Source: an uncultured Candidatus Saccharibacteria bacterium
GTDB taxonomy: Bacteria; Patescibacteriota; Saccharimonadia; Saccharimonadales; JAGQNJ01
Reading direction: 5' to 3'
NCBI GenBank assembly: GCA_964491925.1
Contig: CAZBGZ010000002.1
Span: 49,492 to 113,491, forward strand
DNA: 64,000 nucleotides
In this document: positions 1-64,000 of the stretch, piece by piece
Layout of the letters: every line of letters begins with the position of its first letter
Position numbering within the stretch: position 1 is the stretch's first letter
Translations under genes and position numbers: made by a program
The notes under the pieces: model-generated
What the model was told of the DNA's origin: nothing
The model's database searches: none
What the model saw: the letters and a program-made list of their open reading frames with translations, nothing else

Positions 1-229
1 TTTGTCGTGTAGTCTTTTTGCTAGGCTCATCGCTGAAGCAAAAAGGGCTACCACCAACGATAACTCCAGAAAAATTATCAAGATGAAGTTCGGGTAGTCC
101 GTCTTGTTCCATACGTATGCGATGTGTATCAGACATTTCTAGATTCCCGTATCTCAAAAAAGCTTCGTATTCATTATCTGCCAGCGCGTCCTCTGGCCTC
201 AACTGCAAAAATAAAAACGGTTTTATCAT
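1..229 (-). CDS. class I glutamine amidotransferase-like protein, N-terminal 76 codons only (gene runs off the left edge)
   Basis: Not in the ORF track because there is no stop in the window. Hand translation from ATG 229-227: MIKPFLFLQLRPEDALADNEYEAFLRYGNLEMSDTHRIRMEQDGLPELHLDNFSGVIVGGSPFCFSDEPSKK. The LRPED...IR...LD.FSGVIVGGSPF pattern resembles GATase1 N-termini from memory. Confidence 0.55.
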   Translation of the reverse strand, partial: MIKPFLFLQLRPEDALADNEYEAFLRYGNLEMSDTHRIRMEQDGLPELHLDNFSGVIVGGSPFCFSDEPSKKTTRQ

Positions 230-236
230 AACAACT

Positions 237-245
237 AATATAACA
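237..245 (-). promoter_or_regulatory. extended -10 element, leaderless-type spacing
   Basis: Minus strand reads TGTTATATT; 7 nt to ATG at 229. Confidence 0.45.
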
Positions 246-258
246 GGTTGGCTTTTTT

Positions 259-267
259 TGTTATTAT
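259..267 (+). promoter_or_regulatory. extended -10 element, leaderless-type spacing
   Basis: TGTTATTAT; 6 nt to ATG at 274. Confidence 0.45.
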
Positions 268-273
268 GCGATT

Positions 274-909
274 ATGAAAATAACAAAATATGAGCATGCT
301 TGTCTGGATATTCTTGATGAATCGAATCGCCTTGTTATTGACCCGGGTGAACTAAGCCAATCCTTCGCAGACTTTGAGAATATTAACGTTTTAATTATTA
401 CTCACATTCACGGGGACCATTTTGACCCTAAAAAAATCAAAGCCATTATCAGTGCGAATCCAAATATAAAAATTTTTGCCACCAGCGAAATAGCCGGCGA
501 ACTAAAAGGGCGAGTTGTGACAGTCCCAGAATTGGGGAAACTATACAGTACGGATTCTTTCAATTTAGAATTTTTCGGTGAGTTACATGAAATGGTGGAC
601 CCAAAAACACCACAAGTCGAGAACATTGGCGTGCTGGTCAATAACAAATTGTACTATCCAGGCGATTCATTCACGGTGTGCCAAAAACCATTCATAGTTC
701 TTGCCGTACCAAAATCAGGACCTTGGTTTCGTGTTAGCGACTCTCTTCAATTATTTGAAAAGTCGAATTGTCAGCTCGTATTTCCAACTCATGACGGACT
801 ACTGAATGAAATTGGACATGGGACTATAAATAATTGGCTCAAAACGTTCGCAGAAAGGAATAATAAAAACTACCACCCACTAAAAATAGGTGAATCATTG
901 GAAATTTAG
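274..909 (+). CDS. MBL-fold metallo-hydrolase
   Basis: 211 aa; THIHGDHF (HxHxDH metal-binding motif) about 40 aa from the N-terminus. Confidence 0.75.
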   Translation: MKITKYEHACLDILDESNRLVIDPGELSQSFADFENINVLIITHIHGDHFDPKKIKAIISANPNIKIFATSEIAGELKGRVVTVPELGKLYSTDSFNLEFFGELHEMVDPKTPQVENIGVLVNNKLYYPGDSFTVCQKPFIVLAVPKSGPWFRVSDSLQLFEKSNCQLVFPTHDGLLNEIGHGTINNWLKTFAERNNKNYHPLKIGESLEI

Positions 910-1622
910 CTGATTATTGTGCCAATTTTTTCGCCGTTAACTAATTTTAGTAGATTATCTTCTTTTGAAGCATCGAACACTGCGATTGTTATTCCATGCT
1001 CTACTGCCATGCCCAATGCTGCTTGGTCCATGACTTTAATCTCTCGGTTTTCGACGGCATGCTGCAAAGTTAAATTATCATGCAGCTTGGCATCGCTATG
1101 TTTCGCAGGATCTTTGTCGTAAACACCTTCGACTTTTGTAGCCTTAATAACAATGTCACAATCTAATTCAAGACCCGTTAGAACAGCCGCTGTATCGTGC
1201 GTAGAATACGGACGGCCTGTACCTCCAGCGACAAGCAAAACTCGATCATTCTCCAGGTGTTTTTCAGCTAGACGGTAAGAATAGCTTTCTGCCAGTTGTT
1301 CAACAAAAATATTACTGAGACATCGGGTGGGGACACCGTGGGCCTCAAATATATCTGTCAATGCCATAGCGTTCATTAAGCCGGACAACATTCCCATTTG
1401 GTCAGCCGTAACTCGCTTTATGCTGCTATCCTTTGATAACTCTTCACCTCTGACCATGTTGCCGCCACCGACTATCACCACAACCTGTACCCCTTGGCGT
1501 TGTACTTTTGATATTTCCTCAGCCAAATACTTGGCTACTTCTGGGTCTATTCCGTATTCGTGATTGCCAGCCAGTTGCTCGCCAGATAGCTTCAATAGGA
1601 TGCGTTTGTACTTTGTACTCAT
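906..1622 (-). CDS. pyrH: UMP kinase
   Basis: 238 aa; KRILLKLSGE...VVIVGGGN...TGRPYSTHDTAA, typical PyrH amino-acid-kinase fold motifs. Confidence 0.93.
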   Translation of the reverse strand: MSTKYKRILLKLSGEQLAGNHEYGIDPEVAKYLAEEISKVQRQGVQVVVIVGGGNMVRGEELSKDSSIKRVTADQMGMLSGLMNAMALTDIFEAHGVPTRCLSNIFVEQLAESYSYRLAEKHLENDRVLLVAGGTGRPYSTHDTAAVLTGLELDCDIVIKATKVEGVYDKDPAKHSDAKLHDNLTLQHAVENREIKVMDQAALGMAVEHGITIAVFDASKEDNLLKLVNGEKIGTIIS

Positions 1623-1632
1623 CTAAGAGACA

Positions 1633-1641
1633 AGTCTAGCA
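1633..1641 (-). promoter_or_regulatory. extended -10 element, short-leader spacing
   Basis: Minus strand TGCTAGACT; 10 nt to ATG at 1622. Confidence 0.4.
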
Positions 1642-1672
1642 GATACGTTGTTATATCGCTATACTTTATGTT

Positions 1673-2470
1673 ATGAAATTGTATAGTTGGAATGTAAACG
1701 GGATTCGGGCAGTCTGGAATAAAGGTGAATTCAAAAAGTTCATAGATACCCACAAGCCAGATGTGTTGTGCTTGCAAGAAACAAAAGCCCAGCAACATCA
1801 ATCCGAAGTTGACATCGAGGGATACGAAGAATACTGGAACAGTGCTGAAAAAAAAGGTTACTCTGGCACTGCAATTTTTTCAAAACAAAAACCTCTGGCG
1901 ATTATCAACGGTTTCCCAGAAGATATTATCAAAAAACACAAAGTTACCGGCGATGTATACGGCGACCCGAACAAAGAGGGTAGGGTGATGACTGCCGAGT
2001 TCAAGGATTTTTATGTCGTAACTGTTTACACCCCCAATTCCAAAGATGACCTCAGCCGAGTCCAACTGCGACATAAGCATTGGGACCCGGCATTCTTGGC
2101 CTACATAAAACAACTCGAAACCAAAAAACCAGTACTTGCTTGTGGCGACCTAAATGTTGCTCATACCGAGGACGACCTGGCTAGGCCCAAGCCAAACATT
2201 GGCAAGCGAGGTTTTACCAATGAAGAGCGTGAGGGCTTCCAAAATTTCGTAGACAATGGGCTACTGGATACCTTTCGTTTATTCACTCAGGGGAATGGTC
2301 ATTATAGCTGGTGGACACACTTTGCAAAGGCACGAGAACGTAATGTTGGCTGGCGCATTGATTATTGGCTAGTAAGTAGCAATATAAAAGACAAGATAAA
2401 ATCTGCCGAAATCCACCCAGAAGTCATGGGCTCGGACCATTGCCCAGTCAGCATAGAAATAAAGGCATAG
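1673..2470 (+). CDS. xth: exodeoxyribonuclease III (AP endonuclease)
   Basis: 265 aa; MKLYSWNVNGIRA...LCLQETK...GSDHCPV ExoIII family signatures. Confidence 0.93.
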   Translation: MKLYSWNVNGIRAVWNKGEFKKFIDTHKPDVLCLQETKAQQHQSEVDIEGYEEYWNSAEKKGYSGTAIFSKQKPLAIINGFPEDIIKKHKVTGDVYGDPNKEGRVMTAEFKDFYVVTVYTPNSKDDLSRVQLRHKHWDPAFLAYIKQLETKKPVLACGDLNVAHTEDDLARPKPNIGKRGFTNEEREGFQNFVDNGLLDTFRLFTQGNGHYSWWTHFAKARERNVGWRIDYWLVSSNIKDKIKSAEIHPEVMGSDHCPVSIEIKA

Positions 2471-2471
2471 T

Positions 2472-3005
2472 GTGAAACTAAAGATTTTGGTTGCATCACG
2501 TAATAAGATAAAAAAGTTAGCAGTCGAGGATGCCTTTAGACAATTCACTAACGCCGACTTTGAAGTTTTTTTATCAGACAACGAAGTTGACAGTGGCGTC
2601 AACGCACAGCCACTTACTCAAAAAGAAACAGCGGAGGGTGCTATCAATCGATTAAGGGCCCTAGGCGAGAGAAACGAATATAATTATCTAGTTGCCATCG
2701 AAGGTGGAGCATTCAACGTAATCTTACCATCAGGTCAAAAATGGTTTGAAGCGGGTTGCGCCGCTGTATTGTCCAAAGCTGCCAAAAACCCATCGGTGGC
2801 CTTCGCACCAGCCTATCCAATACCAGAAGAATTTGTGAAATATCTAAAGTCAGGCAAAGACCTAACTGAAGCTATGGAAATAGTTACAGGTATACCGAAT
2901 ACAGGGGCTGCCGCAGGCTTTAACGGTTGGCTGACCCAGGGGAAAATAGATCGTCGTGCCGGTTCGGCACTGGCTGTCCTGCTAGCACTATATGAATTAA
3001 GTTAA
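2472..3005 (+). CDS. inosine/xanthosine triphosphatase-like (YjjX/DUF84 family)
   Basis: 177 aa, GTG start; N-terminus VASRNKIKKLAV...VDSGVNAQPL..ETAEGAINR resembles E. coli YjjX as I remember it. Confidence 0.65.
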   Translation: MKLKILVASRNKIKKLAVEDAFRQFTNADFEVFLSDNEVDSGVNAQPLTQKETAEGAINRLRALGERNEYNYLVAIEGGAFNVILPSGQKWFEAGCAAVLSKAAKNPSVAFAPAYPIPEEFVKYLKSGKDLTEAMEIVTGIPNTGAAAGFNGWLTQGKIDRRAGSALAVLLALYELS

Positions 3006-3019
3006 TGCGCTTATGTTAA

Positions 3020-3661
3020 TCATTCTGACGGTAGAGTGATAGGCAATCTACTTATGGGAATAGGTAATTGATCATTACTTAAATTTGCTTTAGCGAAAGC
3101 ATTATAGCAGCACACAGCCAGACCGCCGCTACTGAGTGCAACTTCACTAAAACTCTTCACTGTTGCGTCACGATCGCCTGGAGGCAGATCACTAGCCTGG
3201 GTGATTCCGCGCATGATATACAAAACGTTTTGAGAAAAAGGAGTTTCTTCAAAAGGAGTTTGAAGTATTTCGTCTGGGTCAGTGCTTAATGTAGTTTCCC
3301 ATGGCCGCTCATTAAGTACAATTTGTGCAGTGGCTTCTGCAGCAGCTCTAAAACTGAATTCATCTGCAGAGTGACCAGACTTTAGCCAGATTCCTAGCCC
3401 AAATTTGTCAAATAATCCTGCGGCGAATTTTGCTAATTGGAGCTGAGCAGTCATACCGCCCTGAGAATCGTGATCTTTGCCTTGTCGATGTAAAAGCTGG
3501 AAATTATGCCATTCCGTCCCCAGAAATCCATAGATGCTAGTTCGGTCAGAGTCTGGCAACTTTGCCCTAGCAATCTTTTTATCATATCCTGCTTTTCGAG
3601 CTGAATAGTCTAGCTCGGCAGGCAACCATCTTTCAAATTCGAGCATTGCAGTTGTTTTCAT
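3020..3661 (-). CDS. hypothetical protein
   Basis: 213-aa ORF with its own promoter-like element; no motif recognised. Confidence 0.5.
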   Translation of the reverse strand: MKTTAMLEFERWLPAELDYSARKAGYDKKIARAKLPDSDRTSIYGFLGTEWHNFQLLHRQGKDHDSQGGMTAQLQLAKFAAGLFDKFGLGIWLKSGHSADEFSFRAAAEATAQIVLNERPWETTLSTDPDEILQTPFEETPFSQNVLYIMRGITQASDLPPGDRDATVKSFSEVALSSGGLAVCCYNAFAKANLSNDQLPIPISRLPITLPSE

Positions 3662-3670
3662 CCAAATATA

Positions 3671-3679
3671 CTTATACCA
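3671..3679 (-). promoter_or_regulatory. extended -10 element, leaderless-type spacing
   Basis: Minus strand TGGTATAAG; 9 nt to ATG at 3661. Confidence 0.4.
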
Positions 3680-3702
3680 TTTTTACTCTTCTTAAACAAC
3701 TA

Positions 3703-3711
3703 TGCTAGTCT
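3703..3711 (+). promoter_or_regulatory. extended -10 element, leaderless-type spacing
   Basis: TGCTAGTCT; 7 nt to ATG at 3719. Confidence 0.4.
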
Positions 3712-3718
3712 AGAGAGT

Positions 3719-4429
3719 ATGAAGAGGTTTGCGGTTTTCGATATCGATGGTACGTTGATTCGTTGGCAACTTTACCACGCCGTTGTCGACCACCTAGCCA
3801 GAGAAGGACTGTTGGGGAAGTATGATCATAAAACCCTGCATCAAGCCAGGATGGTTTGGAAACGCAGAGAGACCTCGGATGCATTCAAAGATTATGAAAA
3901 AACTCTTATAAGTACCTACGAGAATTCGTTGCCTGGGCTCAGTACCAAAGATTTTGATATTGCGGTAGAAGCAGTAGCCCGCGAATACAAAGAACAAGTT
4001 TATAACTATACCCGCGGGTTGGCCGATTCGTTAAAAAACAAAGGTTACGTGCTACTAGCAATTTCTGGATCACACCAGGAATTAGTAAAACACATTGCAC
4101 AGCAATACGATTTTGACGATTGGGTGGGGACTATCTACCATAGAGTAGGCGACGGCTTCACGGGCTCAAAAACAGTGGCATCACTAGATAAAAAGGAAGC
4201 CCTACAAAATCTGGTAGACAAACACAACTTGACCTACGTGAATAGCTACGGAATCGGCGATAGCGCCAGCGATGCTGCATTTTTAGAGGTTGTCGACAAT
4301 CCGATTGCCTTCAACCCAGACCAACAGCTGTTCGACATGGCAAAAGAAAAAAGTTGGGATATTGTTATCGAACGGAAGAACGTTATTTATAGCCTAAAGG
4401 ACAACAATGGAAAATACATATTGGCATAA
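3719..4429 (+). CDS. HAD-IB family hydrolase (SerB-like)
   Basis: 236 aa; FDIDGTL motif I at the N-terminus, later ISGS and GDSASD motifs. Confidence 0.8.
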   Translation: MKRFAVFDIDGTLIRWQLYHAVVDHLAREGLLGKYDHKTLHQARMVWKRRETSDAFKDYEKTLISTYENSLPGLSTKDFDIAVEAVAREYKEQVYNYTRGLADSLKNKGYVLLAISGSHQELVKHIAQQYDFDDWVGTIYHRVGDGFTGSKTVASLDKKEALQNLVDKHNLTYVNSYGIGDSASDAAFLEVVDNPIAFNPDQQLFDMAKEKSWDIVIERKNVIYSLKDNNGKYILA

Positions 4430-5207
4430 ACAATCTAAAGACAAGCCGCTGTTTCCTGACCTGCTTTGGAGCAGACCAGAAAACAAACGCTTGGCAGGAA
4501 AACTGTTAATTATTGGTGGCAACAAATTCAACTTTAGCGCACCGGGGCAGGCTTACGAAGCAGCGGTAAAAGCTGGGATTGGCGTCGCCAAGGTTCTGAT
4601 GCCGGACGCTCTCAAAAAAACAATTGGAAGCGTACTAGAAAACTGCGAATTTGGCCCAACTAATAAAAGTGGTAGTTTCGCCCGTGCCGCATTAGACGTT
4701 TGGCTAGAATGGGCACCGTGGTCAGACCACGTTCTATTGGCAGGCGACGTTGGCAGAAATAGCGAGACTGCAATAGTTTTGGAGCAGTTTATACAAAAAT
4801 ACTCTGGGCCACTGACAATCGCCCAGGATTGCCTAGACCAATTTACGTCTAACCCGGATAAATTATTTTCTAGGCCCAACACAACAATTGTAGCTAGCTT
4901 TGCCCAGCTGCAAAAAGCTTGGCCCCACATCATTAAAAATGGCGAAGAAGTCATAAAATACGGTTTACCATTGCAAAAAAATATCGAGTTATTCCACAAA
5001 GTTACTGAAAAACTGCCAGTATCAATTATCACGAAACACAACGATGACCTGGTCGTGGCAGTAGCAGGACAAATTAGCACAACGCTAAATACAGATACTG
5101 TTTGGCGCGTAAGAACAGCGGCCGGAGCGAGCGTATGGCAACTACAAAACCCTTCTCAAACTTTCTCAGCTTTAACAGTAGCGGCCCACGAACAAACGCA
5201 GAATTAA
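4407..5207 (+). CDS. YjeF C-terminal / carbohydrate-kinase-like protein (possible NAD(P)HX dehydratase relative)
   Basis: 266 aa; overlaps the HAD gene by 23 nt; LLIIGGN...APGQAYEAAVKAGIG resembles the Nnr dehydratase N-terminal region, but the C-terminal GxGD motif was not seen. Confidence 0.4.
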   Translation: MENTYWHKQSKDKPLFPDLLWSRPENKRLAGKLLIIGGNKFNFSAPGQAYEAAVKAGIGVAKVLMPDALKKTIGSVLENCEFGPTNKSGSFARAALDVWLEWAPWSDHVLLAGDVGRNSETAIVLEQFIQKYSGPLTIAQDCLDQFTSNPDKLFSRPNTTIVASFAQLQKAWPHIIKNGEEVIKYGLPLQKNIELFHKVTEKLPVSIITKHNDDLVVAVAGQISTTLNTDTVWRVRTAAGASVWQLQNPSQTFSALTVAAHEQTQN

Positions 5208-5266
5208 CCTATCAATCGAAATAAGTATTGACAGATAGTGTTTCAAAGTATTTAATAATCATTAAC

Positions 5267-5653
5267 ATGAGCAGAGAAGATATGGGATGGATTACAGATA
5301 GAATACAACAGGTAGTATTTACTTCAGATATGTTACCTGGATCTATTCTAAAGATACACAGTCAAACTAATAGTGCCAAATTCATGACTCTCGAAGTACT
5401 TGGGTTATTTGAAGATACAGACCCATTAGTTGTTGTAAGGAGTGGCGGGGTAGAAGATTCTACCGGAACATGTACGGGTCTCTTGCTGGGATCGTTCGTA
5501 ACTGTTGGTAGGGTGGAAGAGCTTGAACCCGGTCATCTGGTACAGGGCAGCGACCTAGCAATAGAGTGTACCACTGGATATACGCGTGTTGAAACACTGA
5601 GAGGGCGAATGGAGCTAGTACCCCCAAAAACCCAGCCCATCCAGGCTGTATAA
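5267..5653 (+). CDS. hypothetical protein
   Basis: The track ORF begins at TTG 5228. The first ATG (MSREDMGW) at 5267 is preferred. Followed by a terminator-like hairpin. Confidence 0.45.
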   Translation: MSREDMGWITDRIQQVVFTSDMLPGSILKIHSQTNSAKFMTLEVLGLFEDTDPLVVVRSGGVEDSTGTCTGLLLGSFVTVGRVEELEPGHLVQGSDLAIECTTGYTRVETLRGRMELVPPKTQPIQAV

Positions 5654-5683
5654 ATAATCTAGTTAATCTGGTTAAATTACCGC

Positions 5684-5712
5684 GGGAAAGGGTTCCCAGG
5701 CCAGCTTTTTTT
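5684..5712 (+). terminator. candidate intrinsic terminator
   Basis: GGGAA-AGGG-TTCCC hairpin (5684-5697), extended by CTGG/CCAG pairing, then a T7 run at 5706-5712. Confidence 0.45.
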
Positions 5713-5723
5713 GTTTGATGTGT

Positions 5724-5812
5724 TGGTGCCGCAGGTCGGAGTCGAACCGACACGCTCGGTGAAGAGCACGGGATTTTGAGTCCCGCATGTCTACCAATTC
5801 CATCACTGCGGC
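5724..5812 (-). tRNA. tRNA-Leu (anticodon CAA)
   Basis: Minus strand GCCGCAGTGATGGAATTGGTAGACATGCGGGACTCAAAATCCCG...long variable arm...GGTTCGACTCCGACCTGCGGCACCA. 7-bp acceptor, anticodon loop CTCAAAA, CCA encoded. Confidence 0.9.
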
Positions 5813-5940
5813 ACGAGATGTTAAGTAATTTATACCAATTCCGTCACTCCAGTTAGGGTTGAGCGATAGCAGAACAGAGATAATTGTACTATAATTACTC
5901 TGTTAGTGCCAATGTTAGTGCAACAGAATAATTTCAGTAT

Positions 5941-7104
5941 ATGAGCCCAGAATCAGATCAAGCTAAAACGCCCAAAACTAGTAGCCGGCCCGAGCCAGCT
6001 GTCAATATCGCGCGAGCAAAACTTGACAAGCTATATGCATCCGAACCAATTGCCAAAGAAGAACTAAAATACACAAAACAGACAGACCCTTTAATTTCCA
6101 AACACCAAGCTTATATGTTAGGTCTCAGTAAATCTGGAAAGTCTTTGGCTGATATACAAACCGCCTGGCATGGATATTATGTGGCGTTGTCCGATAAAGA
6201 AAAACACGAAGTATGGCAAGAATTTTACGCCGAGCATGCCAAAAAAAGACCAGAAATAACGCCTGCAGTTGCCACCAAACAGCCAGAACTAGAACCAAAA
6301 CCAAACCACAAAAACGTAACCGATGTAAAAAAACGCATTTTGAGATCAGCAGAAGATAACCGCAGATACACTGCCAGAAAACAAAACATTCATTCAGTAG
6401 TCTTCGGCCTCGGCATGGGTTCACTAGTTATGTTCATTTTGTTATTTGGCTTTTTTAACGAAAGATTTATAGCGCCGTTCATTACTCCCAGTAGAACCGT
6501 CAGCTCAACACCCATAATCGTTGACCCTAATTCCAGTAGTGTTGGCCCCGAGTCAGAAGTAATTATTCCCAAGATTAACGTTGAAATACCGACGGTTTAT
6601 AATATTCCATATAATTCTAACCCTGATAAATTCGAAAAAAGTATTCAAACAGGCCTAGAGGGAGGGGTAGTACACTATTCAATAACTCCAGACCCAGGGC
6701 AAAAGGGCAATAGCGTTTTTGTTGGGCACTCTAGTAATAACATATTCAATAAGGGCAAATACAAATTTGCTTTTGTACTACTGAGCAAATTGGAAAAGGG
6801 CGATACATTTTACCTTACCAAGAATAAAGTACGCTATGCCTATAAAGTTTTCGAAAAGAAAATTGTAAACCCTAGCGATGTTTCTGTGCTCAAACCTACC
6901 AGTAAAACAGCCACGGCTACCTTAATAACCTGTGACCCGCCGGGCACATCATTGAACCGTCTAGTTGTTGTAGGAGAACAGATAAGCCCTGACCCGATAG
7001 AGAACAAAGCCAGCACAGCAACGGAGGCAAGCGCTTCAGAGCCGACAATTGTACCCGGCAATGCCGAAAGTTTATGGCAAAGAATCAAAAACCTAGTATT
7101 CTAG
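5941..7104 (+). CDS. sortase family transpeptidase with long N-terminal cytoplasmic extension
   Basis: 387 aa; TM helix near residues 160-185; C-terminal domain with VGHS and TLITCDP (TLxTC catalytic Cys motif). Confidence 0.85.
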   Translation: MSPESDQAKTPKTSSRPEPAVNIARAKLDKLYASEPIAKEELKYTKQTDPLISKHQAYMLGLSKSGKSLADIQTAWHGYYVALSDKEKHEVWQEFYAEHAKKRPEITPAVATKQPELEPKPNHKNVTDVKKRILRSAEDNRRYTARKQNIHSVVFGLGMGSLVMFILLFGFFNERFIAPFITPSRTVSSTPIIVDPNSSSVGPESEVIIPKINVEIPTVYNIPYNSNPDKFEKSIQTGLEGGVVHYSITPDPGQKGNSVFVGHSSNNIFNKGKYKFAFVLLSKLEKGDTFYLTKNKVRYAYKVFEKKIVNPSDVSVLKPTSKTATATLITCDPPGTSLNRLVVVGEQISPDPIENKASTATEASASEPTIVPGNAESLWQRIKNLVF

Positions 7105-7108
7105 TTAC

Positions 7109-8596
7109 TCAGTTGGCAACAACTAGACTTGTCTGAGTTAACTGAGATTTATTATTCGAACTTTTGGCGATAGGCGAAACAACAAACAACTGGCTATAGT
7201 CGGGGCTAAACATTGCAGGAAATTGTGAACCAGAACTTACAAGTGTTTGCTTATTAATCCCATCGAAGTCAAATATGGCCAATTTATTTTTTGAAACAAA
7301 AGCCAATCTATGACCGTCCATCCAGGATACTTGAGAGCCGGGGTCAATTTTGTCTGTAATTTTATAGTGATACTGTCTATCCTGATCTGCGTCATAAACA
7401 TCAAAATTTTGACCACTTTGAGCTGCTATGAACTGGCTGCTCTCAGAAAATGATACCTGGTCTACGCTTTTCAGTCTTAAGGTGCGGGTTGTTAGTTCAG
7501 TATCAGTTTTTTTGCGTAAAAAAGCTTTGACTGGATCTCGGTATACATAAGTATTGTCATCGTTTTTTGCACCAGCGACAACGAATAATTTGCCGTTGAA
7601 AGATGAAATGTCTAGATTATATTCTTTATCTAATGGAAGCTGTCTGAGCAGCTGAACTGTATTATTTTGTCTTATAAAGACATTGACCATTTTGGTATTT
7701 TTTTTGCTAACGTACATTATCGTGTCATTACCGTGGTGGTCAAAATCGATCACATTTTTTGCAACAAGACTCAGGGTTTTATCGTTAATCTGTCCTCTTA
7801 GTAGTCTATTGTCAGTCAACTGGAAGTAAAAGTTATCTGGTTTTTTGTCCCTAAGCACGGCAACGAGAGGCGACAGGTTAAAAGTGTTGTTGAGGTTGAT
7901 ACTAGAACTCGGTTTTTGGGCATCAATTAGAATAAAAGTCTTAGTTTCCCCTGATTTGTAAGATACCAGCAAATGTCGATTATCTTTTGCCCATTCTACT
8001 AATTCAAGTCTTTCAGCCTTTGCGCCAACTGGGAATAAGCTACTAGATAGTTTGAACCCAGTTTTTTGCTCGATTGAACTGCCAGAATTAAAAACATCAA
8101 AGCTTCCTAGCGTACCTGGTTGTTGTATTATTATTAATTTTTTGTCGGGTGACTGAGTAACTAGACCAGGCGCAGAGGCATATTGTTTTTTTCTACCTGT
8201 GATTAGTTTGTCTGGGAATAAAAGTGGGTACACTAATCTCTCCACGTTTCCACCGCGAAGCTCGACTGTTCTTTTCCATGGCCTGTAACCCTTTTTTAAA
8301 AACTCAAAATTATACTTGTCTGCCTTAAGATTCAAGCGATCACTAGTAACTGCAGTTTTAGAAAATGTACCCTCAGAGTTTGTGATCTTTACTTTAGCCT
8401 GATCTGGCGTTGAAGCCAAAAATACGATTCCATTTTGGAAAATATTCCCACTACGATCTACACCAAAACCAAATGAAGCATATAGCAATATTACCGCCCC
8501 CAGTCCAATAGCGATAGTCATTAGACCGTAACCAAGGAAGAGGCGACGAGAGTGGGCTTTGCGTTTTTTGGGGTCAAGAAAATCCATATTGGTCAC
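7109..8596 (-). CDS. membrane-anchored PEGA-domain protein with beta-rich C-terminal domain
   Basis: 495 aa; N-terminal TM; region AKVKITNSEG...YNFEFLKKGYRPWKRTVEL resembles a PEGA domain. Start is GTG 8596 or ATG 8587. Confidence 0.6.
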   Translation of the reverse strand: MTNMDFLDPKKRKAHSRRLFLGYGLMTIAIGLGAVILLYASFGFGVDRSGNIFQNGIVFLASTPDQAKVKITNSEGTFSKTAVTSDRLNLKADKYNFEFLKKGYRPWKRTVELRGGNVERLVYPLLFPDKLITGRKKQYASAPGLVTQSPDKKLIIIQQPGTLGSFDVFNSGSSIEQKTGFKLSSSLFPVGAKAERLELVEWAKDNRHLLVSYKSGETKTFILIDAQKPSSSINLNNTFNLSPLVAVLRDKKPDNFYFQLTDNRLLRGQINDKTLSLVAKNVIDFDHHGNDTIMYVSKKNTKMVNVFIRQNNTVQLLRQLPLDKEYNLDISSFNGKLFVVAGAKNDDNTYVYRDPVKAFLRKKTDTELTTRTLRLKSVDQVSFSESSQFIAAQSGQNFDVYDADQDRQYHYKITDKIDPGSQVSWMDGHRLAFVSKNKLAIFDFDGINKQTLVSSGSQFPAMFSPDYSQLFVVSPIAKSSNNKSQLTQTSLVVAN

Positions 8597-8601
8597 TAGT
8601 A

Positions 8602-8610
8602 CTTATATCA
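8602..8610 (-). promoter_or_regulatory. extended -10 element
   Basis: Minus strand TGATATAAG; 5 nt to GTG 8596 (14 nt to ATG 8587). Confidence 0.35.
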
Positions 8611-8720
8611 CGATTACACCTCTGATTCCAGGAAATTACTTGCGAGGTGGCAAGAGACGGTTTAAGATGTATAAGCAAAGCATTTTAGACAAATAAAATA
8701 CAACAGAGGGCAGTACACTC

Positions 8721-9875
8721 GTGGGCAACCATAAAAACAGTATAGAGTTAAATGGCAAGGTATATGATGTTGCTACTGGCCGTCAAATCAAACCTACCAT
8801 AACCCCACCTCAGGTAAAAAATCTGACAAATCAAAAACCCGTACATGCTAACAAAAAAGGGACAGTAATAGATGGTTTTGTCAGAAAACCAGTTCCAAGA
8901 AAAAATAATACTCAGCAAAAAACCTCAAAAAAACATACAACAGTTAAAAGTGGTCAAATTCACACACCTTCACTTGCCAATAACGTAGGGCTACACCTCC
9001 AGAAATCTAGAACACTGATGCGCGAAGCGGTCAAAAAACCAAGTACAAAGAACCTTGAAAAAAATAGATTAATTGCAAAACACGAAAAAGAAAGACTACA
9101 GCGAGCCCAAAGAGTCAAAAAAAGTAATAAAATCAAACGATTCGTATCGCCACTGCATAGCAGCACGCGGAATATTACAGAAAAAGCCCAACACAATAGT
9201 ACGAAAAAAGATAAAGCTCTCGAAAACAGAAATGTGTATAAAAATGACTCTTACTTGGCTGCCATTTCGCCAATCAACCAAAAAGTAGCAAGTCCAGTCA
9301 AGCCGCACCCAAAAACAGAAGAGGTGATAGCAAATGCTATGCTGAACTCAAACAGTCACCAAGCTAAAAAGGATCGTCCAGTAAAACCAAAACACAGACT
9401 TGCTCGTAATCTAGGACTTAGCAGAAAAGCCACAAACGTGGCCCTAACTGCATTGACGATTATCATTTTGGGTGGTTTTGTTCTGTATCAAAATATTCCC
9501 AATCTGAGTATGCGGATAGCCTCAAGCCGCGCAGGCTTTAGCGCCAACATGCCCGCCTATAAACCATCCGGATTTACAATGTCAGGGCCGATAGAGTATG
9601 GGCCTGGGAAAGTAAAAATATCTTTTAGTTCAAATAGTGACCAGAGAAGTTTTAGCCTTACCCAACAAGTATCCAACTGGAATAGTTCAGCTCTGGTTGA
9701 TAATTATATGGTAGCCAGCAATAAGCAGTTCCAAACGTTAGATGATAACGGCAAGACTATTTATATATATGATTCGAGCAATGCAACGTGGGTTAGCGGG
9801 GGTGTTTGGTACCAAATCGAAGGCAACTCTAGCCTCAACAGTGACCAATTGTTAAAAATAGCCAACAGTATCTAG
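8721..9875 (+). CDS. hypothetical single-pass membrane protein (basic N-terminal half, extracytoplasmic C-terminal domain)
   Basis: 384 aa, GTG start; Lys/Arg-rich first 230 aa, one TM (ALTALTIIILGGFVLY), then a ~130-aa globular tail. Confidence 0.5.
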   Translation: MGNHKNSIELNGKVYDVATGRQIKPTITPPQVKNLTNQKPVHANKKGTVIDGFVRKPVPRKNNTQQKTSKKHTTVKSGQIHTPSLANNVGLHLQKSRTLMREAVKKPSTKNLEKNRLIAKHEKERLQRAQRVKKSNKIKRFVSPLHSSTRNITEKAQHNSTKKDKALENRNVYKNDSYLAAISPINQKVASPVKPHPKTEEVIANAMLNSNSHQAKKDRPVKPKHRLARNLGLSRKATNVALTALTIIILGGFVLYQNIPNLSMRIASSRAGFSANMPAYKPSGFTMSGPIEYGPGKVKISFSSNSDQRSFSLTQQVSNWNSSALVDNYMVASNKQFQTLDDNGKTIYIYDSSNATWVSGGVWYQIEGNSSLNSDQLLKIANSI

Positions 9876-9898
9876 AGAACTTTTCACAATACCCAATC

Positions 9899-9907
9899 TG
9901 TTACAAT
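9899..9907 (+). promoter_or_regulatory. extended -10 element, leaderless-type spacing
   Basis: TGTTACAAT; 7 nt to ATG at 9915. Confidence 0.5.
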
Positions 9908-9914
9908 ACTTGCT

Positions 9915-11351
9915 ATGAGCAGTCTAGATGTCAGAACGCGTTTTTGCCCAAGCCCTACCGGGTATATGCACGTTGGTGGGGTGCGAACAGCTTTATTCGC
10001 ATGGTTAGTGGCAAAACAGAACCAAGGTACTTTTATACTAAGGATAGAAGACACCGACAAAAATAGAGAAGTCGAAGGATCTGAAAAACATATTTTGGAA
10101 TCTTTGAAATGGCTTGGTATCACATGGGCGGAAGGTCCGGATGTTCACGGTGAATACGGGCCCTACCGGCAAAGCGAACGTCTAGCCATATATAAAAAAT
10201 GGGCAGATAGGCTAGTCGCTGAGGGCCGAGCATATGCTGATCCATACACAAACAAGCAAACTCAGAAGTTTCGAGAAGACGCACAGAAAGCCAGACAGCC
10301 ATTTCTGTTTCGTAACCATAGGCCATCGAACCCACCAACCTGGGATGGTTCTACGCCACTTCGTTTCAAGTCCGAACCCAAGCCCTATAAGTGGCATGAT
10401 GAAATCATGGGGAATCTAAGCACGGGTCCAGAGGTTGTTGATGACTTTATTCTTATTAAATCGGATGGTTACCCAACATACAATTTTGCTCACATAGTTG
10501 ATGACTGCGAGATGAAAATTTCCCACATTATTCGTGGGCAAGAATTCGTATCATCAATGCCAAACTACTTGAACTTGTACGAGGCACTTGGGCTAGAGCA
10601 TCCTATTTTTGCAACCGTCCCACATATCCTAGCCCCGTCGGGGAATAAAAAATTGGGCAAACGAGATGGGGCAAAAGATATTTTAGATTATCGAAATGAG
10701 GGTTATCTACCCGAGGCAATGGTTAATTTTTTGGCAACCCTAGGGTGGAATGATGGCACAGAAGATGAGATATTCTCAATTGATGATCTAGTTAAAAAAT
10801 TCTCATTAGACAGAGTACAAAAGAGTGGTGCCAGATTCGACGAACGACGATTACTTTGGCTAAATGGGTCTCACATTCGGAGACTGAAGATTGAGGATTT
10901 ATTTAAGTCCGTCGAAAATTATTGGCCAGAAACAGCAGCAAGCTACGACGATGGCTATAAAAAACAAATACTAGGCCTATTACAAGAAAGGCTAAAGTTT
11001 TTTGCAGAAATTCCGGATCTAACATGGTTCTTTTTCACTGACGATATACCCGTGCAGCCAGAATTAATCGACTCACATAAACAGTTAAAAAAACTGGATA
11101 AGGTCGCGTTAAAGACTTTGTTAAAAACAAGCATGTCGTCTCTAGAACAGAGTGATTTCAGTCACACAGACTTAACAAACAGGCTCAACAAACTGCTGGT
11201 GGAAACGGATCAGAAACCAGCGATATTATTCAGTCTTATACGCATCGCTATCACTCAGGCGCCTTCAAGCCCGGGATTGGCAGATACATTGGCAGTATTG
11301 GGTAGAGAACGAAGCCTAAAGCGCATTCAAACAGCTTATGATACACTGTAA
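9915..11351 (+). CDS. gltX: glutamate--tRNA ligase
   Basis: 478 aa; RFCPSPTGYMHVGGVRTALF (HIGH-type motif) and LGKRDG (KMSKS-like) region. Confidence 0.93.
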   Translation: MSSLDVRTRFCPSPTGYMHVGGVRTALFAWLVAKQNQGTFILRIEDTDKNREVEGSEKHILESLKWLGITWAEGPDVHGEYGPYRQSERLAIYKKWADRLVAEGRAYADPYTNKQTQKFREDAQKARQPFLFRNHRPSNPPTWDGSTPLRFKSEPKPYKWHDEIMGNLSTGPEVVDDFILIKSDGYPTYNFAHIVDDCEMKISHIIRGQEFVSSMPNYLNLYEALGLEHPIFATVPHILAPSGNKKLGKRDGAKDILDYRNEGYLPEAMVNFLATLGWNDGTEDEIFSIDDLVKKFSLDRVQKSGARFDERRLLWLNGSHIRRLKIEDLFKSVENYWPETAASYDDGYKKQILGLLQERLKFFAEIPDLTWFFFTDDIPVQPELIDSHKQLKKLDKVALKTLLKTSMSSLEQSDFSHTDLTNRLNKLLVETDQKPAILFSLIRIAITQAPSSPGLADTLAVLGRERSLKRIQTAYDTL

Positions 11352-11395
11352 ATAGAAAATCAGCGCTGGAATTCATAAATCCACCGCAAAAAACC

Positions 11396-12598
11396 ATGGA
11401 CCAGAAAAACAAAGAAGAAACACTAGATATGAAAGATGTAGACAGCAATAAGGCTTATGAAATTGCCGGACAAGTTGCTGCGAATGCATTCGCGACAGAT
11501 ACCGAGCCGCCCGATTTTGCCGCTATCGATCCTAATAAAAAACTCCCGCCTCATAAAAGATTAGCAGCCTGGCATAAGAACCTTGGCAAAAAACAAAAGA
11601 TTGCCTTGCTCTTAGTTGCGTTGTTGATAATCGGTGGCGGTTGCTTTTTGGCATATACACTTTTGAAGGACAATAGTACCCCTCTCAGCCAAACAGCCGT
11701 GGTCAAAAAACCAACCACAGTACCATCGCTACTGACAGGTTTGCCCGTAAAACCAGAAGTTAATGAAAAACAAGTCACCGCGGTGATGATAGAAAATAGC
11801 CCGGATGCTAGACCACAGTCGGGGCTACGCGATGCTGGCTTGGTCTATGAAGCGGTTGCCGAAGGTGGGATTACTAGGTTCTTGGTACTTTTTCAGGACA
11901 CAGATTCCGGTTACATTGGCCCCGTAAGAAGTGTACGCCCATATTACCTAGACTGGCTGGTGCCTTTTGACGCAGCCGTAGCCCACGTCGGCGGCAGCCC
12001 AACTGCATTAAAACAAATACGTGATCAAAATATAAAAGATCTAGACCAATTTTCTAATTCTCAGGCCTATCAACGGGTCACTAACAGATTCGCCCCACAC
12101 AACGTATACACTAGCACTAAAAACTTGAACAAAGTCGAATATCAAAAAGGCTATAAAAAAAGCCAATACATAGGGTTTGCTCACACTCCAAAAGAGCAAA
12201 AAGCTACAAAGGTAACAGCTAAAAATATAACCATGAATCTGTCTGGGCCACTTTTCAATGTCGGGTATAAATACGATGCCGCCTCAAATACCTACAAAAG
12301 AAGTGAAGGTGGGCAGCCTCACATCGACGAAAAAACTAAAAAACAATTATCTCCAAAAGTCGTAATCGCACTAGTGATGAATAGAACTCAGGATGGCGTA
12401 TATTCGGTATACAGGACAACCGGTGAGGGCAAAGCATTCATATTCCAGGGTGGGACCGTCATAAAAGGCAATTGGACAAAAAAAGATCGAAAAAAACAAT
12501 TCTCGTTTGTTGATGCCGACAACAAAGTCATAAAGCTAAGCCCGGGCAAAGCCTGGGTTACGATCGTTGAAAATGGCGCAGTAAAATATTCTCCTTAA
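11396..12598 (+). CDS. DUF3048-like membrane-anchored protein
   Basis: 400 aa; one TM, then AVMIENSPDARPQSGLRDAGLVYEAVAEGGITRFLVLF, which matches my memory of the DUF3048 core. Confidence 0.7.
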   Translation: MDQKNKEETLDMKDVDSNKAYEIAGQVAANAFATDTEPPDFAAIDPNKKLPPHKRLAAWHKNLGKKQKIALLLVALLIIGGGCFLAYTLLKDNSTPLSQTAVVKKPTTVPSLLTGLPVKPEVNEKQVTAVMIENSPDARPQSGLRDAGLVYEAVAEGGITRFLVLFQDTDSGYIGPVRSVRPYYLDWLVPFDAAVAHVGGSPTALKQIRDQNIKDLDQFSNSQAYQRVTNRFAPHNVYTSTKNLNKVEYQKGYKKSQYIGFAHTPKEQKATKVTAKNITMNLSGPLFNVGYKYDAASNTYKRSEGGQPHIDEKTKKQLSPKVVIALVMNRTQDGVYSVYRTTGEGKAFIFQGGTVIKGNWTKKDRKKQFSFVDADNKVIKLSPGKAWVTIVENGAVKYSP

Positions 12599-12637
12599 TC
12601 TTCTACGGTAGTTTATTTTTCAACAATAAAAGCACTA

Positions 12638-13894
12638 TTAAGCACTCTTTAGAAGTAATTCAAAATACTGGGTACCACCGAATGGAATTTTTTGTTTCAC
12701 TACGTTTTTGCTGTTCATGGTATTCGCCGAGCTAATAACAAAACTACCATAGCGCTCATTTATCTCGTCCACTGCCGTTGTTAGCCACTCTTCTTTGCTG
12801 ATGTCTTCGAAAATGCTCGTTTGGCTACGATTCGAGGGCGTCAACTGATAGCAAGTGATGCCCATGCTGGCCACTATCATGTGTTTTGGTCGCTGGTTGA
12901 ATAAATACAAAGCACGCTCATAAACACTTTTGTCAGTATAGAAAGGGACTTTGAACATTTTGCGTTTGTACCAGCCTTCGCCGTTAGCGAATGAAGCCCA
13001 GACCAAGACACCACGCGAATCAACATTGTTATATCGTAGTTTTCGCCCAGTTGTCTCGCACAAATACTGAAACCTAGATAATATTGTATCTTCGTCCATT
13101 GTACGCACATCCAGCACGTACTGTCGCCCAACGTTGCCCAGTTTTGTTTTGTAATCATCGACCTCATAACCGCGCAAACGTTGATACCAGTCTTCTCCCA
13201 CAACAGATCTAAAAACTGCTTTTCTAAGAGTGTCAGAAGATGCGTCCAGAAACTGTAATGGCGTATTTATACCCTGAGCATTGAGCCTAGCCTCATAGTG
13301 TTCAGCAATCCCTGGCAAATCTGTCAATTTCAGTCGAGCATAAATCTGTCGCAGGTTTTTATGAGTAATGACGTCCAAACCATCTGGTTTGTGCAAACCC
13401 GCCGCTAACTTTGCCAAAAATCGGTTAGGGGCTATGCCGACATTAATCCGCATCCAGTCACCAATTTCATCTCTAACCCGTCTTTTTATTTCGTGACCGA
13501 TAACGCTCAATGGCCGGGTATTTATAGACCGTCTTGTGTCATGAAAATCAATGATTCCTTCGTCTATACTCTTCATCTTGACGTCGGGCGAGTAGCTTTT
13601 CATAATGTGTGCTAATTTTTGATAAACATAATGGTACTTTGGCGGGTCGGTCTCTAGCATAACTAAATTGGGGGCCAGTAACTTAGCTTCGTCAAAGCGC
13701 ATACCTACTTTTATGCCTTTGGCTTTGCCTTCGTACGAGCAGGCGATAACACAGGCGCCCTTAGACAGCCTGTTCGTCACAGCGACGGGTCGACCACGCA
13801 AGGACGGGTGCGCCTGCTGCTCGGTTGTAGCAAAAGCACTGTTCAAATCAACGTGCATAATGTTAGGTTGTTCACTATTCAGGGGTAGCTGCAT
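12638..13894 (-). CDS. dinB: Y-family DNA polymerase (DinB/Pol IV-like)
   Basis: IMHVDLNSAFATTEQ...LRGRPVAV N-terminal Y-family signature. Start moved to ATG 13894 (MQLPL), which is preceded by GGAGGG 6 nt upstream. The track start is 13915. Confidence 0.88.
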   Translation of the reverse strand: MQLPLNSEQPNIMHVDLNSAFATTEQQAHPSLRGRPVAVTNRLSKGACVIACSYEGKAKGIKVGMRFDEAKLLAPNLVMLETDPPKYHYVYQKLAHIMKSYSPDVKMKSIDEGIIDFHDTRRSINTRPLSVIGHEIKRRVRDEIGDWMRINVGIAPNRFLAKLAAGLHKPDGLDVITHKNLRQIYARLKLTDLPGIAEHYEARLNAQGINTPLQFLDASSDTLRKAVFRSVVGEDWYQRLRGYEVDDYKTKLGNVGRQYVLDVRTMDEDTILSRFQYLCETTGRKLRYNNVDSRGVLVWASFANGEGWYKRKMFKVPFYTDKSVYERALYLFNQRPKHMIVASMGITCYQLTPSNRSQTSIFEDISKEEWLTTAVDEINERYGSFVISSANTMNSKNVVKQKIPFGGTQYFELLLKSA

Positions 13895-14159
13895 GCGAGC
13901 CCTCCAATATAGCAACCAGAGTCCATATCAAGCCTTCTGCATCGAACTCTAAACGATAATCATTTGTGCCGTCACTCATATCAAAGACATGTATCATTCG
14001 CCGGCCCTTGGTAGTGGGGTGGCGCAGTGCTAGCTTTGTGAATGATATTTCTTGATTTTTATATTTCATTCGCACGGGCAGGCAATTAGGCCCGTATTTG
14101 CCCTCGCCATAGCTAGCAATTACTTTGACGCGCTCACTCACACGTATAGTCGGATCCAT
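13875..14159 (-). CDS. small conserved-looking protein translationally coupled to the Y-family polymerase
   Basis: 94 aa from ATG 14159 (GGAG 9 nt upstream). Its TAG stop lies 20 nt inside the polymerase ORF. The C-terminal DGTNDYRLEFDAEGLIWTLVAI beta-hairpin-like pattern recalls a DUF6504-type family, from memory only. Confidence 0.55.
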   Translation of the reverse strand: MDPTIRVSERVKVIASYGEGKYGPNCLPVRMKYKNQEISFTKLALRHPTTKGRRMIHVFDMSDGTNDYRLEFDAEGLIWTLVAILEGSHAATPE

Positions 14160-14383
14160 ATTCAAAAACTCCAAATTAATAAAATAAGAGAACGAACGGT
14201 GGTTGTATAAAGCAATCCCTTAAAAAAATTCGCCGTTCACGATTAGTTTTTTCTGCTAGGGGAGCCTAGTGTTTGAATATAGAATCAGCAGGGACCGAAG
14301 TAATGCTGTCCAAGGTTTAAAAGCTCGCGAGCTATGGAATTAACTCATGCCCTCGTCGCTATCATGTATTATACACTAGCTAA

Positions 14384-14650
14384 TCAAGCCTCGGGTTCTG
14401 GTACGGGTAGGCCATGGATAGCGTCCAAGGGTATACCAAGTCCTCCTAGATAAGCTCTGACTTCATCAGGAGAAAATGGAGAAATTAGCTCAGGATCAAC
14501 ATCTGCTCTAAAGGTATGTACTTCTTTCCCCGGCACCAATGACACCGTTACGGCGTCAGGTATTCCTGCATTCGCTTCAATTTGCATTTCGTCCCGCATT
14601 TGTCTACAAGCCTGTCCTACGGCTGGGTGAACTTTATTTTTTACGCTCAT
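14384..14650 (-). CDS. hypothetical protein
   Basis: 88-aa ORF with a canonical promoter immediately upstream. Confidence 0.5.
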   Translation of the reverse strand: MSVKNKVHPAVGQACRQMRDEMQIEANAGIPDAVTVSLVPGKEVHTFRADVDPELISPFSPDEVRAYLGGLGIPLDAIHGLPVPEPEA

Positions 14651-14661
14651 GAATATGCAAA

Positions 14662-14690
14662 AATATAGCCCCTATAAAGAAAAAATGCAA
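14662..14690 (-). promoter_or_regulatory. sigma70-type promoter TTGCAT-17-TATATT
   Basis: Minus strand -35 TTGCAT (14690-14685), 17-nt spacer, -10 TATATT (14667-14662), 11 nt to ATG 14650. Confidence 0.45.
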
Positions 14691-14726
14691 GCATGAGCTT
14701 TAACGATCAGCCACGCTGTTAATTGT

Positions 14727-15533
14727 TTAGGAAGCTTGTCTATCGAGTTGAGCGTTGTATTCTTGCAGTGAGCTAGAGAACCCTTGCGAATAACCCGCCT
14801 GGACTAAGTCGTCTACAACCCCAGAAACATTACCGTTGCCAACCCGAAAGCCCATACCAACAGCACCGGCGTTCACAAAGTCTACGATACTTCTATCGTC
14901 GTAGTTGTCAGGATAGTCCTCGGGCTGTGGGTAGTCCTGCGGATCGCGCATTACTACAAAAGGGGAAGTATCACTTGCTTGCATAATCGTTACAGTCTCC
15001 CCCTGAGTTAGCGCTAGATCCCGCGCACCAGATTTCGTAAAAGCTGACATGTTATCTGGGTCCAACGTTGCATTATTAGGCTCATTTGTCAGCTCTATCC
15101 ATGATAGAGACTTTGGCCCACTATCTTTATCGGTGTCTGTATCCCAGTAGCCAGCCCATGTTCGACCTTCTTCATCGTGCAGTAAATAAGGCCGTACTAT
15201 TAATAGCTGCTGGTCATCAGGTATATTTTGAGCACGGTTAGTGTTTTCACTTTGGCCCTGTACTCTCACTGGCGTTTTTCTTGGGTTAACCATATCACCA
15301 GCTTTTAGAACACCAGGGAAAACCTCCAAACGACCACCGTTTTTTAACTTGTCCACAAATGCATCTTCACGTTTTTCACCTTCTTGGCGTGCATCATCAT
15401 TGGGGTTGCCACATGCGGCCAGAACACCAGAGCCAACAGCAACAATGACGCCCGAAGCTACTAGACCTTTTAGTAATCTTCTCCTAGTTGGGTCAACTGA
15501 CTCTGGTTGTTCTGTTCGATTAAATCTATTCAT
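14727..15533 (-). CDS. putative exported lipoprotein with twin-arginine-like signal
   Basis: 268 aa; N-terminus DPTRRRLLKGLVASGVIVAVGSGVLAAC has an RR motif, a hydrophobic core and a lipobox-like LAAC. Confidence 0.6.
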   Translation of the reverse strand: MNRFNRTEQPESVDPTRRRLLKGLVASGVIVAVGSGVLAACGNPNDDARQEGEKREDAFVDKLKNGGRLEVFPGVLKAGDMVNPRKTPVRVQGQSENTNRAQNIPDDQQLLIVRPYLLHDEEGRTWAGYWDTDTDKDSGPKSLSWIELTNEPNNATLDPDNMSAFTKSGARDLALTQGETVTIMQASDTSPFVVMRDPQDYPQPEDYPDNYDDRSIVDFVNAGAVGMGFRVGNGNVSGVVDDLVQAGYSQGFSSSLQEYNAQLDRQAS

Positions 15534-15656
15534 TATGATCTAATTTATTCTAATCCAGAATATTATACAGTTTTATACAAATATGTCAATACCGTGCAAT
15601 CGTATCAACATCTACGTGTTGAAAAATCACCGTAATTCCTGAACAAACAAGATTTC

Positions 15657-16313
15657 CTACATCGGGTATTCATTTTTAACGATAATTTCCATTTCTTGGG
15701 CCATAAAAGGGGCCAGGTTAATTAGCTGCAACGAGTTAATTGTTGCGCCCTTTAGCCCAGATATGCCTTTAAATATGCCCAGTTCAGAACTGGTGAAATC
15801 CACATCCTTCATTTTAACGCTCGAGACTTCTATTTTGACTATGGTGCAATTATCGAACTCCACATTCTTTAGCTGAGCACAATAAAAATCAGTGTCATCA
15901 AGTAAGCAATCTCTGAAAATAACGTTCTCTAACTTGCTGTATCGAAAATTAACCAAATCCAGTTTGCACTCCTGGAAAACAACGTCTTTCAGACTACTCT
16001 TGTATAGCTGCGCGCCGCTACAACGTGATCTAGATATAAGAGCGCTTCTCCATCCAGATTCTGCAAAGTTTGACCCTGCTAGTTCGCAACCAGATATAAC
16101 TACATCTTTGGCGGTGAATCTATCTAGTTCAGACTCTGATAAATCTACTTTCTCAAGTTTCGAACGCGAAATGCTAGCAGCCTTGACTTTGATAGCACAA
16201 AGGTTTTGCCGGGCAACGCTAACCTCTATCAACGCCTCATCCCTAATCAAAGTCTTTTTGGCATCTAGATCATCTTCGATCTCGTCACCGAGGTTTGGAG
16301 CATTAACCTTCAT
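15657..16313 (-). CDS. pentapeptide-repeat protein
   Basis: 218 aa; tandem A(D/N)LXX-type repeats visible, e.g. LEKVDLSESELDRFTAKDVVISGCELAGSNFAESGW...LKNVEFDNCTIVKIEVSSVKMKDVDFTSSEL. Confidence 0.85.
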   Translation of the reverse strand: MKVNAPNLGDEIEDDLDAKKTLIRDEALIEVSVARQNLCAIKVKAASISRSKLEKVDLSESELDRFTAKDVVISGCELAGSNFAESGWRSALISRSRCSGAQLYKSSLKDVVFQECKLDLVNFRYSKLENVIFRDCLLDDTDFYCAQLKNVEFDNCTIVKIEVSSVKMKDVDFTSSELGIFKGISGLKGATINSLQLINLAPFMAQEMEIIVKNEYPM

Positions 16314-16331
16314 AAACCAATAATACCAAAT

Positions 16332-17084
16332 CTAAAGTTCAAAAAATTCAACAACTGATCGAAATGCTTTTTCTCGTTCTGGCCTTAGATCGTGGTCTGA
16401 GCTTTCGAGAATTATCGGTCCAATAGGGTTTTCGGCTGCATCGAACAATGGCTGCATATTTTTAATTGGAACAATTTCATCTAGTTTTCCATGAATGAAT
16501 AAAATAGGGCAGTCAAAGTTTTTGATAAGATCAGCGATATCATACGTCTTTATATCTTTCCAAAACTGCGGCCCTATCTTACCAGCCCTTGGACTGGTCG
16601 AATCCCGAGTGGATACACCGTTTTCATTAAAATCAGGGAACAATCGGCTTAAAACATTGAATGCATTGGCAAATGAACCACTCATTACAATACGCTTCAC
16701 GCCTAAAATCTGTGCTGCTATAACCACATTCGAACCATACGAGTGGCTTACCAAACTAAGGTTTTTCTCGTCGATGTAGTCATATGCTGACACCATCTGG
16801 ACCACAGATTTTAGATCGCTAATAAGTTTCGTCAGTGTTGTCTGACTATAATCGCCCTCACTTTCGCCACAACCAGAAAAATCAAAGTAGTAGACGGCCC
16901 ACCCAATACTCGATAACCGCTGAGCAATTTCTGTAAATATTCCGTCTTCCTCTTTAAAATATCCGTAACCATGGCACAAAATAACTACTGGGAATTTCTG
17001 ATTTTTTGGAATTGTTGGCAAGACTTCAACACAAATAAGATTCTCATTTGAATCATTAAGTACCCCAAACTTGCGAGTTTTCAT
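16332..17084 (-). CDS. alpha/beta-fold hydrolase
   Basis: 250 aa; VVILCHGYG oxyanion region, SHSYG nucleophile elbow (GxSxG-like), C-terminal D...H. Confidence 0.8.
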   Translation of the reverse strand: MKTRKFGVLNDSNENLICVEVLPTIPKNQKFPVVILCHGYGYFKEEDGIFTEIAQRLSSIGWAVYYFDFSGCGESEGDYSQTTLTKLISDLKSVVQMVSAYDYIDEKNLSLVSHSYGSNVVIAAQILGVKRIVMSGSFANAFNVLSRLFPDFNENGVSTRDSTSPRAGKIGPQFWKDIKTYDIADLIKNFDCPILFIHGKLDEIVPIKNMQPLFDAAENPIGPIILESSDHDLRPEREKAFRSVVEFFEL

Positions 17085-17088
17085 GGCT

Positions 17089-17859
17089 TCATTCTAACAG
17101 AGAATTATTGTCGCATAGTCTGTGCCCTGAGAAGAAGCCAGACCAGTCAGATTCAGTTTGGCCGTTTAGAACCAGGCATAAATCAAGTTCCATATCAGTA
17201 GTGATATAAACCCATACGTTTTTCAGCTCTTCGTCCACAATTCCTTCAGGGAAAAGCATTTTCAAGTTATTAAAGGCGATGGTAGTAATGCAATCAATCT
17301 GCACAAGTGGTGTAGAGCACTTTTCGAACGAAACAAGTTCTAATTTCGGACGCCGAGTGATATCCAGATCAATGCTGTCTGAATGAATCTCTTGATCTGT
17401 TGCAGGCAATATAAAATCCCAATCTTGGCCAGTAGGGAATCTGAAATAAGCCGACACGTCTGGCAGCTTAGCTCGGAGTTTTTTAAGGTCAGGCGACAAG
17501 CCCTGAAACCACGGAAAGTTGACGCCCAAATGATCGATGGTCGCTATTTTGCCAGCCGAAGCAATGCGTTTAGCAATTATTGCAAGGGGAAGATGCTGAT
17601 AATTGTGGGGGCTTTTTTTGGTTTCTCCGGTCTGGTTTGAAATAGGTCGAGAAACTAATAGCTCTCCATCAAAGAACTCGATCGTTGGTTTTTTGCCCCG
17701 ATCAAGCGCTAATTCTAGTTTTGGAAATAAATTTTCTCGACTTGCTTTAACGGCGAACACCGAATCATTGATTTTGCCACATTCAGATAATAAAGCTGTT
17801 AGCTCATCAAATAAACTTTTGTTAAAAGGCAAATTAATCAGTACTTTTTGCAGATGCAT
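17089..17859 (-). CDS. hypothetical protein (weak VOC/glyoxalase-like IDHLGVNF motif)
   Basis: 256 aa; first gene of a three-gene operon with 4-nt and 18-nt gaps. Confidence 0.5.
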   Translation of the reverse strand: MHLQKVLINLPFNKSLFDELTALLSECGKINDSVFAVKASRENLFPKLELALDRGKKPTIEFFDGELLVSRPISNQTGETKKSPHNYQHLPLAIIAKRIASAGKIATIDHLGVNFPWFQGLSPDLKKLRAKLPDVSAYFRFPTGQDWDFILPATDQEIHSDSIDLDITRRPKLELVSFEKCSTPLVQIDCITTIAFNNLKMLFPEGIVDEELKNVWVYITTDMELDLCLVLNGQTESDWSGFFSGHRLCDNNSLLE

Positions 17860-17866
17860 ATAAATA

Positions 17867-17875
17867 ACTATACCA
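17867..17875 (-). promoter_or_regulatory. extended -10 element, leaderless-type spacing
   Basis: Minus strand TGGTATAGT; 7 nt to ATG at 17859. Confidence 0.45.
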
Positions 17876-17938
17876 GTGTTGGTTTACCATAAGCTTGTCA
17901 AATGGTTACTCTAAAAGACAAAACTTGAAGCTTGCCAG

Positions 17939-18445
17939 CTAAAGTCCAGAACCTTGGTAGCCACGTGCAACATAATCACCCCACGCAGTAACCGGTCCAG
18001 GGGTAACCATATCGAACTTTATCTGGTGAAGACCACCAGCAAGAATACCATGATCAATACACTGATGGTCTACGTTACCGTTCGCACTAAATTTATTAGA
18101 TGTTGCTCTGTGAATCCAGCCGTAATTGGTGAGTTCGTATATTTTCCATCGATAACTTGGACTATAAGGCATTGCCTGCCTATTAATGTTTGTATCGACG
18201 CATACCCAGCCACGACTATTGACTTTTGTGTAAAATAATCCTGAAAATTGATCACCAGACTCAGCTAGCCAATCTACAAATCCATCGTCTCTATAATCAG
18301 TTCTTGCTGTCAACGCAGTTTTGCGTGTGGCGGCATGCGATACCTGCAACGACACCACGCTCACAAATGCGAAACAAAGTAGCACAAACACAAATGTTGT
18401 CACAAACCTTATACTCTGACTTTTAACAAAATTAAATCTAATCAT
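17939..18445 (-). CDS. small secreted two-cysteine protein, paralog A
   Basis: 168 aa; signal peptide ending SHA-A. Core GWVCVD...YRWKIYE...GW...ANGNVDHQC...KFD aligns with the ORF at 33417..33893. GAGAGG SD 7 nt upstream. Confidence 0.6.
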   Translation of the reverse strand: MIRFNFVKSQSIRFVTTFVFVLLCFAFVSVVSLQVSHAATRKTALTARTDYRDDGFVDWLAESGDQFSGLFYTKVNSRGWVCVDTNINRQAMPYSPSYRWKIYELTNYGWIHRATSNKFSANGNVDHQCIDHGILAGGLHQIKFDMVTPGPVTAWGDYVARGYQGSGL

Positions 18446-18606
18446 GAAAAACCTCTCTATATTTATCGACTATATAATACTTTCGTAATATAGGCAACTT
18501 TAAGTTTCGAACTAGCACTTCCGACTGGATTGATTGCAAGCTGAACTAGGACACAACTTAGGGTCTCTGAAAAAACTCAATACATCCGACAAGACGATTA
18601 TCTAAT

Positions 18607-18683
18607 TGGTGATCCCGGCGGGATTCGAACCCGCGATCTCCTGGATGAGAACCAGGTGTCCTGAACCGCTAGACGACGGGACC
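18607..18683 (-). tRNA. tRNA-Glu (anticodon CTC)
   Basis: Minus strand GGTCCCGTCGTCTAGCGGTTCAGGACACCTGGTTCTCATCCAGGAGATCGCGGGTTCGAATCCCGCCGGGATCACCA. Anticodon loop TTCTCAT, CCA encoded. Confidence 0.9.
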
Positions 18684-18905
18684 TCGTCGATGTGTGATGT
18701 TTTAGTTTCTGGGCCAGCGACAAAATAAATTTGCTCGCTAACCCTAGAGACTAAAACAAGCCATCTTCCCTAAAATGCGCGAATCCTCTCGCACATTTGG
18801 GGAAATGCAACATAGATATTATGCATTGCATTTACAAAACATCCAAACCAAGACGCTTAGCGACTGTTTGGGTGTTTTAAAGGATAAACCGACCAAGCGG
18901 TAAGC

Positions 18906-18927
18906 CTTTTGTTATTTATAACAAAAG
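18906..18927. repeat. perfect 22-bp palindrome upstream of the histidine kinase gene (possible operator)
   Basis: CTTTTGTTAT-TT-ATAACAAAAG, flanked by CGACC...GGTCG and duplicated AAGCGG. Confidence 0.3.
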
Positions 18928-19055
18928 CAACAAGCGGGTCGTGTTTTGACGCAACAGGGGTATAACCTCAAAGCTTACTCTATTAAATTATTTTGAATTG
19001 CACTATACTAAAACGTAAGCAAAATAGGTGATAATAGGGTGGTAACTGATAGATA

Positions 19056-20846
19056 ATGCAACACGTTAAACCAAAATGGCTCCGGAACTACGCCTACTCT
19101 ATGCTATTGGTAGATATTTTGTTATTTGCAGGCTATTACTTCCTAAAAGCCACAAACGCTAGCCAGTCAAGAATTGACTTCTGGGGCATAACCCCATTGG
19201 TCCTAATTATTGCTGCTGTACATATTTTTACAACCCTAGTTGTTTATCCACTCGTCAGACAATACTCGGAGTGGGCTGCCTTCGTGACAGCTATGGTACC
19301 GTATGGCTTGTTACTATCGGCTGTCATCGAAACCAGCGGCAACACGAATCTATTCTATAGAGGCCTTTTTGTAATGCTAGTTTTTATGCTAAATATGGTT
19401 GGCCCATATCTGGCGATCGCATCTGTTGTAGTGGCTTGGATATTTCTATTTTTTGACTTTCTGAATTTAGGACACCCGATCCCGGAAGTAAGGGCGCTAA
19501 ATATAGTTATTGACATAATTGTAACCATATCCGCTATAGCTGGTTGGTTCTTTTTCAAAAAATACTACATACGAGACAAAGAAACTGCTGCAATGGCCAA
19601 CCTGCTCGAGCAAGAACAATTCAAGTCTAGTGTTATTTTAGAGTCTATCACTGATGGGGTCGTCGTCGTTAATACGGAGGGGGTAACTCAAATTATTAAC
19701 GCGAGTGCTGCTAATATGTTTGGCTGGGCAAAGGAAGAGGCGAAAAATCTACACTACAATTCCTTGTATAGCATCGTTGAGGAAGAAACAGATATTCAAG
19801 AATCTCAAAAATCTCAAAATGACCCAAACGACGTTGTCGCTTTGGTAATAAAAACTGGCAAGCCCCAACAAAAAGTTATTCAGGTGCAAACACGACATAA
19901 TAAGAGGGTTTTCGTCGATACAGTAGCCTCGCCGATATATCAAGATTTATTAACCGATTCGAACCAGCCGGCCACCAAGCAACTGGTTGGTGTCATTGTG
20001 GTTTATCGAGATGTTGACCAGCAAAAAAAACAAGAAAAACAGAGGACAGAGTTCATCAGCACCGCATCACACGAAATGCGGACCCCAGTTGCCGCCATCG
20101 AAGGCTATTTAGCCCTAGCCATGAATGATAAGGTTTGTCTGGTGGATGAAAAAGCAAGGGGATACCTAGAAAAAGCTCACGCATCAACCCAACACCTAGG
20201 CCAACTTTTCCAGGACTTGTTGACCTCTGCAAAAGCCGATGATGGACGACTAACTAGTCACCCTCAAGTTGTTGAATTAGGTGAGTACTTAGAGCACTTA
20301 ACAGAGGATCTGCGTTTCACAGCAGAGAAAAAAGGTCTAGCAATGAACTTTATTATGGGTTCAGAAGATACGCCAATGCCTTCGAGTAGCAAAGACAAGA
20401 AAGTCATAAAACCCCTATATTTTGTTGAGGTAGACCCGGATAGATTACGCGAAGTAATAACAAATTTAGTAGACAATGCCGTGAAATACACTCCTTCCGG
20501 TGGTATTTCAATTGGGCTCACAGGCAATAAAGATGTGGTTCAATTTTATATAAAGGACACTGGTTCGGGAATTCCTCCCGAAGATGCCAAGCACTTATTC
20601 CAAAAATTCTACCGCGTGGATAACTCGGCGACTAGGACTATTGGTGGTACTGGGTTGGGTCTATTCATTTGCAGAAAAATTGTAGAGCTTTATGATGGAA
20701 AAATCTGGATAGAAAGTAAAGTTGGAGACGGCAGTACTTTTTTTGTAAATCTACCTAGACTGGACAGCCAAAAAGCCCAGCTGCTTTTAAGCCAGAAGCC
20801 AGCAGAAGCATCGACTAATAATAAGCGGCCTAACATGGTACAATAA
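19056..20846 (+). CDS. sensor histidine kinase (multi-TM, PAS, HisKA, HATPase_c)
   Basis: 596 aa; about 6 N-terminal TM helices, FISTASHEMRTP H-box, DNAVKYT N-box, GTGLGLFICRKIVELYDG G-box. Confidence 0.9.
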   Translation: MQHVKPKWLRNYAYSMLLVDILLFAGYYFLKATNASQSRIDFWGITPLVLIIAAVHIFTTLVVYPLVRQYSEWAAFVTAMVPYGLLLSAVIETSGNTNLFYRGLFVMLVFMLNMVGPYLAIASVVVAWIFLFFDFLNLGHPIPEVRALNIVIDIIVTISAIAGWFFFKKYYIRDKETAAMANLLEQEQFKSSVILESITDGVVVVNTEGVTQIINASAANMFGWAKEEAKNLHYNSLYSIVEEETDIQESQKSQNDPNDVVALVIKTGKPQQKVIQVQTRHNKRVFVDTVASPIYQDLLTDSNQPATKQLVGVIVVYRDVDQQKKQEKQRTEFISTASHEMRTPVAAIEGYLALAMNDKVCLVDEKARGYLEKAHASTQHLGQLFQDLLTSAKADDGRLTSHPQVVELGEYLEHLTEDLRFTAEKKGLAMNFIMGSEDTPMPSSSKDKKVIKPLYFVEVDPDRLREVITNLVDNAVKYTPSGGISIGLTGNKDVVQFYIKDTGSGIPPEDAKHLFQKFYRVDNSATRTIGGTGLGLFICRKIVELYDGKIWIESKVGDGSTFFVNLPRLDSQKAQLLLSQKPAEASTNNKRPNMVQ

Positions 20847-20871
20847 TCCCATAAGAACATAAGCGTTAATA

Positions 20872-22113
20872 ATGCAAAAGGAAACCCAGGCAATGTCAAA
20901 GATAATGCTAGTTGAAGATGATAATTCGCTACGCGAGATATACGAAGCCAGATTAGCCGCAGAAGGCTATACGGTTGTTTCGGCTAAAGACGGCGAAGAA
21001 GCGCTCGCATTAGCCCTGAAAGAAAGGCCCGACCTAATAATTGCCGATATTATGATGCCGAAAGTTAGCGGCTTTGATATGCTCGATATCTTACGCTCAA
21101 CGCCCGAAACAAAAGACACAAAAATCATTATGATGACGGCACTCAGCCAAGCAGAGGACAAGGCTAGAGCCGAGAGTCTTGGTGCGGATAAATACTTAGT
21201 AAAATCGCAAGTAACACTAGAAGACGTCACCAGAGAGGCCAAAGACATGTTAGCGACGGTGGCTAAAGACTCAGACCTAGCTGTATCTAGTATGATAAGC
21301 GATAGTAGCAAACCTGTTGAGCCCACAAAGACACCAGAGGCATCTGTCCCGGCTGCAGATGTTCCAGCGCAACAACCAGCCGCAGCGCCGGCAAGCATAC
21401 CAGCAGAACCTGTGATTGCTACCGATAGCCCTGCTGACGATAGCACTTCCGCACTGCCAGCACCTGACCCAACCAACGCCCCGACTGACGAGCCCGCGGT
21501 CAGTCCCATTCCTGTCACCACACCACCAGAACCAACAGCGGATGAACCTGCCACGCCCGATGCTACCAGCGATACGCCAACCGAACCCGCCAAACCCGAG
21601 CCAGCACCCACCGCCATACCAGTAGCTGTGGCCGAGGACTCTAAAGACGAGACAGATTCACCGGCAACTGATGTTGAACCATTAGAAAAAGAGGCAAAAA
21701 ATCTTAGCGAGCCAGTCGAAGAAGAAAAAGAAGAAATGGATGAGCAAATGGACGAATTCATCGCGTCCAACCCAACACTATCTAGCTCTCCTGATGACAA
21801 TACTGCCAGCGATGACTCTCCACAATCGATTTCTGATGACAGCACTGGCGATAACGAAGTTAGTGATCCAGAAACAAAGGAAAAACAGAATGATAACGAT
21901 AAAATCACGACAAGTCAGTCATTTGTCAAAGACACTAATGACGAAGGGTCAGCAACGTCACTAGAGCACACCAAGCGAATTGAGCCAATTCCTGGTGCCG
22001 AAACGGAGAAACCAAAGCTAGAAGACTTACTAGCTAAAGAAACTGACGACACCAGCACGGCTCCTCCTGCCGTAAGCTCTGTAATTACACCTGAAGAACC
22101 AACCGATAATTAG
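20872..22113 (+). CDS. response-regulator receiver protein with ~290-aa acidic Pro/Thr/Ala/Glu-rich tail and no recognisable output domain
   Basis: 413 aa. The likely true start is ATG 20893 (MSKIMLVEDD; AAGGAAA upstream). REC motifs are DD, D in IIADIMMP, T in MMTA, K in KYLVK. The remainder is low complexity. Confidence 0.85.
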   Translation: MQKETQAMSKIMLVEDDNSLREIYEARLAAEGYTVVSAKDGEEALALALKERPDLIIADIMMPKVSGFDMLDILRSTPETKDTKIIMMTALSQAEDKARAESLGADKYLVKSQVTLEDVTREAKDMLATVAKDSDLAVSSMISDSSKPVEPTKTPEASVPAADVPAQQPAAAPASIPAEPVIATDSPADDSTSALPAPDPTNAPTDEPAVSPIPVTTPPEPTADEPATPDATSDTPTEPAKPEPAPTAIPVAVAEDSKDETDSPATDVEPLEKEAKNLSEPVEEEKEEMDEQMDEFIASNPTLSSSPDDNTASDDSPQSISDDSTGDNEVSDPETKEKQNDNDKITTSQSFVKDTNDEGSATSLEHTKRIEPIPGAETEKPKLEDLLAKETDDTSTAPPAVSSVITPEEPTDN

Positions 22114-22118
22114 ATTGT

Positions 22119-22127
22119 TGTTACAAT
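22119..22127 (+). promoter_or_regulatory. extended -10 element, leaderless-type spacing
   Basis: TGTTACAAT; 7 nt to ATG at 22135. Confidence 0.5.
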
Positions 22128-22134
22128 GTAATTC

Positions 22135-22809
22135 ATGAAACCAATTAGGGTTAATAAATTTGTAGCTCTCTGTAATACATCAATGTCTCGCAGAGCAGCA
22201 GACCGAGCCATTGAAATGGGTCGTATTAAAATAAATAGTGCTTTAGCGGTTCCAGGATCACTAGTCAACAACGGGGACCGAGTTACAATCGATGGCCGCC
22301 CGCTCAATCCACCCAAGCAGTTATTTACAGTATTGTTTAATAAACCCGTGGGTTATGTATGCAGTAAACGTGGACAGGGCAACCAGACAATTTATGATCT
22401 ACTACCCGAGTCATTCAGATCACTAAACCCAATCGGAAGACTAGATAAAGATTCCTCAGGACTACTGTTATTGACAAACGATGGTAACAGAGCGCAAGAG
22501 TTAACTCATCCCTCTAAACAAAAAGCTAAAGTATATGAAATTAAGCTAGATAAACCACTCTCTGATAAGGACGCAACAAAAATCACATCCGCGGGGGTAT
22601 TGCTCGGAGACGGAGAAAGCAAACTACAACTAGACAAATTGGGCAACAGTACTCTCGAGTGGAAAGTCTCTATGCACGAAGGGCGCAACCGACAAATACG
22701 CCGCACCTTTCAAGCTATGGACTACAAAGTAACTCGTATTCACCGCACACATTTTGGCCCATACAAACTAGGAGAGCTCGGAAGTGGTTTGTACAAGATT
22801 GTTAAATAG
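22135..22809 (+). CDS. rRNA pseudouridine synthase (RsuA/RluB family, S4 domain)
   Basis: 224 aa; N-terminal S4-like RVNKFVA...SRR, catalytic GRLDKDSSGLLLLTNDG. Confidence 0.85.
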   Translation: MKPIRVNKFVALCNTSMSRRAADRAIEMGRIKINSALAVPGSLVNNGDRVTIDGRPLNPPKQLFTVLFNKPVGYVCSKRGQGNQTIYDLLPESFRSLNPIGRLDKDSSGLLLLTNDGNRAQELTHPSKQKAKVYEIKLDKPLSDKDATKITSAGVLLGDGESKLQLDKLGNSTLEWKVSMHEGRNRQIRRTFQAMDYKVTRIHRTHFGPYKLGELGSGLYKIVK

Positions 22810-22850
22810 TATTTCAATCATATACCGCTGTTGTCAATATTAGTTACCTC

Positions 22851-22859
22851 TGTTATAAT
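22851..22859 (+). promoter_or_regulatory. extended -10 element, short-leader spacing
   Basis: TGTTATAAT; 11 nt to ATG at 22871. Confidence 0.5.
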
Positions 22860-22870
22860 GATGGTAAATC

Positions 22871-24340
22871 ATGAGTAAATCTAAAGTTCCGATTGTAGCT
22901 ATTGTTGGGCGTGCCAATGTTGGCAAGTCTAGTATTTTTAATAGTATTCTGCGTCGGCGCGAAGCGATAGTAGCCAATGAGCCGGGGACGACACGCGATA
23001 GCATATCTGCAAAGGCCCAGTGGGAAGAACACGATTTTTGGCTAGTTGATACTGCCGGTATGAAAGATCCCGAAGACGATTTTGAATTTACTATACAAGA
23101 GCAGATACAGCAGGCAGCTGAAAGCGCTGATATCATCTGGGTTGTTATCGAGGCAGATGCCGCCATAACAGATGAAGACAGGCGAGTAGCTAAGCAGGCA
23201 CTAAAAACCAGAAAACCTGTTTTTCTAGTCGTTAATAAGGCCGACAAAAAACCAAAGGCGCACACATCTGACTATCAACGCCTAGGCATCAAAGATATAT
23301 TCCTAACATCTGCTACCCAAAATCGTGGCATTCCTGCGATGTTAGATGTTTTGATAGAACGCATACCTAAAACCACAATTACTAACGACCCGGACCGTAT
23401 TACAGTTGCATTGCTAGGACGTCCAAACGTTGGTAAATCTTATCTATTTAATACTCTTGCCAAGAAACAACAGGCAATTGTTGCAGATGTGGCTGGTACC
23501 ACGCGTGATATCAATCGTGCAACCGTAAAATACATGAAAAAAGAGATTGAACTACTAGACACGGCTGGGATTCGTCGAAGTGGCAAAATAGAGCATGGTA
23601 TTGAAAAGTTCAGCGTTATCCGCACCCTCGCGGCCATAGAACAGTCTGACGTGTGTTTCTTGCTGATGGATGCTGGCGAGCTGAACACGTCACTAGACCA
23701 AAAAATAGCTGGCATGATAAAAGAATCAGGCAAGGGGCTGGTATTGGTTGTCAGTAAATGGGATACTCTAGAATCCGTACGTGGGCGCGCCGAACAAGCA
23801 GAAGAAAGAAAAAAGGCCAAACAAGAAGCAGCCCTAAAACAAAAAAGTTTAACAAAACAAGAAAAGAAAAAACTTTCAAAGTCTATCAGCTACGACAAGC
23901 ACGGTGTTATAAATAAGGACGCTTTTACTCGTGATGCGATAGCTCCACAAATCCAGGCTAACTTCTTATTCGTGCCTTGGGCATCGCTAATATTTACCAG
24001 CAGTGTCACTGGTCAAAATGTCACAAAATTATTCGATCTTGCCCAAAATATCGTGAATTCTCGACACACTCTGATAAAAACACCTCTCTTGAACCGTTGG
24101 TTGCAAGATGTCACTGACCAGCACCCGCCAGCTGGCCTAAAAAATAAAACGCCGAAGCTAAACTACATTATTCAGGAAGCCGAAAGCCCAACAAACTTCC
24201 AGGTATACGGGCGTGATACAAAGTTTCTACACTGGAGTTACAAACGATTTATGGAGCGCAAACTACGTGAAAAATATGGCTTTGAAGGTACCCCAGTAAA
24301 ATTCTGGTTCTTCGACAGCCGCGACAACACAAAAAATTAG
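22871..24340 (+). CDS. der: ribosome-biogenesis GTPase Der (EngA)
   Basis: 489 aa; two P-loops (GRANVGKSS and GRPNVGKSY), two DTAG motifs, NKAD and SKWD, KH-like tail. A Lys/Glu-rich insertion sits before the KH domain. Confidence 0.9.
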   Translation: MSKSKVPIVAIVGRANVGKSSIFNSILRRREAIVANEPGTTRDSISAKAQWEEHDFWLVDTAGMKDPEDDFEFTIQEQIQQAAESADIIWVVIEADAAITDEDRRVAKQALKTRKPVFLVVNKADKKPKAHTSDYQRLGIKDIFLTSATQNRGIPAMLDVLIERIPKTTITNDPDRITVALLGRPNVGKSYLFNTLAKKQQAIVADVAGTTRDINRATVKYMKKEIELLDTAGIRRSGKIEHGIEKFSVIRTLAAIEQSDVCFLLMDAGELNTSLDQKIAGMIKESGKGLVLVVSKWDTLESVRGRAEQAEERKKAKQEAALKQKSLTKQEKKKLSKSISYDKHGVINKDAFTRDAIAPQIQANFLFVPWASLIFTSSVTGQNVTKLFDLAQNIVNSRHTLIKTPLLNRWLQDVTDQHPPAGLKNKTPKLNYIIQEAESPTNFQVYGRDTKFLHWSYKRFMERKLREKYGFEGTPVKFWFFDSRDNTKN

Positions 24341-24365
24341 TTATTGGACTGATTGAGCAGCGTGC

Positions 24366-24374
24366 TGATAGACT
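24366..24374 (+). promoter_or_regulatory. extended -10 element, leaderless-type spacing
   Basis: TGATAGACT; 6 nt to ATG at 24381. Confidence 0.45.
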
Positions 24375-24380
24375 AGTTCT

Positions 24381-25049
24381 ATGGGTTTATTCACTAGGCG
24401 AACATCAGAGGAGATGGGACAACCGTATTATGAAATCACCAGCAACCCTCAGACTGGTTCTTCTTTGGTATCGAAAAATACAGTGCTTCTAGTAGGCCTG
24501 GGCAACGTTGGCAAAAAATACGACGGAACACGTCACAATATTGGTTTCGAGTGTATTGATGCGTTCGTAGAGGGGCAGGGATTCCCAGCCTGGACAGAAA
24601 AAAAGAACCTAAAATGCCTGGTTACAAAACACACAGTCGGCAAACTGCAGATTATTGCTATCAAACCGACAACCTATATGAACGAAAGTGGGCAAGCAGT
24701 TACTGCGGTTCAGCGGTTTTTCAAAGTTAATAATGCATGCACTATAGTAATCCACGATGATATCGATGTAGCTTTTGGCCAAATCCGTACCAGGATTGGT
24801 GGTGGATCTGCCGGAAATAACGGGATAAAATCATTGATAGCGCACATCGGTGAAGATTTTGGACGAATCCGTATCGGGGTGAAAAATAATCTATTAGAAA
24901 AAATGGGTAGTGCCGATTTTGTGTTGGCTAAATTCAACAAAGAAGAACAATCACAGATGATAAAACTAAAAAGGGAAGTATCAGCACTAATCAGCGAATA
25001 TACCGCTAGTGGCGAGCTACCACACGACACCCGCAACTTCCTACTTTAA
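24381..25049 (+). CDS. pth: peptidyl-tRNA hydrolase
   Basis: 222 aa; LLVGLGNVGKKYDGTRHNIGF signature after a ~30-aa N-terminal extension. Confidence 0.9.
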   Translation: MGLFTRRTSEEMGQPYYEITSNPQTGSSLVSKNTVLLVGLGNVGKKYDGTRHNIGFECIDAFVEGQGFPAWTEKKNLKCLVTKHTVGKLQIIAIKPTTYMNESGQAVTAVQRFFKVNNACTIVIHDDIDVAFGQIRTRIGGGSAGNNGIKSLIAHIGEDFGRIRIGVKNNLLEKMGSADFVLAKFNKEEQSQMIKLKREVSALISEYTASGELPHDTRNFLL

Positions 25050-25056
25050 AAATACG

Positions 25057-25644
25057 TCACAATTTAATTGGTAATTTTAGGCTTCGTCCTCTGAAATCAA
25101 GCATTCTAAGCAACCGCTTGCCGTTACTTCTGCCAGCATGATGCACCATATCATAATGCACTCTTCGCTGATTAACTTTTCTCAAACCCTGGCGCAGAAA
25201 TATTACATCGCGCGGCCCGTATTCCCATAGTAAATGTGGCTCAACGTTAACACTTCCATCTTCCTCTAACAAAAAAGGTTGATTAGACGCTGCAAAAAAC
25301 GCTTTTTCCCCAAAAACTGGTATAACTAATGTTATCCCCTCGGGGCATTCCTCATCTTGATGAGATGAAAGAAGGAATCGAGAATCTTCCGCTGATTTAT
25401 ACCGAAATGCAGCGCCTAACATCATGCGAGAACGACCGTTGGGTTCAATATCCTTACGAACTATTTCCAACTCCGGTAGCACAGCAAGTATCCCTTGCGG
25501 GCTCATTGTCTCTAATCCCTGTTCAGCCAGAGTTTTTATTGAGTCTTCTGTAATCATTCCTGCGACCTTTGCCGCGCCTTGAATAACGCAAGCTTCCAGC
25601 ACTTCAGGACTATATTCATTAAATTGTGTCGAGAATGTGATCAT
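25057..25644 (-). CDS. hypothetical protein
   Basis: 195-aa ORF. Contains SHQD...HH (HxD...H-like) residues, but no family was recognised. Confidence 0.5.
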   Translation of the reverse strand: MITFSTQFNEYSPEVLEACVIQGAAKVAGMITEDSIKTLAEQGLETMSPQGILAVLPELEIVRKDIEPNGRSRMMLGAAFRYKSAEDSRFLLSSHQDEECPEGITLVIPVFGEKAFFAASNQPFLLEEDGSVNVEPHLLWEYGPRDVIFLRQGLRKVNQRRVHYDMVHHAGRSNGKRLLRMLDFRGRSLKLPIKL

Positions 25645-25787
25645 TGAAACTTTTACCCATTATAACTGAAAAGAGCATACAGAGGGTTAGAAGTGTTATT
25701 GTAGCACTTCGCAAGGAAATTTTTCTATGACAACTTGTTATGGAAATCGTGGAATTTCGTGGTCACTCAAGCATGACTCTGGGCACT

Positions 25788-25827
25788 AAAAAGAGCCTCC
25801 AGAGGGGGTGGGCACCGCTGGAAGCTC
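25788..25827 (-). terminator. intrinsic terminator of the 25.8-26.2 kb RNA unit
   Basis: Minus strand GAGCTTCCAG, 15-nt loop, CTGGAGGCTC (10 bp with one G-U), followed by TTTTT (25792-25788). Confidence 0.6.
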
Positions 25828-26196
25828 ATTTCAGAGGACAAAGCTTGCGCCTTGTCCCCAATACCCTTCAACCCACCCCAGCGAAACATCAGCGCTAAAC
25901 GAATAGTAAAAGCCTGTGTCTGTTGCCCGTAAACGGGAAGCAATCATTTAGACTCGCTTTGAATTGGGGCCTTTTCAGTGTTTACGAGAAACCGCTGAAA
26001 AAGGTTGCTAGTTAAAGGGGTTAGTCTGTTTTAGAGCGTAGCCGTGTTCACGGCAGTGCTTTCAATAGTGGAGGGTAACAACTAGAAGGAAGCGCGCTCT
26101 AAAACAATCTAACTATTAACCCTGGATAACCCAAGGTAATGCTAGAATAGGGGGTATAAGGTACGATAAGCTTTAATAAATTAAAACTTACAGGTT
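25788..26196 (-). ncRNA. unclassified ~400-nt highly structured RNA (promoter-to-terminator unit lacking a long ORF)
   Basis: No ORF of 60 aa or more in any frame across 25645-26260. A strong promoter and a terminator bracket about 405 nt. Stems seen by eye are 26020-26038/26095-26113 (19 bp, 2 mismatches), 25970-25978/25995-26004, 25926-25937 and 25836-25857. Confidence 0.5.
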
Positions 26197-26199
26197 GCC

Positions 26200-26228
26200 A
26201 TTTTATCAAAAACATTTCATTATGTCAA
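26200..26228 (-). promoter_or_regulatory. near-consensus sigma70 promoter TTGACA-17-TGaTAAAAT
   Basis: Minus strand TATTGACATAATGAAATGTTTTTGATAAAATGGCAACC. -35 at 26228-26223, exact 17-nt spacer, extended -10 at 26208-26200. Confidence 0.6.
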
Positions 26229-26260
26229 TACTAAAATAGATAGTTGATTAAATAACAAAA

Positions 26261-27118
26261 ATGATTCAAAAACATAAACATAAGCAAATTCCGGTTCCTG
26301 GTATTCTGACCTCTGTTCCAGATGCCCCAGAAACGTTATTTTGTATAGGTGACACTCTGGATTATTTGCTCAAAAAACCGCGCATTGCCATTGTTGGATC
26401 GCGGAAAATGACCACCTATGGCCGTGGTATTACAGAGAAATTTTCTAGCGAATTAGCAGGCAAGGGTGTGGTGATAGTCAGTGGACTAGCATACGGAGTA
26501 GATGCTTGCGCACACCAAGCGGCTACTGATGCTGGCGGGGAGTGTATAGCGGTCTTAGCCTGTGGCTTAGAACAGATGTATCCCGCTGCAAACAGACTGC
26601 TGGCCAACAAACTAGTTGAAAGGGGTGGTGTGATTGTCTCCGAATACCCTAAAGGCACCGAGCCGCTAAGGCACCGTTTTTTAGAGAGAAATAGGATTAT
26701 TTCGGGGCTTGCTGATGCGGTGCTAATAACAGAGGCTGCCGAGCGCAGTGGAAGCCTAAATACCGCAGGCCACGCACTGAACCAAGGCAAACCAGTCCTG
26801 TGTGTACCAGGTAATATAACTAGCCCTTTGTCAGGCGGAACAAATAATTTGATTAAAAGTGGCGCTCACCTAGTTACTGACATTGACGACATTCTATCGA
26901 TTCTAGGACTCGACAAATCAAACCAGAGCACTATGCCCATAGCCCTAAACCAGGAAGAATTTATTTTATTGTCCCTGTTAAAAGACGGTGTTTCTGATGG
27001 CTCTGAATTAGCATGTAAAAGTGAGCTAAGCGCATCTATGTTCAACCAAACTCTAACTATGCTAGAAATCGAAGGTAAAATAAAACCTCTCGGCAACAAC
27101 CACTGGGCCATCCACTAG
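26261..27118 (+). CDS. dprA: DNA-processing protein DprA
   Basis: 285 aa; IAIVGSRKMTTYG...VSGLAYGVDACAH...RNRIISGL Rossmann-like DprA core. Confidence 0.9.
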   Translation: MIQKHKHKQIPVPGILTSVPDAPETLFCIGDTLDYLLKKPRIAIVGSRKMTTYGRGITEKFSSELAGKGVVIVSGLAYGVDACAHQAATDAGGECIAVLACGLEQMYPAANRLLANKLVERGGVIVSEYPKGTEPLRHRFLERNRIISGLADAVLITEAAERSGSLNTAGHALNQGKPVLCVPGNITSPLSGGTNNLIKSGAHLVTDIDDILSILGLDKSNQSTMPIALNQEEFILLSLLKDGVSDGSELACKSELSASMFNQTLTMLEIEGKIKPLGNNHWAIH

Positions 27119-27143
27119 CAACCTTGCTTTTTATACTTATGGT

Positions 27144-27152
27144 TGTTATAAT
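27144..27152 (+). promoter_or_regulatory. extended -10 element, leaderless-type spacing
   Basis: TGTTATAAT; 9 nt to ATG at 27162. Confidence 0.5.
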
Positions 27153-27161
27153 ATACAAATT

Positions 27162-28055
27162 ATGGTAAACAGAGAAGCTGACTTCCACCAGAACGGATTA
27201 GCGTCACCTATAATAGTTGCGGTTGATAATGGCGGAACAAATACCAGAATTGAAGCGTGCATCGGTGGCGAGCCGATGGCTAGCCATACATATGCGACAC
27301 CAACAGACTACTACAGCGCAATCACAGCTGTCGACCATACCATTCGCCAGCTCACAGGTGGGGTGCCCGTGGATGCAATTGGCTTCGCAGTTGCGGGGAA
27401 AGTTGAAGATGGAGTAATTACAAGCGCAGGGGAACTTCAAGACTATGGCTGGTGCCAACTTCCTTTTCAAAATGATGTTGCTGCAGCCCTAAATATTGAA
27501 CCTTCTAAGGTAAGGCTACTAAACGATTGTGTAGCTGCAGCAAAAGGACAAAGCGTTGACAGCATAAAAAGTGGTGAAGCCACAACAGCATTTGTCGAAA
27601 CAATAAGTACCGGATTCGGTGGAGCTGGTTTTGATGGCGACCGTTTAATCCCTGATGAACCAGGGCATGAGTTTTACAAGGATGGCGCAACTTGTGGTTG
27701 CGGAAGCATCGGTTGTGCAGAGGCTCATATTAGTGGTAGCGGGATCGAGCGGAAATACGGTATCCGAGCCGAAGATTTACCCGATGAAGTATGGGGTGAA
27801 GTAGTAAGGGACGCGGTTAATATACACGTAGATCTGCTAAACAGGCTCCATCAGGGTGGGCTAACCCCCGAAGTGGTTTATGTTTTTGGCAGTGTTGGCC
27901 TAAAATCTAGGCTAATGCTCCCTGGTATTACAGCGGGACTAATTGAAAATAGAGATAGATTATCCTTCCTACCTCTAGTAAAGAGAGCGACTCATGGTGA
28001 TGATAGTGGGTTAGTTGGTGCCCGCGAAGCAGCAAAAGAACTAGTTACAATATAA
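27162..28055 (+). CDS. ROK-family sugar kinase-like protein
   Basis: 297 aa; VAVDNGGTNTR ATP-binding start and CGCGSIGCAEAHISG zinc-binding ROK motif. Confidence 0.75.
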   Translation: MVNREADFHQNGLASPIIVAVDNGGTNTRIEACIGGEPMASHTYATPTDYYSAITAVDHTIRQLTGGVPVDAIGFAVAGKVEDGVITSAGELQDYGWCQLPFQNDVAAALNIEPSKVRLLNDCVAAAKGQSVDSIKSGEATTAFVETISTGFGGAGFDGDRLIPDEPGHEFYKDGATCGCGSIGCAEAHISGSGIERKYGIRAEDLPDEVWGEVVRDAVNIHVDLLNRLHQGGLTPEVVYVFGSVGLKSRLMLPGITAGLIENRDRLSFLPLVKRATHGDDSGLVGAREAAKELVTI

Positions 28056-28138
28056 ACCCGCTATTTGCTTTTTATATTTGCAAGATGTACTATCCTTGCT
28101 TGTATTAATAAGAAGGTTGCTCTAGCATAAGCAAGTAC

Positions 28139-30427
28139 ATGGCAAAAAATTTAGTAATAGTAGAGAGCCCGGCAAAAGCCAAAACGATCGAGAAATATCT
28201 GGGTAGTGACTTCACGGTCAAAAGCAGCATGGGTCATATCCGTGCACTACCTAGTAAAAACGGCAGCATAGATGTAGATAACAACTTCAAACCTGTGTTC
28301 GAGGTAGATCCCGGCAAACGAAAAATCATATCAGAGCTAAAAAAAGCCAGCAAAGCTGCCGATGCAGTCTGGCTAGCAAGCGATGAAGACCGCGAAGGGG
28401 AGGCAATAGCTTGGCATTTGGCAGAAGTACTTGGCTTGGACCAAAAGACCACCAAACGAATTGTTTTTCATGAAATAACCAAATCAGCCCTGGACAAAGC
28501 CGTTAAAAACCCTGGCGCAATAGACGACAAACTGGTCCAGGCCCAACAGGCCAGGCAAGCCCTAGACTATCTAGTAGGTTTCGAACTAAGCCCTGTTCTA
28601 TGGCGCAAAGTCGGACCAAAGCTTAGTGCAGGAAGAGTACAATCTGTGGCCGTAAGGTTAGTAGTAGAGCGTGAACGCGAAATAAAAGACCACGCCCCAG
28701 AATCTACATTCAAACTACGGGCAACCTTCAAATTGACTGACGGCACAGAGCTAATCGCTGATGCTCCAACAAAGTTCAAAGACAATGCAAGCGTTAAAAA
28801 AGTCCTGGAAGCATTTGCCCAAAGTGACTTTAAAATTGCCAATATCAGTAAAAAACCTGGTTCGCGTAGTCCCTCGGCGCCATTTACCACCAGCACCTTG
28901 CAACAAGAAGCCAGCAGCAAGCTCGGCTATAGCCCACGTAGCACTATGCAATTGGCACAGCGTCTATATGAAGCAGGATTAATAACCTATATGCGTACTG
29001 ACTCAGTTAATCTGTCCAATACTGCTCTTGGCGCTATGACTAATTTTATAAAGAAAGAATACGGCGAGAATTACCACCAATTTCGCACATTCAAGTCAAA
29101 AAGCAGCAACGCTCAGGAAGCTCACGAAGCCATCCGCCCAACAGATGTCAGTAAGCCTAAGGCAGGTGCTGACGCTCAACAAGAGAAACTATATAACCTT
29201 ATCTGGCGCCGAGCATTATCTAGCCAAATGGCGCCGGCAAAATTAGAGAAAACAACTATTAGTATTGACGTCAGCAAAAGCGACGAAGTACTAGAAGCAA
29301 AAGGCGAAGTGGTAATATTTGATGGTTTCTTGAAGGTTTACGGCCGATCTGGTGATGATACTCTTCTACCGCCCGTTAAGGCTGGCGAAAAGCTAGTCTT
29401 GGTCCAGGCCGAAGCGACCGAGAATCTCAGCAGGGCAGCAGCACGATACACCGAGGCAACCTTGGTCCGTAAACTAGAAGAAATGGGTATAGGACGGCCT
29501 AGTACCTATGCACCGACAATCGGCACTATTCAGGCACGTGAATATGTGGAGCGGGCAGATGTAGAAGGTGAGGAACGCCAAATCCAAAAACTAGTTTTGA
29601 GACAGGGTAAGCTTACCGAATCTAAAGAGCCCTTTATGTACGGCAAAGACTCTAACAAACTCGTGCCCACGGATACCGGCTTGGTTGTGACTGACTTTTT
29701 GGTCAAACATTTTAGTGGCGTGATGAATTATGATTTCACCAAAGAGATCGAAGAAGAGCTTGATGATATTGCTGAAGGGGAAAAAGACCGCGTAACGGTA
29801 CTGAAGCATTTCTATGGGCCATTCCACAAATTAGTCGAGGACAGCGCTGATATCACCCGGAAAGAGGCTAGTCAGGCCCGTTTGGTTGGCCTAGACCCTA
29901 ACGGAAAACAGCCAATTTACGCCCGTTTTGGCAAATATGGCCCGATGCTCCAGCGCGGCGAGCAGTCTGATGACCCAAAACCGACTTTTGCACCAATGCC
30001 GGCAGGCAAAAAGCTAGATGACGTTACTCTAGACGAGGCGCTGAAGATGTTTGCCCTGCCAAGAACCGTAGGAAAAACAGAAAAAGGCGAAGAAATCGTC
30101 GCAAACATCGGACGGTTTGGACCATATGTCAAAGTCGGTAGCGTTTTTGTGTCTATAAAACCACATGATCCATTCACAATCGACGAAGTCACAGCCAAAC
30201 AGCTTTATAAAGAAAAGCTAGACGCTGAAAAGAAAAAGAACATCAAAGCATTCGACAGTGGTATAAAGGTTATCAATGGACCATTCGGGCCATATATTAC
30301 TGACGGAAAAAAGAATGCCAAAATCCCAAAGGATTTGAAACCAGAAGATATTGAAGAAGAGCAGGCCAAAAAGATTCTAGACGAAGCTCCAGCCCGCAAA
30401 AAACGAGTCATCCGCCGTAAAAAGTAA
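28139..30427 (+). CDS. topA: DNA topoisomerase I
   Basis: 762 aa; N-terminal Toprim LVIVESPAKAKTIEKYLG, DEDREGEAI, ITYMRTDS active-site Tyr region, Lys-rich C-terminus. Confidence 0.95.
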   Translation: MAKNLVIVESPAKAKTIEKYLGSDFTVKSSMGHIRALPSKNGSIDVDNNFKPVFEVDPGKRKIISELKKASKAADAVWLASDEDREGEAIAWHLAEVLGLDQKTTKRIVFHEITKSALDKAVKNPGAIDDKLVQAQQARQALDYLVGFELSPVLWRKVGPKLSAGRVQSVAVRLVVEREREIKDHAPESTFKLRATFKLTDGTELIADAPTKFKDNASVKKVLEAFAQSDFKIANISKKPGSRSPSAPFTTSTLQQEASSKLGYSPRSTMQLAQRLYEAGLITYMRTDSVNLSNTALGAMTNFIKKEYGENYHQFRTFKSKSSNAQEAHEAIRPTDVSKPKAGADAQQEKLYNLIWRRALSSQMAPAKLEKTTISIDVSKSDEVLEAKGEVVIFDGFLKVYGRSGDDTLLPPVKAGEKLVLVQAEATENLSRAAARYTEATLVRKLEEMGIGRPSTYAPTIGTIQAREYVERADVEGEERQIQKLVLRQGKLTESKEPFMYGKDSNKLVPTDTGLVVTDFLVKHFSGVMNYDFTKEIEEELDDIAEGEKDRVTVLKHFYGPFHKLVEDSADITRKEASQARLVGLDPNGKQPIYARFGKYGPMLQRGEQSDDPKPTFAPMPAGKKLDDVTLDEALKMFALPRTVGKTEKGEEIVANIGRFGPYVKVGSVFVSIKPHDPFTIDEVTAKQLYKEKLDAEKKKNIKAFDSGIKVINGPFGPYITDGKKNAKIPKDLKPEDIEEEQAKKILDEAPARKKRVIRRKK

Positions 30428-30487
30428 AATTCTGGATATCAGACACTGAACGCTATATTCTAGAATATTGTTTTATGCGTATTTTTA

Positions 30488-30496
30488 TGCTATAAT
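30488..30496 (+). promoter_or_regulatory. extended -10 element, leaderless-type spacing
   Basis: TGCTATAAT; 6 nt to ATG at 30503. Confidence 0.5.
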
Positions 30497-30502
30497 ATAA
30501 TA

Positions 30503-31129
30503 ATGAACTTGGTAGAAGTAGAAGATTTTGGTATTGAATCTGCATGCAACCCAGATCAACTGTACGGACTTTTAAAAAGGCAGCTTTCAGGGGAATTACC
30601 AGTATTCATTGATGATTGTGGTGGGGATTCAACTGAATCGCTCGATAGGTTCACTGATGTTGCGAATGCCCTGGGCATTGAACAAAGGGCTACATATACT
30701 ATTTGGATTGGGCACGAACTATATGGTGAGCCTCAGTTTCACCAACCCAACACCAGTGAGTATGGTCGTTTTTCCGATCAAGATAGGTCATGGCATGTGG
30801 ATGGTACAAATATTGCAGAAGCCGGGCCCAGATTGCCATTTTATTTTGACATGATTAGTGGACGAGTCGAAGTAACTTTTATACCGATACTGCCCAGGAA
30901 TAAACAAACAGCCCAGTGGGATGGGAATGTCATACAAGAATATGAATCAGGATTAATAAAGGTTGATACAAGAGTTTTATTACCAGTCGCATATCAAACA
31001 GCGCTGGGAATTGGTCAAAGACTTTCGTTCTTAGCGTTGGGGGATGACAGAACTTTGCATAAATTTCATTCGTTAACAACTGAAAGAAAATCAACTAGCA
31101 CAACTTTTAAAGTATCGGCTCAACAATAA
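30503..31129 (+). CDS. hypothetical protein (WHVDG HxD-type motif; possible cupin/dioxygenase-like fold)
   Basis: 208-aa ORF; only SWHVDGT...LHKFHS noted. Confidence 0.45.
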   Translation: MNLVEVEDFGIESACNPDQLYGLLKRQLSGELPVFIDDCGGDSTESLDRFTDVANALGIEQRATYTIWIGHELYGEPQFHQPNTSEYGRFSDQDRSWHVDGTNIAEAGPRLPFYFDMISGRVEVTFIPILPRNKQTAQWDGNVIQEYESGLIKVDTRVLLPVAYQTALGIGQRLSFLALGDDRTLHKFHSLTTERKSTSTTFKVSAQQ

Positions 31130-31235
31130 CTACTCTATTTAAACCCGCGCGTAGAGCAAGATAAAAAAATTCTGGCATCCAGGCATGTATAAAGTGCGTA
31201 ATTTTGAGCTTTGCAAGAAGCAATACGGTAGTAGA

Positions 31236-31244
31236 TGTTAAAAT
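31236..31244 (+). promoter_or_regulatory. extended -10 element, leaderless-type spacing
   Basis: TGTTAAAAT; 6 nt to ATG at 31251. Confidence 0.5.
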
Positions 31245-31250
31245 TTAGAC

Positions 31251-31736
31251 ATGCAGTTTGTCAGTAATGCGCCGAAAGATTATGATTGTCCTATTTGTTT
31301 AGGGTTGCAGGGCAGTGATAGCGAAAAAACTTTGCTGAGAGAAACGGATGTGGTTTATAGGGACGCTTTAGTTACCGGGTTTATTAATTCTTTCTTTATG
31401 GGGAACAATCCTGGTCATGTGATTTTGGTGACCAACAAACACTTTGAGAATATCTACGATATTCCTATCGAATACAGTCATAGGGTTATAGAGGTTGCCG
31501 GCAAGGTTGCTGTCGCTATGAAACAGGCTTACGGTTGTGACGGCATAACCACCCGGCAAAATAACGAGCCAGCCGGTGACCAGCATGCATTTCATTATCA
31601 TTTTCACATTTTCCCTCGCTATAAGGACGATGGTTTCAACAAAGTCCAGCCCTCAGATAAACGCCTAGCCCCACCAGAAGAAAGGGCAGAATATGCACAT
31701 AAGCTATCTGCAAAACTAAAAAATCCCAACTCTTAA
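31251..31736 (+). CDS. HIT-family nucleotide hydrolase/transferase
   Basis: 161 aa; histidine triad HAFHYHFHIFPR. Confidence 0.85.
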   Translation: MQFVSNAPKDYDCPICLGLQGSDSEKTLLRETDVVYRDALVTGFINSFFMGNNPGHVILVTNKHFENIYDIPIEYSHRVIEVAGKVAVAMKQAYGCDGITTRQNNEPAGDQHAFHYHFHIFPRYKDDGFNKVQPSDKRLAPPEERAEYAHKLSAKLKNPNS

Positions 31737-31783
31737 AACCCTTGTGCTTGCTTGTTTGTACTAACGGTGTATAAAAGTTAGTT

Positions 31784-32362
31784 ATGGCTGTTACTTTGCC
31801 GTCGATGGAAATTGAAACCTCTGGTGGCCCGTTGCATCAGGCCTTCCAGATTGCTGCAGAAGCCCACGGCGATCAAATGTACAGAGAAGGATGGCCCTAC
31901 ACGGATCATCTGCTAGAGGCCGCTAGACTAGCATGGGATATGGGTTACGCCAAAGAGGTGCAGGTGGCCCTATTGTTGCATGACACCCTTGAAGATACTT
32001 ATTTAACAGCCGAGAGACTTATAGGCCTAGGTGTAGCGCAAGTATGCGTAGATGGGGTTGTTGGAATGACCGCTTTTGATACCGACACAACGAAAGAAAA
32101 AATTGGTCGGGCACGTTCACACCCGTTAAGTCATATCGGAAAAGTCTGTGATAGCAGCAGTAACCTGGCGTCAACTATTCGGGCGGTGGCTTTAGAGGAA
32201 TTACCAACTATAGCAGGTGAATTTGCTCCTGACGATCCTGGCTTGAGACTCCACAGAATTCACAAATATTCGACCTATTTGGGGTTGCTCGAACCAGGCC
32301 TGCCGTCCCCAGGAGATATCCGTCAATGGTTGGACCAGCAACCCCCAGAACACAGGTTATAA
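31784..32362 (+). CDS. HD-domain protein resembling RelA/SpoT-type (p)ppGpp hydrolase domains
   Basis: 192 aa; AHGDQMYREGWPYTDHLLE...ALLHDTLEDT matches the H...HD...D pattern of the SpoT hydrolase/HD_4 type. Confidence 0.65.
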   Translation: MAVTLPSMEIETSGGPLHQAFQIAAEAHGDQMYREGWPYTDHLLEAARLAWDMGYAKEVQVALLLHDTLEDTYLTAERLIGLGVAQVCVDGVVGMTAFDTDTTKEKIGRARSHPLSHIGKVCDSSSNLASTIRAVALEELPTIAGEFAPDDPGLRLHRIHKYSTYLGLLEPGLPSPGDIRQWLDQQPPEHRL

Positions 32363-32379
32363 ATGCTAGAGTCGAACAA

Positions 32380-32649
32380 ATGCCGTACCTAATTGACACA
32401 AGTGAGCTTGAGGCACGTGCAGCAACCCTTGCTGTCATTGAAAGTAGCCTGGGCCCAGAACTTGATGCATGCGAGACTATACTCGCAGACCTTTCTCTTA
32501 TGGCTGAGCGTGCCATGGGTGGCATCATGTGCGGAGTTAGTGCTGCGCAACTGGTTGGGTTGTCCAGCGGCGAGGACTTAGTAGGCGATATAATACCAAC
32601 CAGGGGAAACTCTTTCGTGGGGGGTATTTGGCGACAAAATCTGTGGTGA
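32380..32649 (+). CDS. hypothetical small protein
   Basis: The track ORF begins at 32326 inside the HD gene. ATG 32380 (MPYLIDTSEL), 17 nt after the HD stop, is preferred. Confidence 0.4.
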   Translation: MPYLIDTSELEARAATLAVIESSLGPELDACETILADLSLMAERAMGGIMCGVSAAQLVGLSSGEDLVGDIIPTRGNSFVGGIWRQNLW

Positions 32650-32864
32650 CGCCCGATGTAGTATATACCGAGATAGCGGATGTATCTGCTGGAGGATCAC
32701 CAGTCCCGTCTTTGATATTTAGACCTGTGGAGCTCGACGAGTTAACAGAGTTTGTCCGCAGTTACTTTCCTGGGCATACCGTAAACTATCCCGCAATTGG
32801 GGTACCACTAGTCGGCAACCTCATCTCGGTCAAAAGGCTCCAGCCAAACATCATGATGCCATAG
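32628..32864 (+). CDS. hypothetical small protein, translationally coupled
   Basis: Track start is TTG 32628. GTG 32646 overlaps the upstream TGA (GTGA), suggesting coupling. Confidence 0.35.
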   Translation: MATKSVVTPDVVYTEIADVSAGGSPVPSLIFRPVELDELTEFVRSYFPGHTVNYPAIGVPLVGNLISVKRLQPNIMMP

Positions 32865-32873
32865 TGTTAGAAT
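32865..32873 (+). promoter_or_regulatory. extended -10 element, leaderless-type spacing
   Basis: TGTTAGAAT; 9 nt to ATG at 32883. Confidence 0.45.
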
Positions 32874-32882
32874 TAGTTTAAT

Positions 32883-33308
32883 ATGAAAGTTCTATTTGTA
32901 TGTGATCATAATCGCGGACGTAGCCAGATGGCAGCAGCCTTTTATAACAAATTTACGACTGCTGGGAGTGCTGATTCTGCAGGCACAACAGTCCTAACGC
33001 CGGGACAAACTATTGAACAGCGCGCCGAAGTTTCTGAAGGGTCAAAACATCTTTTGACCACAATGGATAACGAAGGCCTTGATATAAGGCAACGGGTCCA
33101 ACAGCCAATAAACCAGGGCATGATTGATAATTACGACTTGGTTATAGTTATGGCCGAGGAAAAATCTATACCAGACTACGTCAAAAACAGCGTTAAGTAT
33201 AAATTCTGGCAAGTCGAAGACCCACAGTCTAAAGGCCCAGAAAAAACAGAAGAAGTAAAGAATATAATCAAACAAAAGGTCCAAAACCTTATCAGACTTA
33301 AAGGCTAA
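32883..33308 (+). CDS. low-molecular-weight phosphotyrosine phosphatase / ArsC-type arsenate reductase family
   Basis: 141 aa; VLFVCDHNRGRSQMA = CX5R(S) P-loop at the N-terminus. Confidence 0.8.
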   Translation: MKVLFVCDHNRGRSQMAAAFYNKFTTAGSADSAGTTVLTPGQTIEQRAEVSEGSKHLLTTMDNEGLDIRQRVQQPINQGMIDNYDLVIVMAEEKSIPDYVKNSVKYKFWQVEDPQSKGPEKTEEVKNIIKQKVQNLIRLKG

Positions 33309-33345
33309 GGCCCCCGATAAAAAAACTAGATCCAATTGAGTACGC

Positions 33346-33374
33346 TTGACATTGACATAATGCAGGTATATATT
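33346..33374 (+). promoter_or_regulatory. canonical sigma70 promoter TTGACA-17-TATATT
   Basis: -35 at 33346-33351, 17-nt spacer, -10 at 33369-33374, then a ~36-nt leader with GGAG (33403-33406) before ATG 33417. Confidence 0.5.
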
Positions 33375-33416
33375 GTCTTGATAGTTAACTGGTGGGCATA
33401 ATGGAGATATAGAATC

Positions 33417-33893
33417 ATGATTAAAACCATCAAACTACTCCTTGTATCAGTAATGACCTTTTTGACTTTTACTATGGCTGGCTTTTCGGTGCCTCGAGTA
33501 GCAGCAGCTGCAACCGCAGAATCATACCCAAATCGAAGAGCTAGACATATAGAGTGGCATAATCAAGGTGGACCAAAGACATCCAACAGGATTACCACAA
33601 CTCGTAGTATTGACGGCCATGGCTGGATTTGTGTTGACGCCAACTTTGATGATGGCCCATTTGATGTCTTGACGCGTTATCACTGGTACATAGAGGAATA
33701 TGTTCCTGGAAGAGGTTGGGTCGAACAGCGACAATCAACAGAGTACAACGCGAATGGCAACCTGGATCATGCTTGCTACGACAATAAAATTGAAATCGGG
33801 AAAACCTACCGCGTTTTATTCGATCCCACACGCTCCACTTACATGGAAGGCACTTTCCACGTTTACGGCTATTTCATAAACTATCCGAATTAG
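33417..33893 (+). CDS. small secreted two-cysteine protein, paralog B
   Basis: 158 aa; signal peptide ending AAAATA. Core GWICVD...YHWYIEE...GW...ANGNLDHAC...LFD aligns with 17939..18445. Confidence 0.6.
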   Translation: MIKTIKLLLVSVMTFLTFTMAGFSVPRVAAAATAESYPNRRARHIEWHNQGGPKTSNRITTTRSIDGHGWICVDANFDDGPFDVLTRYHWYIEEYVPGRGWVEQRQSTEYNANGNLDHACYDNKIEIGKTYRVLFDPTRSTYMEGTFHVYGYFINYPN

Positions 33894-33957
33894 TCGACTG
33901 AAATATTAAATAAACTATTTTTTCCCATTATTATAAATTAATACATGCATACATAGT

Positions 33958-33966
33958 TGCTACAAT
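33958..33966 (+). promoter_or_regulatory. extended -10 element, leaderless-type spacing
   Basis: TGCTACAAT; 9 nt to ATG at 33976. Confidence 0.5.
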
Positions 33967-33975
33967 GTAGGGTAT

Positions 33976-34881
33976 ATGAAAAAAATTGTTGTTACACAAT
34001 TGATGGAATTTACACCAGAGCAATCTGATCGCATCAATAAACTAGGTGAGGTTGTTGAATATAAACAGCTGGCAAAAAGTCACGAAGAATGGCTAGATCG
34101 AGTTAAGGACGCCGACGTAATCTGCACGGGAAAGTTCGGTTTTAAACAAAAATGGCAAGAACTACACAATACTTTTGTGTCTCTACCATTTGTCGGGGTA
34201 GGCTTTTTGGATCCTGCCGTTTTAAAGCAGAACAACGTCATTGTCTCGCGTAGCCCCGGGTGCAACCGTCATGCAGTATCTGAATGGATTATTGCCATGA
34301 TATTGGTTATGACACGCAGATTAGATACCTATATTAATGTAGCATCAATGCCCACAGGAGAACTCCCACCTAATGATTTCGGCTTGTTCGAAAAAAACAT
34401 TACTATTCTCGGCAAAGGATTTATTGGCATCCGCGTTGGAGAGATAGCCAGCGTGCTAGGAATGAATGTTACCTATTTCACCAGAGACAACGACCTAATA
34501 AAATCAGTCAAAAATGCAGACATTATTGTTAACACCCTTAGCCATAACTCTTCGACGGAAAATATTTTGAACCAAGAGTTTTTCAATTCATTAAGAAAAA
34601 ACAGTTATTTTGTCACTGTTACGTCTTATGAAATATTCGATCAAAAAGCACTGTTTAATGCTCTCGACTCAGGTATATTAGCTGGTGCAGCAGTTGACTG
34701 TGCCAGTGCTCAAGTAGGTAGTAGTGATAGTCCAGACTACAAAGTCATGAAAAACCATTCGAAGGTACTGGCTACTCCACATATAGCAGCTTTTACAGAT
34801 GTGGCCGAAAGAATTAGAAACGACATGATGATAGAAAACATCGAAGCCTGGCTGAACGACAAACCACAAAACATTGTATGA
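33976..34881 (+). CDS. D-isomer-specific 2-hydroxyacid dehydrogenase family
   Basis: 301 aa; NAD-binding ILGKGFIGIRVG, catalytic-region ATPHIAAFT. Confidence 0.8.
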   Translation: MKKIVVTQLMEFTPEQSDRINKLGEVVEYKQLAKSHEEWLDRVKDADVICTGKFGFKQKWQELHNTFVSLPFVGVGFLDPAVLKQNNVIVSRSPGCNRHAVSEWIIAMILVMTRRLDTYINVASMPTGELPPNDFGLFEKNITILGKGFIGIRVGEIASVLGMNVTYFTRDNDLIKSVKNADIIVNTLSHNSSTENILNQEFFNSLRKNSYFVTVTSYEIFDQKALFNALDSGILAGAAVDCASAQVGSSDSPDYKVMKNHSKVLATPHIAAFTDVAERIRNDMMIENIEAWLNDKPQNIV

Positions 34882-35423
34882 AAAGTTTAGAAATAGTTGA
34901 GTTTGGGGATCCGATACTTCGTAAAACCGCCAAAAAGATATCTGTTTCTACTATCAAGTCGGCTGAATTTCAAAACCTAATTCGTGATATTCGTACCTTT
35001 TTGCTGAATGAAAAATTGGGTGTGGGGCTGGCAGCGCCGCAAGTCGGGGAGGGCCTAGCGCTGTCCGTTATCGCTATCAGGCCGACAGAGCACCGACCGA
35101 CAGTAAAAGAATTCGATCTAATCATTATCAATCCAAGCTACAAGGGGCTAGGGGATAAGAAAGAAATGTGGGAAGGATGTATCAGTTCTGGTGCCGGGCA
35201 AGCTGGACTTTTCGCAAAAGTGCCACGTTATAAGAAAGTAGAAGCAACATTTTGGGATGAGAATGGGCAAAAACAAACGAAACAGTTTTCAGGACTACCA
35301 GCACAGGTAATACAGCACGAAACAGATCATCTGAACGGAGTATTATTCGTAGACAAAGTAGCTGACACTAAAACGTTTATGACGATGAGCGAATACCGCA
35401 AACAGATCACGCCCAAAAAATAA
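34878..35423 (+). CDS. def: peptide deformylase
   Basis: 181 aa; GVGLAAPQVG, EGCIS, HETDHLNG motifs; ATGA overlap with the upstream gene. Confidence 0.92.
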   Translation: MKSLEIVEFGDPILRKTAKKISVSTIKSAEFQNLIRDIRTFLLNEKLGVGLAAPQVGEGLALSVIAIRPTEHRPTVKEFDLIIINPSYKGLGDKKEMWEGCISSGAGQAGLFAKVPRYKKVEATFWDENGQKQTKQFSGLPAQVIQHETDHLNGVLFVDKVADTKTFMTMSEYRKQITPKK

Positions 35424-35424
35424 C

Positions 35425-35433
35425 TGATACAAT
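35425..35433 (+). promoter_or_regulatory. extended -10 element, leaderless-type spacing
   Basis: TGATACAAT; 7 nt to ATG at 35441. Confidence 0.45.
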
Positions 35434-35440
35434 TAGTTAT

Positions 35441-36481
35441 ATGAAAAAGTTTGTTGAATTGCCAAAACTTAAAGCGGGAGATCAAGTTGCAGTTATCTCT
35501 CCATCCGCCGGACTGCCTGGACTTTTCCCATGGGTCCAAGACTTGGGGATAAAAAGACTAGAAGAAGTATTTGGCCTAAAAGCAAAAGAATACTCAACCA
35601 CGAGGCAAATGGGGTCTTCATTGCAAGGCAGGGCAAACGATATTCATGCTGCATTTTCTGACCCAAACAACAAAGCAGTTATCACCTCGATTGGCGGGGA
35701 GGACCAGATCAAATTGCTTAAATATCTAGATCCGGAGATTTTTTTAAAAAATCCCAAACCATTCTTTGGCTTTAGCGATAACACGCACCTGAGTAACTTT
35801 TTATGGAACCTGGGGATTCCTTCATATTACGGCGGTGCAATAATGACACAGTTTGCTATGCAGGGCAAAATGCACGATCTGACTGTCGAGTTTCTAAAAC
35901 ACGCCTTATTTAATAATGGAGAGTACGAACTAAAATCCGCTACCGAATATAACGACATTGGGCTTGATTGGGCCGACAAAGCATCACTGTCAAAGAAACG
36001 AATCATGGAGTCTAATGAAGGACTGTTTTGGAACGGAGACCAAAGCTCTGAAGGCATACTGTGGGGTGGTTGTGTTGAATTACTCATACAGCAAGCGTTA
36101 GTTGGTAAATATCTGCCAAAAAATGAAGAACTAGAGGGCAGTATATTGTTCATAGAAACCGCCGAAGATATTCCTGAGCTTTGGCTAGTCGAGTCCTTGC
36201 TAGTAGGTTTTGGTGAGCGCGGCTGGTTTGATAAATTTCAGGCGGTTCTGGTGGGTAGACCTAAAGCATGGGACTTCGCGAAACAAAACAGCGCAGAGCA
36301 GAAAGCAAACTATCGACAACAGCAACGCTCAATAGTAGTAAAAACGGTCCGTACATACAATAAAACCATTCCAATAGTGCAGAATCTAGACTTCGGGCAC
36401 ACAGACCCGCAGATTGCACTACCGGTTGGTAATCATGTCAGAATTGACCCATCGATGAGAAAAATATTCCTAACTTACTGA
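35441..36481 (+). CDS. LD-carboxypeptidase (peptidase S66; LdcA/MccF-like)
   Basis: 346 aa; LKAGDQVAVISPSAG N-terminus, GFSDNTHL nucleophile-Ser motif, C-terminal E...H region. Confidence 0.78.
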   Translation: MKKFVELPKLKAGDQVAVISPSAGLPGLFPWVQDLGIKRLEEVFGLKAKEYSTTRQMGSSLQGRANDIHAAFSDPNNKAVITSIGGEDQIKLLKYLDPEIFLKNPKPFFGFSDNTHLSNFLWNLGIPSYYGGAIMTQFAMQGKMHDLTVEFLKHALFNNGEYELKSATEYNDIGLDWADKASLSKKRIMESNEGLFWNGDQSSEGILWGGCVELLIQQALVGKYLPKNEELEGSILFIETAEDIPELWLVESLLVGFGERGWFDKFQAVLVGRPKAWDFAKQNSAEQKANYRQQQRSIVVKTVRTYNKTIPIVQNLDFGHTDPQIALPVGNHVRIDPSMRKIFLTY

Positions 36482-36550
36482 TAATTCGTGCCAGCAAAGA
36501 GGTATCGTTTTACTTTTGGTGATATAATATATGTAGAAAGTGGGGTGTTT

Positions 36551-36808
36551 ATGAGCAGAGAATATGCTGAAGAAGAAGCGCGAAAAATTGGCGAAGAAAT
36601 TGGAGTAGATTTTGAAAAATTCTCTCTGAGCGAGTTTCGACGCGGCCTAGAGGTGGAGATGGAGCATGGTTCACTGTGGGGCGACGAAACTAATGTAACA
36701 AAGGACGATCCGCATTTTACTGGCAAGATAGCTTGGGCTCACCTGAAAGAAATACCAGATTATTACACGCGCCTGGGCAAAATGGAAGCCGAGGCAGAAG
36801 GCAAATAG
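36551..36808 (+). CDS. DUF5661-like small protein
   Basis: Start moved to ATG 36551 (MSREYAEEEA). EFRRGLEVEMEHG...TNVTKDD...KIAWAHLKEIPDYYTRL matches my memory of DUF5661. TGATATAAT at 36520-36528. Confidence 0.55.
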   Translation: MSREYAEEEARKIGEEIGVDFEKFSLSEFRRGLEVEMEHGSLWGDETNVTKDDPHFTGKIAWAHLKEIPDYYTRLGKMEAEAEGK

Positions 36809-36918
36809 TTTCCACAGGTTGTAATCAAGGCAAGTATATATTGTTGTAATATTCCCATGCATTTAGTGTGCAAAAACAGCCACTTTGTGCTACAATTTAT
36901 ACATAGCAAATAATATGC

Positions 36919-36947
36919 TTGACTTTTAAAACATTAAGTTTTATAAT
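36919..36947 (+). promoter_or_regulatory. canonical sigma70 promoter TTGACT-17-TATAAT
   Basis: -35 at 36919-36924, exact 17-nt spacer, -10 at 36942-36947. A second upstream element TGCTACAAT lies at 36888-36896. ~40-nt leader with AAAGG. Confidence 0.5.
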
Positions 36948-36993
36948 TACATGTATCAGGTGGTTTTGATAAGCTAAGCAAAGGTAAAAATCA

Positions 36994-38034
36994 ATGGCAG
37001 AGCAAGCAACAACAAATCTAGACATCGAAAAACTGGTAAACAATATTGTCGGTGTTATCGAAAAAGAACGCGAACGTGAAATAGTATCTAGGCGTTTTGG
37101 CCTAAATGACCGCAAAGAAACCTTAGAACAGATAGGGGAATTGTTGGGCATTACCCGTGAGCGTGTCCGTCAGTTAGAAAAAGCAGTTGTTGCCCGCCTT
37201 AAAGCTCGTGCCGAAAAAGGTGACTTGCCAAACATTACAGAGATAGAAAATGTGCTGTTTCAGAATGTTACATCAATGGGCGGGGCAGCAAGAATTAGTA
37301 ATCTTTCAGCTAAACTGACTAAAGATAACAGCCGCATCGATCAGGCTCGTGTATCTTTTCTAACAAAGCTTTGCCCAAAACTGACCGTTCTAGACGAAAA
37401 TGACTTTTATTTCCAAGGTGTTGCCTTGGCATCAAACTTCAAAGAAGCCCAGCTAAAGAGCAGGGTAGAGGCCGTTATAAGTGCTATCAAAACCATTGGC
37501 GAACCAACTAGCATCCAAAAAATTGCCACAGAGGACGGGAAGGGGACGCCAGAAGAAGTAGCAGCTATTGCCAGTCTTTCAAAACAACTTGCGACCCTAA
37601 ACAACCGATGGGGACTTATTAAGTGGCCTATGGTCAACCCAAAGAACATTAGAGACAAAATATACATAATTTTAGTTGAAAACGGCAAACACATGCACTT
37701 TTCAGAGATCTCTGCAGCCATCAAAAAGTCAGAATTCCGCCGAAAAGACGTCACAACCCAAGCTATTCATAACGAACTTATCAAAGACAAGCGATTCGTC
37801 CTTGTGGGCCGCGGTATCTACGCCCTAAAAGAGTGGGGATACAAAAAGGGAACTGTCGCCGATGTTATAACAGAAGTGTTAAAAAAGGCAGGCGAGCCAC
37901 TACACCGCGACGAAATCGTCAAACGCGTACTAAAAGACCGTTACGTTAAAGAAACAACCATTCTTTTAAACCTACAGGGCAAACCACAGTTCAAACGAGT
38001 AGCAAAAGCTACCTACGCTCTAGCCGACGCCTAA
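36994..38034 (+). CDS. sigma-70 region-4 HTH protein with two C-terminal HARE-HTH-like domains
   Basis: 346 aa; RRFGLNDRKETLEQIGELLGITRERVRQLEKAVVARLK (r4). Later HFSEISAAI...FVLVGRGIYALKEWGY and EPLHRDEIVKRV...ATYALA winged-helix repeats. Confidence 0.65.
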   Translation: MAEQATTNLDIEKLVNNIVGVIEKEREREIVSRRFGLNDRKETLEQIGELLGITRERVRQLEKAVVARLKARAEKGDLPNITEIENVLFQNVTSMGGAARISNLSAKLTKDNSRIDQARVSFLTKLCPKLTVLDENDFYFQGVALASNFKEAQLKSRVEAVISAIKTIGEPTSIQKIATEDGKGTPEEVAAIASLSKQLATLNNRWGLIKWPMVNPKNIRDKIYIILVENGKHMHFSEISAAIKKSEFRRKDVTTQAIHNELIKDKRFVLVGRGIYALKEWGYKKGTVADVITEVLKKAGEPLHRDEIVKRVLKDRYVKETTILLNLQGKPQFKRVAKATYALADA

Positions 38035-38050
38035 TCTCACAAACAAACCC

Positions 38051-38623
38051 ATGCAACGAATTTTTCACGGCGATCGTAGTGTGGAGCTAGCCACATTTGA
38101 CTGGTACCTAGACCGTGTCATTGATAGTCGTTCTGCTATTCAAGAAATTGGAGAGATCCGCCCCTCAGACAAAACCTTTGTACGTACACTCTCATTGCGT
38201 ACTGAAAGAACACAATTTGCCAGTCTTGCCGAGCTACTAATCACTGCTGACGATGAATTTGCTAAAGTTGCTAGTGCCTGTGGTTCTACTGTCATCAGCC
38301 ATGCCTGGGGCACTGTGCTCCCCCCAATTGATATAGCGATGGGTGGCGTGACCACAGGGGTAATGTTTGCCAATCGTGAGCAAATGGGCAAATTTCACCC
38401 CTTGCTTCCAAAAGCTCAGTATCTAGCAGTTAAAATGCCTATAATTGATATTACAGGCGATCCTACGGTTCCGCTTGATCACAAATCCCAGACAGCTTAT
38501 AAACGCGAAGGCGGACCTCTATGGCAAGCCGAACTTGCTGTATCGCAGTGCATTGAAGGGGTTGACCGCGTAAGCGGTATTCTGGACACCTATTGGGTTG
38601 ACCTAGAGCCAGTCTTTGACTAA
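38051..38623 (+). CDS. hypothetical protein
   Basis: 190-aa ORF, last + strand gene before the convergence gap. Confidence 0.45.
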   Translation: MQRIFHGDRSVELATFDWYLDRVIDSRSAIQEIGEIRPSDKTFVRTLSLRTERTQFASLAELLITADDEFAKVASACGSTVISHAWGTVLPPIDIAMGGVTTGVMFANREQMGKFHPLLPKAQYLAVKMPIIDITGDPTVPLDHKSQTAYKREGGPLWQAELAVSQCIEGVDRVSGILDTYWVDLEPVFD

Positions 38624-38805
38624 AATTAAACAGAACATTTTGCGAACATGAATATGTGCGTGGACTCCGGGTAGTGGAAGCTATTATTTATAGATAACGT
38701 AACATCACAAAGACAACAGGCAACCTAAAACTAGATCTAAAATTTAGCAAAAATAATGAGACAAACAGTGAAGTAGAGAGAGCAGTACAAAAAGATATAG
38801 ATACT

Positions 38806-38833
38806 ATGTCGCACAATGTATATTTTGCGACGT
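38806..38833. other. dif-like Xer recombination site candidate
   Basis: TATGTCGCACAA-TGTATA-TTTTGCGACGT. Arms are a near-perfect inverted repeat (GTCGCAcAA / TTtTGCGAC). The 18-nt core CGCACAATGTATATTTTG matches E. coli dif CGCATAATGTATATTATG at 16/18 (dif recalled from memory). Confidence 0.35.
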
Positions 38834-39277
38834 TCTATTATTATAGATAGATGATTAACCATACCTCGCCTAACAGGGGAGTTTTTGCGTTTTTGGCACA
38901 TTGGATTGTTTTTGATGATAGTTCGCTCTCAGCATGCTCTTAGAGTTATATAGCTCTTTGTATGCCTGCGTGCGTGTGACTATACTCACATATCCACTAA
39001 TAGTTTTCCACAACAATAAATTTGCTTTTTCACTATTTTGAGTCTATTGTTATGTTTTTTACTATGTTCCCTGCACTTGTGATCATTTCACGAAAATTTG
39101 ACATTTCACGTTTTCGATATTGTTTATATGTTTTTTCAAAACAGCTTATCGTTTTAAAACGTGAACAAAATAAGAACTAGAGGGGTAGAGTAGGAAGAAT
39201 CTATGTATACCCGTAAACCAACTACTACGCAATATTTAGACTCGCGGGCCTGCTAATTTTTAACGTCAAAAAAATTA

Positions 39278-40189
39278 CTATTTGAAATAAACTCTCTCCT
39301 CTACCCTAACGTCGATATATTGTTTTGGAATCTGTTTCTTATTTTCTAGCTCGCTGTTTACTGCCAAAAAAGCTCCAATTTGCTGCACGGGATCAGAAGT
39401 CACGGAGAACTTTATATAATAGGGCTTTTTGTCAATGAATACATGCAACTCATTGGCATAATCAGGAAGTTCCATGTGGCTAACATTAATGTTTTTCTGC
39501 CCCAGCTGATACATAACTGTTTGGATAAAATCTATGCTTGATGTAGTCATAGCTTGCGTGCCTGGCCGCAAATGCAATCCTGAAGTATCAGACACCTTTA
39601 TTAGTCTGCGTGATGAACTCTTTGGCAATTCCTCGTCAGATACAACAGCCCTCCCCTTTTCATCAATAACAAATGATTCTTTGTTGGAAGTTAAAATGCA
39701 AACCGGTTCGGCGATTTTGAAATAAACACTAGGCTTTCGGCCAATTATGGGTAGTGTTACTGCAACAGTAGTAATTTCTGGGAACTCTTGACTCATAGCC
39801 TCTTCCAAGCCGGAAGTGTTAAGTGTTAGTTTGTTTTTATTCATAATAGATCCGCTCAGCCATCGATTGGCGTATCCTATGTACTCTGTTTTGGGCCGCA
39901 GAGGTACAGAGGCCGATCCCAGAGTTTTTTCGTTCACTATCACTACTCTTGACTGATTTCCCAGTGTTGTAGCATAGCCTAGACATAGAATTATTGTAAT
40001 AACAGCTAAATAGCCTGGCATTCTTGATACAAAAGAGGCTTTTTCTTCATTTTGGCTTCTTGATTCTGCTTGAGGCTGTTTTTTGCTTTTGTAGTATGAA
40101 AATACTGCCCTATTTCGAGAAGGCTGTCCAAATACTTCTCTCGAGTCAGAGATGGTATTTTTGTTTTTTTTACCGCCAAATAACTTCAT
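39278..40189 (-). CDS. ftsQ: FtsQ/DivIB-like cell-division protein (TM + POTRA-like)
   Basis: 303 aa; cytoplasmic basic N-terminus, one TM, beta-rich ectodomain; positioned directly after murG. Confidence 0.6.
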   Translation of the reverse strand: MKLFGGKKNKNTISDSREVFGQPSRNRAVFSYYKSKKQPQAESRSQNEEKASFVSRMPGYLAVITIILCLGYATTLGNQSRVVIVNEKTLGSASVPLRPKTEYIGYANRWLSGSIMNKNKLTLNTSGLEEAMSQEFPEITTVAVTLPIIGRKPSVYFKIAEPVCILTSNKESFVIDEKGRAVVSDEELPKSSSRRLIKVSDTSGLHLRPGTQAMTTSSIDFIQTVMYQLGQKNINVSHMELPDYANELHVFIDKKPYYIKFSVTSDPVQQIGAFLAVNSELENKKQIPKQYIDVRVEERVYFK

Positions 40190-40199
40190 TGTACTAGAA

Positions 40200-41366
40200 T
40201 CACCTCTTCCTGGCCGACTTTTCAGCTAGCTCTATACACATATTGGCCAGTTGATCCGTAGCATGAGGTTTTGCCAATTTTGATATGTTTTCTTTTAGCT
40301 GATCTCTTAATGCAGGAGATGATAGGACGACCCTAACCTCGCTAACAAAGATATCAGGTTGAGTCATGTCTTTCTCCTCTATAACCATAACAGCCCCGCT
40401 TGCTTTCAAATAATGTGCATTTTTTGTTTGCTGGCCATCAGTAAGTTCTGGATTTGGAACAAGAATTGTTGCTTTTCCCTGCACTGCCAGCTCGGCAACA
40501 GTCGTCGCCCCTGCCCTGGTAATTACCAAATCTGACGATCCTGTGTAAAGGTAAAAATCATCAACGAATTCTTTGACAATAATCCTGCTCATGAGCTGAT
40601 TGTTAAAATTATTGTAAATATTTTCTTTAGTTTCCCCTGTTATATGCAGTACATAAAGACGTGGGAATTCTTCTAGTAGTTGTTTGGCAATGGATACAAA
40701 GGCTTTATTCAACCTTTGTGCTCCCAGACTTCCACCTGTTACACATATAACTTCACTGTCTGCAGGTAGCCCAAGCTTAGAGCGATATTGCTTTTTTAAT
40801 ACATTTGAAACTGGCACAATATTGGCATTTAAAGGAATTCCAACATATCGAATTTTTGCTTTTGGGTATTTATAAAACTTGGCTGGCATCCCAACTGCGT
40901 GCCATTGAGCATTTTTGGAAATCAACCTGTTCGCAAGCCCCGGTACGGTATCAGAATCATGAGTAAAATATGGTATGTGCAGAATTTTGCAAGCAAAACC
41001 CAGAGGAACGCCTACAAACCCACCTTTAATAAACACTGAATGTGGTTTAACTTTATTCAAAACTCTAAGGCTCTGAAAAAATCCAATAATAAAGAAGAAA
41101 AAGTCCCGTAAGTTTTTTATATTAGTCGAATAATCTAACAAATGCTGAATCTTTGAACGGTTGTGATATCGTCTGAATTTGCCTGCTCGAATCGAAAAGA
41201 CTTCGTCGACATCTGCAGATTTTTTTGGCAAACTAGAAAAACGCCCACCTTTCTCTATGACATAGGAAATTTCAATCTCGGAGTTGGTCTGTTTTAATTT
41301 ATGTGCGACGGCTAGAAGTGGCGTAATATGGCCGCCGCTCCCCCCGCCCACCAGCATGATTTTCAT
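40200..41366 (-). CDS. murG: undecaprenyldiphospho-muramoylpentapeptide beta-N-acetylglucosaminyltransferase
   Basis: 388 aa; MKIMLVGGGSGGHITPLLAV, TGGSLGA, RAGATTVAEL motifs. Confidence 0.92.
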   Translation of the reverse strand: MKIMLVGGGSGGHITPLLAVAHKLKQTNSEIEISYVIEKGGRFSSLPKKSADVDEVFSIRAGKFRRYHNRSKIQHLLDYSTNIKNLRDFFFFIIGFFQSLRVLNKVKPHSVFIKGGFVGVPLGFACKILHIPYFTHDSDTVPGLANRLISKNAQWHAVGMPAKFYKYPKAKIRYVGIPLNANIVPVSNVLKKQYRSKLGLPADSEVICVTGGSLGAQRLNKAFVSIAKQLLEEFPRLYVLHITGETKENIYNNFNNQLMSRIIVKEFVDDFYLYTGSSDLVITRAGATTVAELAVQGKATILVPNPELTDGQQTKNAHYLKASGAVMVIEEKDMTQPDIFVSEVRVVLSSPALRDQLKENISKLAKPHATDQLANMCIELAEKSARKR

Positions 41367-42555
41367 GGGTAGAACCCTCGTTTATTTGCGCACTAGCTCG
41401 ATATGAAGTATACCTAGAAATAGAAAAAACCAAACCAACTGACGCGGTAACAAACAGCACGCTGGTGCCACCATAGCTAATGAAAGGCAAAGTAATGCCC
41501 TTTAAAGGCAAGAGCCCTACCATAGCACCGATATTGATTATAGTCTGGGTACTAAGCCATGCTAGTACTCCAGTAACCAGTAATCTTGAATAGTCGTCCG
41601 GTGCCAGTTCTAGAATTTTCATTATTCTTGCAAACAGAGCAACTAGAAGTCCGATTAATACCGCCGTCCCGACAAACCCAAATTTTTCGGCGTATATAGC
41701 GAAGATCGAGTCATTTGCAGCCTCCGGCAAGTACCCATACGCCTGGACACTACGTGCCAATCCAAGGCCAAACATACCACCAGAGCCAACAGCAATCAGT
41801 GCTTGGCACGACTGATAACCAGCACCTTGACAATCCGCGGTTGGGTTTAAAAAAGTCTGAACACGACTACGCCGATAGCCACTAGTTGTAATTGCCAATG
41901 TTGCACCCATTAATATTATTCCAGCCACCATCATCACGCGTTTTAATGGCAATCCAGCCACAAAAGCCATCGATCCCATTATCGCCACCATCACGGCCGA
42001 AGAGCCCAGGTCACTTTGCAGCACAGCAACAACTGCGCCTATCACAGCCAAAGCAATTAATAATGGTTTTAGAGTCTGGTTCCAATCGTTTAATACGCCT
42101 CTATTAATCCTGTCGCTGAGAAATCCCGCCAACCATATAATAAGAGCAAATTTTATTAACTCTGCTGCCTGAAACGAAAAGCCACCTAGCTGAATCCAAC
42201 GATAGGCACCGTTAATTCTGTCGCCGAATAGTCGAACTGCCAAAGAAGCCAGTGCAGCGAAAATTAATAAGGGCTTCTCTAGTTTCCGCCAAGAAGATGG
42301 GGCAATATTGCCAACAATTGCGAAAGAAATTACGCCGAGCCCGATAGCTATAAGTTGTTTACTGATAAAGTAGCTTTCGCTAACTCCCCTAGAAGCCGCC
42401 AAGGCAGGGCTAATTGCGAAAACCACTATTAACCCAATAACTAAAAGCACAACACTGAGCAATGGCAATAAATAATCTGGCCTATGTCTTCTGCCAGTTT
42501 CACTAGAGTTGGGCCTACCTTGCAGTGGGCGTCTTGTTACCGATATAACATTCAT
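41299..42555 (-). CDS. ftsW: SEDS-family peptidoglycan glycosyltransferase FtsW/RodA
   Basis: Start moved to ATG 42555, which forms an ATGA overlap with the mraY stop. About 10 TM helices, PLPFISYGGTS-type motif (LPLKGITLPFISYGGTS). The 3' end overlaps murG by 68 nt. Confidence 0.85.
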   Translation of the reverse strand: MNVISVTRRPLQGRPNSSETGRRHRPDYLLPLLSVVLLVIGLIVVFAISPALAASRGVSESYFISKQLIAIGLGVISFAIVGNIAPSSWRKLEKPLLIFAALASLAVRLFGDRINGAYRWIQLGGFSFQAAELIKFALIIWLAGFLSDRINRGVLNDWNQTLKPLLIALAVIGAVVAVLQSDLGSSAVMVAIMGSMAFVAGLPLKRVMMVAGIILMGATLAITTSGYRRSRVQTFLNPTADCQGAGYQSCQALIAVGSGGMFGLGLARSVQAYGYLPEAANDSIFAIYAEKFGFVGTAVLIGLLVALFARIMKILELAPDDYSRLLVTGVLAWLSTQTIINIGAMVGLLPLKGITLPFISYGGTSVLFVTASVGLVFSISRYTSYRASAQINEGSTHENHAGGRGERRPYYATSSRRT

Positions 42556-43604
42556 ACATATCGCCCAATCACGAATAAGGCTATCCCTAATACGCCAGCG
42601 ACCTGCCCAAGTATCCAAAATCGCATAGTAACCTTAGTTTCTGGCCATCCAATAGCTTCAAAATGATGATGAATAGGAGATATTCTGAAGATTTTCTTTC
42701 CGTGCCTTAACTTTTTCGATATAGTTTGCAAAATAACTGATCCTGTCTCGGCTACAAAAATAATTCCAATTATTGGCAACAGCCAAACCGTATCAGTTAT
42801 CATTGCGACCACACCCAAGGCAGTTCCTAAGGCGAAGGAGCCAACATCTCCCATAAAGAACCTTGCTGGATAGACGTTAAACCAAGTATAAGATAGTAAG
42901 CCACCCACGACACTAAGACAAAACCCCGCTACACCGTAACGAGCTTCTATAAAAGCTATAACAGCATATGCACCAAATGCGATAGCTGCTAAACCACCGG
43001 CCAACCCATCTAAACCATCTGTTATATTAACTGCGTTAGCGGTAGCTACGACAACAAATACAAACAACGGGATTACTAGCCATCCTATGTTCCATGGCCC
43101 TAGTGATGGAACATGAATACTAGTGACGTCCAACTTTGCAAAAAAATACCAACCCCCGACTAAGGCCACTGCGGTCGTTAGAAGTAATTTTAACTTTGAA
43201 GGCAACCCTGCAACGCCCTTCCCAAGGCCTCGGATATTTATAAAATCGTCAATCAAGCCAACCAAACCAGCGCCAACAAAAGCAGCTAGCGGCAACCAAG
43301 TTTCTGAACGGCTAATATTCATGGTCAGAGTGATAAATGCAACGCTAACAACAAATATAAGCCCGGCCATAGTCGGGATATGACGCTCGTGTTTTTTCGC
43401 ATGTAATTTAGTGAAAACTTTTGCTACTTCACCAGTCAGAGTAGTCTGTCTAGGCTTTTTCCACCATTGATGGTTAAAAGCCAATGTTGTATAAATTGGC
43501 GTTATTAACATACTTAGAGCAAACGTAAAAATTCCTAAGCCTAATATACGAATTAGTGTGTCGGTGTTAATGATTAGTTCTAATGTTTGTGTCATATCGT
43601 TCAT
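42552..43604 (-). CDS. mraY: phospho-N-acetylmuramoyl-pentapeptide transferase
   Basis: 350 aa; NAVNITDGLDGLA, FMGDVGS, HHHFE motifs. Confidence 0.95.
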   Translation of the reverse strand: MNDMTQTLELIINTDTLIRILGLGIFTFALSMLITPIYTTLAFNHQWWKKPRQTTLTGEVAKVFTKLHAKKHERHIPTMAGLIFVVSVAFITLTMNISRSETWLPLAAFVGAGLVGLIDDFINIRGLGKGVAGLPSKLKLLLTTAVALVGGWYFFAKLDVTSIHVPSLGPWNIGWLVIPLFVFVVVATANAVNITDGLDGLAGGLAAIAFGAYAVIAFIEARYGVAGFCLSVVGGLLSYTWFNVYPARFFMGDVGSFALGTALGVVAMITDTVWLLPIIGIIFVAETGSVILQTISKKLRHGKKIFRISPIHHHFEAIGWPETKVTMRFWILGQVAGVLGIALFVIGRYV

Positions 43605-43619
43605 TTTATTATACCTTGT

Positions 43620-45389
43620 TTATCGACTTTTTGGTTGTACAGCAAAATTATCTATTAACATATCTGATGTTGCTGCGAATATTGGCCCTGCTGCTTTAGA
43701 GCCGGCATAACCAGCTATATTTGGTGAATTTACCCTGATGATAATAACGTATTCGACTTTGTTGCCACCAACAAATCCCATGAACATACCATTAAACCTA
43801 TCTTCATAGTACCCTCCCTCTGGTTTGGATATCTGTGCTGTTCCAGTTTTTCCACCTACGCTATAGTTGGGGCGCAAACTTTTCATGCCATAAACCAAAT
43901 AATTTTTTTTGATGACAGCTTCCATCAACTCTTTAGTCTCGTTGCTTGTCTTACTGCTGACCACATTTTGATTTAGAATTTGAGGCCGTTGTTGACTAAC
44001 CTTACCCTCGTCGGTTATAACTTGGTCCACTAGCCTTGGCCGATAGTATTTACCCCCGTTAATAACACTGGATAACGCCGCGCCCATTTGAAGTGGAGTT
44101 GCGGACATACCCTGCCCGAAAGAAGTATTTGCGTATTGTATGTTCAATCCAAAACCATCGTTAGGTTTTGGGATTGACCCGGGTTGTTCATAGCCTTGTT
44201 CAACTCCTGTGGCTTTGCCAAATCGATAATGATTAGTCATATAGTCATACCATGTACTCCGTGCTTTTTCGTTTATGTTTCCACCCCCCATCTGCATCAA
44301 CAACCAAGTTGCTCCTGTGTTTAACGATAGCGTCAATATGTCAGACACTGTTCGTGTTCCGGCACCCCCATCCTCTTCGATGTTTGTGACTGTTTCTCCG
44401 TCTACCTTGAAGAAACTTGGGTCGTAGTAGGATTGGTTTTTCTTTACAGACCCTTTATCTAATGCGGCCGCAGCCGTTAATGGCTTCATGACAGAGCCCA
44501 CTTCCAAGGGGCTGCTTACAGATTCGTTATTGAAGATATTAGCGTCTTTGGCTTTATAAAATTCAGCGGGATTATAAGTTGGATAATTGGCCATTGCCTT
44601 TATAGCACCAGAATTAGGGTCCATAATCAGGGCGCTGCCAGAATCCGAGCGTGCATTTTTAAGCCCGGCCTTTAGTATGTCTTCCAGTTGCTGCTGCATT
44701 GAAATATCCAGCGTAGTCACCACTTTGCTACCCTGTTTTGGGTCAATTTCAACGTTGTCACCACTTGCAGCTAGTGGAACGCCTTTGGCGTCAGTAATTG
44801 CTTTTAAGACCCCTGGTTTACCCCTTAATGTCGAATCCATGTATTGCTCTAGACCATAATTACCCCTGCCTTCGTCATTTACAAACCCTAGAATCTGAGC
44901 AGCCATAGTACCCTGGGGGTAGACTCTGACTGGTTGCTTTTTTAACACCACGCCTTTTAGTTCCAGCTCGTCAATAGCTCTTTTTTGTGCGGTTGAGACT
45001 TTCTTTTTTAGAACCGAATAGCGTGTGTCAGCTTTCATAGCTTTTTCGTACGTAGAGACGCTGCCACCTATTATTTTTGTTAACTTCTCGGCGCTTTCCT
45101 GAGGATCATCAATAATCTTTGGATCGGCAATTACAGTATATCTCTCTTCATTAAGAACAATCGAAACCAGCCTATCACCATCATGGGCTTCGATAGCCCC
45201 TCGCTCCGGGGCTATTTCGTACTGTTTTAGCTGTCCTTGCAGTGCAGCAGTTTTATAATAATTATGACGTATAACCTGTAAATAAAAGAGACGAACTAGC
45301 AAAACGGCAAATACAAGTACTATCAGCATGTACCAAGAACGTGCACGAAAAAGAGTATTGGGTGATTTTACCTGGTTTTGATCAACCAT
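43620..45389 (-). CDS. ftsI: penicillin-binding protein 2 / FtsI-type transpeptidase
   Basis: 589 aa; N-terminal TM, SVMKP (SxxK), SFGQG region, KTGTA (KTG). Confidence 0.9.
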   Translation of the reverse strand: MVDQNQVKSPNTLFRARSWYMLIVLVFAVLLVRLFYLQVIRHNYYKTAALQGQLKQYEIAPERGAIEAHDGDRLVSIVLNEERYTVIADPKIIDDPQESAEKLTKIIGGSVSTYEKAMKADTRYSVLKKKVSTAQKRAIDELELKGVVLKKQPVRVYPQGTMAAQILGFVNDEGRGNYGLEQYMDSTLRGKPGVLKAITDAKGVPLAASGDNVEIDPKQGSKVVTTLDISMQQQLEDILKAGLKNARSDSGSALIMDPNSGAIKAMANYPTYNPAEFYKAKDANIFNNESVSSPLEVGSVMKPLTAAAALDKGSVKKNQSYYDPSFFKVDGETVTNIEEDGGAGTRTVSDILTLSLNTGATWLLMQMGGGNINEKARSTWYDYMTNHYRFGKATGVEQGYEQPGSIPKPNDGFGLNIQYANTSFGQGMSATPLQMGAALSSVINGGKYYRPRLVDQVITDEGKVSQQRPQILNQNVVSSKTSNETKELMEAVIKKNYLVYGMKSLRPNYSVGGKTGTAQISKPEGGYYEDRFNGMFMGFVGGNKVEYVIIIRVNSPNIAGYAGSKAAGPIFAATSDMLIDNFAVQPKSR

Positions 45390-45406
45390 ATATGTATTAT
45401 AATGCC

Positions 45407-45757
45407 TTACCTGTTAACAGTGCCGGACGGTGCCACGCTAACTAGGCTTTTTGCTTGATCGCTATTCTTTACACGGTCTAAGGCCTGCAATCTGGCTGAT
45501 GCAACCTCCAGTTCGGCATGTTCTTGCCTTAGCTCAGTCTGTTGATGATTAAGATCGTTTATCTGATAGCCGTAAGAGTTGGTTTTTGTAACCTGTGTAA
45601 GATATAGCAATCCTAGCAAGCATGCTAAAACAACCAAAATAATTGTATTACTAACCGGCCCTATGCCTTTTTTGTCTGATCTAAAACTTGTTGTGTTTTG
45701 GTTCCGTTGTCCGAAATGTTGCTGTCGTCCAACCGCTAATGTGCTTGAGTATGTCAT
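45407..45757 (-). CDS. FtsL-like division protein (TM + coiled coil)
   Basis: 116 aa; one TM followed by LNHQQTELRQEHAELEVASARLQAL; canonical position between rsmH and ftsI. Confidence 0.5.
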   Translation of the reverse strand: MTYSSTLAVGRQQHFGQRNQNTTSFRSDKKGIGPVSNTIILVVLACLLGLLYLTQVTKTNSYGYQINDLNHQQTELRQEHAELEVASARLQALDRVKNSDQAKSLVSVAPSGTVNR

Positions 45758-45786
45758 ATTTTTTTATTTTTGTTTTTCCCTTGGTT

Positions 45787-45819
45787 CGGGGTGGGTGTTT
45801 TGACCCACCCCGTTTTTTT
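45787..45819 (+). terminator. GC-rich hairpin plus T7; terminator-like only in the antisense (+) orientation
   Basis: CGGGGTGGGT-GTTTTG-ACCCACCCCG (perfect 10-bp stem) then TTTTTTT. Lies between rsmH and ftsL, which are on the - strand. Confidence 0.4.
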
Positions 45820-45890
45820 GTAAAAGTTCTTTAAAGAACTTTTACTCGAACCTTGTATGTTCGGGAGCTGCTTTTTACCTGTATTGGCAT

Positions 45891-46796
45891 CTAAGCTCCT
45901 TCCTTTTGTTTTTTTATTTTTACTGCGGCTCGTAGCTTTGCACTACGGGCTCGTGGATTAAAAACTAATTCATCGTGACCTGCGGTAATTGGCTTTTTAG
46001 TTGCCAAATTCAGTTCGGTATCGTAGCCTGGACCACTTCTGTTTTTCAAGAACCTTTTTACGATTCTATCTTCTAGGCTGTGGAAGCTTATTATCGCTAT
46101 TCTGCCGCCTGGATTTAAAAGGTCTATCCATATCGGCAATGATCTCTCCAGCTGTCCCAGCTCGTCATTCACCGCAATACGCAGTGCTTGAAAAGTCTTC
46201 GTTGCCGGATGTACTTTCTGCCGCTTGCCGTATATTGCGTTCTCTATGACTTTTGCTAACTGACCAGTGCTAGTGATTGGTCTGTTGCTTATAATGGCAC
46301 GTACTATTCTATGAGCCCGGAATTCTTCGCCGTACTCTTTTAGTATCCGAGCCAGATCGTCGTTGCTAGCCCTGTTGATTATGATTGATGCCGTTATTTC
46401 TTGGCTGGCATCCATACGCATATCCAAAGGACCATCCTCTTTGAAAGAAAACCCACGATTTTTATTGTCAAGGTGCGGTGACGATACGCCTAAATCTGCC
46501 AAGATAAGATCGAACTTATTGCCTTTATCTGCTAGTTTTTTGGCTGCATCTGCAAAATTGTCTCGCATAATCAGCACATCACGACCAGCAAATGTCGCTT
46601 TGAGTTCTTCGGTAGCGTAGCTGTCTCTATCGACAAGCACGCTTCCCTCGTCTTGAAAGGTTCGCCCAAGTATCTCTTTAGAATGCCCGCCGTAGCCCGC
46701 TGTCACATCTAGGAATGTTTCTCCTTTTTGTGGCTTCAGCACTTTGAGCACTTCGTTTAGTAATACTGGGATGTGTTTTTGGTGATCTTTTGGCAT
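45891..46796 (-). CDS. rsmH: 16S rRNA (cytosine1402-N4)-methyltransferase
   Basis: 301 aa; HIPVLLNEVL, DVTAGYGGHS, DLGVSSPHLD, SFHSLEDR motifs. Confidence 0.95.
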   Translation of the reverse strand: MPKDHQKHIPVLLNEVLKVLKPQKGETFLDVTAGYGGHSKEILGRTFQDEGSVLVDRDSYATEELKATFAGRDVLIMRDNFADAAKKLADKGNKFDLILADLGVSSPHLDNKNRGFSFKEDGPLDMRMDASQEITASIIINRASNDDLARILKEYGEEFRAHRIVRAIISNRPITSTGQLAKVIENAIYGKRQKVHPATKTFQALRIAVNDELGQLERSLPIWIDLLNPGGRIAIISFHSLEDRIVKRFLKNRSGPGYDTELNLATKKPITAGHDELVFNPRARSAKLRAAVKIKKQKEGA

Positions 46797-47302
46797 ACCA
46801 TTTCTTTTTGTTTTTGTTTTACTTTAAGGTCACCTAATCAGTAGCCAACTTTTTTGTTTTGTATGTTTTTGTTTTTGTTTAAAAAATCCTTTTGGTGACA
46901 GAGGTAATTTAAACGGTTTTTGGTTTTACCCGGAAAGACCGTCATCGAAGAACTTCTGTCAGATTTTTTTGTTTGAGAGACTTTGTGTGAGGTGGAGTTT
47001 TGGGAGGTGTTTTATCTAATGTGCTAGGGTTTTTATATGGTGGTTACCCTTTTAATCCCACCTGTTGACTACCGAATAGCTAATCTTAAACAACACACCG
47101 TCCTGGCCTATTTCCTGGTGAAGCCAGAAATCTGTCAGTACTCTCAAACGTATTTCTGCGGCAAAAGGCTCCGGTGCTCCTTCACTGTATTTCTGTACAG
47201 CTCGGTCCGTGCTTCGCCTTCTCCTTGAACTACGATTGAGTATGTAGCTTAGTAAGTTTTTGTTATTCGGTTTTGACCGAATTGTTAAGGTGCCCCGTAA
47301 AA

Positions 47303-47662
47303 CTATTTGGACGACAAACGCCAATACTTCCCTGCACGCACAGCATAAACATCGCGTTTTATGCCTGCATAGTTCAGCAAATGCTGCTCTATACTTACGC
47401 GACCTTGCTTGCGGTCCAGGTCTGTGTCGGACTTGCCCATGCGAAATTGAACGTTTAGATCTGCAGTCTTCTCGTCAAGGATGCTTCCCTGTAACTGCGG
47501 TTCAACTTGTTCTTCCCATACTGACTTCGGATACATGTGCAGATATTTTTTAAATCCGCGCGTTATGACTACTCCGCTCGCAAACTCATCACGAAGTTCG
47601 GCCGGTATGGTTAACCGTCGCTTATCGTCTAGTTTCCTTTCGTAGTAGTCCACCGATGCCAT
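47303..47662 (-). CDS. mraZ: division/cell-wall cluster transcriptional regulator MraZ
   Basis: 119 aa; two DxxxR-type half-domains (LDDKRRLTIPAELR and LDRKQGRVSIEQHL). Confidence 0.85.
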   Translation of the reverse strand: MASVDYYERKLDDKRRLTIPAELRDEFASGVVITRGFKKYLHMYPKSVWEEQVEPQLQGSILDEKTADLNVQFRMGKSDTDLDRKQGRVSIEQHLLNYAGIKRDVYAVRAGKYWRLSSK

Positions 47663-47725
47663 ATATGAGCAATTGTCCCTTTAGTTTTATATGTTCTCGT
47701 GGTTTTTGTTTTTTGTGGTGGATTA

Positions 47726-47772
47726 ACCCACGTTTACCCACTGACATGAATATACTACCCACAGTGACCCAC
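47726..47772 (-). promoter_or_regulatory. candidate MraZ operator: four phased GTGGGT repeats
   Basis: ACCCAC on + (GTGGGT on the mraZ strand) at 47726, 47736, 47757 and 47767, with spacing 10/21/10 bp, 64-110 nt upstream of the mraZ ATG. A degenerate ATCCAC at 47807 is in the same helical phase. Confidence 0.55.
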
Positions 47773-47880
47773 AAGCAAGTACTTTTATCTGTTTCTATAC
47801 CTACTTATCCACAGTTTTGACAAAATTAAAAACCCCTGCACTATATGTAGTGTATTGGGCCTTTTACCCGGCACTATTTT

Positions 47881-49143
47881 TTATTTTTTATTTGTCGAGC
47901 GGATTGCATTTGCGAACCATTTGGCGCTTGGTCTGATTTCTCTTTTCATTCCGTTAGACCGATCGACACTGACAAGGCCAAACTTCGGCCACCAGCCATA
48001 GGCCCATTCAAAATTGTCTAGCAAACTCCAGTGGAAGTACCCGGCGACTTGGACACCCTCTGACAGCGCACGCTCCATAGCTATTATGGATTCCTCGATC
48101 CACCATTGTCTGTACTGGTCTTGTTCATCCGCTACGCCGTTTTCGGTCACGATTATCGGTTTTCTATAATGCGCCCAGGCCCTGACTAGCAGAGGATACA
48201 ATCCCTCTGGCTCCATATACCAGCCCAGATCATTGACCGGTACTTTAGGGTTGTCTTTGTGAAAACCTTTGTAATAATCTGTAAAGTAATAATTAAATCC
48301 CACAAAATCTTGCTGTTTTCTGATTCTGTTCACAAACCACCAATTATACGTATATCTCATAAATTTGGTTACAACTTCATCGATAATATTATGAGGTCTC
48401 TTTGCCTGAATGTTCGATAATTGCCCTGCTATGCCCACATTGATTGTAGGGTTTGCATGTTTTAATATTCTATAAGCCCGCTTGTGGGCGCTAACTAGAT
48501 TGCGATATATCCAAACAGCCTTTGGCCAGTTTTTTTCTTGTGGCGGCCAAAAACCGGTACCATAACTGAAAACCGTATAAACGTTTGGCTCGTTTAATGT
48601 TATTACATATTGCAAGTCCTTGCCGTATTCATCAGCGATTTTCTGAACAAAACGATCAAAAAATTTCAAATTCTCTCTCTTGGCAAATCCACCTTTGTCC
48701 GTAAACCAGACCGGCATGGTCCAATGCCAAATGTTCAAGAAAGGCTCAAGACCTTTTTTTCTCAGCTCCTTTATATAGCCCCTGTAATATTCGACTTCTT
48801 TTTCATTCCATTTACCCTCAACTGGCTCTAGTCTGGACCACTCTATGCCGAACCTAAAAGCATTGAGGCTTAGACTTTTTGCAATGGCAAAATCTTCTTT
48901 ATAGCGTTTGTAGTGGTCTACCCCACGACCAGAAACATAGTTATCCGGCTTTTCAGCCTGGGCTTTTATCGTGTCCCATCCTGGCAAGTTGCTTAGATGT
49001 TGATGGGCTATCTGGGCGTGCTCTTTGGCAACTTCTAATTCCCAAACACTCCACTGGTTATGGTTACCGCCCTCGACCTGATGCGAGGCTGTGCTGGCCC
49101 CCCAAAAGAAATTCGGTGGAAATTGAGATTTATATTTATCCAT
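47881..49143 (-). CDS. GH1-family beta-glucosidase
   Basis: 420 aa; FFWGASTASHQVEGG, TLNEP (acid/base Glu), VTENG (nucleophile Glu). Confidence 0.9.
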   Translation of the reverse strand: MDKYKSQFPPNFFWGASTASHQVEGGNHNQWSVWELEVAKEHAQIAHQHLSNLPGWDTIKAQAEKPDNYVSGRGVDHYKRYKEDFAIAKSLSLNAFRFGIEWSRLEPVEGKWNEKEVEYYRGYIKELRKKGLEPFLNIWHWTMPVWFTDKGGFAKRENLKFFDRFVQKIADEYGKDLQYVITLNEPNVYTVFSYGTGFWPPQEKNWPKAVWIYRNLVSAHKRAYRILKHANPTINVGIAGQLSNIQAKRPHNIIDEVVTKFMRYTYNWWFVNRIRKQQDFVGFNYYFTDYYKGFHKDNPKVPVNDLGWYMEPEGLYPLLVRAWAHYRKPIIVTENGVADEQDQYRQWWIEESIIAMERALSEGVQVAGYFHWSLLDNFEWAYGWWPKFGLVSVDRSNGMKREIRPSAKWFANAIRSTNKK

Positions 49144-49154
49144 AAGCTATTTCT

Positions 49155-49163
49155 ATTCTATCA
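49155..49163 (-). promoter_or_regulatory. extended -10 element, short-leader spacing
   Basis: Minus strand TGATAGAAT; 11 nt to ATG at 49143. Confidence 0.45.
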
Positions 49164-49242
49164 CTACCCTTACGCGTTCTTTCTCAAAGAACCAAATCTC
49201 TTCATACTTTCTCCAGCAGCTGAGAAAGTATGCAAAGACGCC

Positions 49243-49401
49243 GCCCCGACTCAAACCACGTGATTTAGGTTTTGGTGATTTTTGGCGTGCCTGTGGAACG
49301 CAAGCGATCCGATTCAATTTTCTTGGTGTATGGAATCGGATTGGTCCTCGGCATTAATTCGCCAAAAATCACCAAAACCTAATCAGTGTTTGAGAGGGGT
49401 C
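49243..49401. repeat. ~160-nt long inverted repeat / hairpin (35-40 bp stem, 72-nt core with inner 9-bp stem)
   Basis: Left arm 49243-49287 pairs with right arm 49360-49401. There are 21 perfect bp (AGGTTTTGGTGATTTTTGGCG), then 5+2+7 more bp separated by three 1-nt bulges. Inner stem is ATCCGATTC (49307-49315) / GAATCGGAT (49333-49341). Confidence 0.65.
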
Positions 49402-49425
49402 TTTAATGTAACTACAAAATTAGCG

Positions 49426-49770
49426 TTATTTATTTAGGATTTCTATTTTTTGGATTTTGCCAGCTTTGACTGTTACGTACTCTTGGCCGGAGGTTTTTAT
49501 AACTTCACCGTTTGGCTTCTCTCCAACGAAGTCAAAATCAAACAAAATCACGCCTGGATCCATCTTTTTTACGGAATTAACACGCCATTGCAGAGATGAA
49601 AACTGACCATGAAACTTTCTTTGCATAGCAATAATGTCTCCACTGCCAATGTACTTACCCGTATTCTGCGAAATATATATCGTCGTATCCGTAAAAAGCT
49701 TTTCGATATTATCAAAATCACTCTCGTTAGAAAGCTCAAAGTAAAGTTTAGCTGTCTTGATTGCATCCAT
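49426..49770 (-). CDS. SnoaL/NTF2-like small protein
   Basis: 114 aa; size and alternating pattern fit an NTF2-like cone; weak call. Confidence 0.45.
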   Translation of the reverse strand: MDAIKTAKLYFELSNESDFDNIEKLFTDTTIYISQNTGKYIGSGDIIAMQRKFHGQFSSLQWRVNSVKKMDPGVILFDFDFVGEKPNGEVIKTSGQEYVTVKAGKIQKIEILNK

Positions 49771-49779
49771 ATGGATATT

Positions 49780-49788
49780 ATTGTAGCA
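49780..49788 (-). promoter_or_regulatory. extended -10 element, leaderless-type spacing
   Basis: Minus strand TGCTACAAT; 9 nt to ATG at 49770. Confidence 0.5.
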
Positions 49789-49837
49789 TTCTGCAATTAC
49801 GGGCTGGGCGTCTGTCTCCGCAGAGGTAGAGTCGTAA

Positions 49838-50470
49838 TTAACCCGGAATAATTTTGGATGACTTGCCGTTTATAACAAGTGCTTGTTCGTCGGATATCTC
49901 AACAACCTCATAACCTTCACATTTTAATGATTTACTAATCTTTTTAACTACACCGCCAAATTTTTCGTTGTCTATGTGCGGTACAACGACTTTTTCTGTA
50001 AGGTTTAGGCCTTCAATAATAACTTTAGGAGCATCCTTTGGGTTATCTGCATCCTCAAAATACTTTAGTGTTGGTCCAGCTACAATGGCACCTGCACTTC
50101 CGCCACCGTATACTAATCCAGACCGTACAAGGTCGTTGATAATTTTATCAGCGCCTACATCTTTCAAAATCCATCTCAGGTAAAAAGAATTGCCCCCACC
50201 GACCCAAACCACATCTTTACTTGCCAGTTTACTTATCAACATTGGCTGTTTATCTTTATACTTCCGTAGGTCAACAAGCTCTACTTCATAACCACAGGAT
50301 TTAATGGCTTCACGGTTTTCAACCACCCAATCGACAGTATCATCATGGTACACATCAGCAGCATTTTCTATCAATGCTAATTTAATATCTTTCGCTGGCT
50401 TGCCAACGAGTTCAATGAAAGCATCCTCTTGCTCTCTTGAAATTGCCATTGAAGAAAGAAAAAGTTTCAT
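49838..50470 (-). CDS. peptidase S51 (dipeptidase E-like) family
   Basis: 210 aa; VWVGGGNSFYL and GGSAGAIVAG motifs. Confidence 0.72.
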   Translation of the reverse strand: MKLFLSSMAISREQEDAFIELVGKPAKDIKLALIENAADVYHDDTVDWVVENREAIKSCGYEVELVDLRKYKDKQPMLISKLASKDVVWVGGGNSFYLRWILKDVGADKIINDLVRSGLVYGGGSAGAIVAGPTLKYFEDADNPKDAPKVIIEGLNLTEKVVVPHIDNEKFGGVVKKISKSLKCEGYEVVEISDEQALVINGKSSKIIPG

Positions 50471-50479
50471 ATTAGCTTA

Positions 50480-50488
50480 ATTGTAGCA
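50480..50488 (-). promoter_or_regulatory. extended -10 element, leaderless-type spacing
   Basis: Minus strand TGCTACAAT; 9 nt to ATG at 50470. Confidence 0.5.
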
Positions 50489-50562
50489 TTTTGCCTTTCT
50501 GGGTTTGCGTAGCGTTTGTTATGAAGTGTCCCGTAGGGACATTTTACAAATAGAGTCGCCTA

Positions 50563-50704
50563 TGTTCAGCCCTGAGCAGATATTGTGAAAAGTAGGCGCC
50601 CTTGGGCGCGAGGATTGTTTGAGCTGAAAAACTGCTGTTAGCAGGTTTTCAGTGAGTTCCGGAGCGAGCCTACTTTTTATCAACAGATGCGTCAAGACTG
50701 AACA
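50563..50704. ncRNA. unclassified ~140-nt multi-stem element (strand undetermined)
   Basis: Closing stem TGTTCAG (50563-69)/CTGAACA (50698-704); 11-bp stem 50587-97/50668-78; 12-bp hairpin 50624-35/50641-52 with one mismatch; GC hairpin near 50596-50609. Confidence 0.3.
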
Positions 50705-50782
50705 GCGAGCGCGGCACTTTTGGTTACTTTTCTTGCTGCAGAGGAAAGTAATAAGAAACGGGTTCTCTTAAAAAGAGCTAAA

Positions 50783-51484
50783 TTACTTCATTTTCATGTA
50801 ATGCGCTTTGTCGGCTGGGTGTAAGCGTTCGAGACTGTAGCGCAACATTGTTCGGGGCATCGTTGGCGCGTATTTATATAGGAGTTCTTTTAGCCTAGCC
50901 TCATCTTTTTTGCCTGCTTCGCGCAGCATCCAACCTGTGGCTTTGTGCATCAGGTCTTCCTTATCATTCAACAGTATTTCTGCCAATCTGAATGTGTCAT
51001 CCAGGTCATTTTTACTTATAAAATGTGCTGTACTAACAATCGCTATTCGCCGCTCCCACATCTGTTTTGACCGCGCTAGTTTGTACAAAATCGCCCTATC
51101 TTTATCAGATAAATATTCGCCAACTATTTTGTGGCAACTAGTATCAACTATGTCCCAATTATTGATCCTGTCTGTCCTTTTTAAATACAAATCGTATAGT
51201 GATTTCCTGAGTACAGAATTTGCACGCTCTGCTTGATGTCGCATTATTATAACAGCCGCCAAGCGATGCTCATGAATCGGACTTTCCAACAGTTTTTCAA
51301 TCTCGTTAATTGGCAAACTATTATACTTTTTACATACCAACCTGGTTTGCGGTACTGTTAGCCCAATAAAAATATCGCCCTCTCCATATTGACCCTTACC
51401 AGTCTTAAAAAATCGCTGTGAATGAGCAGCCCGAACCGGGTCTTCATAACTATTAAGCTCACTCTCTATTTCTTTGGCTGTCAT
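50783..51484 (-). CDS. DNA alkylation repair protein (AlkD-like HEAT-repeat family)
   Basis: 233 aa; N-terminus ...DPVRAAHSQRFFKTGKGQYGEGDIFIGLTVPQTR and NNWDIVD motif are typical of this family. Confidence 0.78.
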   Translation of the reverse strand: MTAKEIESELNSYEDPVRAAHSQRFFKTGKGQYGEGDIFIGLTVPQTRLVCKKYNSLPINEIEKLLESPIHEHRLAAVIIMRHQAERANSVLRKSLYDLYLKRTDRINNWDIVDTSCHKIVGEYLSDKDRAILYKLARSKQMWERRIAIVSTAHFISKNDLDDTFRLAEILLNDKEDLMHKATGWMLREAGKKDEARLKELLYKYAPTMPRTMLRYSLERLHPADKAHYMKMK

Positions 51485-51510
51485 CAGAATTCCCTATGTC
51501 TACACTTATA

Positions 51511-53019
51511 CTATACTACTGAATCTTCGCCGAAGTGTTTTTTCAGACGAGATCGGATTGACCCAGGGTGGCGGCCAAAAACAGAGGTGGCTTTTTTAAT
51601 ATCTATTTTTTTGCCTGATGAAAACATATCCACCAGTTTTTTGTCATCGGCGTCGTTCCATGGTTTGTAGGCATTTGGGTAGTCTTTTCGCATTTTTTTG
51701 AGCTTTTCGGACCATGTATTTTTGGTGAGTGGTTCGGGTTTAGATTTACGGACGGCTGCTTTTTCTTTTAAATCAGCAAAACGTTTGGCATCTTTTCTGG
51801 ATGCAGCCCGTAGTTTTTCGTCAATTCTAAGAGCCTCTGGACTGACTTTCAAAGCCATCTTATTCAGCCCCATTAGACTAAGTGTGTCAAAACTACGCAC
51901 CCTAGACAACGCCACATAACCCATCCCCTCAACAAACGCTTTACCGAGGTTAATTCGTGCCGCATCTAGTGTCATCCCCTGGCTTTTGTGTACTGTTATT
52001 GCCCATGCAAGCCTCAGTGGTATCTGCGCCAAACTAGCGCGTTTTTTATCACCATCACGTAGTTCCCACGAGTCTGGCAAGACAGTTATCTTACGCCCAC
52101 TCTTCAAAGTTACGATCGGAAAGTCCGTCGATTTTTCAAAGCCCGTTACCTCACCCAAAGTTCCATTAGCGTATTTTTTATCTGGGCTATTTTTTATGAA
52201 CATAACCAATGCGCCTTTTTTTAAAACTAACACCTCGTTCGCCAAACAAGCACGTTTCAATGAATCAACGTACACTTCCTTGCCGGTTGTTGACATCTTG
52301 TATCGATGTTCTTCCCCGTCAAGGTCTTGCAGTCGGTGATTATTGATACTGTCGACATCAATGTTAGTAGTGTGCAGTTCCGTTACGTCGCCGAGGTCAA
52401 CCTGATTTCGCTTTAGTAACGATTCGGCATGACTGCGACGAATATCCCCTGCTCGCAATGCTTCTAAGATATCTAGAAAATCATCATCATTTTGGCGGTG
52501 TTGTTCCTCCAGATAACAGATTACCGGGTTCAGTTCTTGCCACACGTCAGCGTGAACTACAAATTGACCTTGATCCTGTCCACCCCTTGTAACCGGCGGT
52601 AGTTGGAAAAAGTCCCCGCATAAAATTACCTGAATGCCACCAAATGGCTCATCTTTTCCTCTGACCTTGCGAGCAACTTTATCAACCATATCTAGACGAT
52701 AGTGATGAAGCATAGAAATTTCGTCGATAATCAACACATCTGTTTTAGCAATAGTATCCCTGCGACCCTTATGCATGTGATCATGAAAATTTTTTGGTAA
52801 ACTATCCAAAATCCCGATTCCACTCCAGGCATGAATCGTATTGCCACTGAGATGCGTTGCGGCCAGGCCAGTCGTGGCAGTGACTGCCACTGTTTTTCCG
52901 TCCGCCTTAGCCGCCCGAATAAATTTGTTCAGCACATATGTTTTCCCCGACCCAGCTGGACCAGTTAAAAGTGCGTTTTCGCCACTCAATAAAATTTCTA
53001 ACGCTAACGCCTGATCCAT
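51511..53019 (-). CDS. PIF1/RecD-like SF1 DNA helicase with basic C-terminal tail
   Basis: 502 aa; Walker A GPAGSGKTY, LIIDEISM (Walker B), QLPPV, ITVHKSQG motifs. The last ~90 aa are Lys-rich and HTH-like. Confidence 0.85.
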   Translation of the reverse strand: MDQALALEILLSGENALLTGPAGSGKTYVLNKFIRAAKADGKTVAVTATTGLAATHLSGNTIHAWSGIGILDSLPKNFHDHMHKGRRDTIAKTDVLIIDEISMLHHYRLDMVDKVARKVRGKDEPFGGIQVILCGDFFQLPPVTRGGQDQGQFVVHADVWQELNPVICYLEEQHRQNDDDFLDILEALRAGDIRRSHAESLLKRNQVDLGDVTELHTTNIDVDSINNHRLQDLDGEEHRYKMSTTGKEVYVDSLKRACLANEVLVLKKGALVMFIKNSPDKKYANGTLGEVTGFEKSTDFPIVTLKSGRKITVLPDSWELRDGDKKRASLAQIPLRLAWAITVHKSQGMTLDAARINLGKAFVEGMGYVALSRVRSFDTLSLMGLNKMALKVSPEALRIDEKLRAASRKDAKRFADLKEKAAVRKSKPEPLTKNTWSEKLKKMRKDYPNAYKPWNDADDKKLVDMFSSGKKIDIKKATSVFGRHPGSIRSRLKKHFGEDSVV

Positions 53020-53094
53020 AGTCTATACAGTATAGCTCGGATACAATTTTTTATTGAAAATATTGCAAGCCTGATAACGTGCAAAGATCTTGTG

Positions 53095-53307
53095 TTAGCC
53101 GTAATATTTTCGGGCGGCATCAATAAAATGATGCCAGGCCTCTATATAAACGCGGATGTAATGCTCGTCAGTACGTGTAAATGCATAGCTTTCGTTACGG
53201 TTGTCAGAGTGTTCTAGGTTATCGTACAAGTGTTTCACCTGGTCATGAGCCCGATGGACTCGGCGTTGGGCCTCGCGATATTCTCGTTCGTACTGTTTGT
53301 TAGGCAT
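53095..53307 (-). CDS. hypothetical small helical protein
   Basis: 70 aa, 5 nt downstream of the NYN gene; charged and His-rich. Confidence 0.4.
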   Translation of the reverse strand: MPNKQYEREYREAQRRVHRAHDQVKHLYDNLEHSDNRNESYAFTRTDEHYIRVYIEAWHHFIDAARKYYG

Positions 53308-53312
53308 TTGCC

Positions 53313-53936
53313 CTACCTGGCTCCTTTCCTCTTGTAATCTTTGTAGGCTAATTCCCTACGCATTTCGTCGATTCTAATTATATACTTCTCGTAAGGTTTT
53401 AACAGAGACGAATAAAATCGATTTGGTGTCATTATGTGCTTCAATCTCTCTTTGCCTGCCAGGTACTCGGCCAGACAGTAAAAGTCACCATCGCCCGATA
53501 CAATGATCGCTTTTGAGTAGTTGGGCATTTCCTTCATCGCGTAAAGCACCAATTCGGCGTCTACATTCCCCTTCACTGCTCTTTTTGCCGTTTCGGAGTG
53601 ATCATTATGATTGTGATTCTTAGAATCTTTTTTAGACTGATTAGTATGGTCAATGTGTTCAGTTGTTTGGGAAGAATCATTCATAACTACAGTCGGTTTT
53701 AGTACTACCAGATAACCTAGCTCGTGCAAGGTGTTATACATTTCTTCATGCTCACTCATATACCCAATAAACAGATAGGCCCGCGTTACACCATGCTCTT
53801 TTTGCAAATACTGATATAGCTTGCTCCAGTCCATTTTCCAACCCATTTTCTGGGTACCTAGATTTAGGTTTTGACTATCAATAAAGGCATATACGCCCTT
53901 TGCTTTTTGATGTGTTTTTCGTCGAAACGGCCTCAT
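53313..53936 (-). CDS. NYN-domain (LabA/PIN-like) protein with His/Asn-rich insertion
   Basis: 207 aa; VYAFIDSQNLNLG N-terminal Asp motif and IIVSGDGDFYCLAEYL C-terminal acidic motif. Insertion HIDHTNQSKKDSKNHNHNDH. Confidence 0.78.
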   Translation of the reverse strand: MRPFRRKTHQKAKGVYAFIDSQNLNLGTQKMGWKMDWSKLYQYLQKEHGVTRAYLFIGYMSEHEEMYNTLHELGYLVVLKPTVVMNDSSQTTEHIDHTNQSKKDSKNHNHNDHSETAKRAVKGNVDAELVLYAMKEMPNYSKAIIVSGDGDFYCLAEYLAGKERLKHIMTPNRFYSSLLKPYEKYIIRIDEMRRELAYKDYKRKGAR

Positions 53937-53967
53937 CTTGAACTAATAATAGCACTTTATGTAAACT

Positions 53968-54534
53968 TTATTTTTGTTGTCGGGCTATTAATAATACTTC
54001 CACAAAATTTGCTACGGAAATATATACCGGAAATACTATCACCGAATAAGCCAAGCTACCACCTGCCGCTATACTAAACCAAGGGGCGACTACACCGCCC
54101 CAGAAAAACAACTGAGTTTCACTTTTTGGTTCACGCCAAGTCTTTTCAAGTGTAGGCCAAAAAGCTATTGTGTCAGCCAGTATCGACAGGTGCAGCGCCA
54201 ACAGAGCGCTACCTGTTTGCCACCATGCAACAAGACTCAACACCAACAACACATAGCAAAGCAGATCATTTTTTGATAAACCACCAACCCCATGCTTCAT
54301 GGCCAAACCAAAAAGCATAACTGATGACACTATCTCCCCTATAGTTAACGCCATTGTTAAGCCAGAGCCCAAACTGTGCTGCTGCGCTAGTGTAACGATT
54401 ATTAGCAACAAAAGCATCGTCCTTGCCGCCCTTGCTGGTTTTGCCCTACCTTTTACTATGTCAATCATATATGGGATGGTTACGGCAATTATTATCAAGA
54501 ATGAAACTATTGCTAGAATATTTTGCATAAGCAT
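53968..54534 (-). CDS. integral membrane protein (about 6 TM), unknown function
   Basis: 188 aa; strongly hydrophobic. The N-terminal IPYMIDIVKGRAKP is vaguely PQ-loop-like. Confidence 0.55.
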   Translation of the reverse strand: MLMQNILAIVSFLIIIAVTIPYMIDIVKGRAKPARAARTMLLLLIIVTLAQQHSLGSGLTMALTIGEIVSSVMLFGLAMKHGVGGLSKNDLLCYVLLVLSLVAWWQTGSALLALHLSILADTIAFWPTLEKTWREPKSETQLFFWGGVVAPWFSIAAGGSLAYSVIVFPVYISVANFVEVLLIARQQK

Positions 54535-54543
54535 TTTCCCTAA

Positions 54544-54897
54544 CTATACCTTATCAGTCTTAAAAGCAGCCCACCCAGTCGCCCTATATGGGGTCACCCA
54601 TACATTAAAACTACCTGGCTTTTTTATTAATTTGACGATTTCTTCACTTATTTGACTAGCGATTCCCTTAAAATGGATTGTAGCTTCTTCAACAGAGCAG
54701 TCAGCGCCCTCAGGATTTTTGGGCCAATTGATTTCAGCGATTTCTACATGCAGTTCGGTGTGCGCATCAGACGAAGACCCACCATGATTAACTTCCAAAG
54801 TTCGAATGGTTACATCTCCTGGCTGTGGTTTTTTTCTACCATATACAGCCTCAGACGTTACTTTCTCAGCTGCTGCGCGCCAAGTTTTTATCTGCAC
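54544..54897 (-). CDS. hypothetical protein; start codon uncertain
   Basis: 117 aa from GTG 54897. A strong AAGGAG lies about 50 nt upstream and is in frame only with non-canonical ATA/ATT codons. Confidence 0.45.
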   Translation of the reverse strand: MQIKTWRAAAEKVTSEAVYGRKKPQPGDVTIRTLEVNHGGSSSDAHTELHVEIAEINWPKNPEGADCSVEEATIHFKGIASQISEEIVKLIKKPGSFNVWVTPYRATGWAAFKTDKV

Positions 54898-54996
54898 TGG
54901 CGTTTTATCCGTAAAGTGCGTAATTGTTACTTGTGCTATCGCCTAACTCCTTGATTAACACTTGTATTATCTCTAGCTTTGCCAAAAAATACAAAA

Positions 54997-55020
54997 AGTT
55001 GTCCATTTTTTCGGACAACT
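54997..55020. promoter_or_regulatory. candidate operator: perfect 8-bp inverted repeat abutting the trmB-like promoter
   Basis: AGTTGTCC-N8-GGACAACT, immediately 5' of TGATATAAT (55022-55030). Confidence 0.4.
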
Positions 55021-55021
55021 A

Positions 55022-55030
55022 TGATATAAT
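55022..55030 (+). promoter_or_regulatory. extended -10 element, leaderless-type spacing
   Basis: TGATATAAT; 6 nt to GTG at 55037. Confidence 0.5.
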
Positions 55031-55036
55031 GGGGTA

Positions 55037-55816
55037 GTGAAACAGATTGAAACCATCAAGAAGTACCTGCAGAAACTCGATATAGAACCCGAGACCACTG
55101 ATGTTTATATAGAGTTAATAAAACTAGGTCCTTCCTCTGCCCTACAGCTCGCAAAATCGACCAAAATCACTCGTACACAAATATACCGCCATTTAGAGCA
55201 TTTACAGTCCCTAGGGCTAGCTAGTGCTGAAAAGTTGAGCTATGGGACATTATTTCGTGCTCTGCCTCTAGAAAACCTCGAGGGGCCTATCGCTAATAAG
55301 GAGGCTGAAAATGCTGCTATTCGTCGTAATCTAGGTAATATGGGCGATATTCTAGCCTCTATTAGCGGTACAGGTGGGCCCAAGGCAACCATTCAGCACT
55401 ATTACGGCCAGGGTGGTTTAAAACAGGTCAACTGGAACCTTACCAAGGCTGAAAAAGAGTTCAAAGTTTTCGAGGTAGCTCACCTGTCCCACCACCTAGA
55501 CGTTGCCTTCGCACGACGCTGCCGCGAACGTTATATGGAGAAAGGACTGACTAGCTATGACTTGACCAATGCCACCACAGTCCTAGCGAAAGATCTAGAG
55601 CCTTTTAACCCATCAAAATCATTTTCGCGACACGTTGACCCCAAGGTTTTGACCATCAACTTTGAAATGTACATGTATAACGACGTCGTGACTTTGGTAG
55701 ATTACAGCAAAGACCAGCCAATGGCACTAGAAATCCACCATCCGGCGCTCAAAATGATGATGGAGCAACTCTTTGACTCCATCTGGACCACCGCAACTCC
55801 CCTAAAAATCCAATAG
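55037..55816 (+). CDS. TrmB-family transcriptional regulator
   Basis: 259 aa; N-terminal winged HTH DVYIELIKLGPSSALQLAKSTKITRTQIYRHLEHLQSLGL plus a C-terminal effector-like domain. Confidence 0.68.
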   Translation: MKQIETIKKYLQKLDIEPETTDVYIELIKLGPSSALQLAKSTKITRTQIYRHLEHLQSLGLASAEKLSYGTLFRALPLENLEGPIANKEAENAAIRRNLGNMGDILASISGTGGPKATIQHYYGQGGLKQVNWNLTKAEKEFKVFEVAHLSHHLDVAFARRCRERYMEKGLTSYDLTNATTVLAKDLEPFNPSKSFSRHVDPKVLTINFEMYMYNDVVTLVDYSKDQPMALEIHHPALKMMMEQLFDSIWTTATPLKIQ

Positions 55817-55824
55817 TACTGTTT

Positions 55825-56763
55825 TTAGTTTTTAATGATATATCGATCGTCTTTTCCGGCAAGAATATTCAACATCGAGTCTGTTATCGTATCGCTCATG
55901 AGCTTCGCACCCGCTTCGGTAATTGTGTTTGAAGTTTTGTTAGAATACCAGCGACTAAAGGGGAGTTTTTCAAATTCAGGGAGCGACATTGGATAGTCAG
56001 AAATTACCCTTATTCTGCCCTCCTTCAGCGTTTTCAATAGCGCCTCTTCATCAATAACTCCTGGGTGTGTTGTATTTATCAATAAGGAATCGTCTTTCAT
56101 CATTCGCAGATTTTCTATATTGAATAGATTTTTTGCATCATCTGAAACACACAGGAACACAATGTTGCTTTGTTCTAAAAGCTTTGCCATTTCTAGATAT
56201 TGAACACCCAGCAAACCCTCCTTATCCTCATGGCGTCTTCGACTGTAATAACTCACGCTAGCTGGCCTGAAAGGTTTTAGCATTTCAGTAATAGCAGAAC
56301 CAATCCTACCTAGTCCAATAATACCTACATTCTGTCCCTCAATTCCTTTTGTGATAGCAAACTTTTTTGCCCCCATCCGCCCAAGCTCCAAGAACTCCCT
56401 ATTCATCATAAGACAAGCCGCAATCGCCCATTCAGAAACTTCATGCGTGGGGCCATCGGGCGCGTAAGTTATGGTAATACCGTTTTCAATAGCATGTGAC
56501 CAACCTGGTATAAAGTGTTGATAGCCTACGGCTGCTACTGATATTACTTGGAGCTTATCGGCAGCATCAATAACTTTATCAGTTATTCGCTCAATACCGC
56601 CCTGTAAATAGCCGATCTTTCCTCTAACTAATTCGCAAAGTTCATCTTCAGTTGAATCTGGCTTCTCGCATCTAACAATTGCATAACCTGCAGCCTCGAG
56701 CTTCTTAACATGCTCGTCGTAGATAAACAAAGTGTCAGTAACTAAAATTGTGCCCTTAATCAT
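55825..56763 (-). CDS. D-isomer-specific 2-hydroxyacid dehydrogenase family
   Basis: 312 aa; NAD-binding VGIIGLGRIGSAI. Confidence 0.8.
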   Translation of the reverse strand: MIKGTILVTDTLFIYDEHVKKLEAAGYAIVRCEKPDSTEDELCELVRGKIGYLQGGIERITDKVIDAADKLQVISVAAVGYQHFIPGWSHAIENGITITYAPDGPTHEVSEWAIAACLMMNREFLELGRMGAKKFAITKGIEGQNVGIIGLGRIGSAITEMLKPFRPASVSYYSRRRHEDKEGLLGVQYLEMAKLLEQSNIVFLCVSDDAKNLFNIENLRMMKDDSLLINTTHPGVIDEEALLKTLKEGRIRVISDYPMSLPEFEKLPFSRWYSNKTSNTITEAGAKLMSDTITDSMLNILAGKDDRYIIKN

Positions 56764-56904
56764 TCTTGGCTAATAATATCACTAAAGAAACACTAAATCT
56801 AAGTCTTTGCAGCCAAATGATGCGACAGATGTTTGAACACTATTGGGAAATAGCGAAATAGCCGGTTTTATACGGCTATTTTCGCGCACTTGGCTATCTA
56901 TAAA

Positions 56905-57276
56905 TTAGTCGCCAGGATTATAGTCTGAAAGCAGAGCATTCCAAGTCTGCGGACCAACAATTCCATCAACAGTTATGCTTTTTAGAGTTTGGAATTTCTT
57001 TACAGCTTTTTTAGTCTGCTGACCAAAAACACCATTAACAACTAGTCGTGGTTCAACGTGATAAACATTATTTAGTTTTCTCTGCAAAATACTAACACAA
57101 GGGTGTGTTGAGTTGGTTGTCATGCTTAGCATTGGCTGTCTACTCAAACATAAAGAATAGTTCCATGATACTGGTTTTGCCTTAGCAGATGCTGCTGGTG
57201 CCATTACTGCCCCAACGCTTGCTACTGATACTGCCACCATTACAAATGCACTGACTTTTTGAATTATTTTATTCAT
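56905..57276 (-). CDS. secreted peptidoglycan-binding-domain protein
   Basis: 123 aa; signal peptide ending ASA-K; LQRKLN...VNGVFGQQTKKAVKKFQ...VDGIVGPQTWNAL = PG_binding_1 pattern. AAGAGGAG SD 5 nt upstream. Confidence 0.75.
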   Translation of the reverse strand: MNKIIQKVSAFVMVAVSVASVGAVMAPAASAKAKPVSWNYSLCLSRQPMLSMTTNSTHPCVSILQRKLNNVYHVEPRLVVNGVFGQQTKKAVKKFQTLKSITVDGIVGPQTWNALLSDYNPGD

Positions 57277-57363
57277 AAAACTCCTCTTAAATAATTTCTT
57301 ATTGTTAGATTATACTATATTTAATGATTAATTACAATACCTAAAATATTTAGTTTTATAAGT

Positions 57364-60300
57364 CTAAATTTTAGATTTTTTTCGAGTTAGGTGTTTCCGC
57401 AAATTTGGAACGAGTTCTTGGAAGAAAATATATAGAATCGGCGTAACAAACAGTGATAAAATTCCAGAAACCAATAGTCCGCAAATTATAACTACCGATA
57501 ACGAACGATAGAATTCTGACAATACAGCAAGTGGCGCTAATGAAGCCAGAGCCATGACCTTTGTCAGCATAATGGGCCTGAATCGTACACCAGTGGCGTA
57601 GGCTATGGCATCTTTTGCTGGCATACCCTCTTTTTCTTTACGATTGGCCGCGTCTATCAGGAATATTGCCACGTTTTCTACCAGGCCCACTAGAATAATC
57701 ACACCGATTATCTCCAGGAAGCCCATCTGTCCCCCGCCCAAGTACGCGAGGCCAGGGAATATCCCTAGGAATGTCAACGGAATGGCGAATAGTATCACCA
57801 GTGGCATGCTGATGCTGTCAAAGAATATAACTAACAGAACATAGGTCAGTACGATAGCCAGTACGAGCGCCACGCCCAACTCCTGGAACGACTTATTGAT
57901 ACTGGCAACATCACCCTCAGAATACCCTTCTACCGTTAAACCATCGTTATATTTCTGCAGGTAGTTTTTGTTAAACTCATCAATCGCTAGCTTTTGAATG
58001 AGCGCCGCGTTTTGCTGGTCAGAATAGTCTTCTTTTAGCTTTGCGTTAACTACACCGATGGCTTCGCCTTCAACTTGGCGAATAGACCCAGGACTTTCTA
58101 CCTCTGCGACCGTAGCAATTTGGCCCAGACTTACTGGTTGGCCAGTCAAGGTCATCACATTTACAGATTTTATATCAGAAACTGTGTTAGGTTTGTGATT
58201 ATCGCTAGACAAGATAATTGGGATTTGCTGGTTATCAATATTTAACTTGGCTACCTGGTCCCCGTTATTCAACTGATACAGGCCAGCTAATTGCTCGCGG
58301 AGAGATATTGGGTTTACAGGATTTGTTTGCAGTTTTTTGCGGTCCAACCGCACGGAAATAAATTTGTTAGTTTGCGCTCCAGATCCGTTATCTACCTTTA
58401 TTACAGCTTTGTCCCCTGGCGAACAGTTAGGATCTATAGCGAATTTTCCATCCACGTCACATATTTGATTTAGGACTTTTGTGACCTCTAGGGCTACTTG
58501 CTTCTGCTTATCTAAATCTGCGGTTTTTATCCCGACACTAACTGGGAAGTTTGCGCTAGGTGGCCCTGCTGATGATGCGCCAATACTGATATCAAAATAT
58601 AATTTACTGGCATCTCCACTACTAACAGAATCACTAAAGTTTTTGGCTATTTTGTGAGCTGTCTGACCCGGGCGCTCGCTTGGATCGTTTAATCCAATAA
58701 AGTAGCTAACATTCCCAGCCCCCTGGCTATATATTGGGGCGACAAATCGTACATTTGGGTTTTTGATTACTTCGGCTAGTAGTTTTTTCGCACTTTCATC
58801 GGCCGAAGATGGAGAGGCTTGTGGCAATTTCGTAACGGACATTGTCAGCAACTTCCCCTCTTCAGGCTGTGCGAACTGAACAGTTTTTACCTTTCCGCTA
58901 CCCATGTAGTAGCCCGCCACAATAAATGGCACAACAACTGCAGATATAACAATGGCTAGTCTTATAAATACATTCAGGTCTAGTAGTTTTCGGTTAGTTC
59001 GAATCATCCAACGAGAGGCTCGCCACAGATTTTTCTCTTCGTCGTCAGATTTCCCCGGCTGTCTTTTGAGCATTACACTAGCCAACCAAGATAAAAATAC
59101 CAGAGGTACGATGTATGACCCAATTAGCGCTGGTATGATTGTCAGTGGTATGTAGGCAATAATGGCGCCAAACACCCCGGAGACAATTCCGAAAGGTATG
59201 AATACCAGGATAGATGTGACAACAGCAATAAACAGACCATATCCTATGTCATCTATGGCTGACAATACCGCTGCCCGACCTTTTTCGCCTTTATCAATGT
59301 ACCTTTGGATAACCTCTAAAACAACAATAGCCGGGTCGACGACCAAACCTATGACTAACACCAATGAGAACAACGTCAACGTGTTTAATTCGTTCCCCGT
59401 TGCCAGAAGTGTAATCGTAGAGAAAAAGAAACACAGTGGTATTGCAAGTGCTGCGATCACTGCAGCTCGCCAACTAACAAGTACCATCATAAATATAAAC
59501 ACCAACTGAATAGCACCAAAGGCAAACCCAATCCAACCAACGATTGGAATGCCCCACTTTTCTCCGGCCAACCCAGCGATAACTTCTTTTACTTGATCCT
59601 GATTATCCGTGTTGGTGTTATAAACCTCTACCAGTTTTAGGTTAGAAAATAATGCTTTCTGGTCTGCTGGCAGTTTTTTGAACTCTGCAGAGTTGGGATT
59701 AAAGTAGGTATCAATGACAGATTCGAGTTTTGTATTGTATGCGCTCAAGTCCGTCTTGTCATCAACATCAATGCCAAAAATAGCTGCCTTGTCAACAGAG
59801 CCTTTTTTGCCATCACGGTAGCCGACTACATCATCTGCTTGGTTTTTAAGGGCAAATTTGGTGTCGACAGAAGCTACATCAGACAGTTTCGCACTCTGAC
59901 CAGTTAGGCCGAGAATGGTCAACTGCCTGAGGTCATCCAGTGACTTCCCAGATAGTGAAAGAACTATGTTGTAGTTTTTCTCCCCGAATGTAGCATTCTC
60001 TGCAACTGGTATTTGTAATCCCCAGCTTTTTAGCTGATTTGTAACTATTTCCTGGCTGAGGCCGGCGTCGGCCATTTTCTGGGGATTCATTTTGACTACA
60101 ACTTGTTGTTTTAAATCCCCCGCCACGTTTACACTAATGACTTCCGGGTCTTGTTCTAGTCTTTTGTGCAATATATCCGTGGCCTCATATATAGATTCCA
60201 TGTCACTGCTACCCTTTTTGCTGACTAGTGCATATGAGTACTCGTCGTTGGATACTTTTGGAGATCCCACCTCTGGGGCTTGGCTGTTTTCTGGAAGACT

Positions 60301-60669
60301 GACCGATTTTACAGAAGAGTCAACTTTTGCTTTTACTGCTTCCGCATTTGCCGAATCATCTATTTGGACAACAACGCTAGAGAAGTTATCTAGACTCTGC
60401 GAGCTGTAAGATTTAACTCCGTCTATGCTTTTTATGCTGGCTTCTATCGGTTTTGTGACATCCTCTAGCACCGTGCCGGATGCTGCACCTGGGTATACTG
60501 TATTTACAGTAACAACTTTAATTTCCGGCGACGGGAAACCACTTGTGCGAAGAGCAAAAATAGATACGGCGCCAAAGGCAACCAAAGTAAATAGCGCAAC
60601 CAGCGTGATACGCGAGTGCTCTAAAAAATATTTCGCAATCCTTGTGTTTAAACTATGTCTCCTCGCCAT
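57364..60669 (-). CDS. RND-superfamily (AcrB-like) transporter permease
   Basis: 1101 aa; 12-TM topology with two large loops; N-terminal FLEHSRITLVALFTLVAFG...VYPGAS typical of the ACR_tran family. No adjacent adaptor or outer-membrane gene. Confidence 0.88.
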   Translation of the reverse strand: MARRHSLNTRIAKYFLEHSRITLVALFTLVAFGAVSIFALRTSGFPSPEIKVVTVNTVYPGAASGTVLEDVTKPIEASIKSIDGVKSYSSQSLDNFSSVVVQIDDSANAEAVKAKVDSSVKSVSLPENSQAPEVGSPKVSNDEYSYALVSKKGSSDMESIYEATDILHKRLEQDPEVISVNVAGDLKQQVVVKMNPQKMADAGLSQEIVTNQLKSWGLQIPVAENATFGEKNYNIVLSLSGKSLDDLRQLTILGLTGQSAKLSDVASVDTKFALKNQADDVVGYRDGKKGSVDKAAIFGIDVDDKTDLSAYNTKLESVIDTYFNPNSAEFKKLPADQKALFSNLKLVEVYNTNTDNQDQVKEVIAGLAGEKWGIPIVGWIGFAFGAIQLVFIFMMVLVSWRAAVIAALAIPLCFFFSTITLLATGNELNTLTLFSLVLVIGLVVDPAIVVLEVIQRYIDKGEKGRAAVLSAIDDIGYGLFIAVVTSILVFIPFGIVSGVFGAIIAYIPLTIIPALIGSYIVPLVFLSWLASVMLKRQPGKSDDEEKNLWRASRWMIRTNRKLLDLNVFIRLAIVISAVVVPFIVAGYYMGSGKVKTVQFAQPEEGKLLTMSVTKLPQASPSSADESAKKLLAEVIKNPNVRFVAPIYSQGAGNVSYFIGLNDPSERPGQTAHKIAKNFSDSVSSGDASKLYFDISIGASSAGPPSANFPVSVGIKTADLDKQKQVALEVTKVLNQICDVDGKFAIDPNCSPGDKAVIKVDNGSGAQTNKFISVRLDRKKLQTNPVNPISLREQLAGLYQLNNGDQVAKLNIDNQQIPIILSSDNHKPNTVSDIKSVNVMTLTGQPVSLGQIATVAEVESPGSIRQVEGEAIGVVNAKLKEDYSDQQNAALIQKLAIDEFNKNYLQKYNDGLTVEGYSEGDVASINKSFQELGVALVLAIVLTYVLLVIFFDSISMPLVILFAIPLTFLGIFPGLAYLGGGQMGFLEIIGVIILVGLVENVAIFLIDAANRKEKEGMPAKDAIAYATGVRFRPIMLTKVMALASLAPLAVLSEFYRSLSVVIICGLLVSGILSLFVTPILYIFFQELVPNLRKHLTRKKSKI

Positions 60670-60709
60670 TACTAGTAATTATATATGTATAGCTCGGAGA
60701 GTAAAATAT

Positions 60710-62083
60710 TTATTTTTCTTTTGCGACAACTTTGATTTGGGTTACATCGTGAAATCCATATTCACCGTGTATCCTACCAATACCGGATTGCTTATACCCA
60801 CCGAACGGGTTACACGCCCTTATGTAGCTAGCGTTGTTATGCGCGACCATCCCTGATTGAAGTGCAATTGCAACCCTGTCGAATCTGTCAGCATCATCAG
60901 TAAAAATATAAGAGCCCAAGCCGTACTCTGTGCTATTCGCTAATTCTATCGCTTCTCCTTCGGTCTTGAATGTCATCAGTGGTAATACGGGTCCAAAAAC
61001 TTCTTCTTTCCAAACCCTCATATGTTTATTAACATTCGTTAAAATCGTGGGCTTATAGAATGCCCCGTCTAGTTCCACAGGGGATCCACCACCTATTTCT
61101 GATATGGCGCCGTTTTGTAAAGCATCTTCTACTTGCTCTTGCAACAAAACCAGTTGACGTTTTGCTACTAGTGGGCCGAAATCAGTGGTTTCAGATAGCG
61201 GATTGCCAATTTTTTTATTTTCTACTAACTTATTTAGTTTTGAAATAAATTCTTTAGCTTTAGACTCATGAATAATTGCTCTTTTAAGGGCGTCGCACAT
61301 CTGCCCGCAGTTAGTAAATCTACAAACATATATGGTTTCAAGCACAGCGTCAATGTTAGCATCTTCAAAAATAATACCAGGTGCCGAGCCGCCTAGTTCT
61401 GCAGTATACGGAATGAGTTTTTCTGCAGCTACTTTTGCCAGATGCTTACCTGTTTTTGTGCTACCTGTAAAAGCGATCATATCTACATCTGCATGTGCTA
61501 AGGCGTCACCGACCGCACCGTCACCATAAACTAAGTTAAAAACTCCGCTCGGTATATCTGATTCTGTGACCATTTCTTCAAGAAGCTTTGCAAATAGTTG
61601 CACTTCTTCGGAGTGCTTCATTACCACCGTATTGCCGGCAATTAGCGCCTGCGCACAACCCCAAACAAAGTTTGAAAGTGGAAAATTCCATGGCACAATT
61701 GCCGCCACAACTCCAACGGGCTCTCGGTAGACCGTGTGCACTTCTCTATCGTCTTCAAAAGTTATTTTTGGGGCTAAACACTTTTCCGCAATATCACAAT
61801 ATAGATTTATAAAGTCTATACTCTCAGTTTGAGTGCTTTCTCTTGCTAGGCCTACGGGCATGCCCATTTCCTGTGCAGTTAGCTTGGCGATTTCTTCAGC
61901 ACGTTTTTCAAACACCGGAATTAGCGAACGCACTTTTTTGGACCGCTCAGTTACTGGCATCTCAGACCAGCCCTTAAAAGCAGCCCTAGCCTTTTTAACT
62001 ACAAGCGTCACTTCTTCGGGTGACGAAGATTCGACTTCGCCGATAATTTCGTAATTGAATGGATTTATAGACTTAATCTTCAT
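60710..62083 (-). CDS. NAD(P)-dependent aldehyde dehydrogenase
   Basis: 457 aa; FTGSTKTG, ELGGSAP, catalytic FTNCGQMC, EEVFGPV motifs. Confidence 0.9.
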   Translation of the reverse strand: MKIKSINPFNYEIIGEVESSSPEEVTLVVKKARAAFKGWSEMPVTERSKKVRSLIPVFEKRAEEIAKLTAQEMGMPVGLARESTQTESIDFINLYCDIAEKCLAPKITFEDDREVHTVYREPVGVVAAIVPWNFPLSNFVWGCAQALIAGNTVVMKHSEEVQLFAKLLEEMVTESDIPSGVFNLVYGDGAVGDALAHADVDMIAFTGSTKTGKHLAKVAAEKLIPYTAELGGSAPGIIFEDANIDAVLETIYVCRFTNCGQMCDALKRAIIHESKAKEFISKLNKLVENKKIGNPLSETTDFGPLVAKRQLVLLQEQVEDALQNGAISEIGGGSPVELDGAFYKPTILTNVNKHMRVWKEEVFGPVLPLMTFKTEGEAIELANSTEYGLGSYIFTDDADRFDRVAIALQSGMVAHNNASYIRACNPFGGYKQSGIGRIHGEYGFHDVTQIKVVAKEK

Positions 62084-62166
62084 GCCTTTATTGTATCAGT
62101 ATTTAGAATTATAGGTTTTACGTCAATTAGATCTGTAAGCTACTAATAATCCACGTGCAATCGTAC

Positions 62167-62580
62167 CTAGGAAATTTTTGCTAAGATGTAGCGGTAAATC
62201 GTCTGACAGAATAGGCTAACAATAAGACAAAAACTTGCAATCACTACCCCATCCACAACTAGTCTTTTTTCATTTTTCCGTACTCGAAGAAATTTCATCA
62301 TAAGCAAGGATATTAGAATTGCCAGTCCGGACATAATCACCGCGCAAGTGGTTAGTCTATCAAGTTCAGTTGTAACACCATTAAATAAATCTTGTTGATT
62401 GAATTTTTCTACAACGCTACTAAAGACTCCGTAGCTAACTGTATGGCTAATGGATACCAAAGTAGCCCACAAAATAACCGTCGATCCTGCAGCAACCAAC
62501 AGGCTAATACGTTGCACAACACGTGCAATATAATACGTCGTATCAGTAGATTTGAAATTTATGTTTTTATTTTTTGACAT
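62167..62580 (-). CDS. hypothetical membrane protein
   Basis: 137 aa with 3-4 hydrophobic segments. Confidence 0.45.
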   Translation of the reverse strand: MSKNKNINFKSTDTTYYIARVVQRISLLVAAGSTVILWATLVSISHTVSYGVFSSVVEKFNQQDLFNGVTTELDRLTTCAVIMSGLAILISLLMMKFLRVRKNEKRLVVDGVVIASFCLIVSLFCQTIYRYILAKIS

Positions 62581-62647
62581 TATTTTTTTCCTTTTTGTTG
62601 GTTTTTTAACGAACAGTCATGTATGTATTATATCACCCTTTAAAATT

Positions 62648-63868
62648 TCAATTTTTAGCGACAATCTGCGCCGGTTTAGAAATATACCTGATTAGTGATG
62701 GGATGGCCACGATTATGAATATTGCTAGGAGTGCCCTCTGAACAAAAATAATCCCTCTACTTTGCAAGCCCATACCTATCAGGATGCTGGCTCCTGCCAA
62801 AATCAAGTTTCCTACAAAACTATACGAGCTCATCGCAGTTGCTCTCCATTTATTTTCAATATGATCGTGGATAATTGGTCGCACAAAATTATCCATAACA
62901 GACGAAATTAGATTAAAGCCCAAAAAAGCTACCAAAAATATGCCCTTTATATCTATGGAATAGAGGCCGAAAACAGAGATTGTCATTATGCATAGATATA
63001 TAAGTTTTTGCTTATCAGTTTTCACTTTTTTTAGCACAATCAGGTTGAGTATTATCAGAGTTAACGCCTTTGCCATAGACAACGTCAATCCCCTTCCCGC
63101 CGGCGAAATATTGTAATGTATCATAGCCGCTTCGTTCAGGTTTTCTATGGACATCCAGGCAATTACGCTGAGCGTGCAACCATAGACTATTAATGGCCTG
63201 ATTCTTTTAATACTAAACAGATGTAAAAATCCTTGTTTGTTTGTTTTTATATACTTCTTAAATCTATGTGTCTTCGTGTTTGAAATTTTTTTGGACTCTT
63301 CGGTCGGAGTATCCAGTGACCGGATTTGCATTATTACTATTGCTCCACAAAGAAATGACAAGCTCTGTACAACGAATGGCAATAGATGGTTGAATGAGTA
63401 CATTAATCCTCCCAGGGCAGTTGATGCTATCAGGCCTGCCTGCCAAAAAAATGTTTCCTGGATTATTATCTTTCTATACAAGACCTTATCCATTCCTGGC
63501 AACTCATAAAGATGCGATTCTAAACTGCCGCTAATAAATGCACTCCCCAGTCCGCCTACTACGGCAGCTAGAATATATGCGGTAAAATTCCCACCCAAAT
63601 ATACTATCCCTGGCACTAACATACCGCACAAAGCGCCAATGACCGCGCTTCGTTTACGTCCAAAGTTGTCAGCGAAAGCACCAGTAGGGATCTCTGCTAG
63701 TAGTCCTATTAAATAGCCTACGGCAAGGTAGATTCCGAACTGGGATATTGTGATGCGTTCAGTAGCAAAGCCGAACCAAAATGGCCAAGTATAAAACCCA
63801 GCGAGTAGAAACTGGCTAATTAGAAAAAGTTTTGCACTGTGCGGAAAACCATTAAATTCTTTGATCAT
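62648..63868 (-). CDS. MFS transporter
   Basis: 406 aa; about 12 TM; GAFADNFGRKR (MFS motif A-like) after TM2. Confidence 0.8.
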   Translation of the reverse strand: MIKEFNGFPHSAKLFLISQFLLAGFYTWPFWFGFATERITISQFGIYLAVGYLIGLLAEIPTGAFADNFGRKRSAVIGALCGMLVPGIVYLGGNFTAYILAAVVGGLGSAFISGSLESHLYELPGMDKVLYRKIIIQETFFWQAGLIASTALGGLMYSFNHLLPFVVQSLSFLCGAIVIMQIRSLDTPTEESKKISNTKTHRFKKYIKTNKQGFLHLFSIKRIRPLIVYGCTLSVIAWMSIENLNEAAMIHYNISPAGRGLTLSMAKALTLIILNLIVLKKVKTDKQKLIYLCIMTISVFGLYSIDIKGIFLVAFLGFNLISSVMDNFVRPIIHDHIENKWRATAMSSYSFVGNLILAGASILIGMGLQSRGIIFVQRALLAIFIIVAIPSLIRYISKPAQIVAKN

Positions 63869-63877
63869 TTATCACTA

Positions 63878-63886
63878 ATTGTAGCA
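63878..63886 (-). promoter_or_regulatory. extended -10 element, leaderless-type spacing
   Basis: Minus strand TGCTACAAT; 9 nt to ATG at 63868. Confidence 0.5.
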
Positions 63887-63941
63887 TCGTGCTTTACTAG
63901 CACAGTAACATAATATTTCTATATCATTATAATTATTGCAA

Positions 63942-64000
63942 ATGTGGTTAATTATTGGCGGCATTTATTTGTTTCCAATTTGCGGGATGCAGTTCTTCAA
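63942..64000 (+). CDS. possible start of a hydrophobic protein (19 codons before the window ends)
   Basis: ATG 63942 preceded by TATAAT (63928-63933) with an 8-nt spacer; MWLIIGGIYLFPICGMQFF. Confidence 0.25.
   Translation, partial: MWLIIGGIYLFPICGMQFF

Follow-up and report, generated by a model that had tools for sequence, protein, structure and literature searches.

The window (the whole stretch of DNA that was analysed, 64 kb in length) carries a large hairpin-forming element, E1, between a SnoaL_2 gene and a GH1 gene, both of which are encoded on the minus strand, in agreement with the preliminary description of this locus. E1 starts ~25 nt past the SnoaL stop codon and ends just ahead of the extended −10 box of GH1. 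An inverted element at 50471-50782, E2, had been missed in that description. The features discussed below are as follows.

47881-49143, minus strand: GH1, flanking gene
49155-49163, minus strand: extended −10-like box TGATAGAAT, 11 nt before the GH1 ATG; flanking, outside the element
49176-49192, minus strand: hairpin 3, 7-bp stem GUUCUUU/AAAGAAC; second half of the gene-end module
49203-49232, minus strand: hairpin 2, perfect 11-bp stem of conserved sequence, UACUUU(C/U)...(G/A)AAAGUA; first half of the separable gene-end module
49233-49243, minus strand: linker, single-stranded, CGGCGUCUUUG; corresponds to the family motif GGCACUUUUGC in the alignments and the 3′-module HMM
49244-49399, minus strand: big-hairpin module of E1, 39-bp irregular helix (21+5+2+7+4 bp) with a 72-nt tip
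49288-49359, minus strand: conserved tip (core), AAUUAAUGCCGAGGACCAAUC, then the P4 hairpin, then GAUCGCUUGCGUUCCACAGGCA
49307-49341, minus strand: P4, 9-bp hairpin AUCCGAUUC/GAAUCGGAU with a 17-nt A-rich loop; 49307-49315 pairs with 49333-49341
49426-50470, minus strand: cargo, SnoaL_2 (49426-49770) and Peptidase_S51 (49838-50470), bracketed by E1 and E2
50471-50782, plus strand: E2, second, diverged family member, inverted relative to E1
50564-50703, plus strand: E2 hairpin, 140 nt, core GCGAGGAUUG...GAGUUCCGGAGCG
50711-50777, plus strand: 3′ part of E2, with linker GCGGCACUUUUGG (50711-50723), hairpin 2 (50724-50751) and a small hairpin 3 (50765-50777)

An inverted-repeat scan of the window finds 23-nt arms (49265-49287 and 49360-49382) that are 100% complementary and lie 72 nt apart. 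Folding of the minus strand with RNAfold places the innermost run of E1 at 21 bp (AGGUUUUGGUGAUUUUUGGCG, 49380-49360 with 49287-49267), next to which come a further 5+2+7 = 14 bp with three 1-nt bulges between them, all three on the plus-strand left arm, that is, the 3′ arm of the RNA. This is the register proposed in the preliminary description, and the inner 9-bp stem, the perfect 11-bp hairpin and the 7-bp hairpin that it listed are each found in the sequence or the inverted-repeat scan. The longest perfect run is 23 bp, in an alternative register, rather than 21, and the helix extends past a 1×2 internal loop to a 4-bp CCCC/GGGG base (49396-49399 with 49244-49247). Two short helices, UGCC/GGCA and GGA/UCC, organize the tip. 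The 282-nt spacer has a folding energy of −109.9 kcal/mol on the minus strand and −101.4 kcal/mol on the plus strand (z = −8.3 and −8.5, respectively), none of 200 dinucleotide shuffles folds as well, and 0.00 chance matches to the stem 23-mer are expected in the window, all of which bears out the earlier impression that such a stem is beyond chance.

The comparison with known RNA families that had been suggested as a check returned nothing. Rfam 15 gave no match to the window element at gathering thresholds and noise alone at E ≤ 10 (13-22 bits, to miRNA, DicF and PYLIS models); another structured spacer likewise gave noise alone, and no family matched E2 or the element coordinates in eight relatives' loci. 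BLASTN against phage and plasmid collections matched nothing, and scans of IMG/VR with the stem 19-mer and core patterns gave either no match or four apparent chance matches, three of them at 58-59% GC and none folding into the family's long hairpin. On these scans, the stem arm does not resemble a guide or spacer directed at phages. Words resembling CUGAUGA and AACACUG/AAUGCC prompted an inspection for hammerhead, twister, box C/D and K-turn motifs; the order of elements, judged by eye, fits none of them, and Rfam was negative. A coding tip was also discarded: the 29-codon ORF that runs through it in type A copies (the subtype of E1) gives way to a different frame in type B and is truncated in L062 (L numbers denote the relatives' loci and contigs). 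A literature search on non-coding RNAs, hairpins and MITEs of Saccharibacteria/Patescibacteria found nothing relevant.

As comparison with other copies shows, hairpins 2 and 3 are a separate, sequence-conserved gene-end module that is also present without the big hairpin. Homology between the window and L068, which has no big hairpin, begins exactly at 49232, and GTTCTTGGGAAGAAC is retained at the hairpin 3 position of L068; in other copies, other GC-rich hairpins take the place of the hairpin 3 sequence. In L046 and L068, the pair without the big hairpin comes immediately after stop codons and is accompanied by T-runs, and T-runs also follow hairpin 3 in L024, L044, L016, L063a and the stand-alone modules of L046. 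A sense-strand U run succeeds hairpin 3 in the L024, L044 and L063 copies, the one in L024 being antisense to both of its neighbours. A consensus scan of 48900-49800 found neither a terminator-like site (GC-rich hairpin plus U-tract, both strands) nor a sigma-70-like site. The earlier statement that these hairpins are not ordinary terminators therefore holds for the window, where a canonical U-tract is missing, but not for the module as a whole, which is conserved at gene ends and trailed by T-runs in other copies. Hairpin 2 (TACTTT-N-AAAGTA, ~30 nt) is REP-like in its conserved stem sequence, its position at gene ends and its occurrence alone; the big hairpin, with its unconserved arm sequences, is not. 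We rejected the 3′ module as the terminal inverted repeats of a composite transposon, since L068 and the stand-alone copies mark it as a general gene-end unit. On the GH1 side of the module, the box TGATAGAAT is a probable promoter of GH1, with orthologous boxes TGCTACAAT, TGATACAAT and TGGTAGAAT in L007-L009 and L068. The box TGCTACAAT also precedes SnoaL_2 (49780-49788) and Peptidase_S51 (50480-50488), and a TTGTAG found upstream of several copies, considered as a REP-like GTAG, proved in E2 and L016 to be the reverse complement of a neighbour's TGCTACAAT promoter.

E2 has orthologues in L003 and L011 and a fold z of −4.2. Its 3′ module is matched by nhmmer (E = 5.7e-11), and the covariance model (CM) of the E1 big hairpin does not detect it, so the proposed homology of its big hairpin would rest on shared architecture and short motifs. 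An inverted pair of elements with their 5′ ends inward brackets cargo in the window, L003 and L011, and the pair at L045 encloses genes for RadC, a MutH/Sau3AI-like nuclease, a C5 methylase and a NERD nuclease. The bracketed region of the window is a variable slot between DNA_alkylation and GH1: L007 has nothing but a 25-nt gap there, L068 has an unrelated SDR gene and no big hairpin, and the window and L003 have SnoaL, with or without Peptidase_S51, plus both elements. Peptidase_S51 is missing from L003-L006, and the entire E1-E2 bracket is missing from L007 and L068. The locus comparison thus has the element gained or lost along with accessory genes, and the element remains 3′ of SnoaL in orthologues at 69-100% protein identity. 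An empty-site comparison of the interval near topA, L016 against the window, shows differences throughout. Neither the 20 window ORFs scanned nor the genes called at the relatives' loci include an integrase, transposase, HUH protein or reverse transcriptase.

E1 apparently is a copy of an undescribed, dispersed family of structured elements of ~235-250 nt, present in one clade of Candidatus Saccharibacteria (Patescibacteria/CPR). Its homologues number 14 across five other Saccharibacteria assemblies, a total that combines a pattern scan with HMM and CM searches of the relatives' loci. The pattern scan of GTDB species genomes located copies in four Saccharibacteria-type assemblies, 39 of its 47 matches having been set aside as chance on organism names (one by its fold), and a scan of metagenome contigs with a stricter core pattern returned one contig, L063. 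E1 is single-copy within the 64-kb window; the copy-number comparison suggested earlier nonetheless finds at least three copies in one related assembly, and this membership in a dispersed multi-copy family excludes the option of a fortuitous palindrome. DAISWO01 has three pattern matches and a fourth, diverged copy (L046b), and two copies each lie on contigs JAUIBQ010000001, CAZEED010000005 and L063; counts per genome are lower bounds, with 8-kb pieces of the relatives' genomes covered. Copies are found between unrelated genes in either orientation, at nine of nine independent loci between the end of one gene and the start of the next, and at seven of the nine antisense to both neighbours. Most gene junctions in the genome of the window carry none, and there are two in the 64 kb. 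L011 and L016 are near-identical paralogues in one genome (mean column identity of 85% with the flanks counted), one paralogue type recurs at different loci of different genomes (L024 and L044), the subtypes are mosaic, one copy is rearranged (L045b), and several of the relatives' contigs end inside the element. The three bulges of the helix are position-conserved in type A (window, L003, L046a and L041) and not in type B.

The preliminary description had offered three options: a MITE-like element, a dsRNA-forming or processing element and a protein-bound cruciform. These properties uphold one part of the suggestion of a MITE-like element, a dispersed multi-copy repeat, and contradict another. 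The alignment of L011 with L016, which ends at GGGCAT... and ...GCTYGCAAGAA, has no terminal inverted repeats; the long inverted repeat is internal, with the 3′ hairpins outside it. Target-site duplications, which it had been advised to look for, were not seen around 13 copies, where flanking words vary in length and position and are mostly equalled by shuffles, and no transposase is encoded by the 20 ORFs.

How the copies have diverged is informative about what has been retained. Across 12 copies, identity reaches 82% and 89% on the two sides of the tip as compared to 39% in the helix arms, CGCUUGCGUU is kept in the tip of 11 of the 12 aligned copies, and the length of helix plus tip stays within 123-128 nt in all 12. 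Paired cells of the family alignment are complementary at 91.3%, against 34-48% with slid partners; both sides have changed at 33 of 47 pairs, and none of 500 shuffles reaches the observed values of pairing or compensation. Compensatory changes affect seven of the nine P4 pairs, and the tip helix GGA/UCC becomes AAA/UUU in L011 and L016. Paired replacements separate the window even from L003-L006, which are 97% identical to it: G:C is exchanged for A:U at one pair of the long stem, and C:G for U:A at one pair of hairpin 2. With covarying stems and a conserved tip, the aligned sequences indicate that the copies are not decaying neutrally. As to strand, G-U pairs outnumber A-C by 24 to 7 on the sense (window minus) strand, a moderate asymmetry that is weak in the long helix alone (12 G-U against 6 A-C); the sense fold is the more stable in 13 of 16 copies, and the CM scores 94-131 bits on the sense strand against 22.9-31 bits on the complement (for E1 itself, CM R1 matches 49261-49386 with 129.9 bits on the minus strand versus 22.9 on the plus strand). 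Because hairpins of single-stranded DNA tolerate G-T better than any other mismatch, the asymmetry is also compatible with a role at the DNA level. The marks of a structured non-coding RNA (conserved structure, compensatory changes and strand asymmetry) are present together, in raw alignment counts uncorrected for phylogeny and in a form that folding of single-stranded DNA may also produce. The combined pattern of arm, tip and length constraint is typical of a functional RNA.

On this evidence, the family is best read as a new structured non-coding RNA or intergenic repeat family, whose element is probably functional, most likely as RNA. More specifically, we tentatively favor, at somewhat less than an even chance, the view that the hairpin is the main module of a new family of elements and most likely acts as a folded RNA made from the minus strand of the window. 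Its transcription, partner and function are what we infer from the sequence, as follows. The proposed RNA would have three parts: a 39-bp helix of fixed length and free sequence, the conserved tip, and the linker with its two hairpins. The helix would present the tip, GCCGAGGAC...CGCUUGCGUUCCRCAGGCAC, as an asymmetric internal loop and a small hairpin to which a conserved partner may bind, a protein being the likeliest candidate. The long duplex itself could act as a rigid spacer and is a likely substrate for RNase III or a dsRNA-binding protein, and the two 3′ hairpins may be a reusable terminator-like module that defines the transcript end and insulates the downstream GH1 promoter. The sequence upstream of the copies showed no consistent promoter, scattered TAnnnT boxes being all that was noted by eye. 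For the window copy, we propose that the RNA arises by read-through from SnoaL, because no promoter-like box precedes the element, while other copies, antisense to their neighbours and equipped with their own hairpin and T-run, may resemble independent small-RNA genes. What counts against an RNA is that the paralogues, mosaic subtypes, rearranged copy and contig breaks give the family the look of a spreading or recombining DNA repeat. The gain and loss of the element with accessory genes is a further observation on that side.

A mobile or recombination element that works at the DNA level, as folded single-stranded DNA or a cruciform with its tip recognized by a recombinase or transposase encoded elsewhere, is the main alternative, although a less likely one. 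Each inverted pair would then delimit a gene cassette, here E2-PepS51-SnoaL-E1, that enters, is exchanged or disappears as a whole, with integron attC sites, the ends of IS200/IS605 elements and mobile insertion cassettes as broad analogues. The multi-copy dispersal in variable regions, the near-identical paralogues and shared types at different loci (L024, L044), the inverted pairs around cargo in the window, L003 and L011 and around the RadC-to-NERD genes in L045, and the differing contents of the DNA_alkylation-GH1 slot among L007, L068, the window and L003 are all as expected of such an element, as are the type A bulges, which are position-conserved in the manner of attC extrahelical bases. 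However, most copies are solo, target-site duplications were not found, the termini are not mutual inverted repeats, and conservation is maximal at the hairpin tip rather than the ends. The shared outer module, being a general gene-end unit that also occurs alone, weakens its reading as a terminal repeat; the attC core sites RYYYAAC/GTTRRRY do not appear, most copies having GCTTGAG; the element has been kept at the SnoaL locus over long divergence; and the 20 window ORFs and the genes called in relatives are devoid of integrase, transposase, HUH protein and reverse transcriptase. More speculative, and decidedly improbable, is that the elements are recognition sites of an undescribed cassette-exchange system that uses the tip as an "address" and single-stranded DNA or an RNA guide or scaffold, or, in a milder version, that they encode clade-specific, abundant, RNP-forming small RNAs of a new class. 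In such a system, the elements would border accessory and defence cassettes for a dedicated recombinase or RNP to insert or swap, as a functional parallel to integrons that is unrelated to attC/IntI.

Two further explanations forgo either a trans-acting partner or the novelty of the family. The big hairpin could be a purely cis-acting, REP/BIME-like transcript boundary in 3′ UTRs that keeps out 3′ exonucleases and/or brings about the stopping or processing of transcripts reading through from one tightly packed, leaderless unit into the next, so that the family would consist of copies of a useful punctuation mark. Its place between gene end and gene start at nine of nine loci suits this role, as does the fit of the window copy into the gap between the SnoaL stop and the GH1 −10 box, the occurrence of hairpins 2 and 3 alone after stop codons with T-runs (L046 and L068), a mosaic make-up like that of Escherichia coli BIMEs and the good folding of both strands. 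We nevertheless regard it as improbable: punctuation needs neither the invariant asymmetric tip (CGCUUGCGUU, 11/12) nor a fixed length of 123-128 nt; at seven of nine loci the antisense placement means that the neighbours' mRNAs would carry the complement, which has a far lower CM score; and most gene junctions in the genome do without the element, of which there are two in 64 kb. Least probable is a diverged member of a known RNA family, such as 6S RNA, Y RNA, SRP RNA or retron ncRNA, that the covariance models missed. CPR sequences are often too diverged for existing covariance models, and to our own eye a long irregular hairpin with a conserved internal loop, ~160 nt long and followed by 3′ hairpins, is superficially 6S- or Y-like. 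Yet Rfam 15 at E ≤ 10 yielded noise in E1, E2 and eight relatives' loci, several copies per ~1-Mb genome are unlike a housekeeping RNA, and neither rsr nor a reverse transcriptase or other signature partner gene lies next to it; a retron ncRNA was rejected for want of an adjacent reverse transcriptase.

The genomes of the parasitic Saccharibacteria, like those of other CPR bacteria, are tiny and contain very little DNA that is non-coding, and it is therefore unlikely that a 240-nt element present in several copies per genome and constrained in shape, length and tip is junk. To our knowledge, almost nothing is known of the regulatory RNAs and mobile elements of Saccharibacteria or the CPR. As an RNA, the element would be a new candidate class of ribonucleoprotein or regulatory RNA in a major lineage that is uncultured; as a DNA site, it would offer a clue to the way in which accessory and defence genes are shuffled in these epibionts. 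In practical terms, CM R1 provides a handle for annotating the family, which may also be the reason why contigs of several metagenome assemblies break within the element.

It is instructive to compare the element with the systems that it most resembles. Like intrinsic terminators, it comes right after a stop codon and, in several copies, combines a GC-rich hairpin 3 with U-runs, and hairpins 2 and 3 are found alone; unlike them, the window copy has no U-tract, hairpin 2 is AU-rich and sequence-conserved, and a 156-nt hairpin is far oversized. Integron attC sites are likewise imperfect palindromes just 3′ of accessory ORFs in cassette-like slots, their structure kept while sequence varies; their bulged bases are conserved in position, as is the case here within type A though not in type B. 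At 57-141 nt they are nevertheless without a conserved center, in contrast to the 156-nt hairpin and its conserved core. A test of the attC R″/R′ sites found CTCAAAC/GTTTGAG in the window (5/7 each) and GCTTGAG, which lacks GTT, in L003, L046 and L041; the copies are of mixed orientation and mostly solo rather than a co-oriented array, and no intI was seen. Nor is there an ORF-attC array, as E1 and E2 are inverted, Peptidase_S51 has no element of its own and the window ORFs scanned include no integrase. With MITEs the element shares its size (~240 bp), dispersed multi-copy occurrence, foldback potential, near-identical paralogues and assembly breaks at copies; it differs in its structured, non-neutral pattern of substitution, and terminal inverted repeats, target-site duplications and a related transposase were not found in the sequence examined.

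Among RNAs, 6S and Y RNA have a long irregular closing helix of constrained length and covarying, free sequence, a conserved internal loop and possibly more than one paralogue per genome, all of which the element shares. It departs from them in lacking an Rfam match and a nearby partner gene, in having more copies than expected, which adjoin variable genes, and in a tip that resembles neither the 6S central bubble nor the Ro-binding helix. Structured intergenic repeats are known from many bacteria, including REP/BIME and ERIC in Enterobacteria, Correia/NEMIS in Neisseria, RUP/BOX in Streptococcus and bcr1 in the Bacillus cereus group. The element has no sequence similarity to these and, unlike them, resides in a CPR bacterium with a ~1-Mb genome, is most conserved at its apical tip rather than at the arms or ends (arms 39%, helix length fixed), and was found to have no terminal inverted repeats, TA or other duplications or consistent GTAG-type REP signature. 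What unites it with them is the dispersal of intergenic copies in either orientation, the strong hairpin potential, the modular or mosaic make-up and the frequent location at gene ends and the borders of variable regions; and for some of these families, such as bcr1 and ERIC, compensatory changes suggesting RNA-level constraint have been reported.

Along the minus strand the genes run PIF1 helicase, DNA_alkylation, a 312-nt spacer, Peptidase_S51 (PepS51), SnoaL_2, a 282-nt spacer, GH1, mraZ and rsmH, and among GH1 and SnoaL homologues with a source name the best are labelled Patescibacteria or Candidatus Saccharibacteria. The 282-nt spacer, between SnoaL_2 (49426-49770, minus) and GH1 (47881-49143, minus), houses the giant hairpin and its two smaller companions, together termed E1. 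All of these, including the stem within the tip, were recovered by an inverted-repeat scan and RNAfold as the preliminary description had them, and its register of 21 bp followed by a bulge-broken 14 bp is the one that RNAfold gives on the minus strand (21 bp, then 5+2+7 bp split by three single-nucleotide bulges). The scan delimits a perfect 23-nt inverted pair (49265-49287 with 49360-49382, 72 nt apart), and the minus-strand fold extends beyond a small internal loop by 4 further bp (CCCC/GGGG), for a total of 39 bp (49244-49399). The folding energy of the spacer is -109.9 kcal/mol on the minus and -101.4 kcal/mol on the plus strand, with z of about -8.3 to -8.5, a value equalled by none of 200 shuffles. 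E1 occurs once in the 64-kb window, a region scan called no terminator-like or sigma-70-like sites around it, and the suggested comparison with Rfam 15 recognised no family.

Features of E1 and promoter-like boxes of the flanking genes
49307-49315 with 49333-49341, minus: 9-bp hairpin in the tip (49288-49359)
49203-49232, minus: hairpin 2, perfect, 11 bp
49176-49192, minus: hairpin 3, 7 bp
49155-49163, minus: GH1 box TGATAGAAT
49780-49788, minus: SnoaL box TGCTACAAT
50480-50488, minus: PepS51 box TGCTACAAT

The boxes conform to an extended -10-like sequence, TGnTAnAAT, that precedes genes in this clade (window, L007-L009, L013, L068) 9-12 nt ahead of the ATG, at starts devoid of a Shine-Dalgarno sequence; TGCTACAAT is a frequent form, and PepS51 and SnoaL each carry a near-identical duplicated box. 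Because the box lies only 9-12 nt from the gene start, the sequences suggest that mRNAs here may be leaderless or very short-leadered.

Further copies, whose existence the preliminary description had proposed to check, are dispersed among related Saccharibacteria genomes. A pattern of conserved tip positions, scanned over one genome per GTDB species, gave 47 matches, most of which were set aside as chance hits in unrelated, mostly high-GC-looking lineages, judged by organism names and with L055 as the one that was folded. The real matches, all of which share the folded architecture of E1, comprise three in DAISWO01 (Ca. Saccharibacteria), two on a single contig of JAUIBQ01, one in JAUHXF01 and two on a single contig of CAZEED01 (uncultured Saccharibacteria). 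A metagenome scan contributed one extra contig, L063, and HMM and covariance-model searches added a second L063 copy, a diverged DAISWO01 copy (L046b) and a rearranged copy (L045b); nothing similar was found in the phage, plasmid and IMG/VR collections. The neighbours are unrelated (topA, ksgA, tpiA/pgk, radC, helicases and an AAA_15 ATPase among them), and at seven of nine independent loci both neighbours point the same way and the element lies antisense to them; at the other two, the window included, all three are co-directional.

What the copies share is a shape and an apex. In a 12-copy alignment, RNAalifold finds 47 pairs, 33 of them changed on both sides. Sliding the partners by 1-3 columns lowers paired cells from 91.3% to 34-48% and double-change cells from 129 to 22-34, and the unslid values are matched by none of 500 shuffles. 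The arms of the long helix are near random (mean pairwise identity 39%) and the two tip sides are at 82% and 89%, with the tip helix GGA/UCC replaced by AAA/UUU in L011 and L016; helix plus tip measures 123-128 nt in all copies. Such a pattern marks a fold under constraint, its apex in sequence and its spacer helix in length, and not neutrally decaying transposon copies. A coding sequence was rejected separately, since the reading frame of the conserved block, as read from the alignment, varies between subtypes.

On the sense strand, which matches the window's minus strand, consensus pairs include 24 G-U/U-G versus 7 A-C/C-A (binomial p ~0.003, kinship ignored), or 12 versus 6 in the long helix alone. 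Of 16 copies, 13 fold more stably on the sense strand than on the other, and the covariance model built on the big hairpin of E1 gives the window copy 129.9 bits on the minus and 22.9 bits on the plus strand. In several copies of the type B subtype a GC-rich hairpin 3 leads into sense-strand U-runs, even in L024, where the element is antisense to both neighbours, an arrangement that fits an independent transcription unit; a consistent promoter was sought among the copies and none was found. The strand evidence favours a single-stranded minus-strand fold, for which RNA is the simplest reading and with which single-stranded DNA is also compatible.

At the same locus, L003-L006 (GH1 97% identical) retain the spacer. 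Compared with the window, both bases of a long-stem pair have changed (G:C to A:U), as have those of a hairpin-2 pair (C:G to U:A), and the hairpin 3 that lies in the same place is of wholly different sequence. L011 (SnoaL ~77% identical) has a same-size hairpin after SnoaL with completely different arms and a recognisably similar tip, and in L013 (69%) the start of the element is visible up to the contig end. Three independent metagenome contigs (L010, L012, L013) terminate within or just short of the element downstream of SnoaL, consistent with assembly breaks from repeated or foldback sequence.

The 312-nt spacer holds a second structured element, E2, conserved in L003 and L011. E1 and E2 are mutually inverted, 5' ends inward, with PepS51 and SnoaL between them. 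An HMM of the 3' part of E1, which covers the linker GGCACUUUUGC and hairpin 2 (UACUUUU-N12-AAAAGUA), has further matches at 50705-50754 (plus) and in the corresponding spacers of L003 and L011. The tip of E2 bears related motifs (GCGAGGA...GUUCCGGAGCG), and the linker and hairpin 2 recur after it together with a small hairpin 3. Since the E1 covariance model does not pick up its big hairpin, E2 is at best a distant relative.

Features of E2
50471-50782, plus: large structured spacer, z = -4.2
50564-50703, plus: 140-nt hairpin
50711-50751, plus: linker and hairpin-2 module

The slot between DNA_alkylation and GH1 takes at least four states among the window and its relatives.

States of the slot
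L007: empty, 25-nt gap
L068: SDR gene
L003-L006, L011: E2-SnoaL-E1
Window: E2-PepS51-SnoaL-E1

L007-L009 (~80% GH1 identity) have neither SnoaL nor the spacer. PepS51 (49838-50470), which has a TGCTACAAT box to itself, distinguishes the window from L003-L006, where the gene is missing: a strain-level gain or loss of a single gene inside the bracket. At L045, RadC, a MutH/Sau3AI-like nuclease, a C5 DNA methylase and a NERD nuclease lie between an intact copy (1380-1680, minus) and a rearranged inverted copy (6380-6760, plus); the motif AGCAAAT(T/A)ATGTATTTG(C/T)ACAGATTCCT is present three times in this locus (also at 5489-5530).

In L068, whose GH1 falls in the same 90% cluster as that of L003, SnoaL, E2 and the big hairpin are missing, and what is kept is hairpins 2 and 3 together with the promoter of GH1; its homology to the window starts precisely at 49232, where hairpin 2 has its edge. 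Short TACTTT(T)-N7-9-(A)AAAGTA hairpins are also found by themselves behind genes in L046 (5142-5162, 6552-6572) and L045 (5470-5488, 6577-6595, 6841-6859); in L046 each precedes another small hairpin (AGCTCGAGCT or AGCTCGGGCT) and then a T-run. They look like a REP-like, sequence-conserved gene-end signal of these genomes. From the L068 boundary and these stand-alone copies, therefore, hairpins 2 and 3 form a gene-end module of conserved sequence that can be separated from the giant hairpin, itself another module placed in front of it. Hairpin 3 of E1 in the window (GGTTCTTTGAGAAAGAAC, 49176-49192) resembles that of E2 in L003 (GGTTCTTCGAAAAAGAAC) and not that of E1 in L003 (GCGAGCTTTAGCTCGC; L003 positions compared, 4068-4100 and 4955-4975), and L068 has the window type, which suggests exchange by recombination or conversion between modules.

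Two other intervals of the window fold unusually well. The gene-free 616 nt at 25645-26260 fold strongly on both strands (z ~ -4 to -6), contain a 19-nt, 89% complementary inverted repeat (26020-26038 with 26095-26113), match no Rfam family and include a weak match to the E1 covariance model (26011-26121, plus, 14.4 bits, E = 0.18); they may be another unannotated structured RNA. A 610-nt spacer (18446-19055; z = -7.3 and -4.9) surrounds a tRNA (18610-18683) adjoined by a 16-nt inverted repeat (18698-18713 with 18743-18758).

E1 is neither fortuitous, as it belongs to a multi-copy family with a constrained fold, nor a classical MITE, two of the options that the preliminary description had raised. 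The copies have neither target-site duplications nor terminal inverted repeats, their substitutions are not those of neutral decay, most are solo, and the ORFs examined include no transposase, integrase or reverse transcriptase, all of which speaks against a transposon. The inverted copies around the slot and at L045 would also suit a site in the DNA, mobile or used for recombination, at the borders of cassettes; we rate this somewhat less likely than our preferred reading. The stand-alone hairpins recall a purely cis-acting, REP/BIME-like transcript boundary, an improbable account of a family with so conserved an apex, and that the element belongs to a known RNA family in diverged form is very improbable. 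Neither Rfam 15 nor the searchable literature describes the element.

Our preferred, still tentative, reading is a family of new structured elements, probably acting at the RNA level, for which we infer transcription, a binding partner and a function. The fixed-length helix would present the conserved apical motif to its putative partner, and a reusable terminator-like module would come after the big hairpin; in the window, the most likely source of the RNA would be the 3' end of the SnoaL transcript, and the RNA may insulate the GH1 promoter. The family is similar in kind to known structured intergenic repeats, and the mosaic of giant hairpin and gene-end module resembles that of the BIME; new are the constraint pattern, in which apex and length are kept, the arms vary freely and a gene-end module is coupled on as part of a mosaic, and the presence of such an element in a CPR lineage.

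Follow-up and report, generated by a model that had tools for sequence, protein, structure and literature searches.

The genes that lie divergently from a TrmB-family regulator in this Saccharibacteria chromosome probably form a mosaic of two independent modules placed side by side, one a TrmB-regulated transporter (module A) and the other a set of NYN/PIF1 genes with nucleic-acid housekeeping roles (module B), and not a defence locus. The original prediction had grouped four minus-strand genes, for a 117-aa protein (p117), a membrane protein, a NYN nuclease-fold protein and a 70-aa protein (p70), next to a PIF1-like helicase, and its ORF coordinates, gaps of 9, 31 and 5 nt, inverted repeat and domain calls were reproduced from the sequence and from Pfam (Table 1). 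The window, meaning the whole 64,000-nt stretch analysed, is Saccharibacteria chromosome, and the gene group sits upstream of the cell-division (dcw) cluster. Gene maps of relatives' loci show that the region between the aminoacyl-tRNA synthetase/RecO block and the mraZ-rsmH-ftsI (dcw) cluster is a variable interval in Saccharibacteria, in which a stable backbone (RR-RecO-aaRS ... MraZ-RsmH-FtsI) bounds a variable filling, and the downstream backbone in the window is that of the relatives. This stretch of the chromosome is rearrangement-prone.

Table 1. Features of the TrmB-transporter and NYN/PIF1 region, in positions of the window
Feature	Position	Strand	Basis or remark
TrmB-family regulator, 259 aa, N-terminal winged HTH and ~180-aa C-terminal domain	55037..55816	+	Pfam PF01978
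TATAAT -10 box, inferred leaderless-type TrmB promoter	55025..55030	+	read from sequence; 6 nt before GTG start
Putative TrmB operator, inverted repeat AGTTGTCC-N8-GGACAACT	54997..55020	.	perfect 8-bp; core TGTCY-N8-RGACA at 55000-55017
Putative divergent promoter for p117 and transporter (inferred)	54966..54994	-	TTGTAT (54994-54989), 17 nt, GATAAT (54971-54966); abuts operator
Deletion scar	54904..54964	-	pairwise alignment with L001 and L001 ORFs
p117, 5'-truncated member of rare 124-137-aa family, small alpha+beta protein	54544..54897	-	sequence relatives and AF2
7-TM (3+1+3) PQ-loop/SWEET-fold membrane protein, putative TrmB-regulated transporter	53968..54534	-	AF2, Foldseek, locus survey
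TATTAT -10-like box, probable leaderless-type NYN promoter (inferred)	53946..53951	-	9 nt before NYN ATG; identical in L001
LabA/COG1432-type NYN (PIN-like) predicted metal-dependent endonuclease, 207 aa	53313..53936	-	Pfam PF01936
NYN variable low-complexity loop, residues 84-120, including HIDHTNQSKKDSKNHNHNDH	53577..53687	-	24-member alignment
p70, clade-specific charged 70-aa protein between NYN and PIF1	53095..53307	-	dN/dS, tblastn, jackhmmer
TATACT -10-like box, probable PIF1 promoter (inferred)	53029..53034	-	9 nt before PIF1 ATG
PIF1-family SF1B helicase, 502 aa, ~95-aa C-terminal extension	51511..53019	-	Pfam PF05970
AlkD-like DNA alkylation repair protein	50783..51484	-	Pfam PF08713, 212 bits; 26 nt downstream of PIF1
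First non-coding terminator-like hairpin downstream of array	50632..50644	-	terminator scan; after AlkD-like gene
Intergenic gaps, p117 to AlkD-like gene	9, 31, 5, 75 (before PIF1) and 26 nt	-

The four-gene order is kept solely in the closest relative, L001, which has one additional gene. The next locus, L002, retains NYN-p70-PIF1 and nothing else of the group, and L003-L006 retain NYN alone. At 66% NYN identity all that remains is NYN-p70-PIF1, and beyond this point p70, p117 and TrmB are missing from NYN loci; across 86 such loci, TrmB and p117 occur only in L001. The four genes had been proposed as one system whose gene order across genomes could be compared, and the proposal falls on that very comparison, the order not being kept outside L001.

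The regulator of module A has its TrmB domain at residues 11-79 (PF01978, 37.9 bits; cut-off 25.6), and its orthologues, at 34-88% identity, align over their full length. Residues 80-259 have no Pfam match at E <= 0.1, and a profile of six orthologues compared with PDB sequences matches only HTH regions, with no match for the C-terminal part; judged by sequence, the sugar-binding effector domain found at the C-terminus of characterised TrmB proteins is not recognisable. Regulators of this family are found with divergent sugar-transporter operons, for instance TrmB of Thermococcus and Pyrococcus with its trehalose/maltose transporter. The window resembles that case in the PF01978 winged HTH, in a palindromic operator overlapping promoters, and in a regulator gene beside the transporter gene that it apparently controls, a layout that suggests autoregulation. 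Apart from the missing effector domain, it differs in its bacterial setting and in the partner, which is a single 7-TM PQ-loop-fold protein and not an ABC transporter.

A TATACT or TATAAT-like box is present at the equivalent place upstream of TrmB in L001, L089, L090 and L093, and the perfect 8-bp inverted repeat, as originally predicted, is positioned at the TrmB promoter, 4 nt from the TATAAT box. By itself the repeat is not statistically unusual, a 6+8+6 repeat of this kind occurring in 23% of shuffles; its significance stems from position and conservation. In nine of ten loci the TrmB start is preceded at 19-28 nt by the palindrome TGTCY-N8-RGACA, whose two inner positions covary symmetrically (C..G in five loci, T..A in four) and whose spacers have diverged. 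Furthermore, L093 has an additional half-site beside the transporter's own -10 box, and an analogue of the divergent promoter at the same position (TTGCAT-17-TATACT). The promoters proposed for both modules are consensus readings of the sequence, none of which was reported by the standard scan, the divergent promoter included. The repression logic, ligand and transport substrate that we infer are as follows: a TrmB-family dimer would bind the palindrome, situated between its own -10 box and the divergent -35, and would repress both promoters, until a small-molecule ligand, possibly a sugar, released it and allowed expression of a p117-family alpha+beta protein and a 7-TM transporter that would move the same solute.

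The membrane protein, originally described as having six transmembrane segments, shows seven helices in a 3+1+3 arrangement in the AF2 model (residues 2-27, 35-54, 58-81, 88-107, 110-134, 141-158 and 163-187; pLDDT 91.9, pTM 0.85). Its top Foldseek matches, the KDEL receptor and cystinosin (probability 1.0, TM-score 0.56-0.62, E only ~0.03), support a PQ-loop/SWEET-type fold and a putative transporter. Shared with the superfamily of cystinosin, KDELR and SWEETs are the seven 3+1+3 helices, an internal duplication (repeat motifs visible in the alignment by eye only), a conserved motif with a Pro, and basic residues following TM1 and TM5. Unlike that superfamily, the window's family has a PY/PT motif instead of PQ, its TM-scores reach only the values above, and none of 31 members matches PQ-loop PF04193 or MtN3-SWEET PF03083 at E <= 1; six of the 31 give a weak YphA (PF24124) signal. 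The family comprises 63 homologues, without a Pfam domain and all apparently from Saccharibacteria-type contigs. Neither this protein nor p117 or p70 has a match in Pfam, NCBIfam, PADLOC or PHROGs.

Pairing of TrmB and its operator with a divergent unit of p117 and membrane protein, a feature of the original prediction that held up, is conserved across Saccharibacteria. In six of eight loci fetched via the membrane protein, TrmB lies divergently upstream of the membrane protein with 0-3 small genes in between, frequently homologues of p117, as in L096 (8e-45), L097 (5e-25) and L001. The transporter has a second paralogue in L096 (hhalign 99.4%), and a SemiSWEET-type PQ-loop gene is placed immediately behind TrmB in L099.

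The second gene of module A appears to be damaged in this genome. Relatives of p117 are rare, with only eight representatives among 1.84 billion proteins, and all eight are 124-137 aa long and start MAQxxIxHF; residue 2 of the window's protein aligns with their residue 16, leaving it short of ~15 N-terminal residues. The start that had been called ambiguous is indeed peculiar, but the peculiarity is a 5' truncation, all eight relatives being longer N-terminally, and not an ambiguity. Relative to L001, a scar of ~61 nt replaces ~535 nt that hold a 172-aa gene and the first ~13 codons of p117, and the missing ~0.5 kb lay between operator and p117. In this genome a ~0.5-kb deletion took out the 172-aa gene together with the start of p117, which has a dN of 0.52 against L001, is possibly non-functional, and is probably a remnant, whereas the transporter is intact. 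Structure prediction followed by Foldseek, as the original prediction had recommended, gave a PQ-loop-type fold for the membrane protein and weak but consistent matches for p117 (AF2 pLDDT 76.8), mostly to tautomerase-fold proteins at probability <= 0.57 and TM ~0.45. A tautomerase-superfamily fold is tentative: with regard to the catalytic Pro1 of tautomerases, p117 homologues begin MAQ, not MP, and the window's copy is without the first strand.

Module B begins with NYN, a widespread, vertically inherited Saccharibacteria family of predicted nucleases with more than 8000 homologues and a presence in at least 558 species genomes. The domain scores 45.6 bits against PF01936 (cut-off 24.2), a profile of 24 members matches PDB 2QIP at 3.9e-8, and the predicted catalytic aspartates, the absence of which had been considered fatal to the original prediction, are present and invariant (D20, D126, D149 and D151 in 24 sequences of 56-87% identity). 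The His/Asn insertion, HIDHTNQSKKDSKNHNHNDH at residues 94-113, that had seemed odd is this genome's version of a family-wide variable hydrophilic loop, differing in length and sequence in all 24 members and without counterpart in 2QIP. With LabA/COG1432 proteins (2QIP, which is VPA0982, and Synechococcus LabA), the Saccharibacteria subfamily shares a single domain of ~200 aa and four conserved acidic residues; it departs from them in the loop, in basic N- and C-terminal tails, and in its frequent position beside PIF1, which is not mentioned in the PIN-superfamily survey (PMC5499597). Up to that survey, no NYN protein of the LabA type had been put to a nuclease assay. The family has been rated "core, Patescibacteria-enriched", and its apparent orthologue in S. 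epibionticum tolerates transposon insertions (PMC10633639 and its Table S1).

The helicase is, on its sequence, a true PIF1 (PF05970, 126.5 bits; Pif1 2B domain PF21530, 30.4 bits), matching the human PIF1 helicase domain at E = 7e-74 and chains deposited as "PIF1 helicase" or "Pif1 helicase" at 1e-47 to 1e-46; a stretch between helicase motifs II and III was matched by eye to what we take to be the Pif1 signature. NYN and PIF1 are recurrent neighbours. Among 50 fully flanked loci, PIF1 lies within 8 kb of NYN in 30 and is adjacent in 16, with none within 8 kb in the other 20; of 77 loci, 41 have it on NYN's strand no more than 8 kb away, and in 23 of these the two genes are direct neighbours. 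Adjacent pairs come in either order, 17-252 nt apart, and across an NYN tree PIF1 repeatedly changes sides. Partnerships of a nuclease with an SF1B helicase are known from eukaryotic Pif1 with Dna2/FEN1 in flap processing and from RecD with RecB. The likeness here is that a gene for a PIN-superfamily-fold nuclease stands beside one for a 5'-3' SF1B helicase; RecO, RNase HI and AlkD belong to the same neighbourhood in relatives. Unlike those partners, NYN and PIF1 are not fused, being known here as neighbouring genes that many genomes keep apart, and S. epibionticum in co-culture can do without either; moreover, NYN proteins are generally predicted RNases, not flap endonucleases.

Between the two genes lies p70, a real gene as its dN/dS against L001 is ~0.02. 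In tblastn and jackhmmer searches of the 86 NYN loci it was found only in L001 and L002, and its database homologues number one. The 5-nt gap that separates it from NYN in the window is a 4-nt overlap in L002, and p70 is probably translated from the NYN transcript. Because NYN and PIF1 each have their own -10-like box, a single four-gene operon is doubtful. A TAnnnT box occurs 5-10 nt before the start of 49 of 77 NYN genes (64%), compared with 0-20% of operon-internal genes, and the TATACT box and spacing of PIF1 are the same in L001, L066 and L081, which makes the separate PIF1 promoter of the original prediction plausible. NYN and p70 would be expressed from one leaderless-type promoter, followed by PIF1 from its own and by an AlkD-like glycosylase; as a working mechanism, PIF1 would unwind duplexes, RNA-DNA hybrids or flaps, exposing a single strand for NYN to cut. 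The nuclease substrate, and any physical cooperation of NYN, PIF1 and p70, are likewise conjectural parts of this scheme.

A different view, quite unlikely, joins all the genes in one operon under TrmB control that serves a single end, for example the scavenging of nucleic acids or nucleosides from the host; uptake of the products would fall to the transporter and processing of nucleic acids to NYN and PIF1, with accessory roles for p70 and p117. The genes are co-directional and closely spaced (Table 1), with no terminator-like site in any gap from p117 to the AlkD-like gene, and read-through from the TrmB-controlled promoter into NYN-p70-PIF1 may take place in this genome; the separate -10 boxes of NYN and PIF1 argue against a single operon. 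The 7-TM gene directly adjoins NYN in eight loci, in both orders and with both transporter subfamilies (counted over 17 loci, 12 of them selected through NYN), an adjacency that could be a functional link between the modules, and NYN is 2.5-3.2 kb from the TrmB-transporter module in L097 and L099. However, such co-location is inflated because all the genes share one variable interval, in L093, L095 and L098 neither NYN nor PIF1 is near the TrmB-transporter module, and most loci surveyed have NYN and PIF1 without TrmB or transporter. Only slightly less improbable is a dedicated Saccharibacteria nuclease-helicase machine of NYN and PIF1, with p70 as an extra subunit in its clade and a functional link to the TrmB-controlled transporter. 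In these nucleotide-auxotrophic epibionts such a machine might act on nucleic acids taken from the host or imported, or else on RNA-DNA hybrids and flaps, and its recurrent juxtaposition with a TrmB-controlled PQ-loop-fold transporter would reflect a real tie between nucleic-acid breakdown and solute uptake.

A far stronger contender, to which we give somewhat less than an even chance, is that NYN and PIF1 are functionally unrelated and mere old co-residents of a short aaRS-dcw interval, each acting alone, with NYN in RNA processing or turnover and PIF1 in DNA replication or repair. The interval of the simplest genomes holds little else (aaRS-NYN-PIF1-MraZ), and the adjacency could therefore be ancestral; distant NYN homologues in rhizobia are without a helicase neighbour, and the 20 loci lacking a nearby PIF1 point the same way. 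Apparent orthologues of both genes are ~165 kb apart in S. epibionticum (PMC10633639), and earlier genomic-context work tied bacterial NYN genes to tRNA/rRNA maturation (PMC5499597). On the other hand, adjacency is kept in both orders with short gaps while the order switches repeatedly across the tree, and it is direct in 23 of the 41 loci with both genes even though the interval often holds 5-12 genes. By comparison, a new system for defence against phages or for stress, or a NYN-p70 toxin-antitoxin pair, is very improbable and is already largely refuted by distribution data. In its favour, PIN-like nucleases commonly serve as toxins, and p70, a small charged protein, is tightly coupled to NYN. 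Defence genes do occur in this interval in other genomes, with AbiU immediately before NYN on its upstream side in L002 and KwaB-like genes in ~20 loci. PADLOC-DB 2.0, a check suggested with the original island reading, nevertheless returned no system-level match and only generic domain matches (NYN at 2.4e-5 over 70 residues, the helicase core to PDC-S68 and RecD-like models), there were no PHROGs or phage matches for the gene group, the four-gene order is not conserved, the apparent orthologues of NYN and PIF1 are both non-essential in S. epibionticum co-culture Tn-seq (PMC10633639), and the number and core rating of NYN genomes given above do not fit a defence gene. Nor does the notion of a nuclease with a small partner fare better, p70 accompanying NYN only in L001, L002 and the window among 77 non-redundant loci, with the apparent NYN orthologue tolerating insertions as noted, and p70 lying downstream of NYN, not upstream. 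A type II toxin-antitoxin pair of NYN and p70 was rejected, there being no obligate co-occurrence and NYN standing elsewhere alone or beside PIF1.

The AlkD-like gene that follows PIF1 is close to NYN in 12 loci and is itself a recurrent resident of the same interval.

Every open reading frame of the original prediction is present (see the table), and its description of a four-gene set divergent from a TrmB-family regulator and next to a PIF1-like helicase is largely accurate, with corrections to the number of transmembrane helices, an insertion in the NYN protein and the start of p117. The further reading of the genes as a single novel system is not supported; the block consists of two ordinary kinds of module juxtaposed in a fluid chromosomal interval. 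Module A comprises TrmB, its operator, p117 and a membrane protein, and module B the NYN protein, p70 and PIF1. The gaps from p117 through PIF1 measure 9, 31, 5 and 75 nt. Searches of Pfam, NCBIfam, PADLOC and PHROGs returned no match for p117, the membrane protein or p70, and Rfam models found two tRNAs in the whole window, neither in the studied region. Two genes past TrmB lies a gene for a 1101-aa AcrB/RND-family transporter (57364-60669), adjoined by one for a small peptidoglycan-binding protein (56905-57276).

Positions in the window of the genes and sequence elements of the two modules
Feature	Position	Strand	Remarks
PIF1-like helicase, 502 aa	51511-53019	minus	Pfam PIF1 126.5 bits, plus 2B domain
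PIF1 -10-like box TATACT	53029-53034		9 nt ahead of ATG
p70	53095-53307	minus	ORF confirmed
NYN protein, 207 aa	53313-53936	minus	Pfam NYN 45.6 bits
NYN -10-like box TATTAT	53946-53951		9 nt ahead of ATG
membrane protein, 188 aa	53968-54534	minus	ORF confirmed
p117	54544-54897	minus	GTG start, ORF confirmed
inverted repeat, perfect 8 bp	54997-55020		AGTTGTCC-N8-GGACAACT, between TrmB and p117
TrmB -10-like box TATAAT	55025-55030		4 nt past repeat end, 6 nt ahead of GTG
TrmB-family regulator, 259 aa	55037-55816	plus	Pfam TrmB 37.9 bits

Downstream of PIF1, the minus strand continues with genes for an AlkD-like repair protein, a peptidase S51, a SnoaL-like protein, a family-1 glycosidase, MraZ, RsmH, a 116-aa ORF without a family match in the position expected of FtsL, and FtsI. 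Because MraZ, RsmH and FtsI are found there, the studied genes can be placed just upstream of the dcw cell-division cluster. An NYN-profile scan of species-representative genomes located the NYN gene in at least 558 genomes, the named homologues belonging to Candidatus Saccharibacteria or Saccharimonadales, and the best 80 loci, all selected through NYN, were analysed with flanks of up to 8 kb per side. Across the fetched loci the four-gene order is not kept. The closest relative, L001 (NYN 86% identical), carries TrmB, an extra 172-aa gene, p117 (137 aa), the membrane protein, NYN, p70 and PIF1; in L002 (66% identity) just NYN-p70-PIF1 is left, with an AbiU-type gene ahead; and in L003-L006 (62%) NYN stands alone, preceded by a KwaB-like gene and followed by a sortase and an AlkD-like gene. 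By tblastn, clustering and jackhmmer, TrmB and p117 are restricted to L001 among 86 loci, and p70 to L001 and L002. The stable backbone of the gene maps is a response regulator, RecO, an aminoacyl-tRNA synthetase (aaRS), a variable interval, MraZ, RsmH and FtsI, with a changing set of accessory genes in the interval, including RNase HI, a metallo-beta-lactamase-fold protein, an aldo-keto reductase, a glyoxalase, a signal peptidase, peptide deformylase, FMN reductase, a family-1 glycosidase (GH1) and KwaB-like proteins. The four genes are occupants of this interval and form no conserved cassette.

No terminator-like site was found in any gap from p117 through the AlkD-like gene, so that read-through is possible. 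A standard sigma-70 scan returned promoter-like sites no more commonly than in shuffled sequences and none in the intergenic gaps, and the promoters proposed here therefore rest on -10 boxes picked by eye and on their conservation. Boxes of the form TAnnnT lying 5-10 nt upstream of a start that lacks a Shine-Dalgarno sequence were counted across the fetched loci, against a background of about 10% per position. They precede 64% of NYN, 62% of aaRS, 64% of GH1 and 42% of PIF1 starts, but 0-20% of operon-internal starts (for instance RsmH, RecO and c6, the ORF in the FtsL position) and 12% of MraZ starts; at many of the latter a Shine-Dalgarno-like sequence takes the place of the box. From these frequencies we infer leaderless-type promoters ahead of NYN and PIF1. 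The genes would then be divided among three or more transcription units, one of p117 and the transporter, one of NYN and p70, and one of PIF1 that may also take in the AlkD-like gene. In loci L001-L086, starts of the TAnnnT class without a Shine-Dalgarno sequence belong to NYN, aaRS, GH1, FtsI and PIF1, and those led by a Shine-Dalgarno sequence to FMN reductase, KwaB and MraZ. The two classes suggest that Saccharibacteria often use leaderless mRNAs, which, if so, would aid gene-start and operon prediction in the phylum.

Module A was sampled without the NYN bias through eight loci fetched by homologues of the membrane protein. In six of them a TrmB-family gene (~260 aa) lies divergently upstream, either directly divergent from the membrane protein (L093, L095 and L098) or separated from it by one to three small genes (L096, L097 and L099), and the encoded proteins are full-length orthologues of the window TrmB with 34-88% identity. 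A metagenome scan with TrmB added three loci, each ending near the TrmB start, which informed the operator comparison but could say nothing about the divergent genes. Taken alone, the inverted repeat in the window is unremarkable, since 23% of shuffles contain one. However, of the 10 loci whose upstream sequence is long enough, 9 have a palindrome TGTCY-N8-RGACA 19-28 nt ahead of the TrmB start. The inner position of the palindrome changes symmetrically, being C..G in the window, L001, L089, L090 and L093 and T..A in L095-L098, and its 8-nt spacer diverges freely between loci. With its conservation, covariation and fixed geometry, the palindrome can credibly be read as an operator bound by a dimeric HTH protein, positioned so as to be able to occlude both divergent promoters. 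L093 has an additional half-site beside the transporter's own TATACT box.

The membrane protein has 63 database relatives, none with a Pfam annotation, whose alignment reveals a two-fold internal repeat with the motifs IPYxxDIxKGRxxPxR after helix 1 and WPTLxKTWRxPKSET after helix 5. A confident AlphaFold2 model built from 31 sequences (pLDDT 91.9, pTM 0.85) contains seven helices arranged 3+1+3, rather than the six originally counted. The KDEL receptor and cystinosin are 7-TM proteins of the PQ-loop superfamily, and these are the best matches of the model among solved structures (probability 1.0, TM 0.56-0.62). PDB profile searches yielded nothing useful for the transporter, and PQ-loop and MtN3 models matched no member of the family, so that membership of the superfamily is argued from the fold. 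The protein is a putative PQ-loop-fold transporter. A second, independent tie of this TrmB subfamily to PQ-loop-fold membrane proteins is found in L099, where an 81-aa PQ-loop/MtN3 gene of the SemiSWEET type lies immediately downstream of the TrmB orthologue (L099:2424-3501). Furthermore, L096 encodes a second 7-TM paralogue (hhalign 99.4%). KwaB-like genes near the block in relatives raised the idea that the 7-TM protein is KwaA, which was rejected, as the PADLOC KwaA model is unmatched, the modelled fold resembles that of 7-TM PQ-loop proteins and KwaB is absent from the window. In L092 (4484-4942) and L093 (5629-6081), a PNPOx_N-family gene (FMN-binding split barrel) adjoins the 7-TM gene and may be a clue to the transporter substrate, for example a vitamin or cofactor.

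Homologues of p117 lie between TrmB and the transporter in L096 (E = 8e-45), L097 (5e-25) and L001. A search of 1.84 billion proteins gave 8 representatives of the family, each 124-137 aa long. These relatives begin MAQxxIxHF, and residue 2 of the window protein aligns with their residue 16; the ambiguous start attributed to this ORF is a 5' truncation. Compared with L001, the window lacks ~0.5 kb, a stretch that holds the 172-aa gene and ~13 codons at the 5' end of p117; p117 is also the fastest-evolving gene of the block (dN 0.52). The window copy is probably a remnant. The p117 model, of middling confidence (pLDDT 76.8), gives weak Foldseek matches, the majority to tautomerase-fold proteins; this is too little to support a catalytic tautomerase, and the window copy is truncated. 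An unannotated family of ~150-170 aa, including the 172-aa gene of L001 and its relative in L099, fills the TrmB-transporter slot (L001:3485-4003, L099:3546-3995), is deleted in the window and has no match in Pfam, PADLOC or PHROGs.

In the mechanism proposed for module A, a TrmB-like dimer bound to the palindrome would repress its own leaderless promoter and the divergent one, and its release by a ligand would switch on the transporter, plus p117 in intact versions. Characterised TrmB regulators respond to sugars, which, together with the SWEET-type fold of the transporter and the SemiSWEET neighbour in L099, hints at a sugar or other small solute as ligand. The window regulator has no recognisable sugar-binding domain, however; PDB profile searches with its C-terminal domain gave nothing useful.

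The NYN family of module B is strongly conserved: of more than 8000 matches, the top 120 all show at least 56% identity. An exact search of the assembly index with the window NYN protein had no result, and the family profile matches the LabA-like structure 2QIP (3.9e-8). Residues D20, D126, D149 and D151 do not vary in the alignment and are the counterparts of the four acidic residues predicted to be catalytic-metal ligands in NYN domains (PMC5499597). The supposedly odd His/Asn insertion (residues 94-113) falls in a hydrophilic loop, flanked by conserved VLKPT and KGNxD elements, whose length and sequence are different in each member and which is missing from 2QIP. It is a trait of the family and nothing peculiar to the window gene. 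The helicase is a true PIF1 by comparison with the human helicase domain (E = 7e-74). Past the region matching solved PIF1 structures, it has a basic C-terminal extension of ~95 residues (residues ~407-502, window 51511-51800), at which the presumed Southlakia epibionticum orthologue has an annotated HTH-like domain; the PIF1 genes of L092 and L094 have an HRDC domain in its place. The dN/dS of p70 between the window and L001 is ~0.02 (dN 0.04, with dS saturated at ~1.9), which marks p70 as a real gene. In L002, p70 and the NYN stop overlap by 4 nt, and p70 is therefore probably translated from the NYN transcript. A word-indexed search gave one p70 match and local jackhmmer added L002 only; p70 is known only from the window, L001 and L002.

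Of 77 non-redundant loci, 41 have PIF1 no more than 8 kb from NYN and on its strand; of the 50 loci in which each flank spans 5 kb or more, 30 do. In 23 loci the two are directly adjacent (14 NYN-PIF1, 9 PIF1-NYN; gaps of 17-252 nt), the side of PIF1 flipping repeatedly on a neighbour-joining NYN tree. This linkage is above chance expectation, and is also to be expected for two old occupants of one short interval, which in the simplest genomes is otherwise almost empty (for example aaRS-NYN-PIF1-MraZ). In the mechanism proposed for module B, NYN would act as a metal-dependent endonuclease on single-stranded nucleic acid, for which PIF1 may supply substrate through 5'-3' unwinding. In the cultivated Saccharibacterium S. 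epibionticum, for which Tn-seq and annotation tables are available, the single NYN protein (SEML1_0084, 203 aa) carries the label of a core, Patescibacteria-enriched family and proved non-essential at each of the three time points; PIF1 (SEML1_0264, K15255), also non-essential, lies in an RNase HI ... GH1 ... YvcK interval ~165 kb away (PMC10633639). Both are presumed orthologues, judging by size, domains and uniqueness. No helicase gene adjoins the distant NYN genes of rhizobial replicons, and literature searches turned up no study that connects NYN and PIF1 in Saccharibacteria. Functional cooperation between the two is judged less likely than not, and the chance that NYN and PIF1 are merely neighbours is about even. 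The linkage, quantified yet incomplete, is a testable by-product concerning a widespread NYN family.

A nuclease with a small partner next to a membrane protein and a helicase had also been read, speculatively, as a possible defence or stress island. The defence reading has no support: PADLOC gives generic domain matches only, PHROGs gives none, and no NYN relatives were found in phage genomes. An NYN-p70 toxin-antitoxin pair was likewise rejected, because among 77 non-redundant NYN loci just L001 and L002, in addition to the window, have p70 with NYN; furthermore, NYN is widespread and vertically inherited, and p70 lies downstream rather than upstream of it. The outcome is mainly corrective: what remains is a regulator paired with a transporter and a nuclease in the vicinity of a helicase, which should not count as a defence-island discovery. 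What is new is so only in being unannotated: the 7-TM family with its PQ-loop fold, the TrmB subfamily whose operator is now defined, the rare p117 family and the orphan 70-aa protein. In Saccharibacteria, the majority of whose genes are uncharacterised, the 7-TM family may inform uptake by auxotrophic epibionts, and TGTCY-N8-RGACA with its likely target is a modest, testable by-product for the TrmB-like subfamily.

The AbiU-type abortive-infection gene of L002 (3301-4983; PADLOC 1e-63, Pfam AIPR) lies directly ahead of NYN, and the aaRS-dcw interval is therefore a defence-gene integration spot in some genomes. In many Saccharibacteria, KwaB-like DUF4868 genes (PADLOC KwaB 6e-21), lacking an obvious KwaA membrane partner, stand directly 5' of PIF1 (L017, L031, L052, L053, L065, L076, L083 and L094; for instance L094:379-3010), a pairing that may merit separate study.
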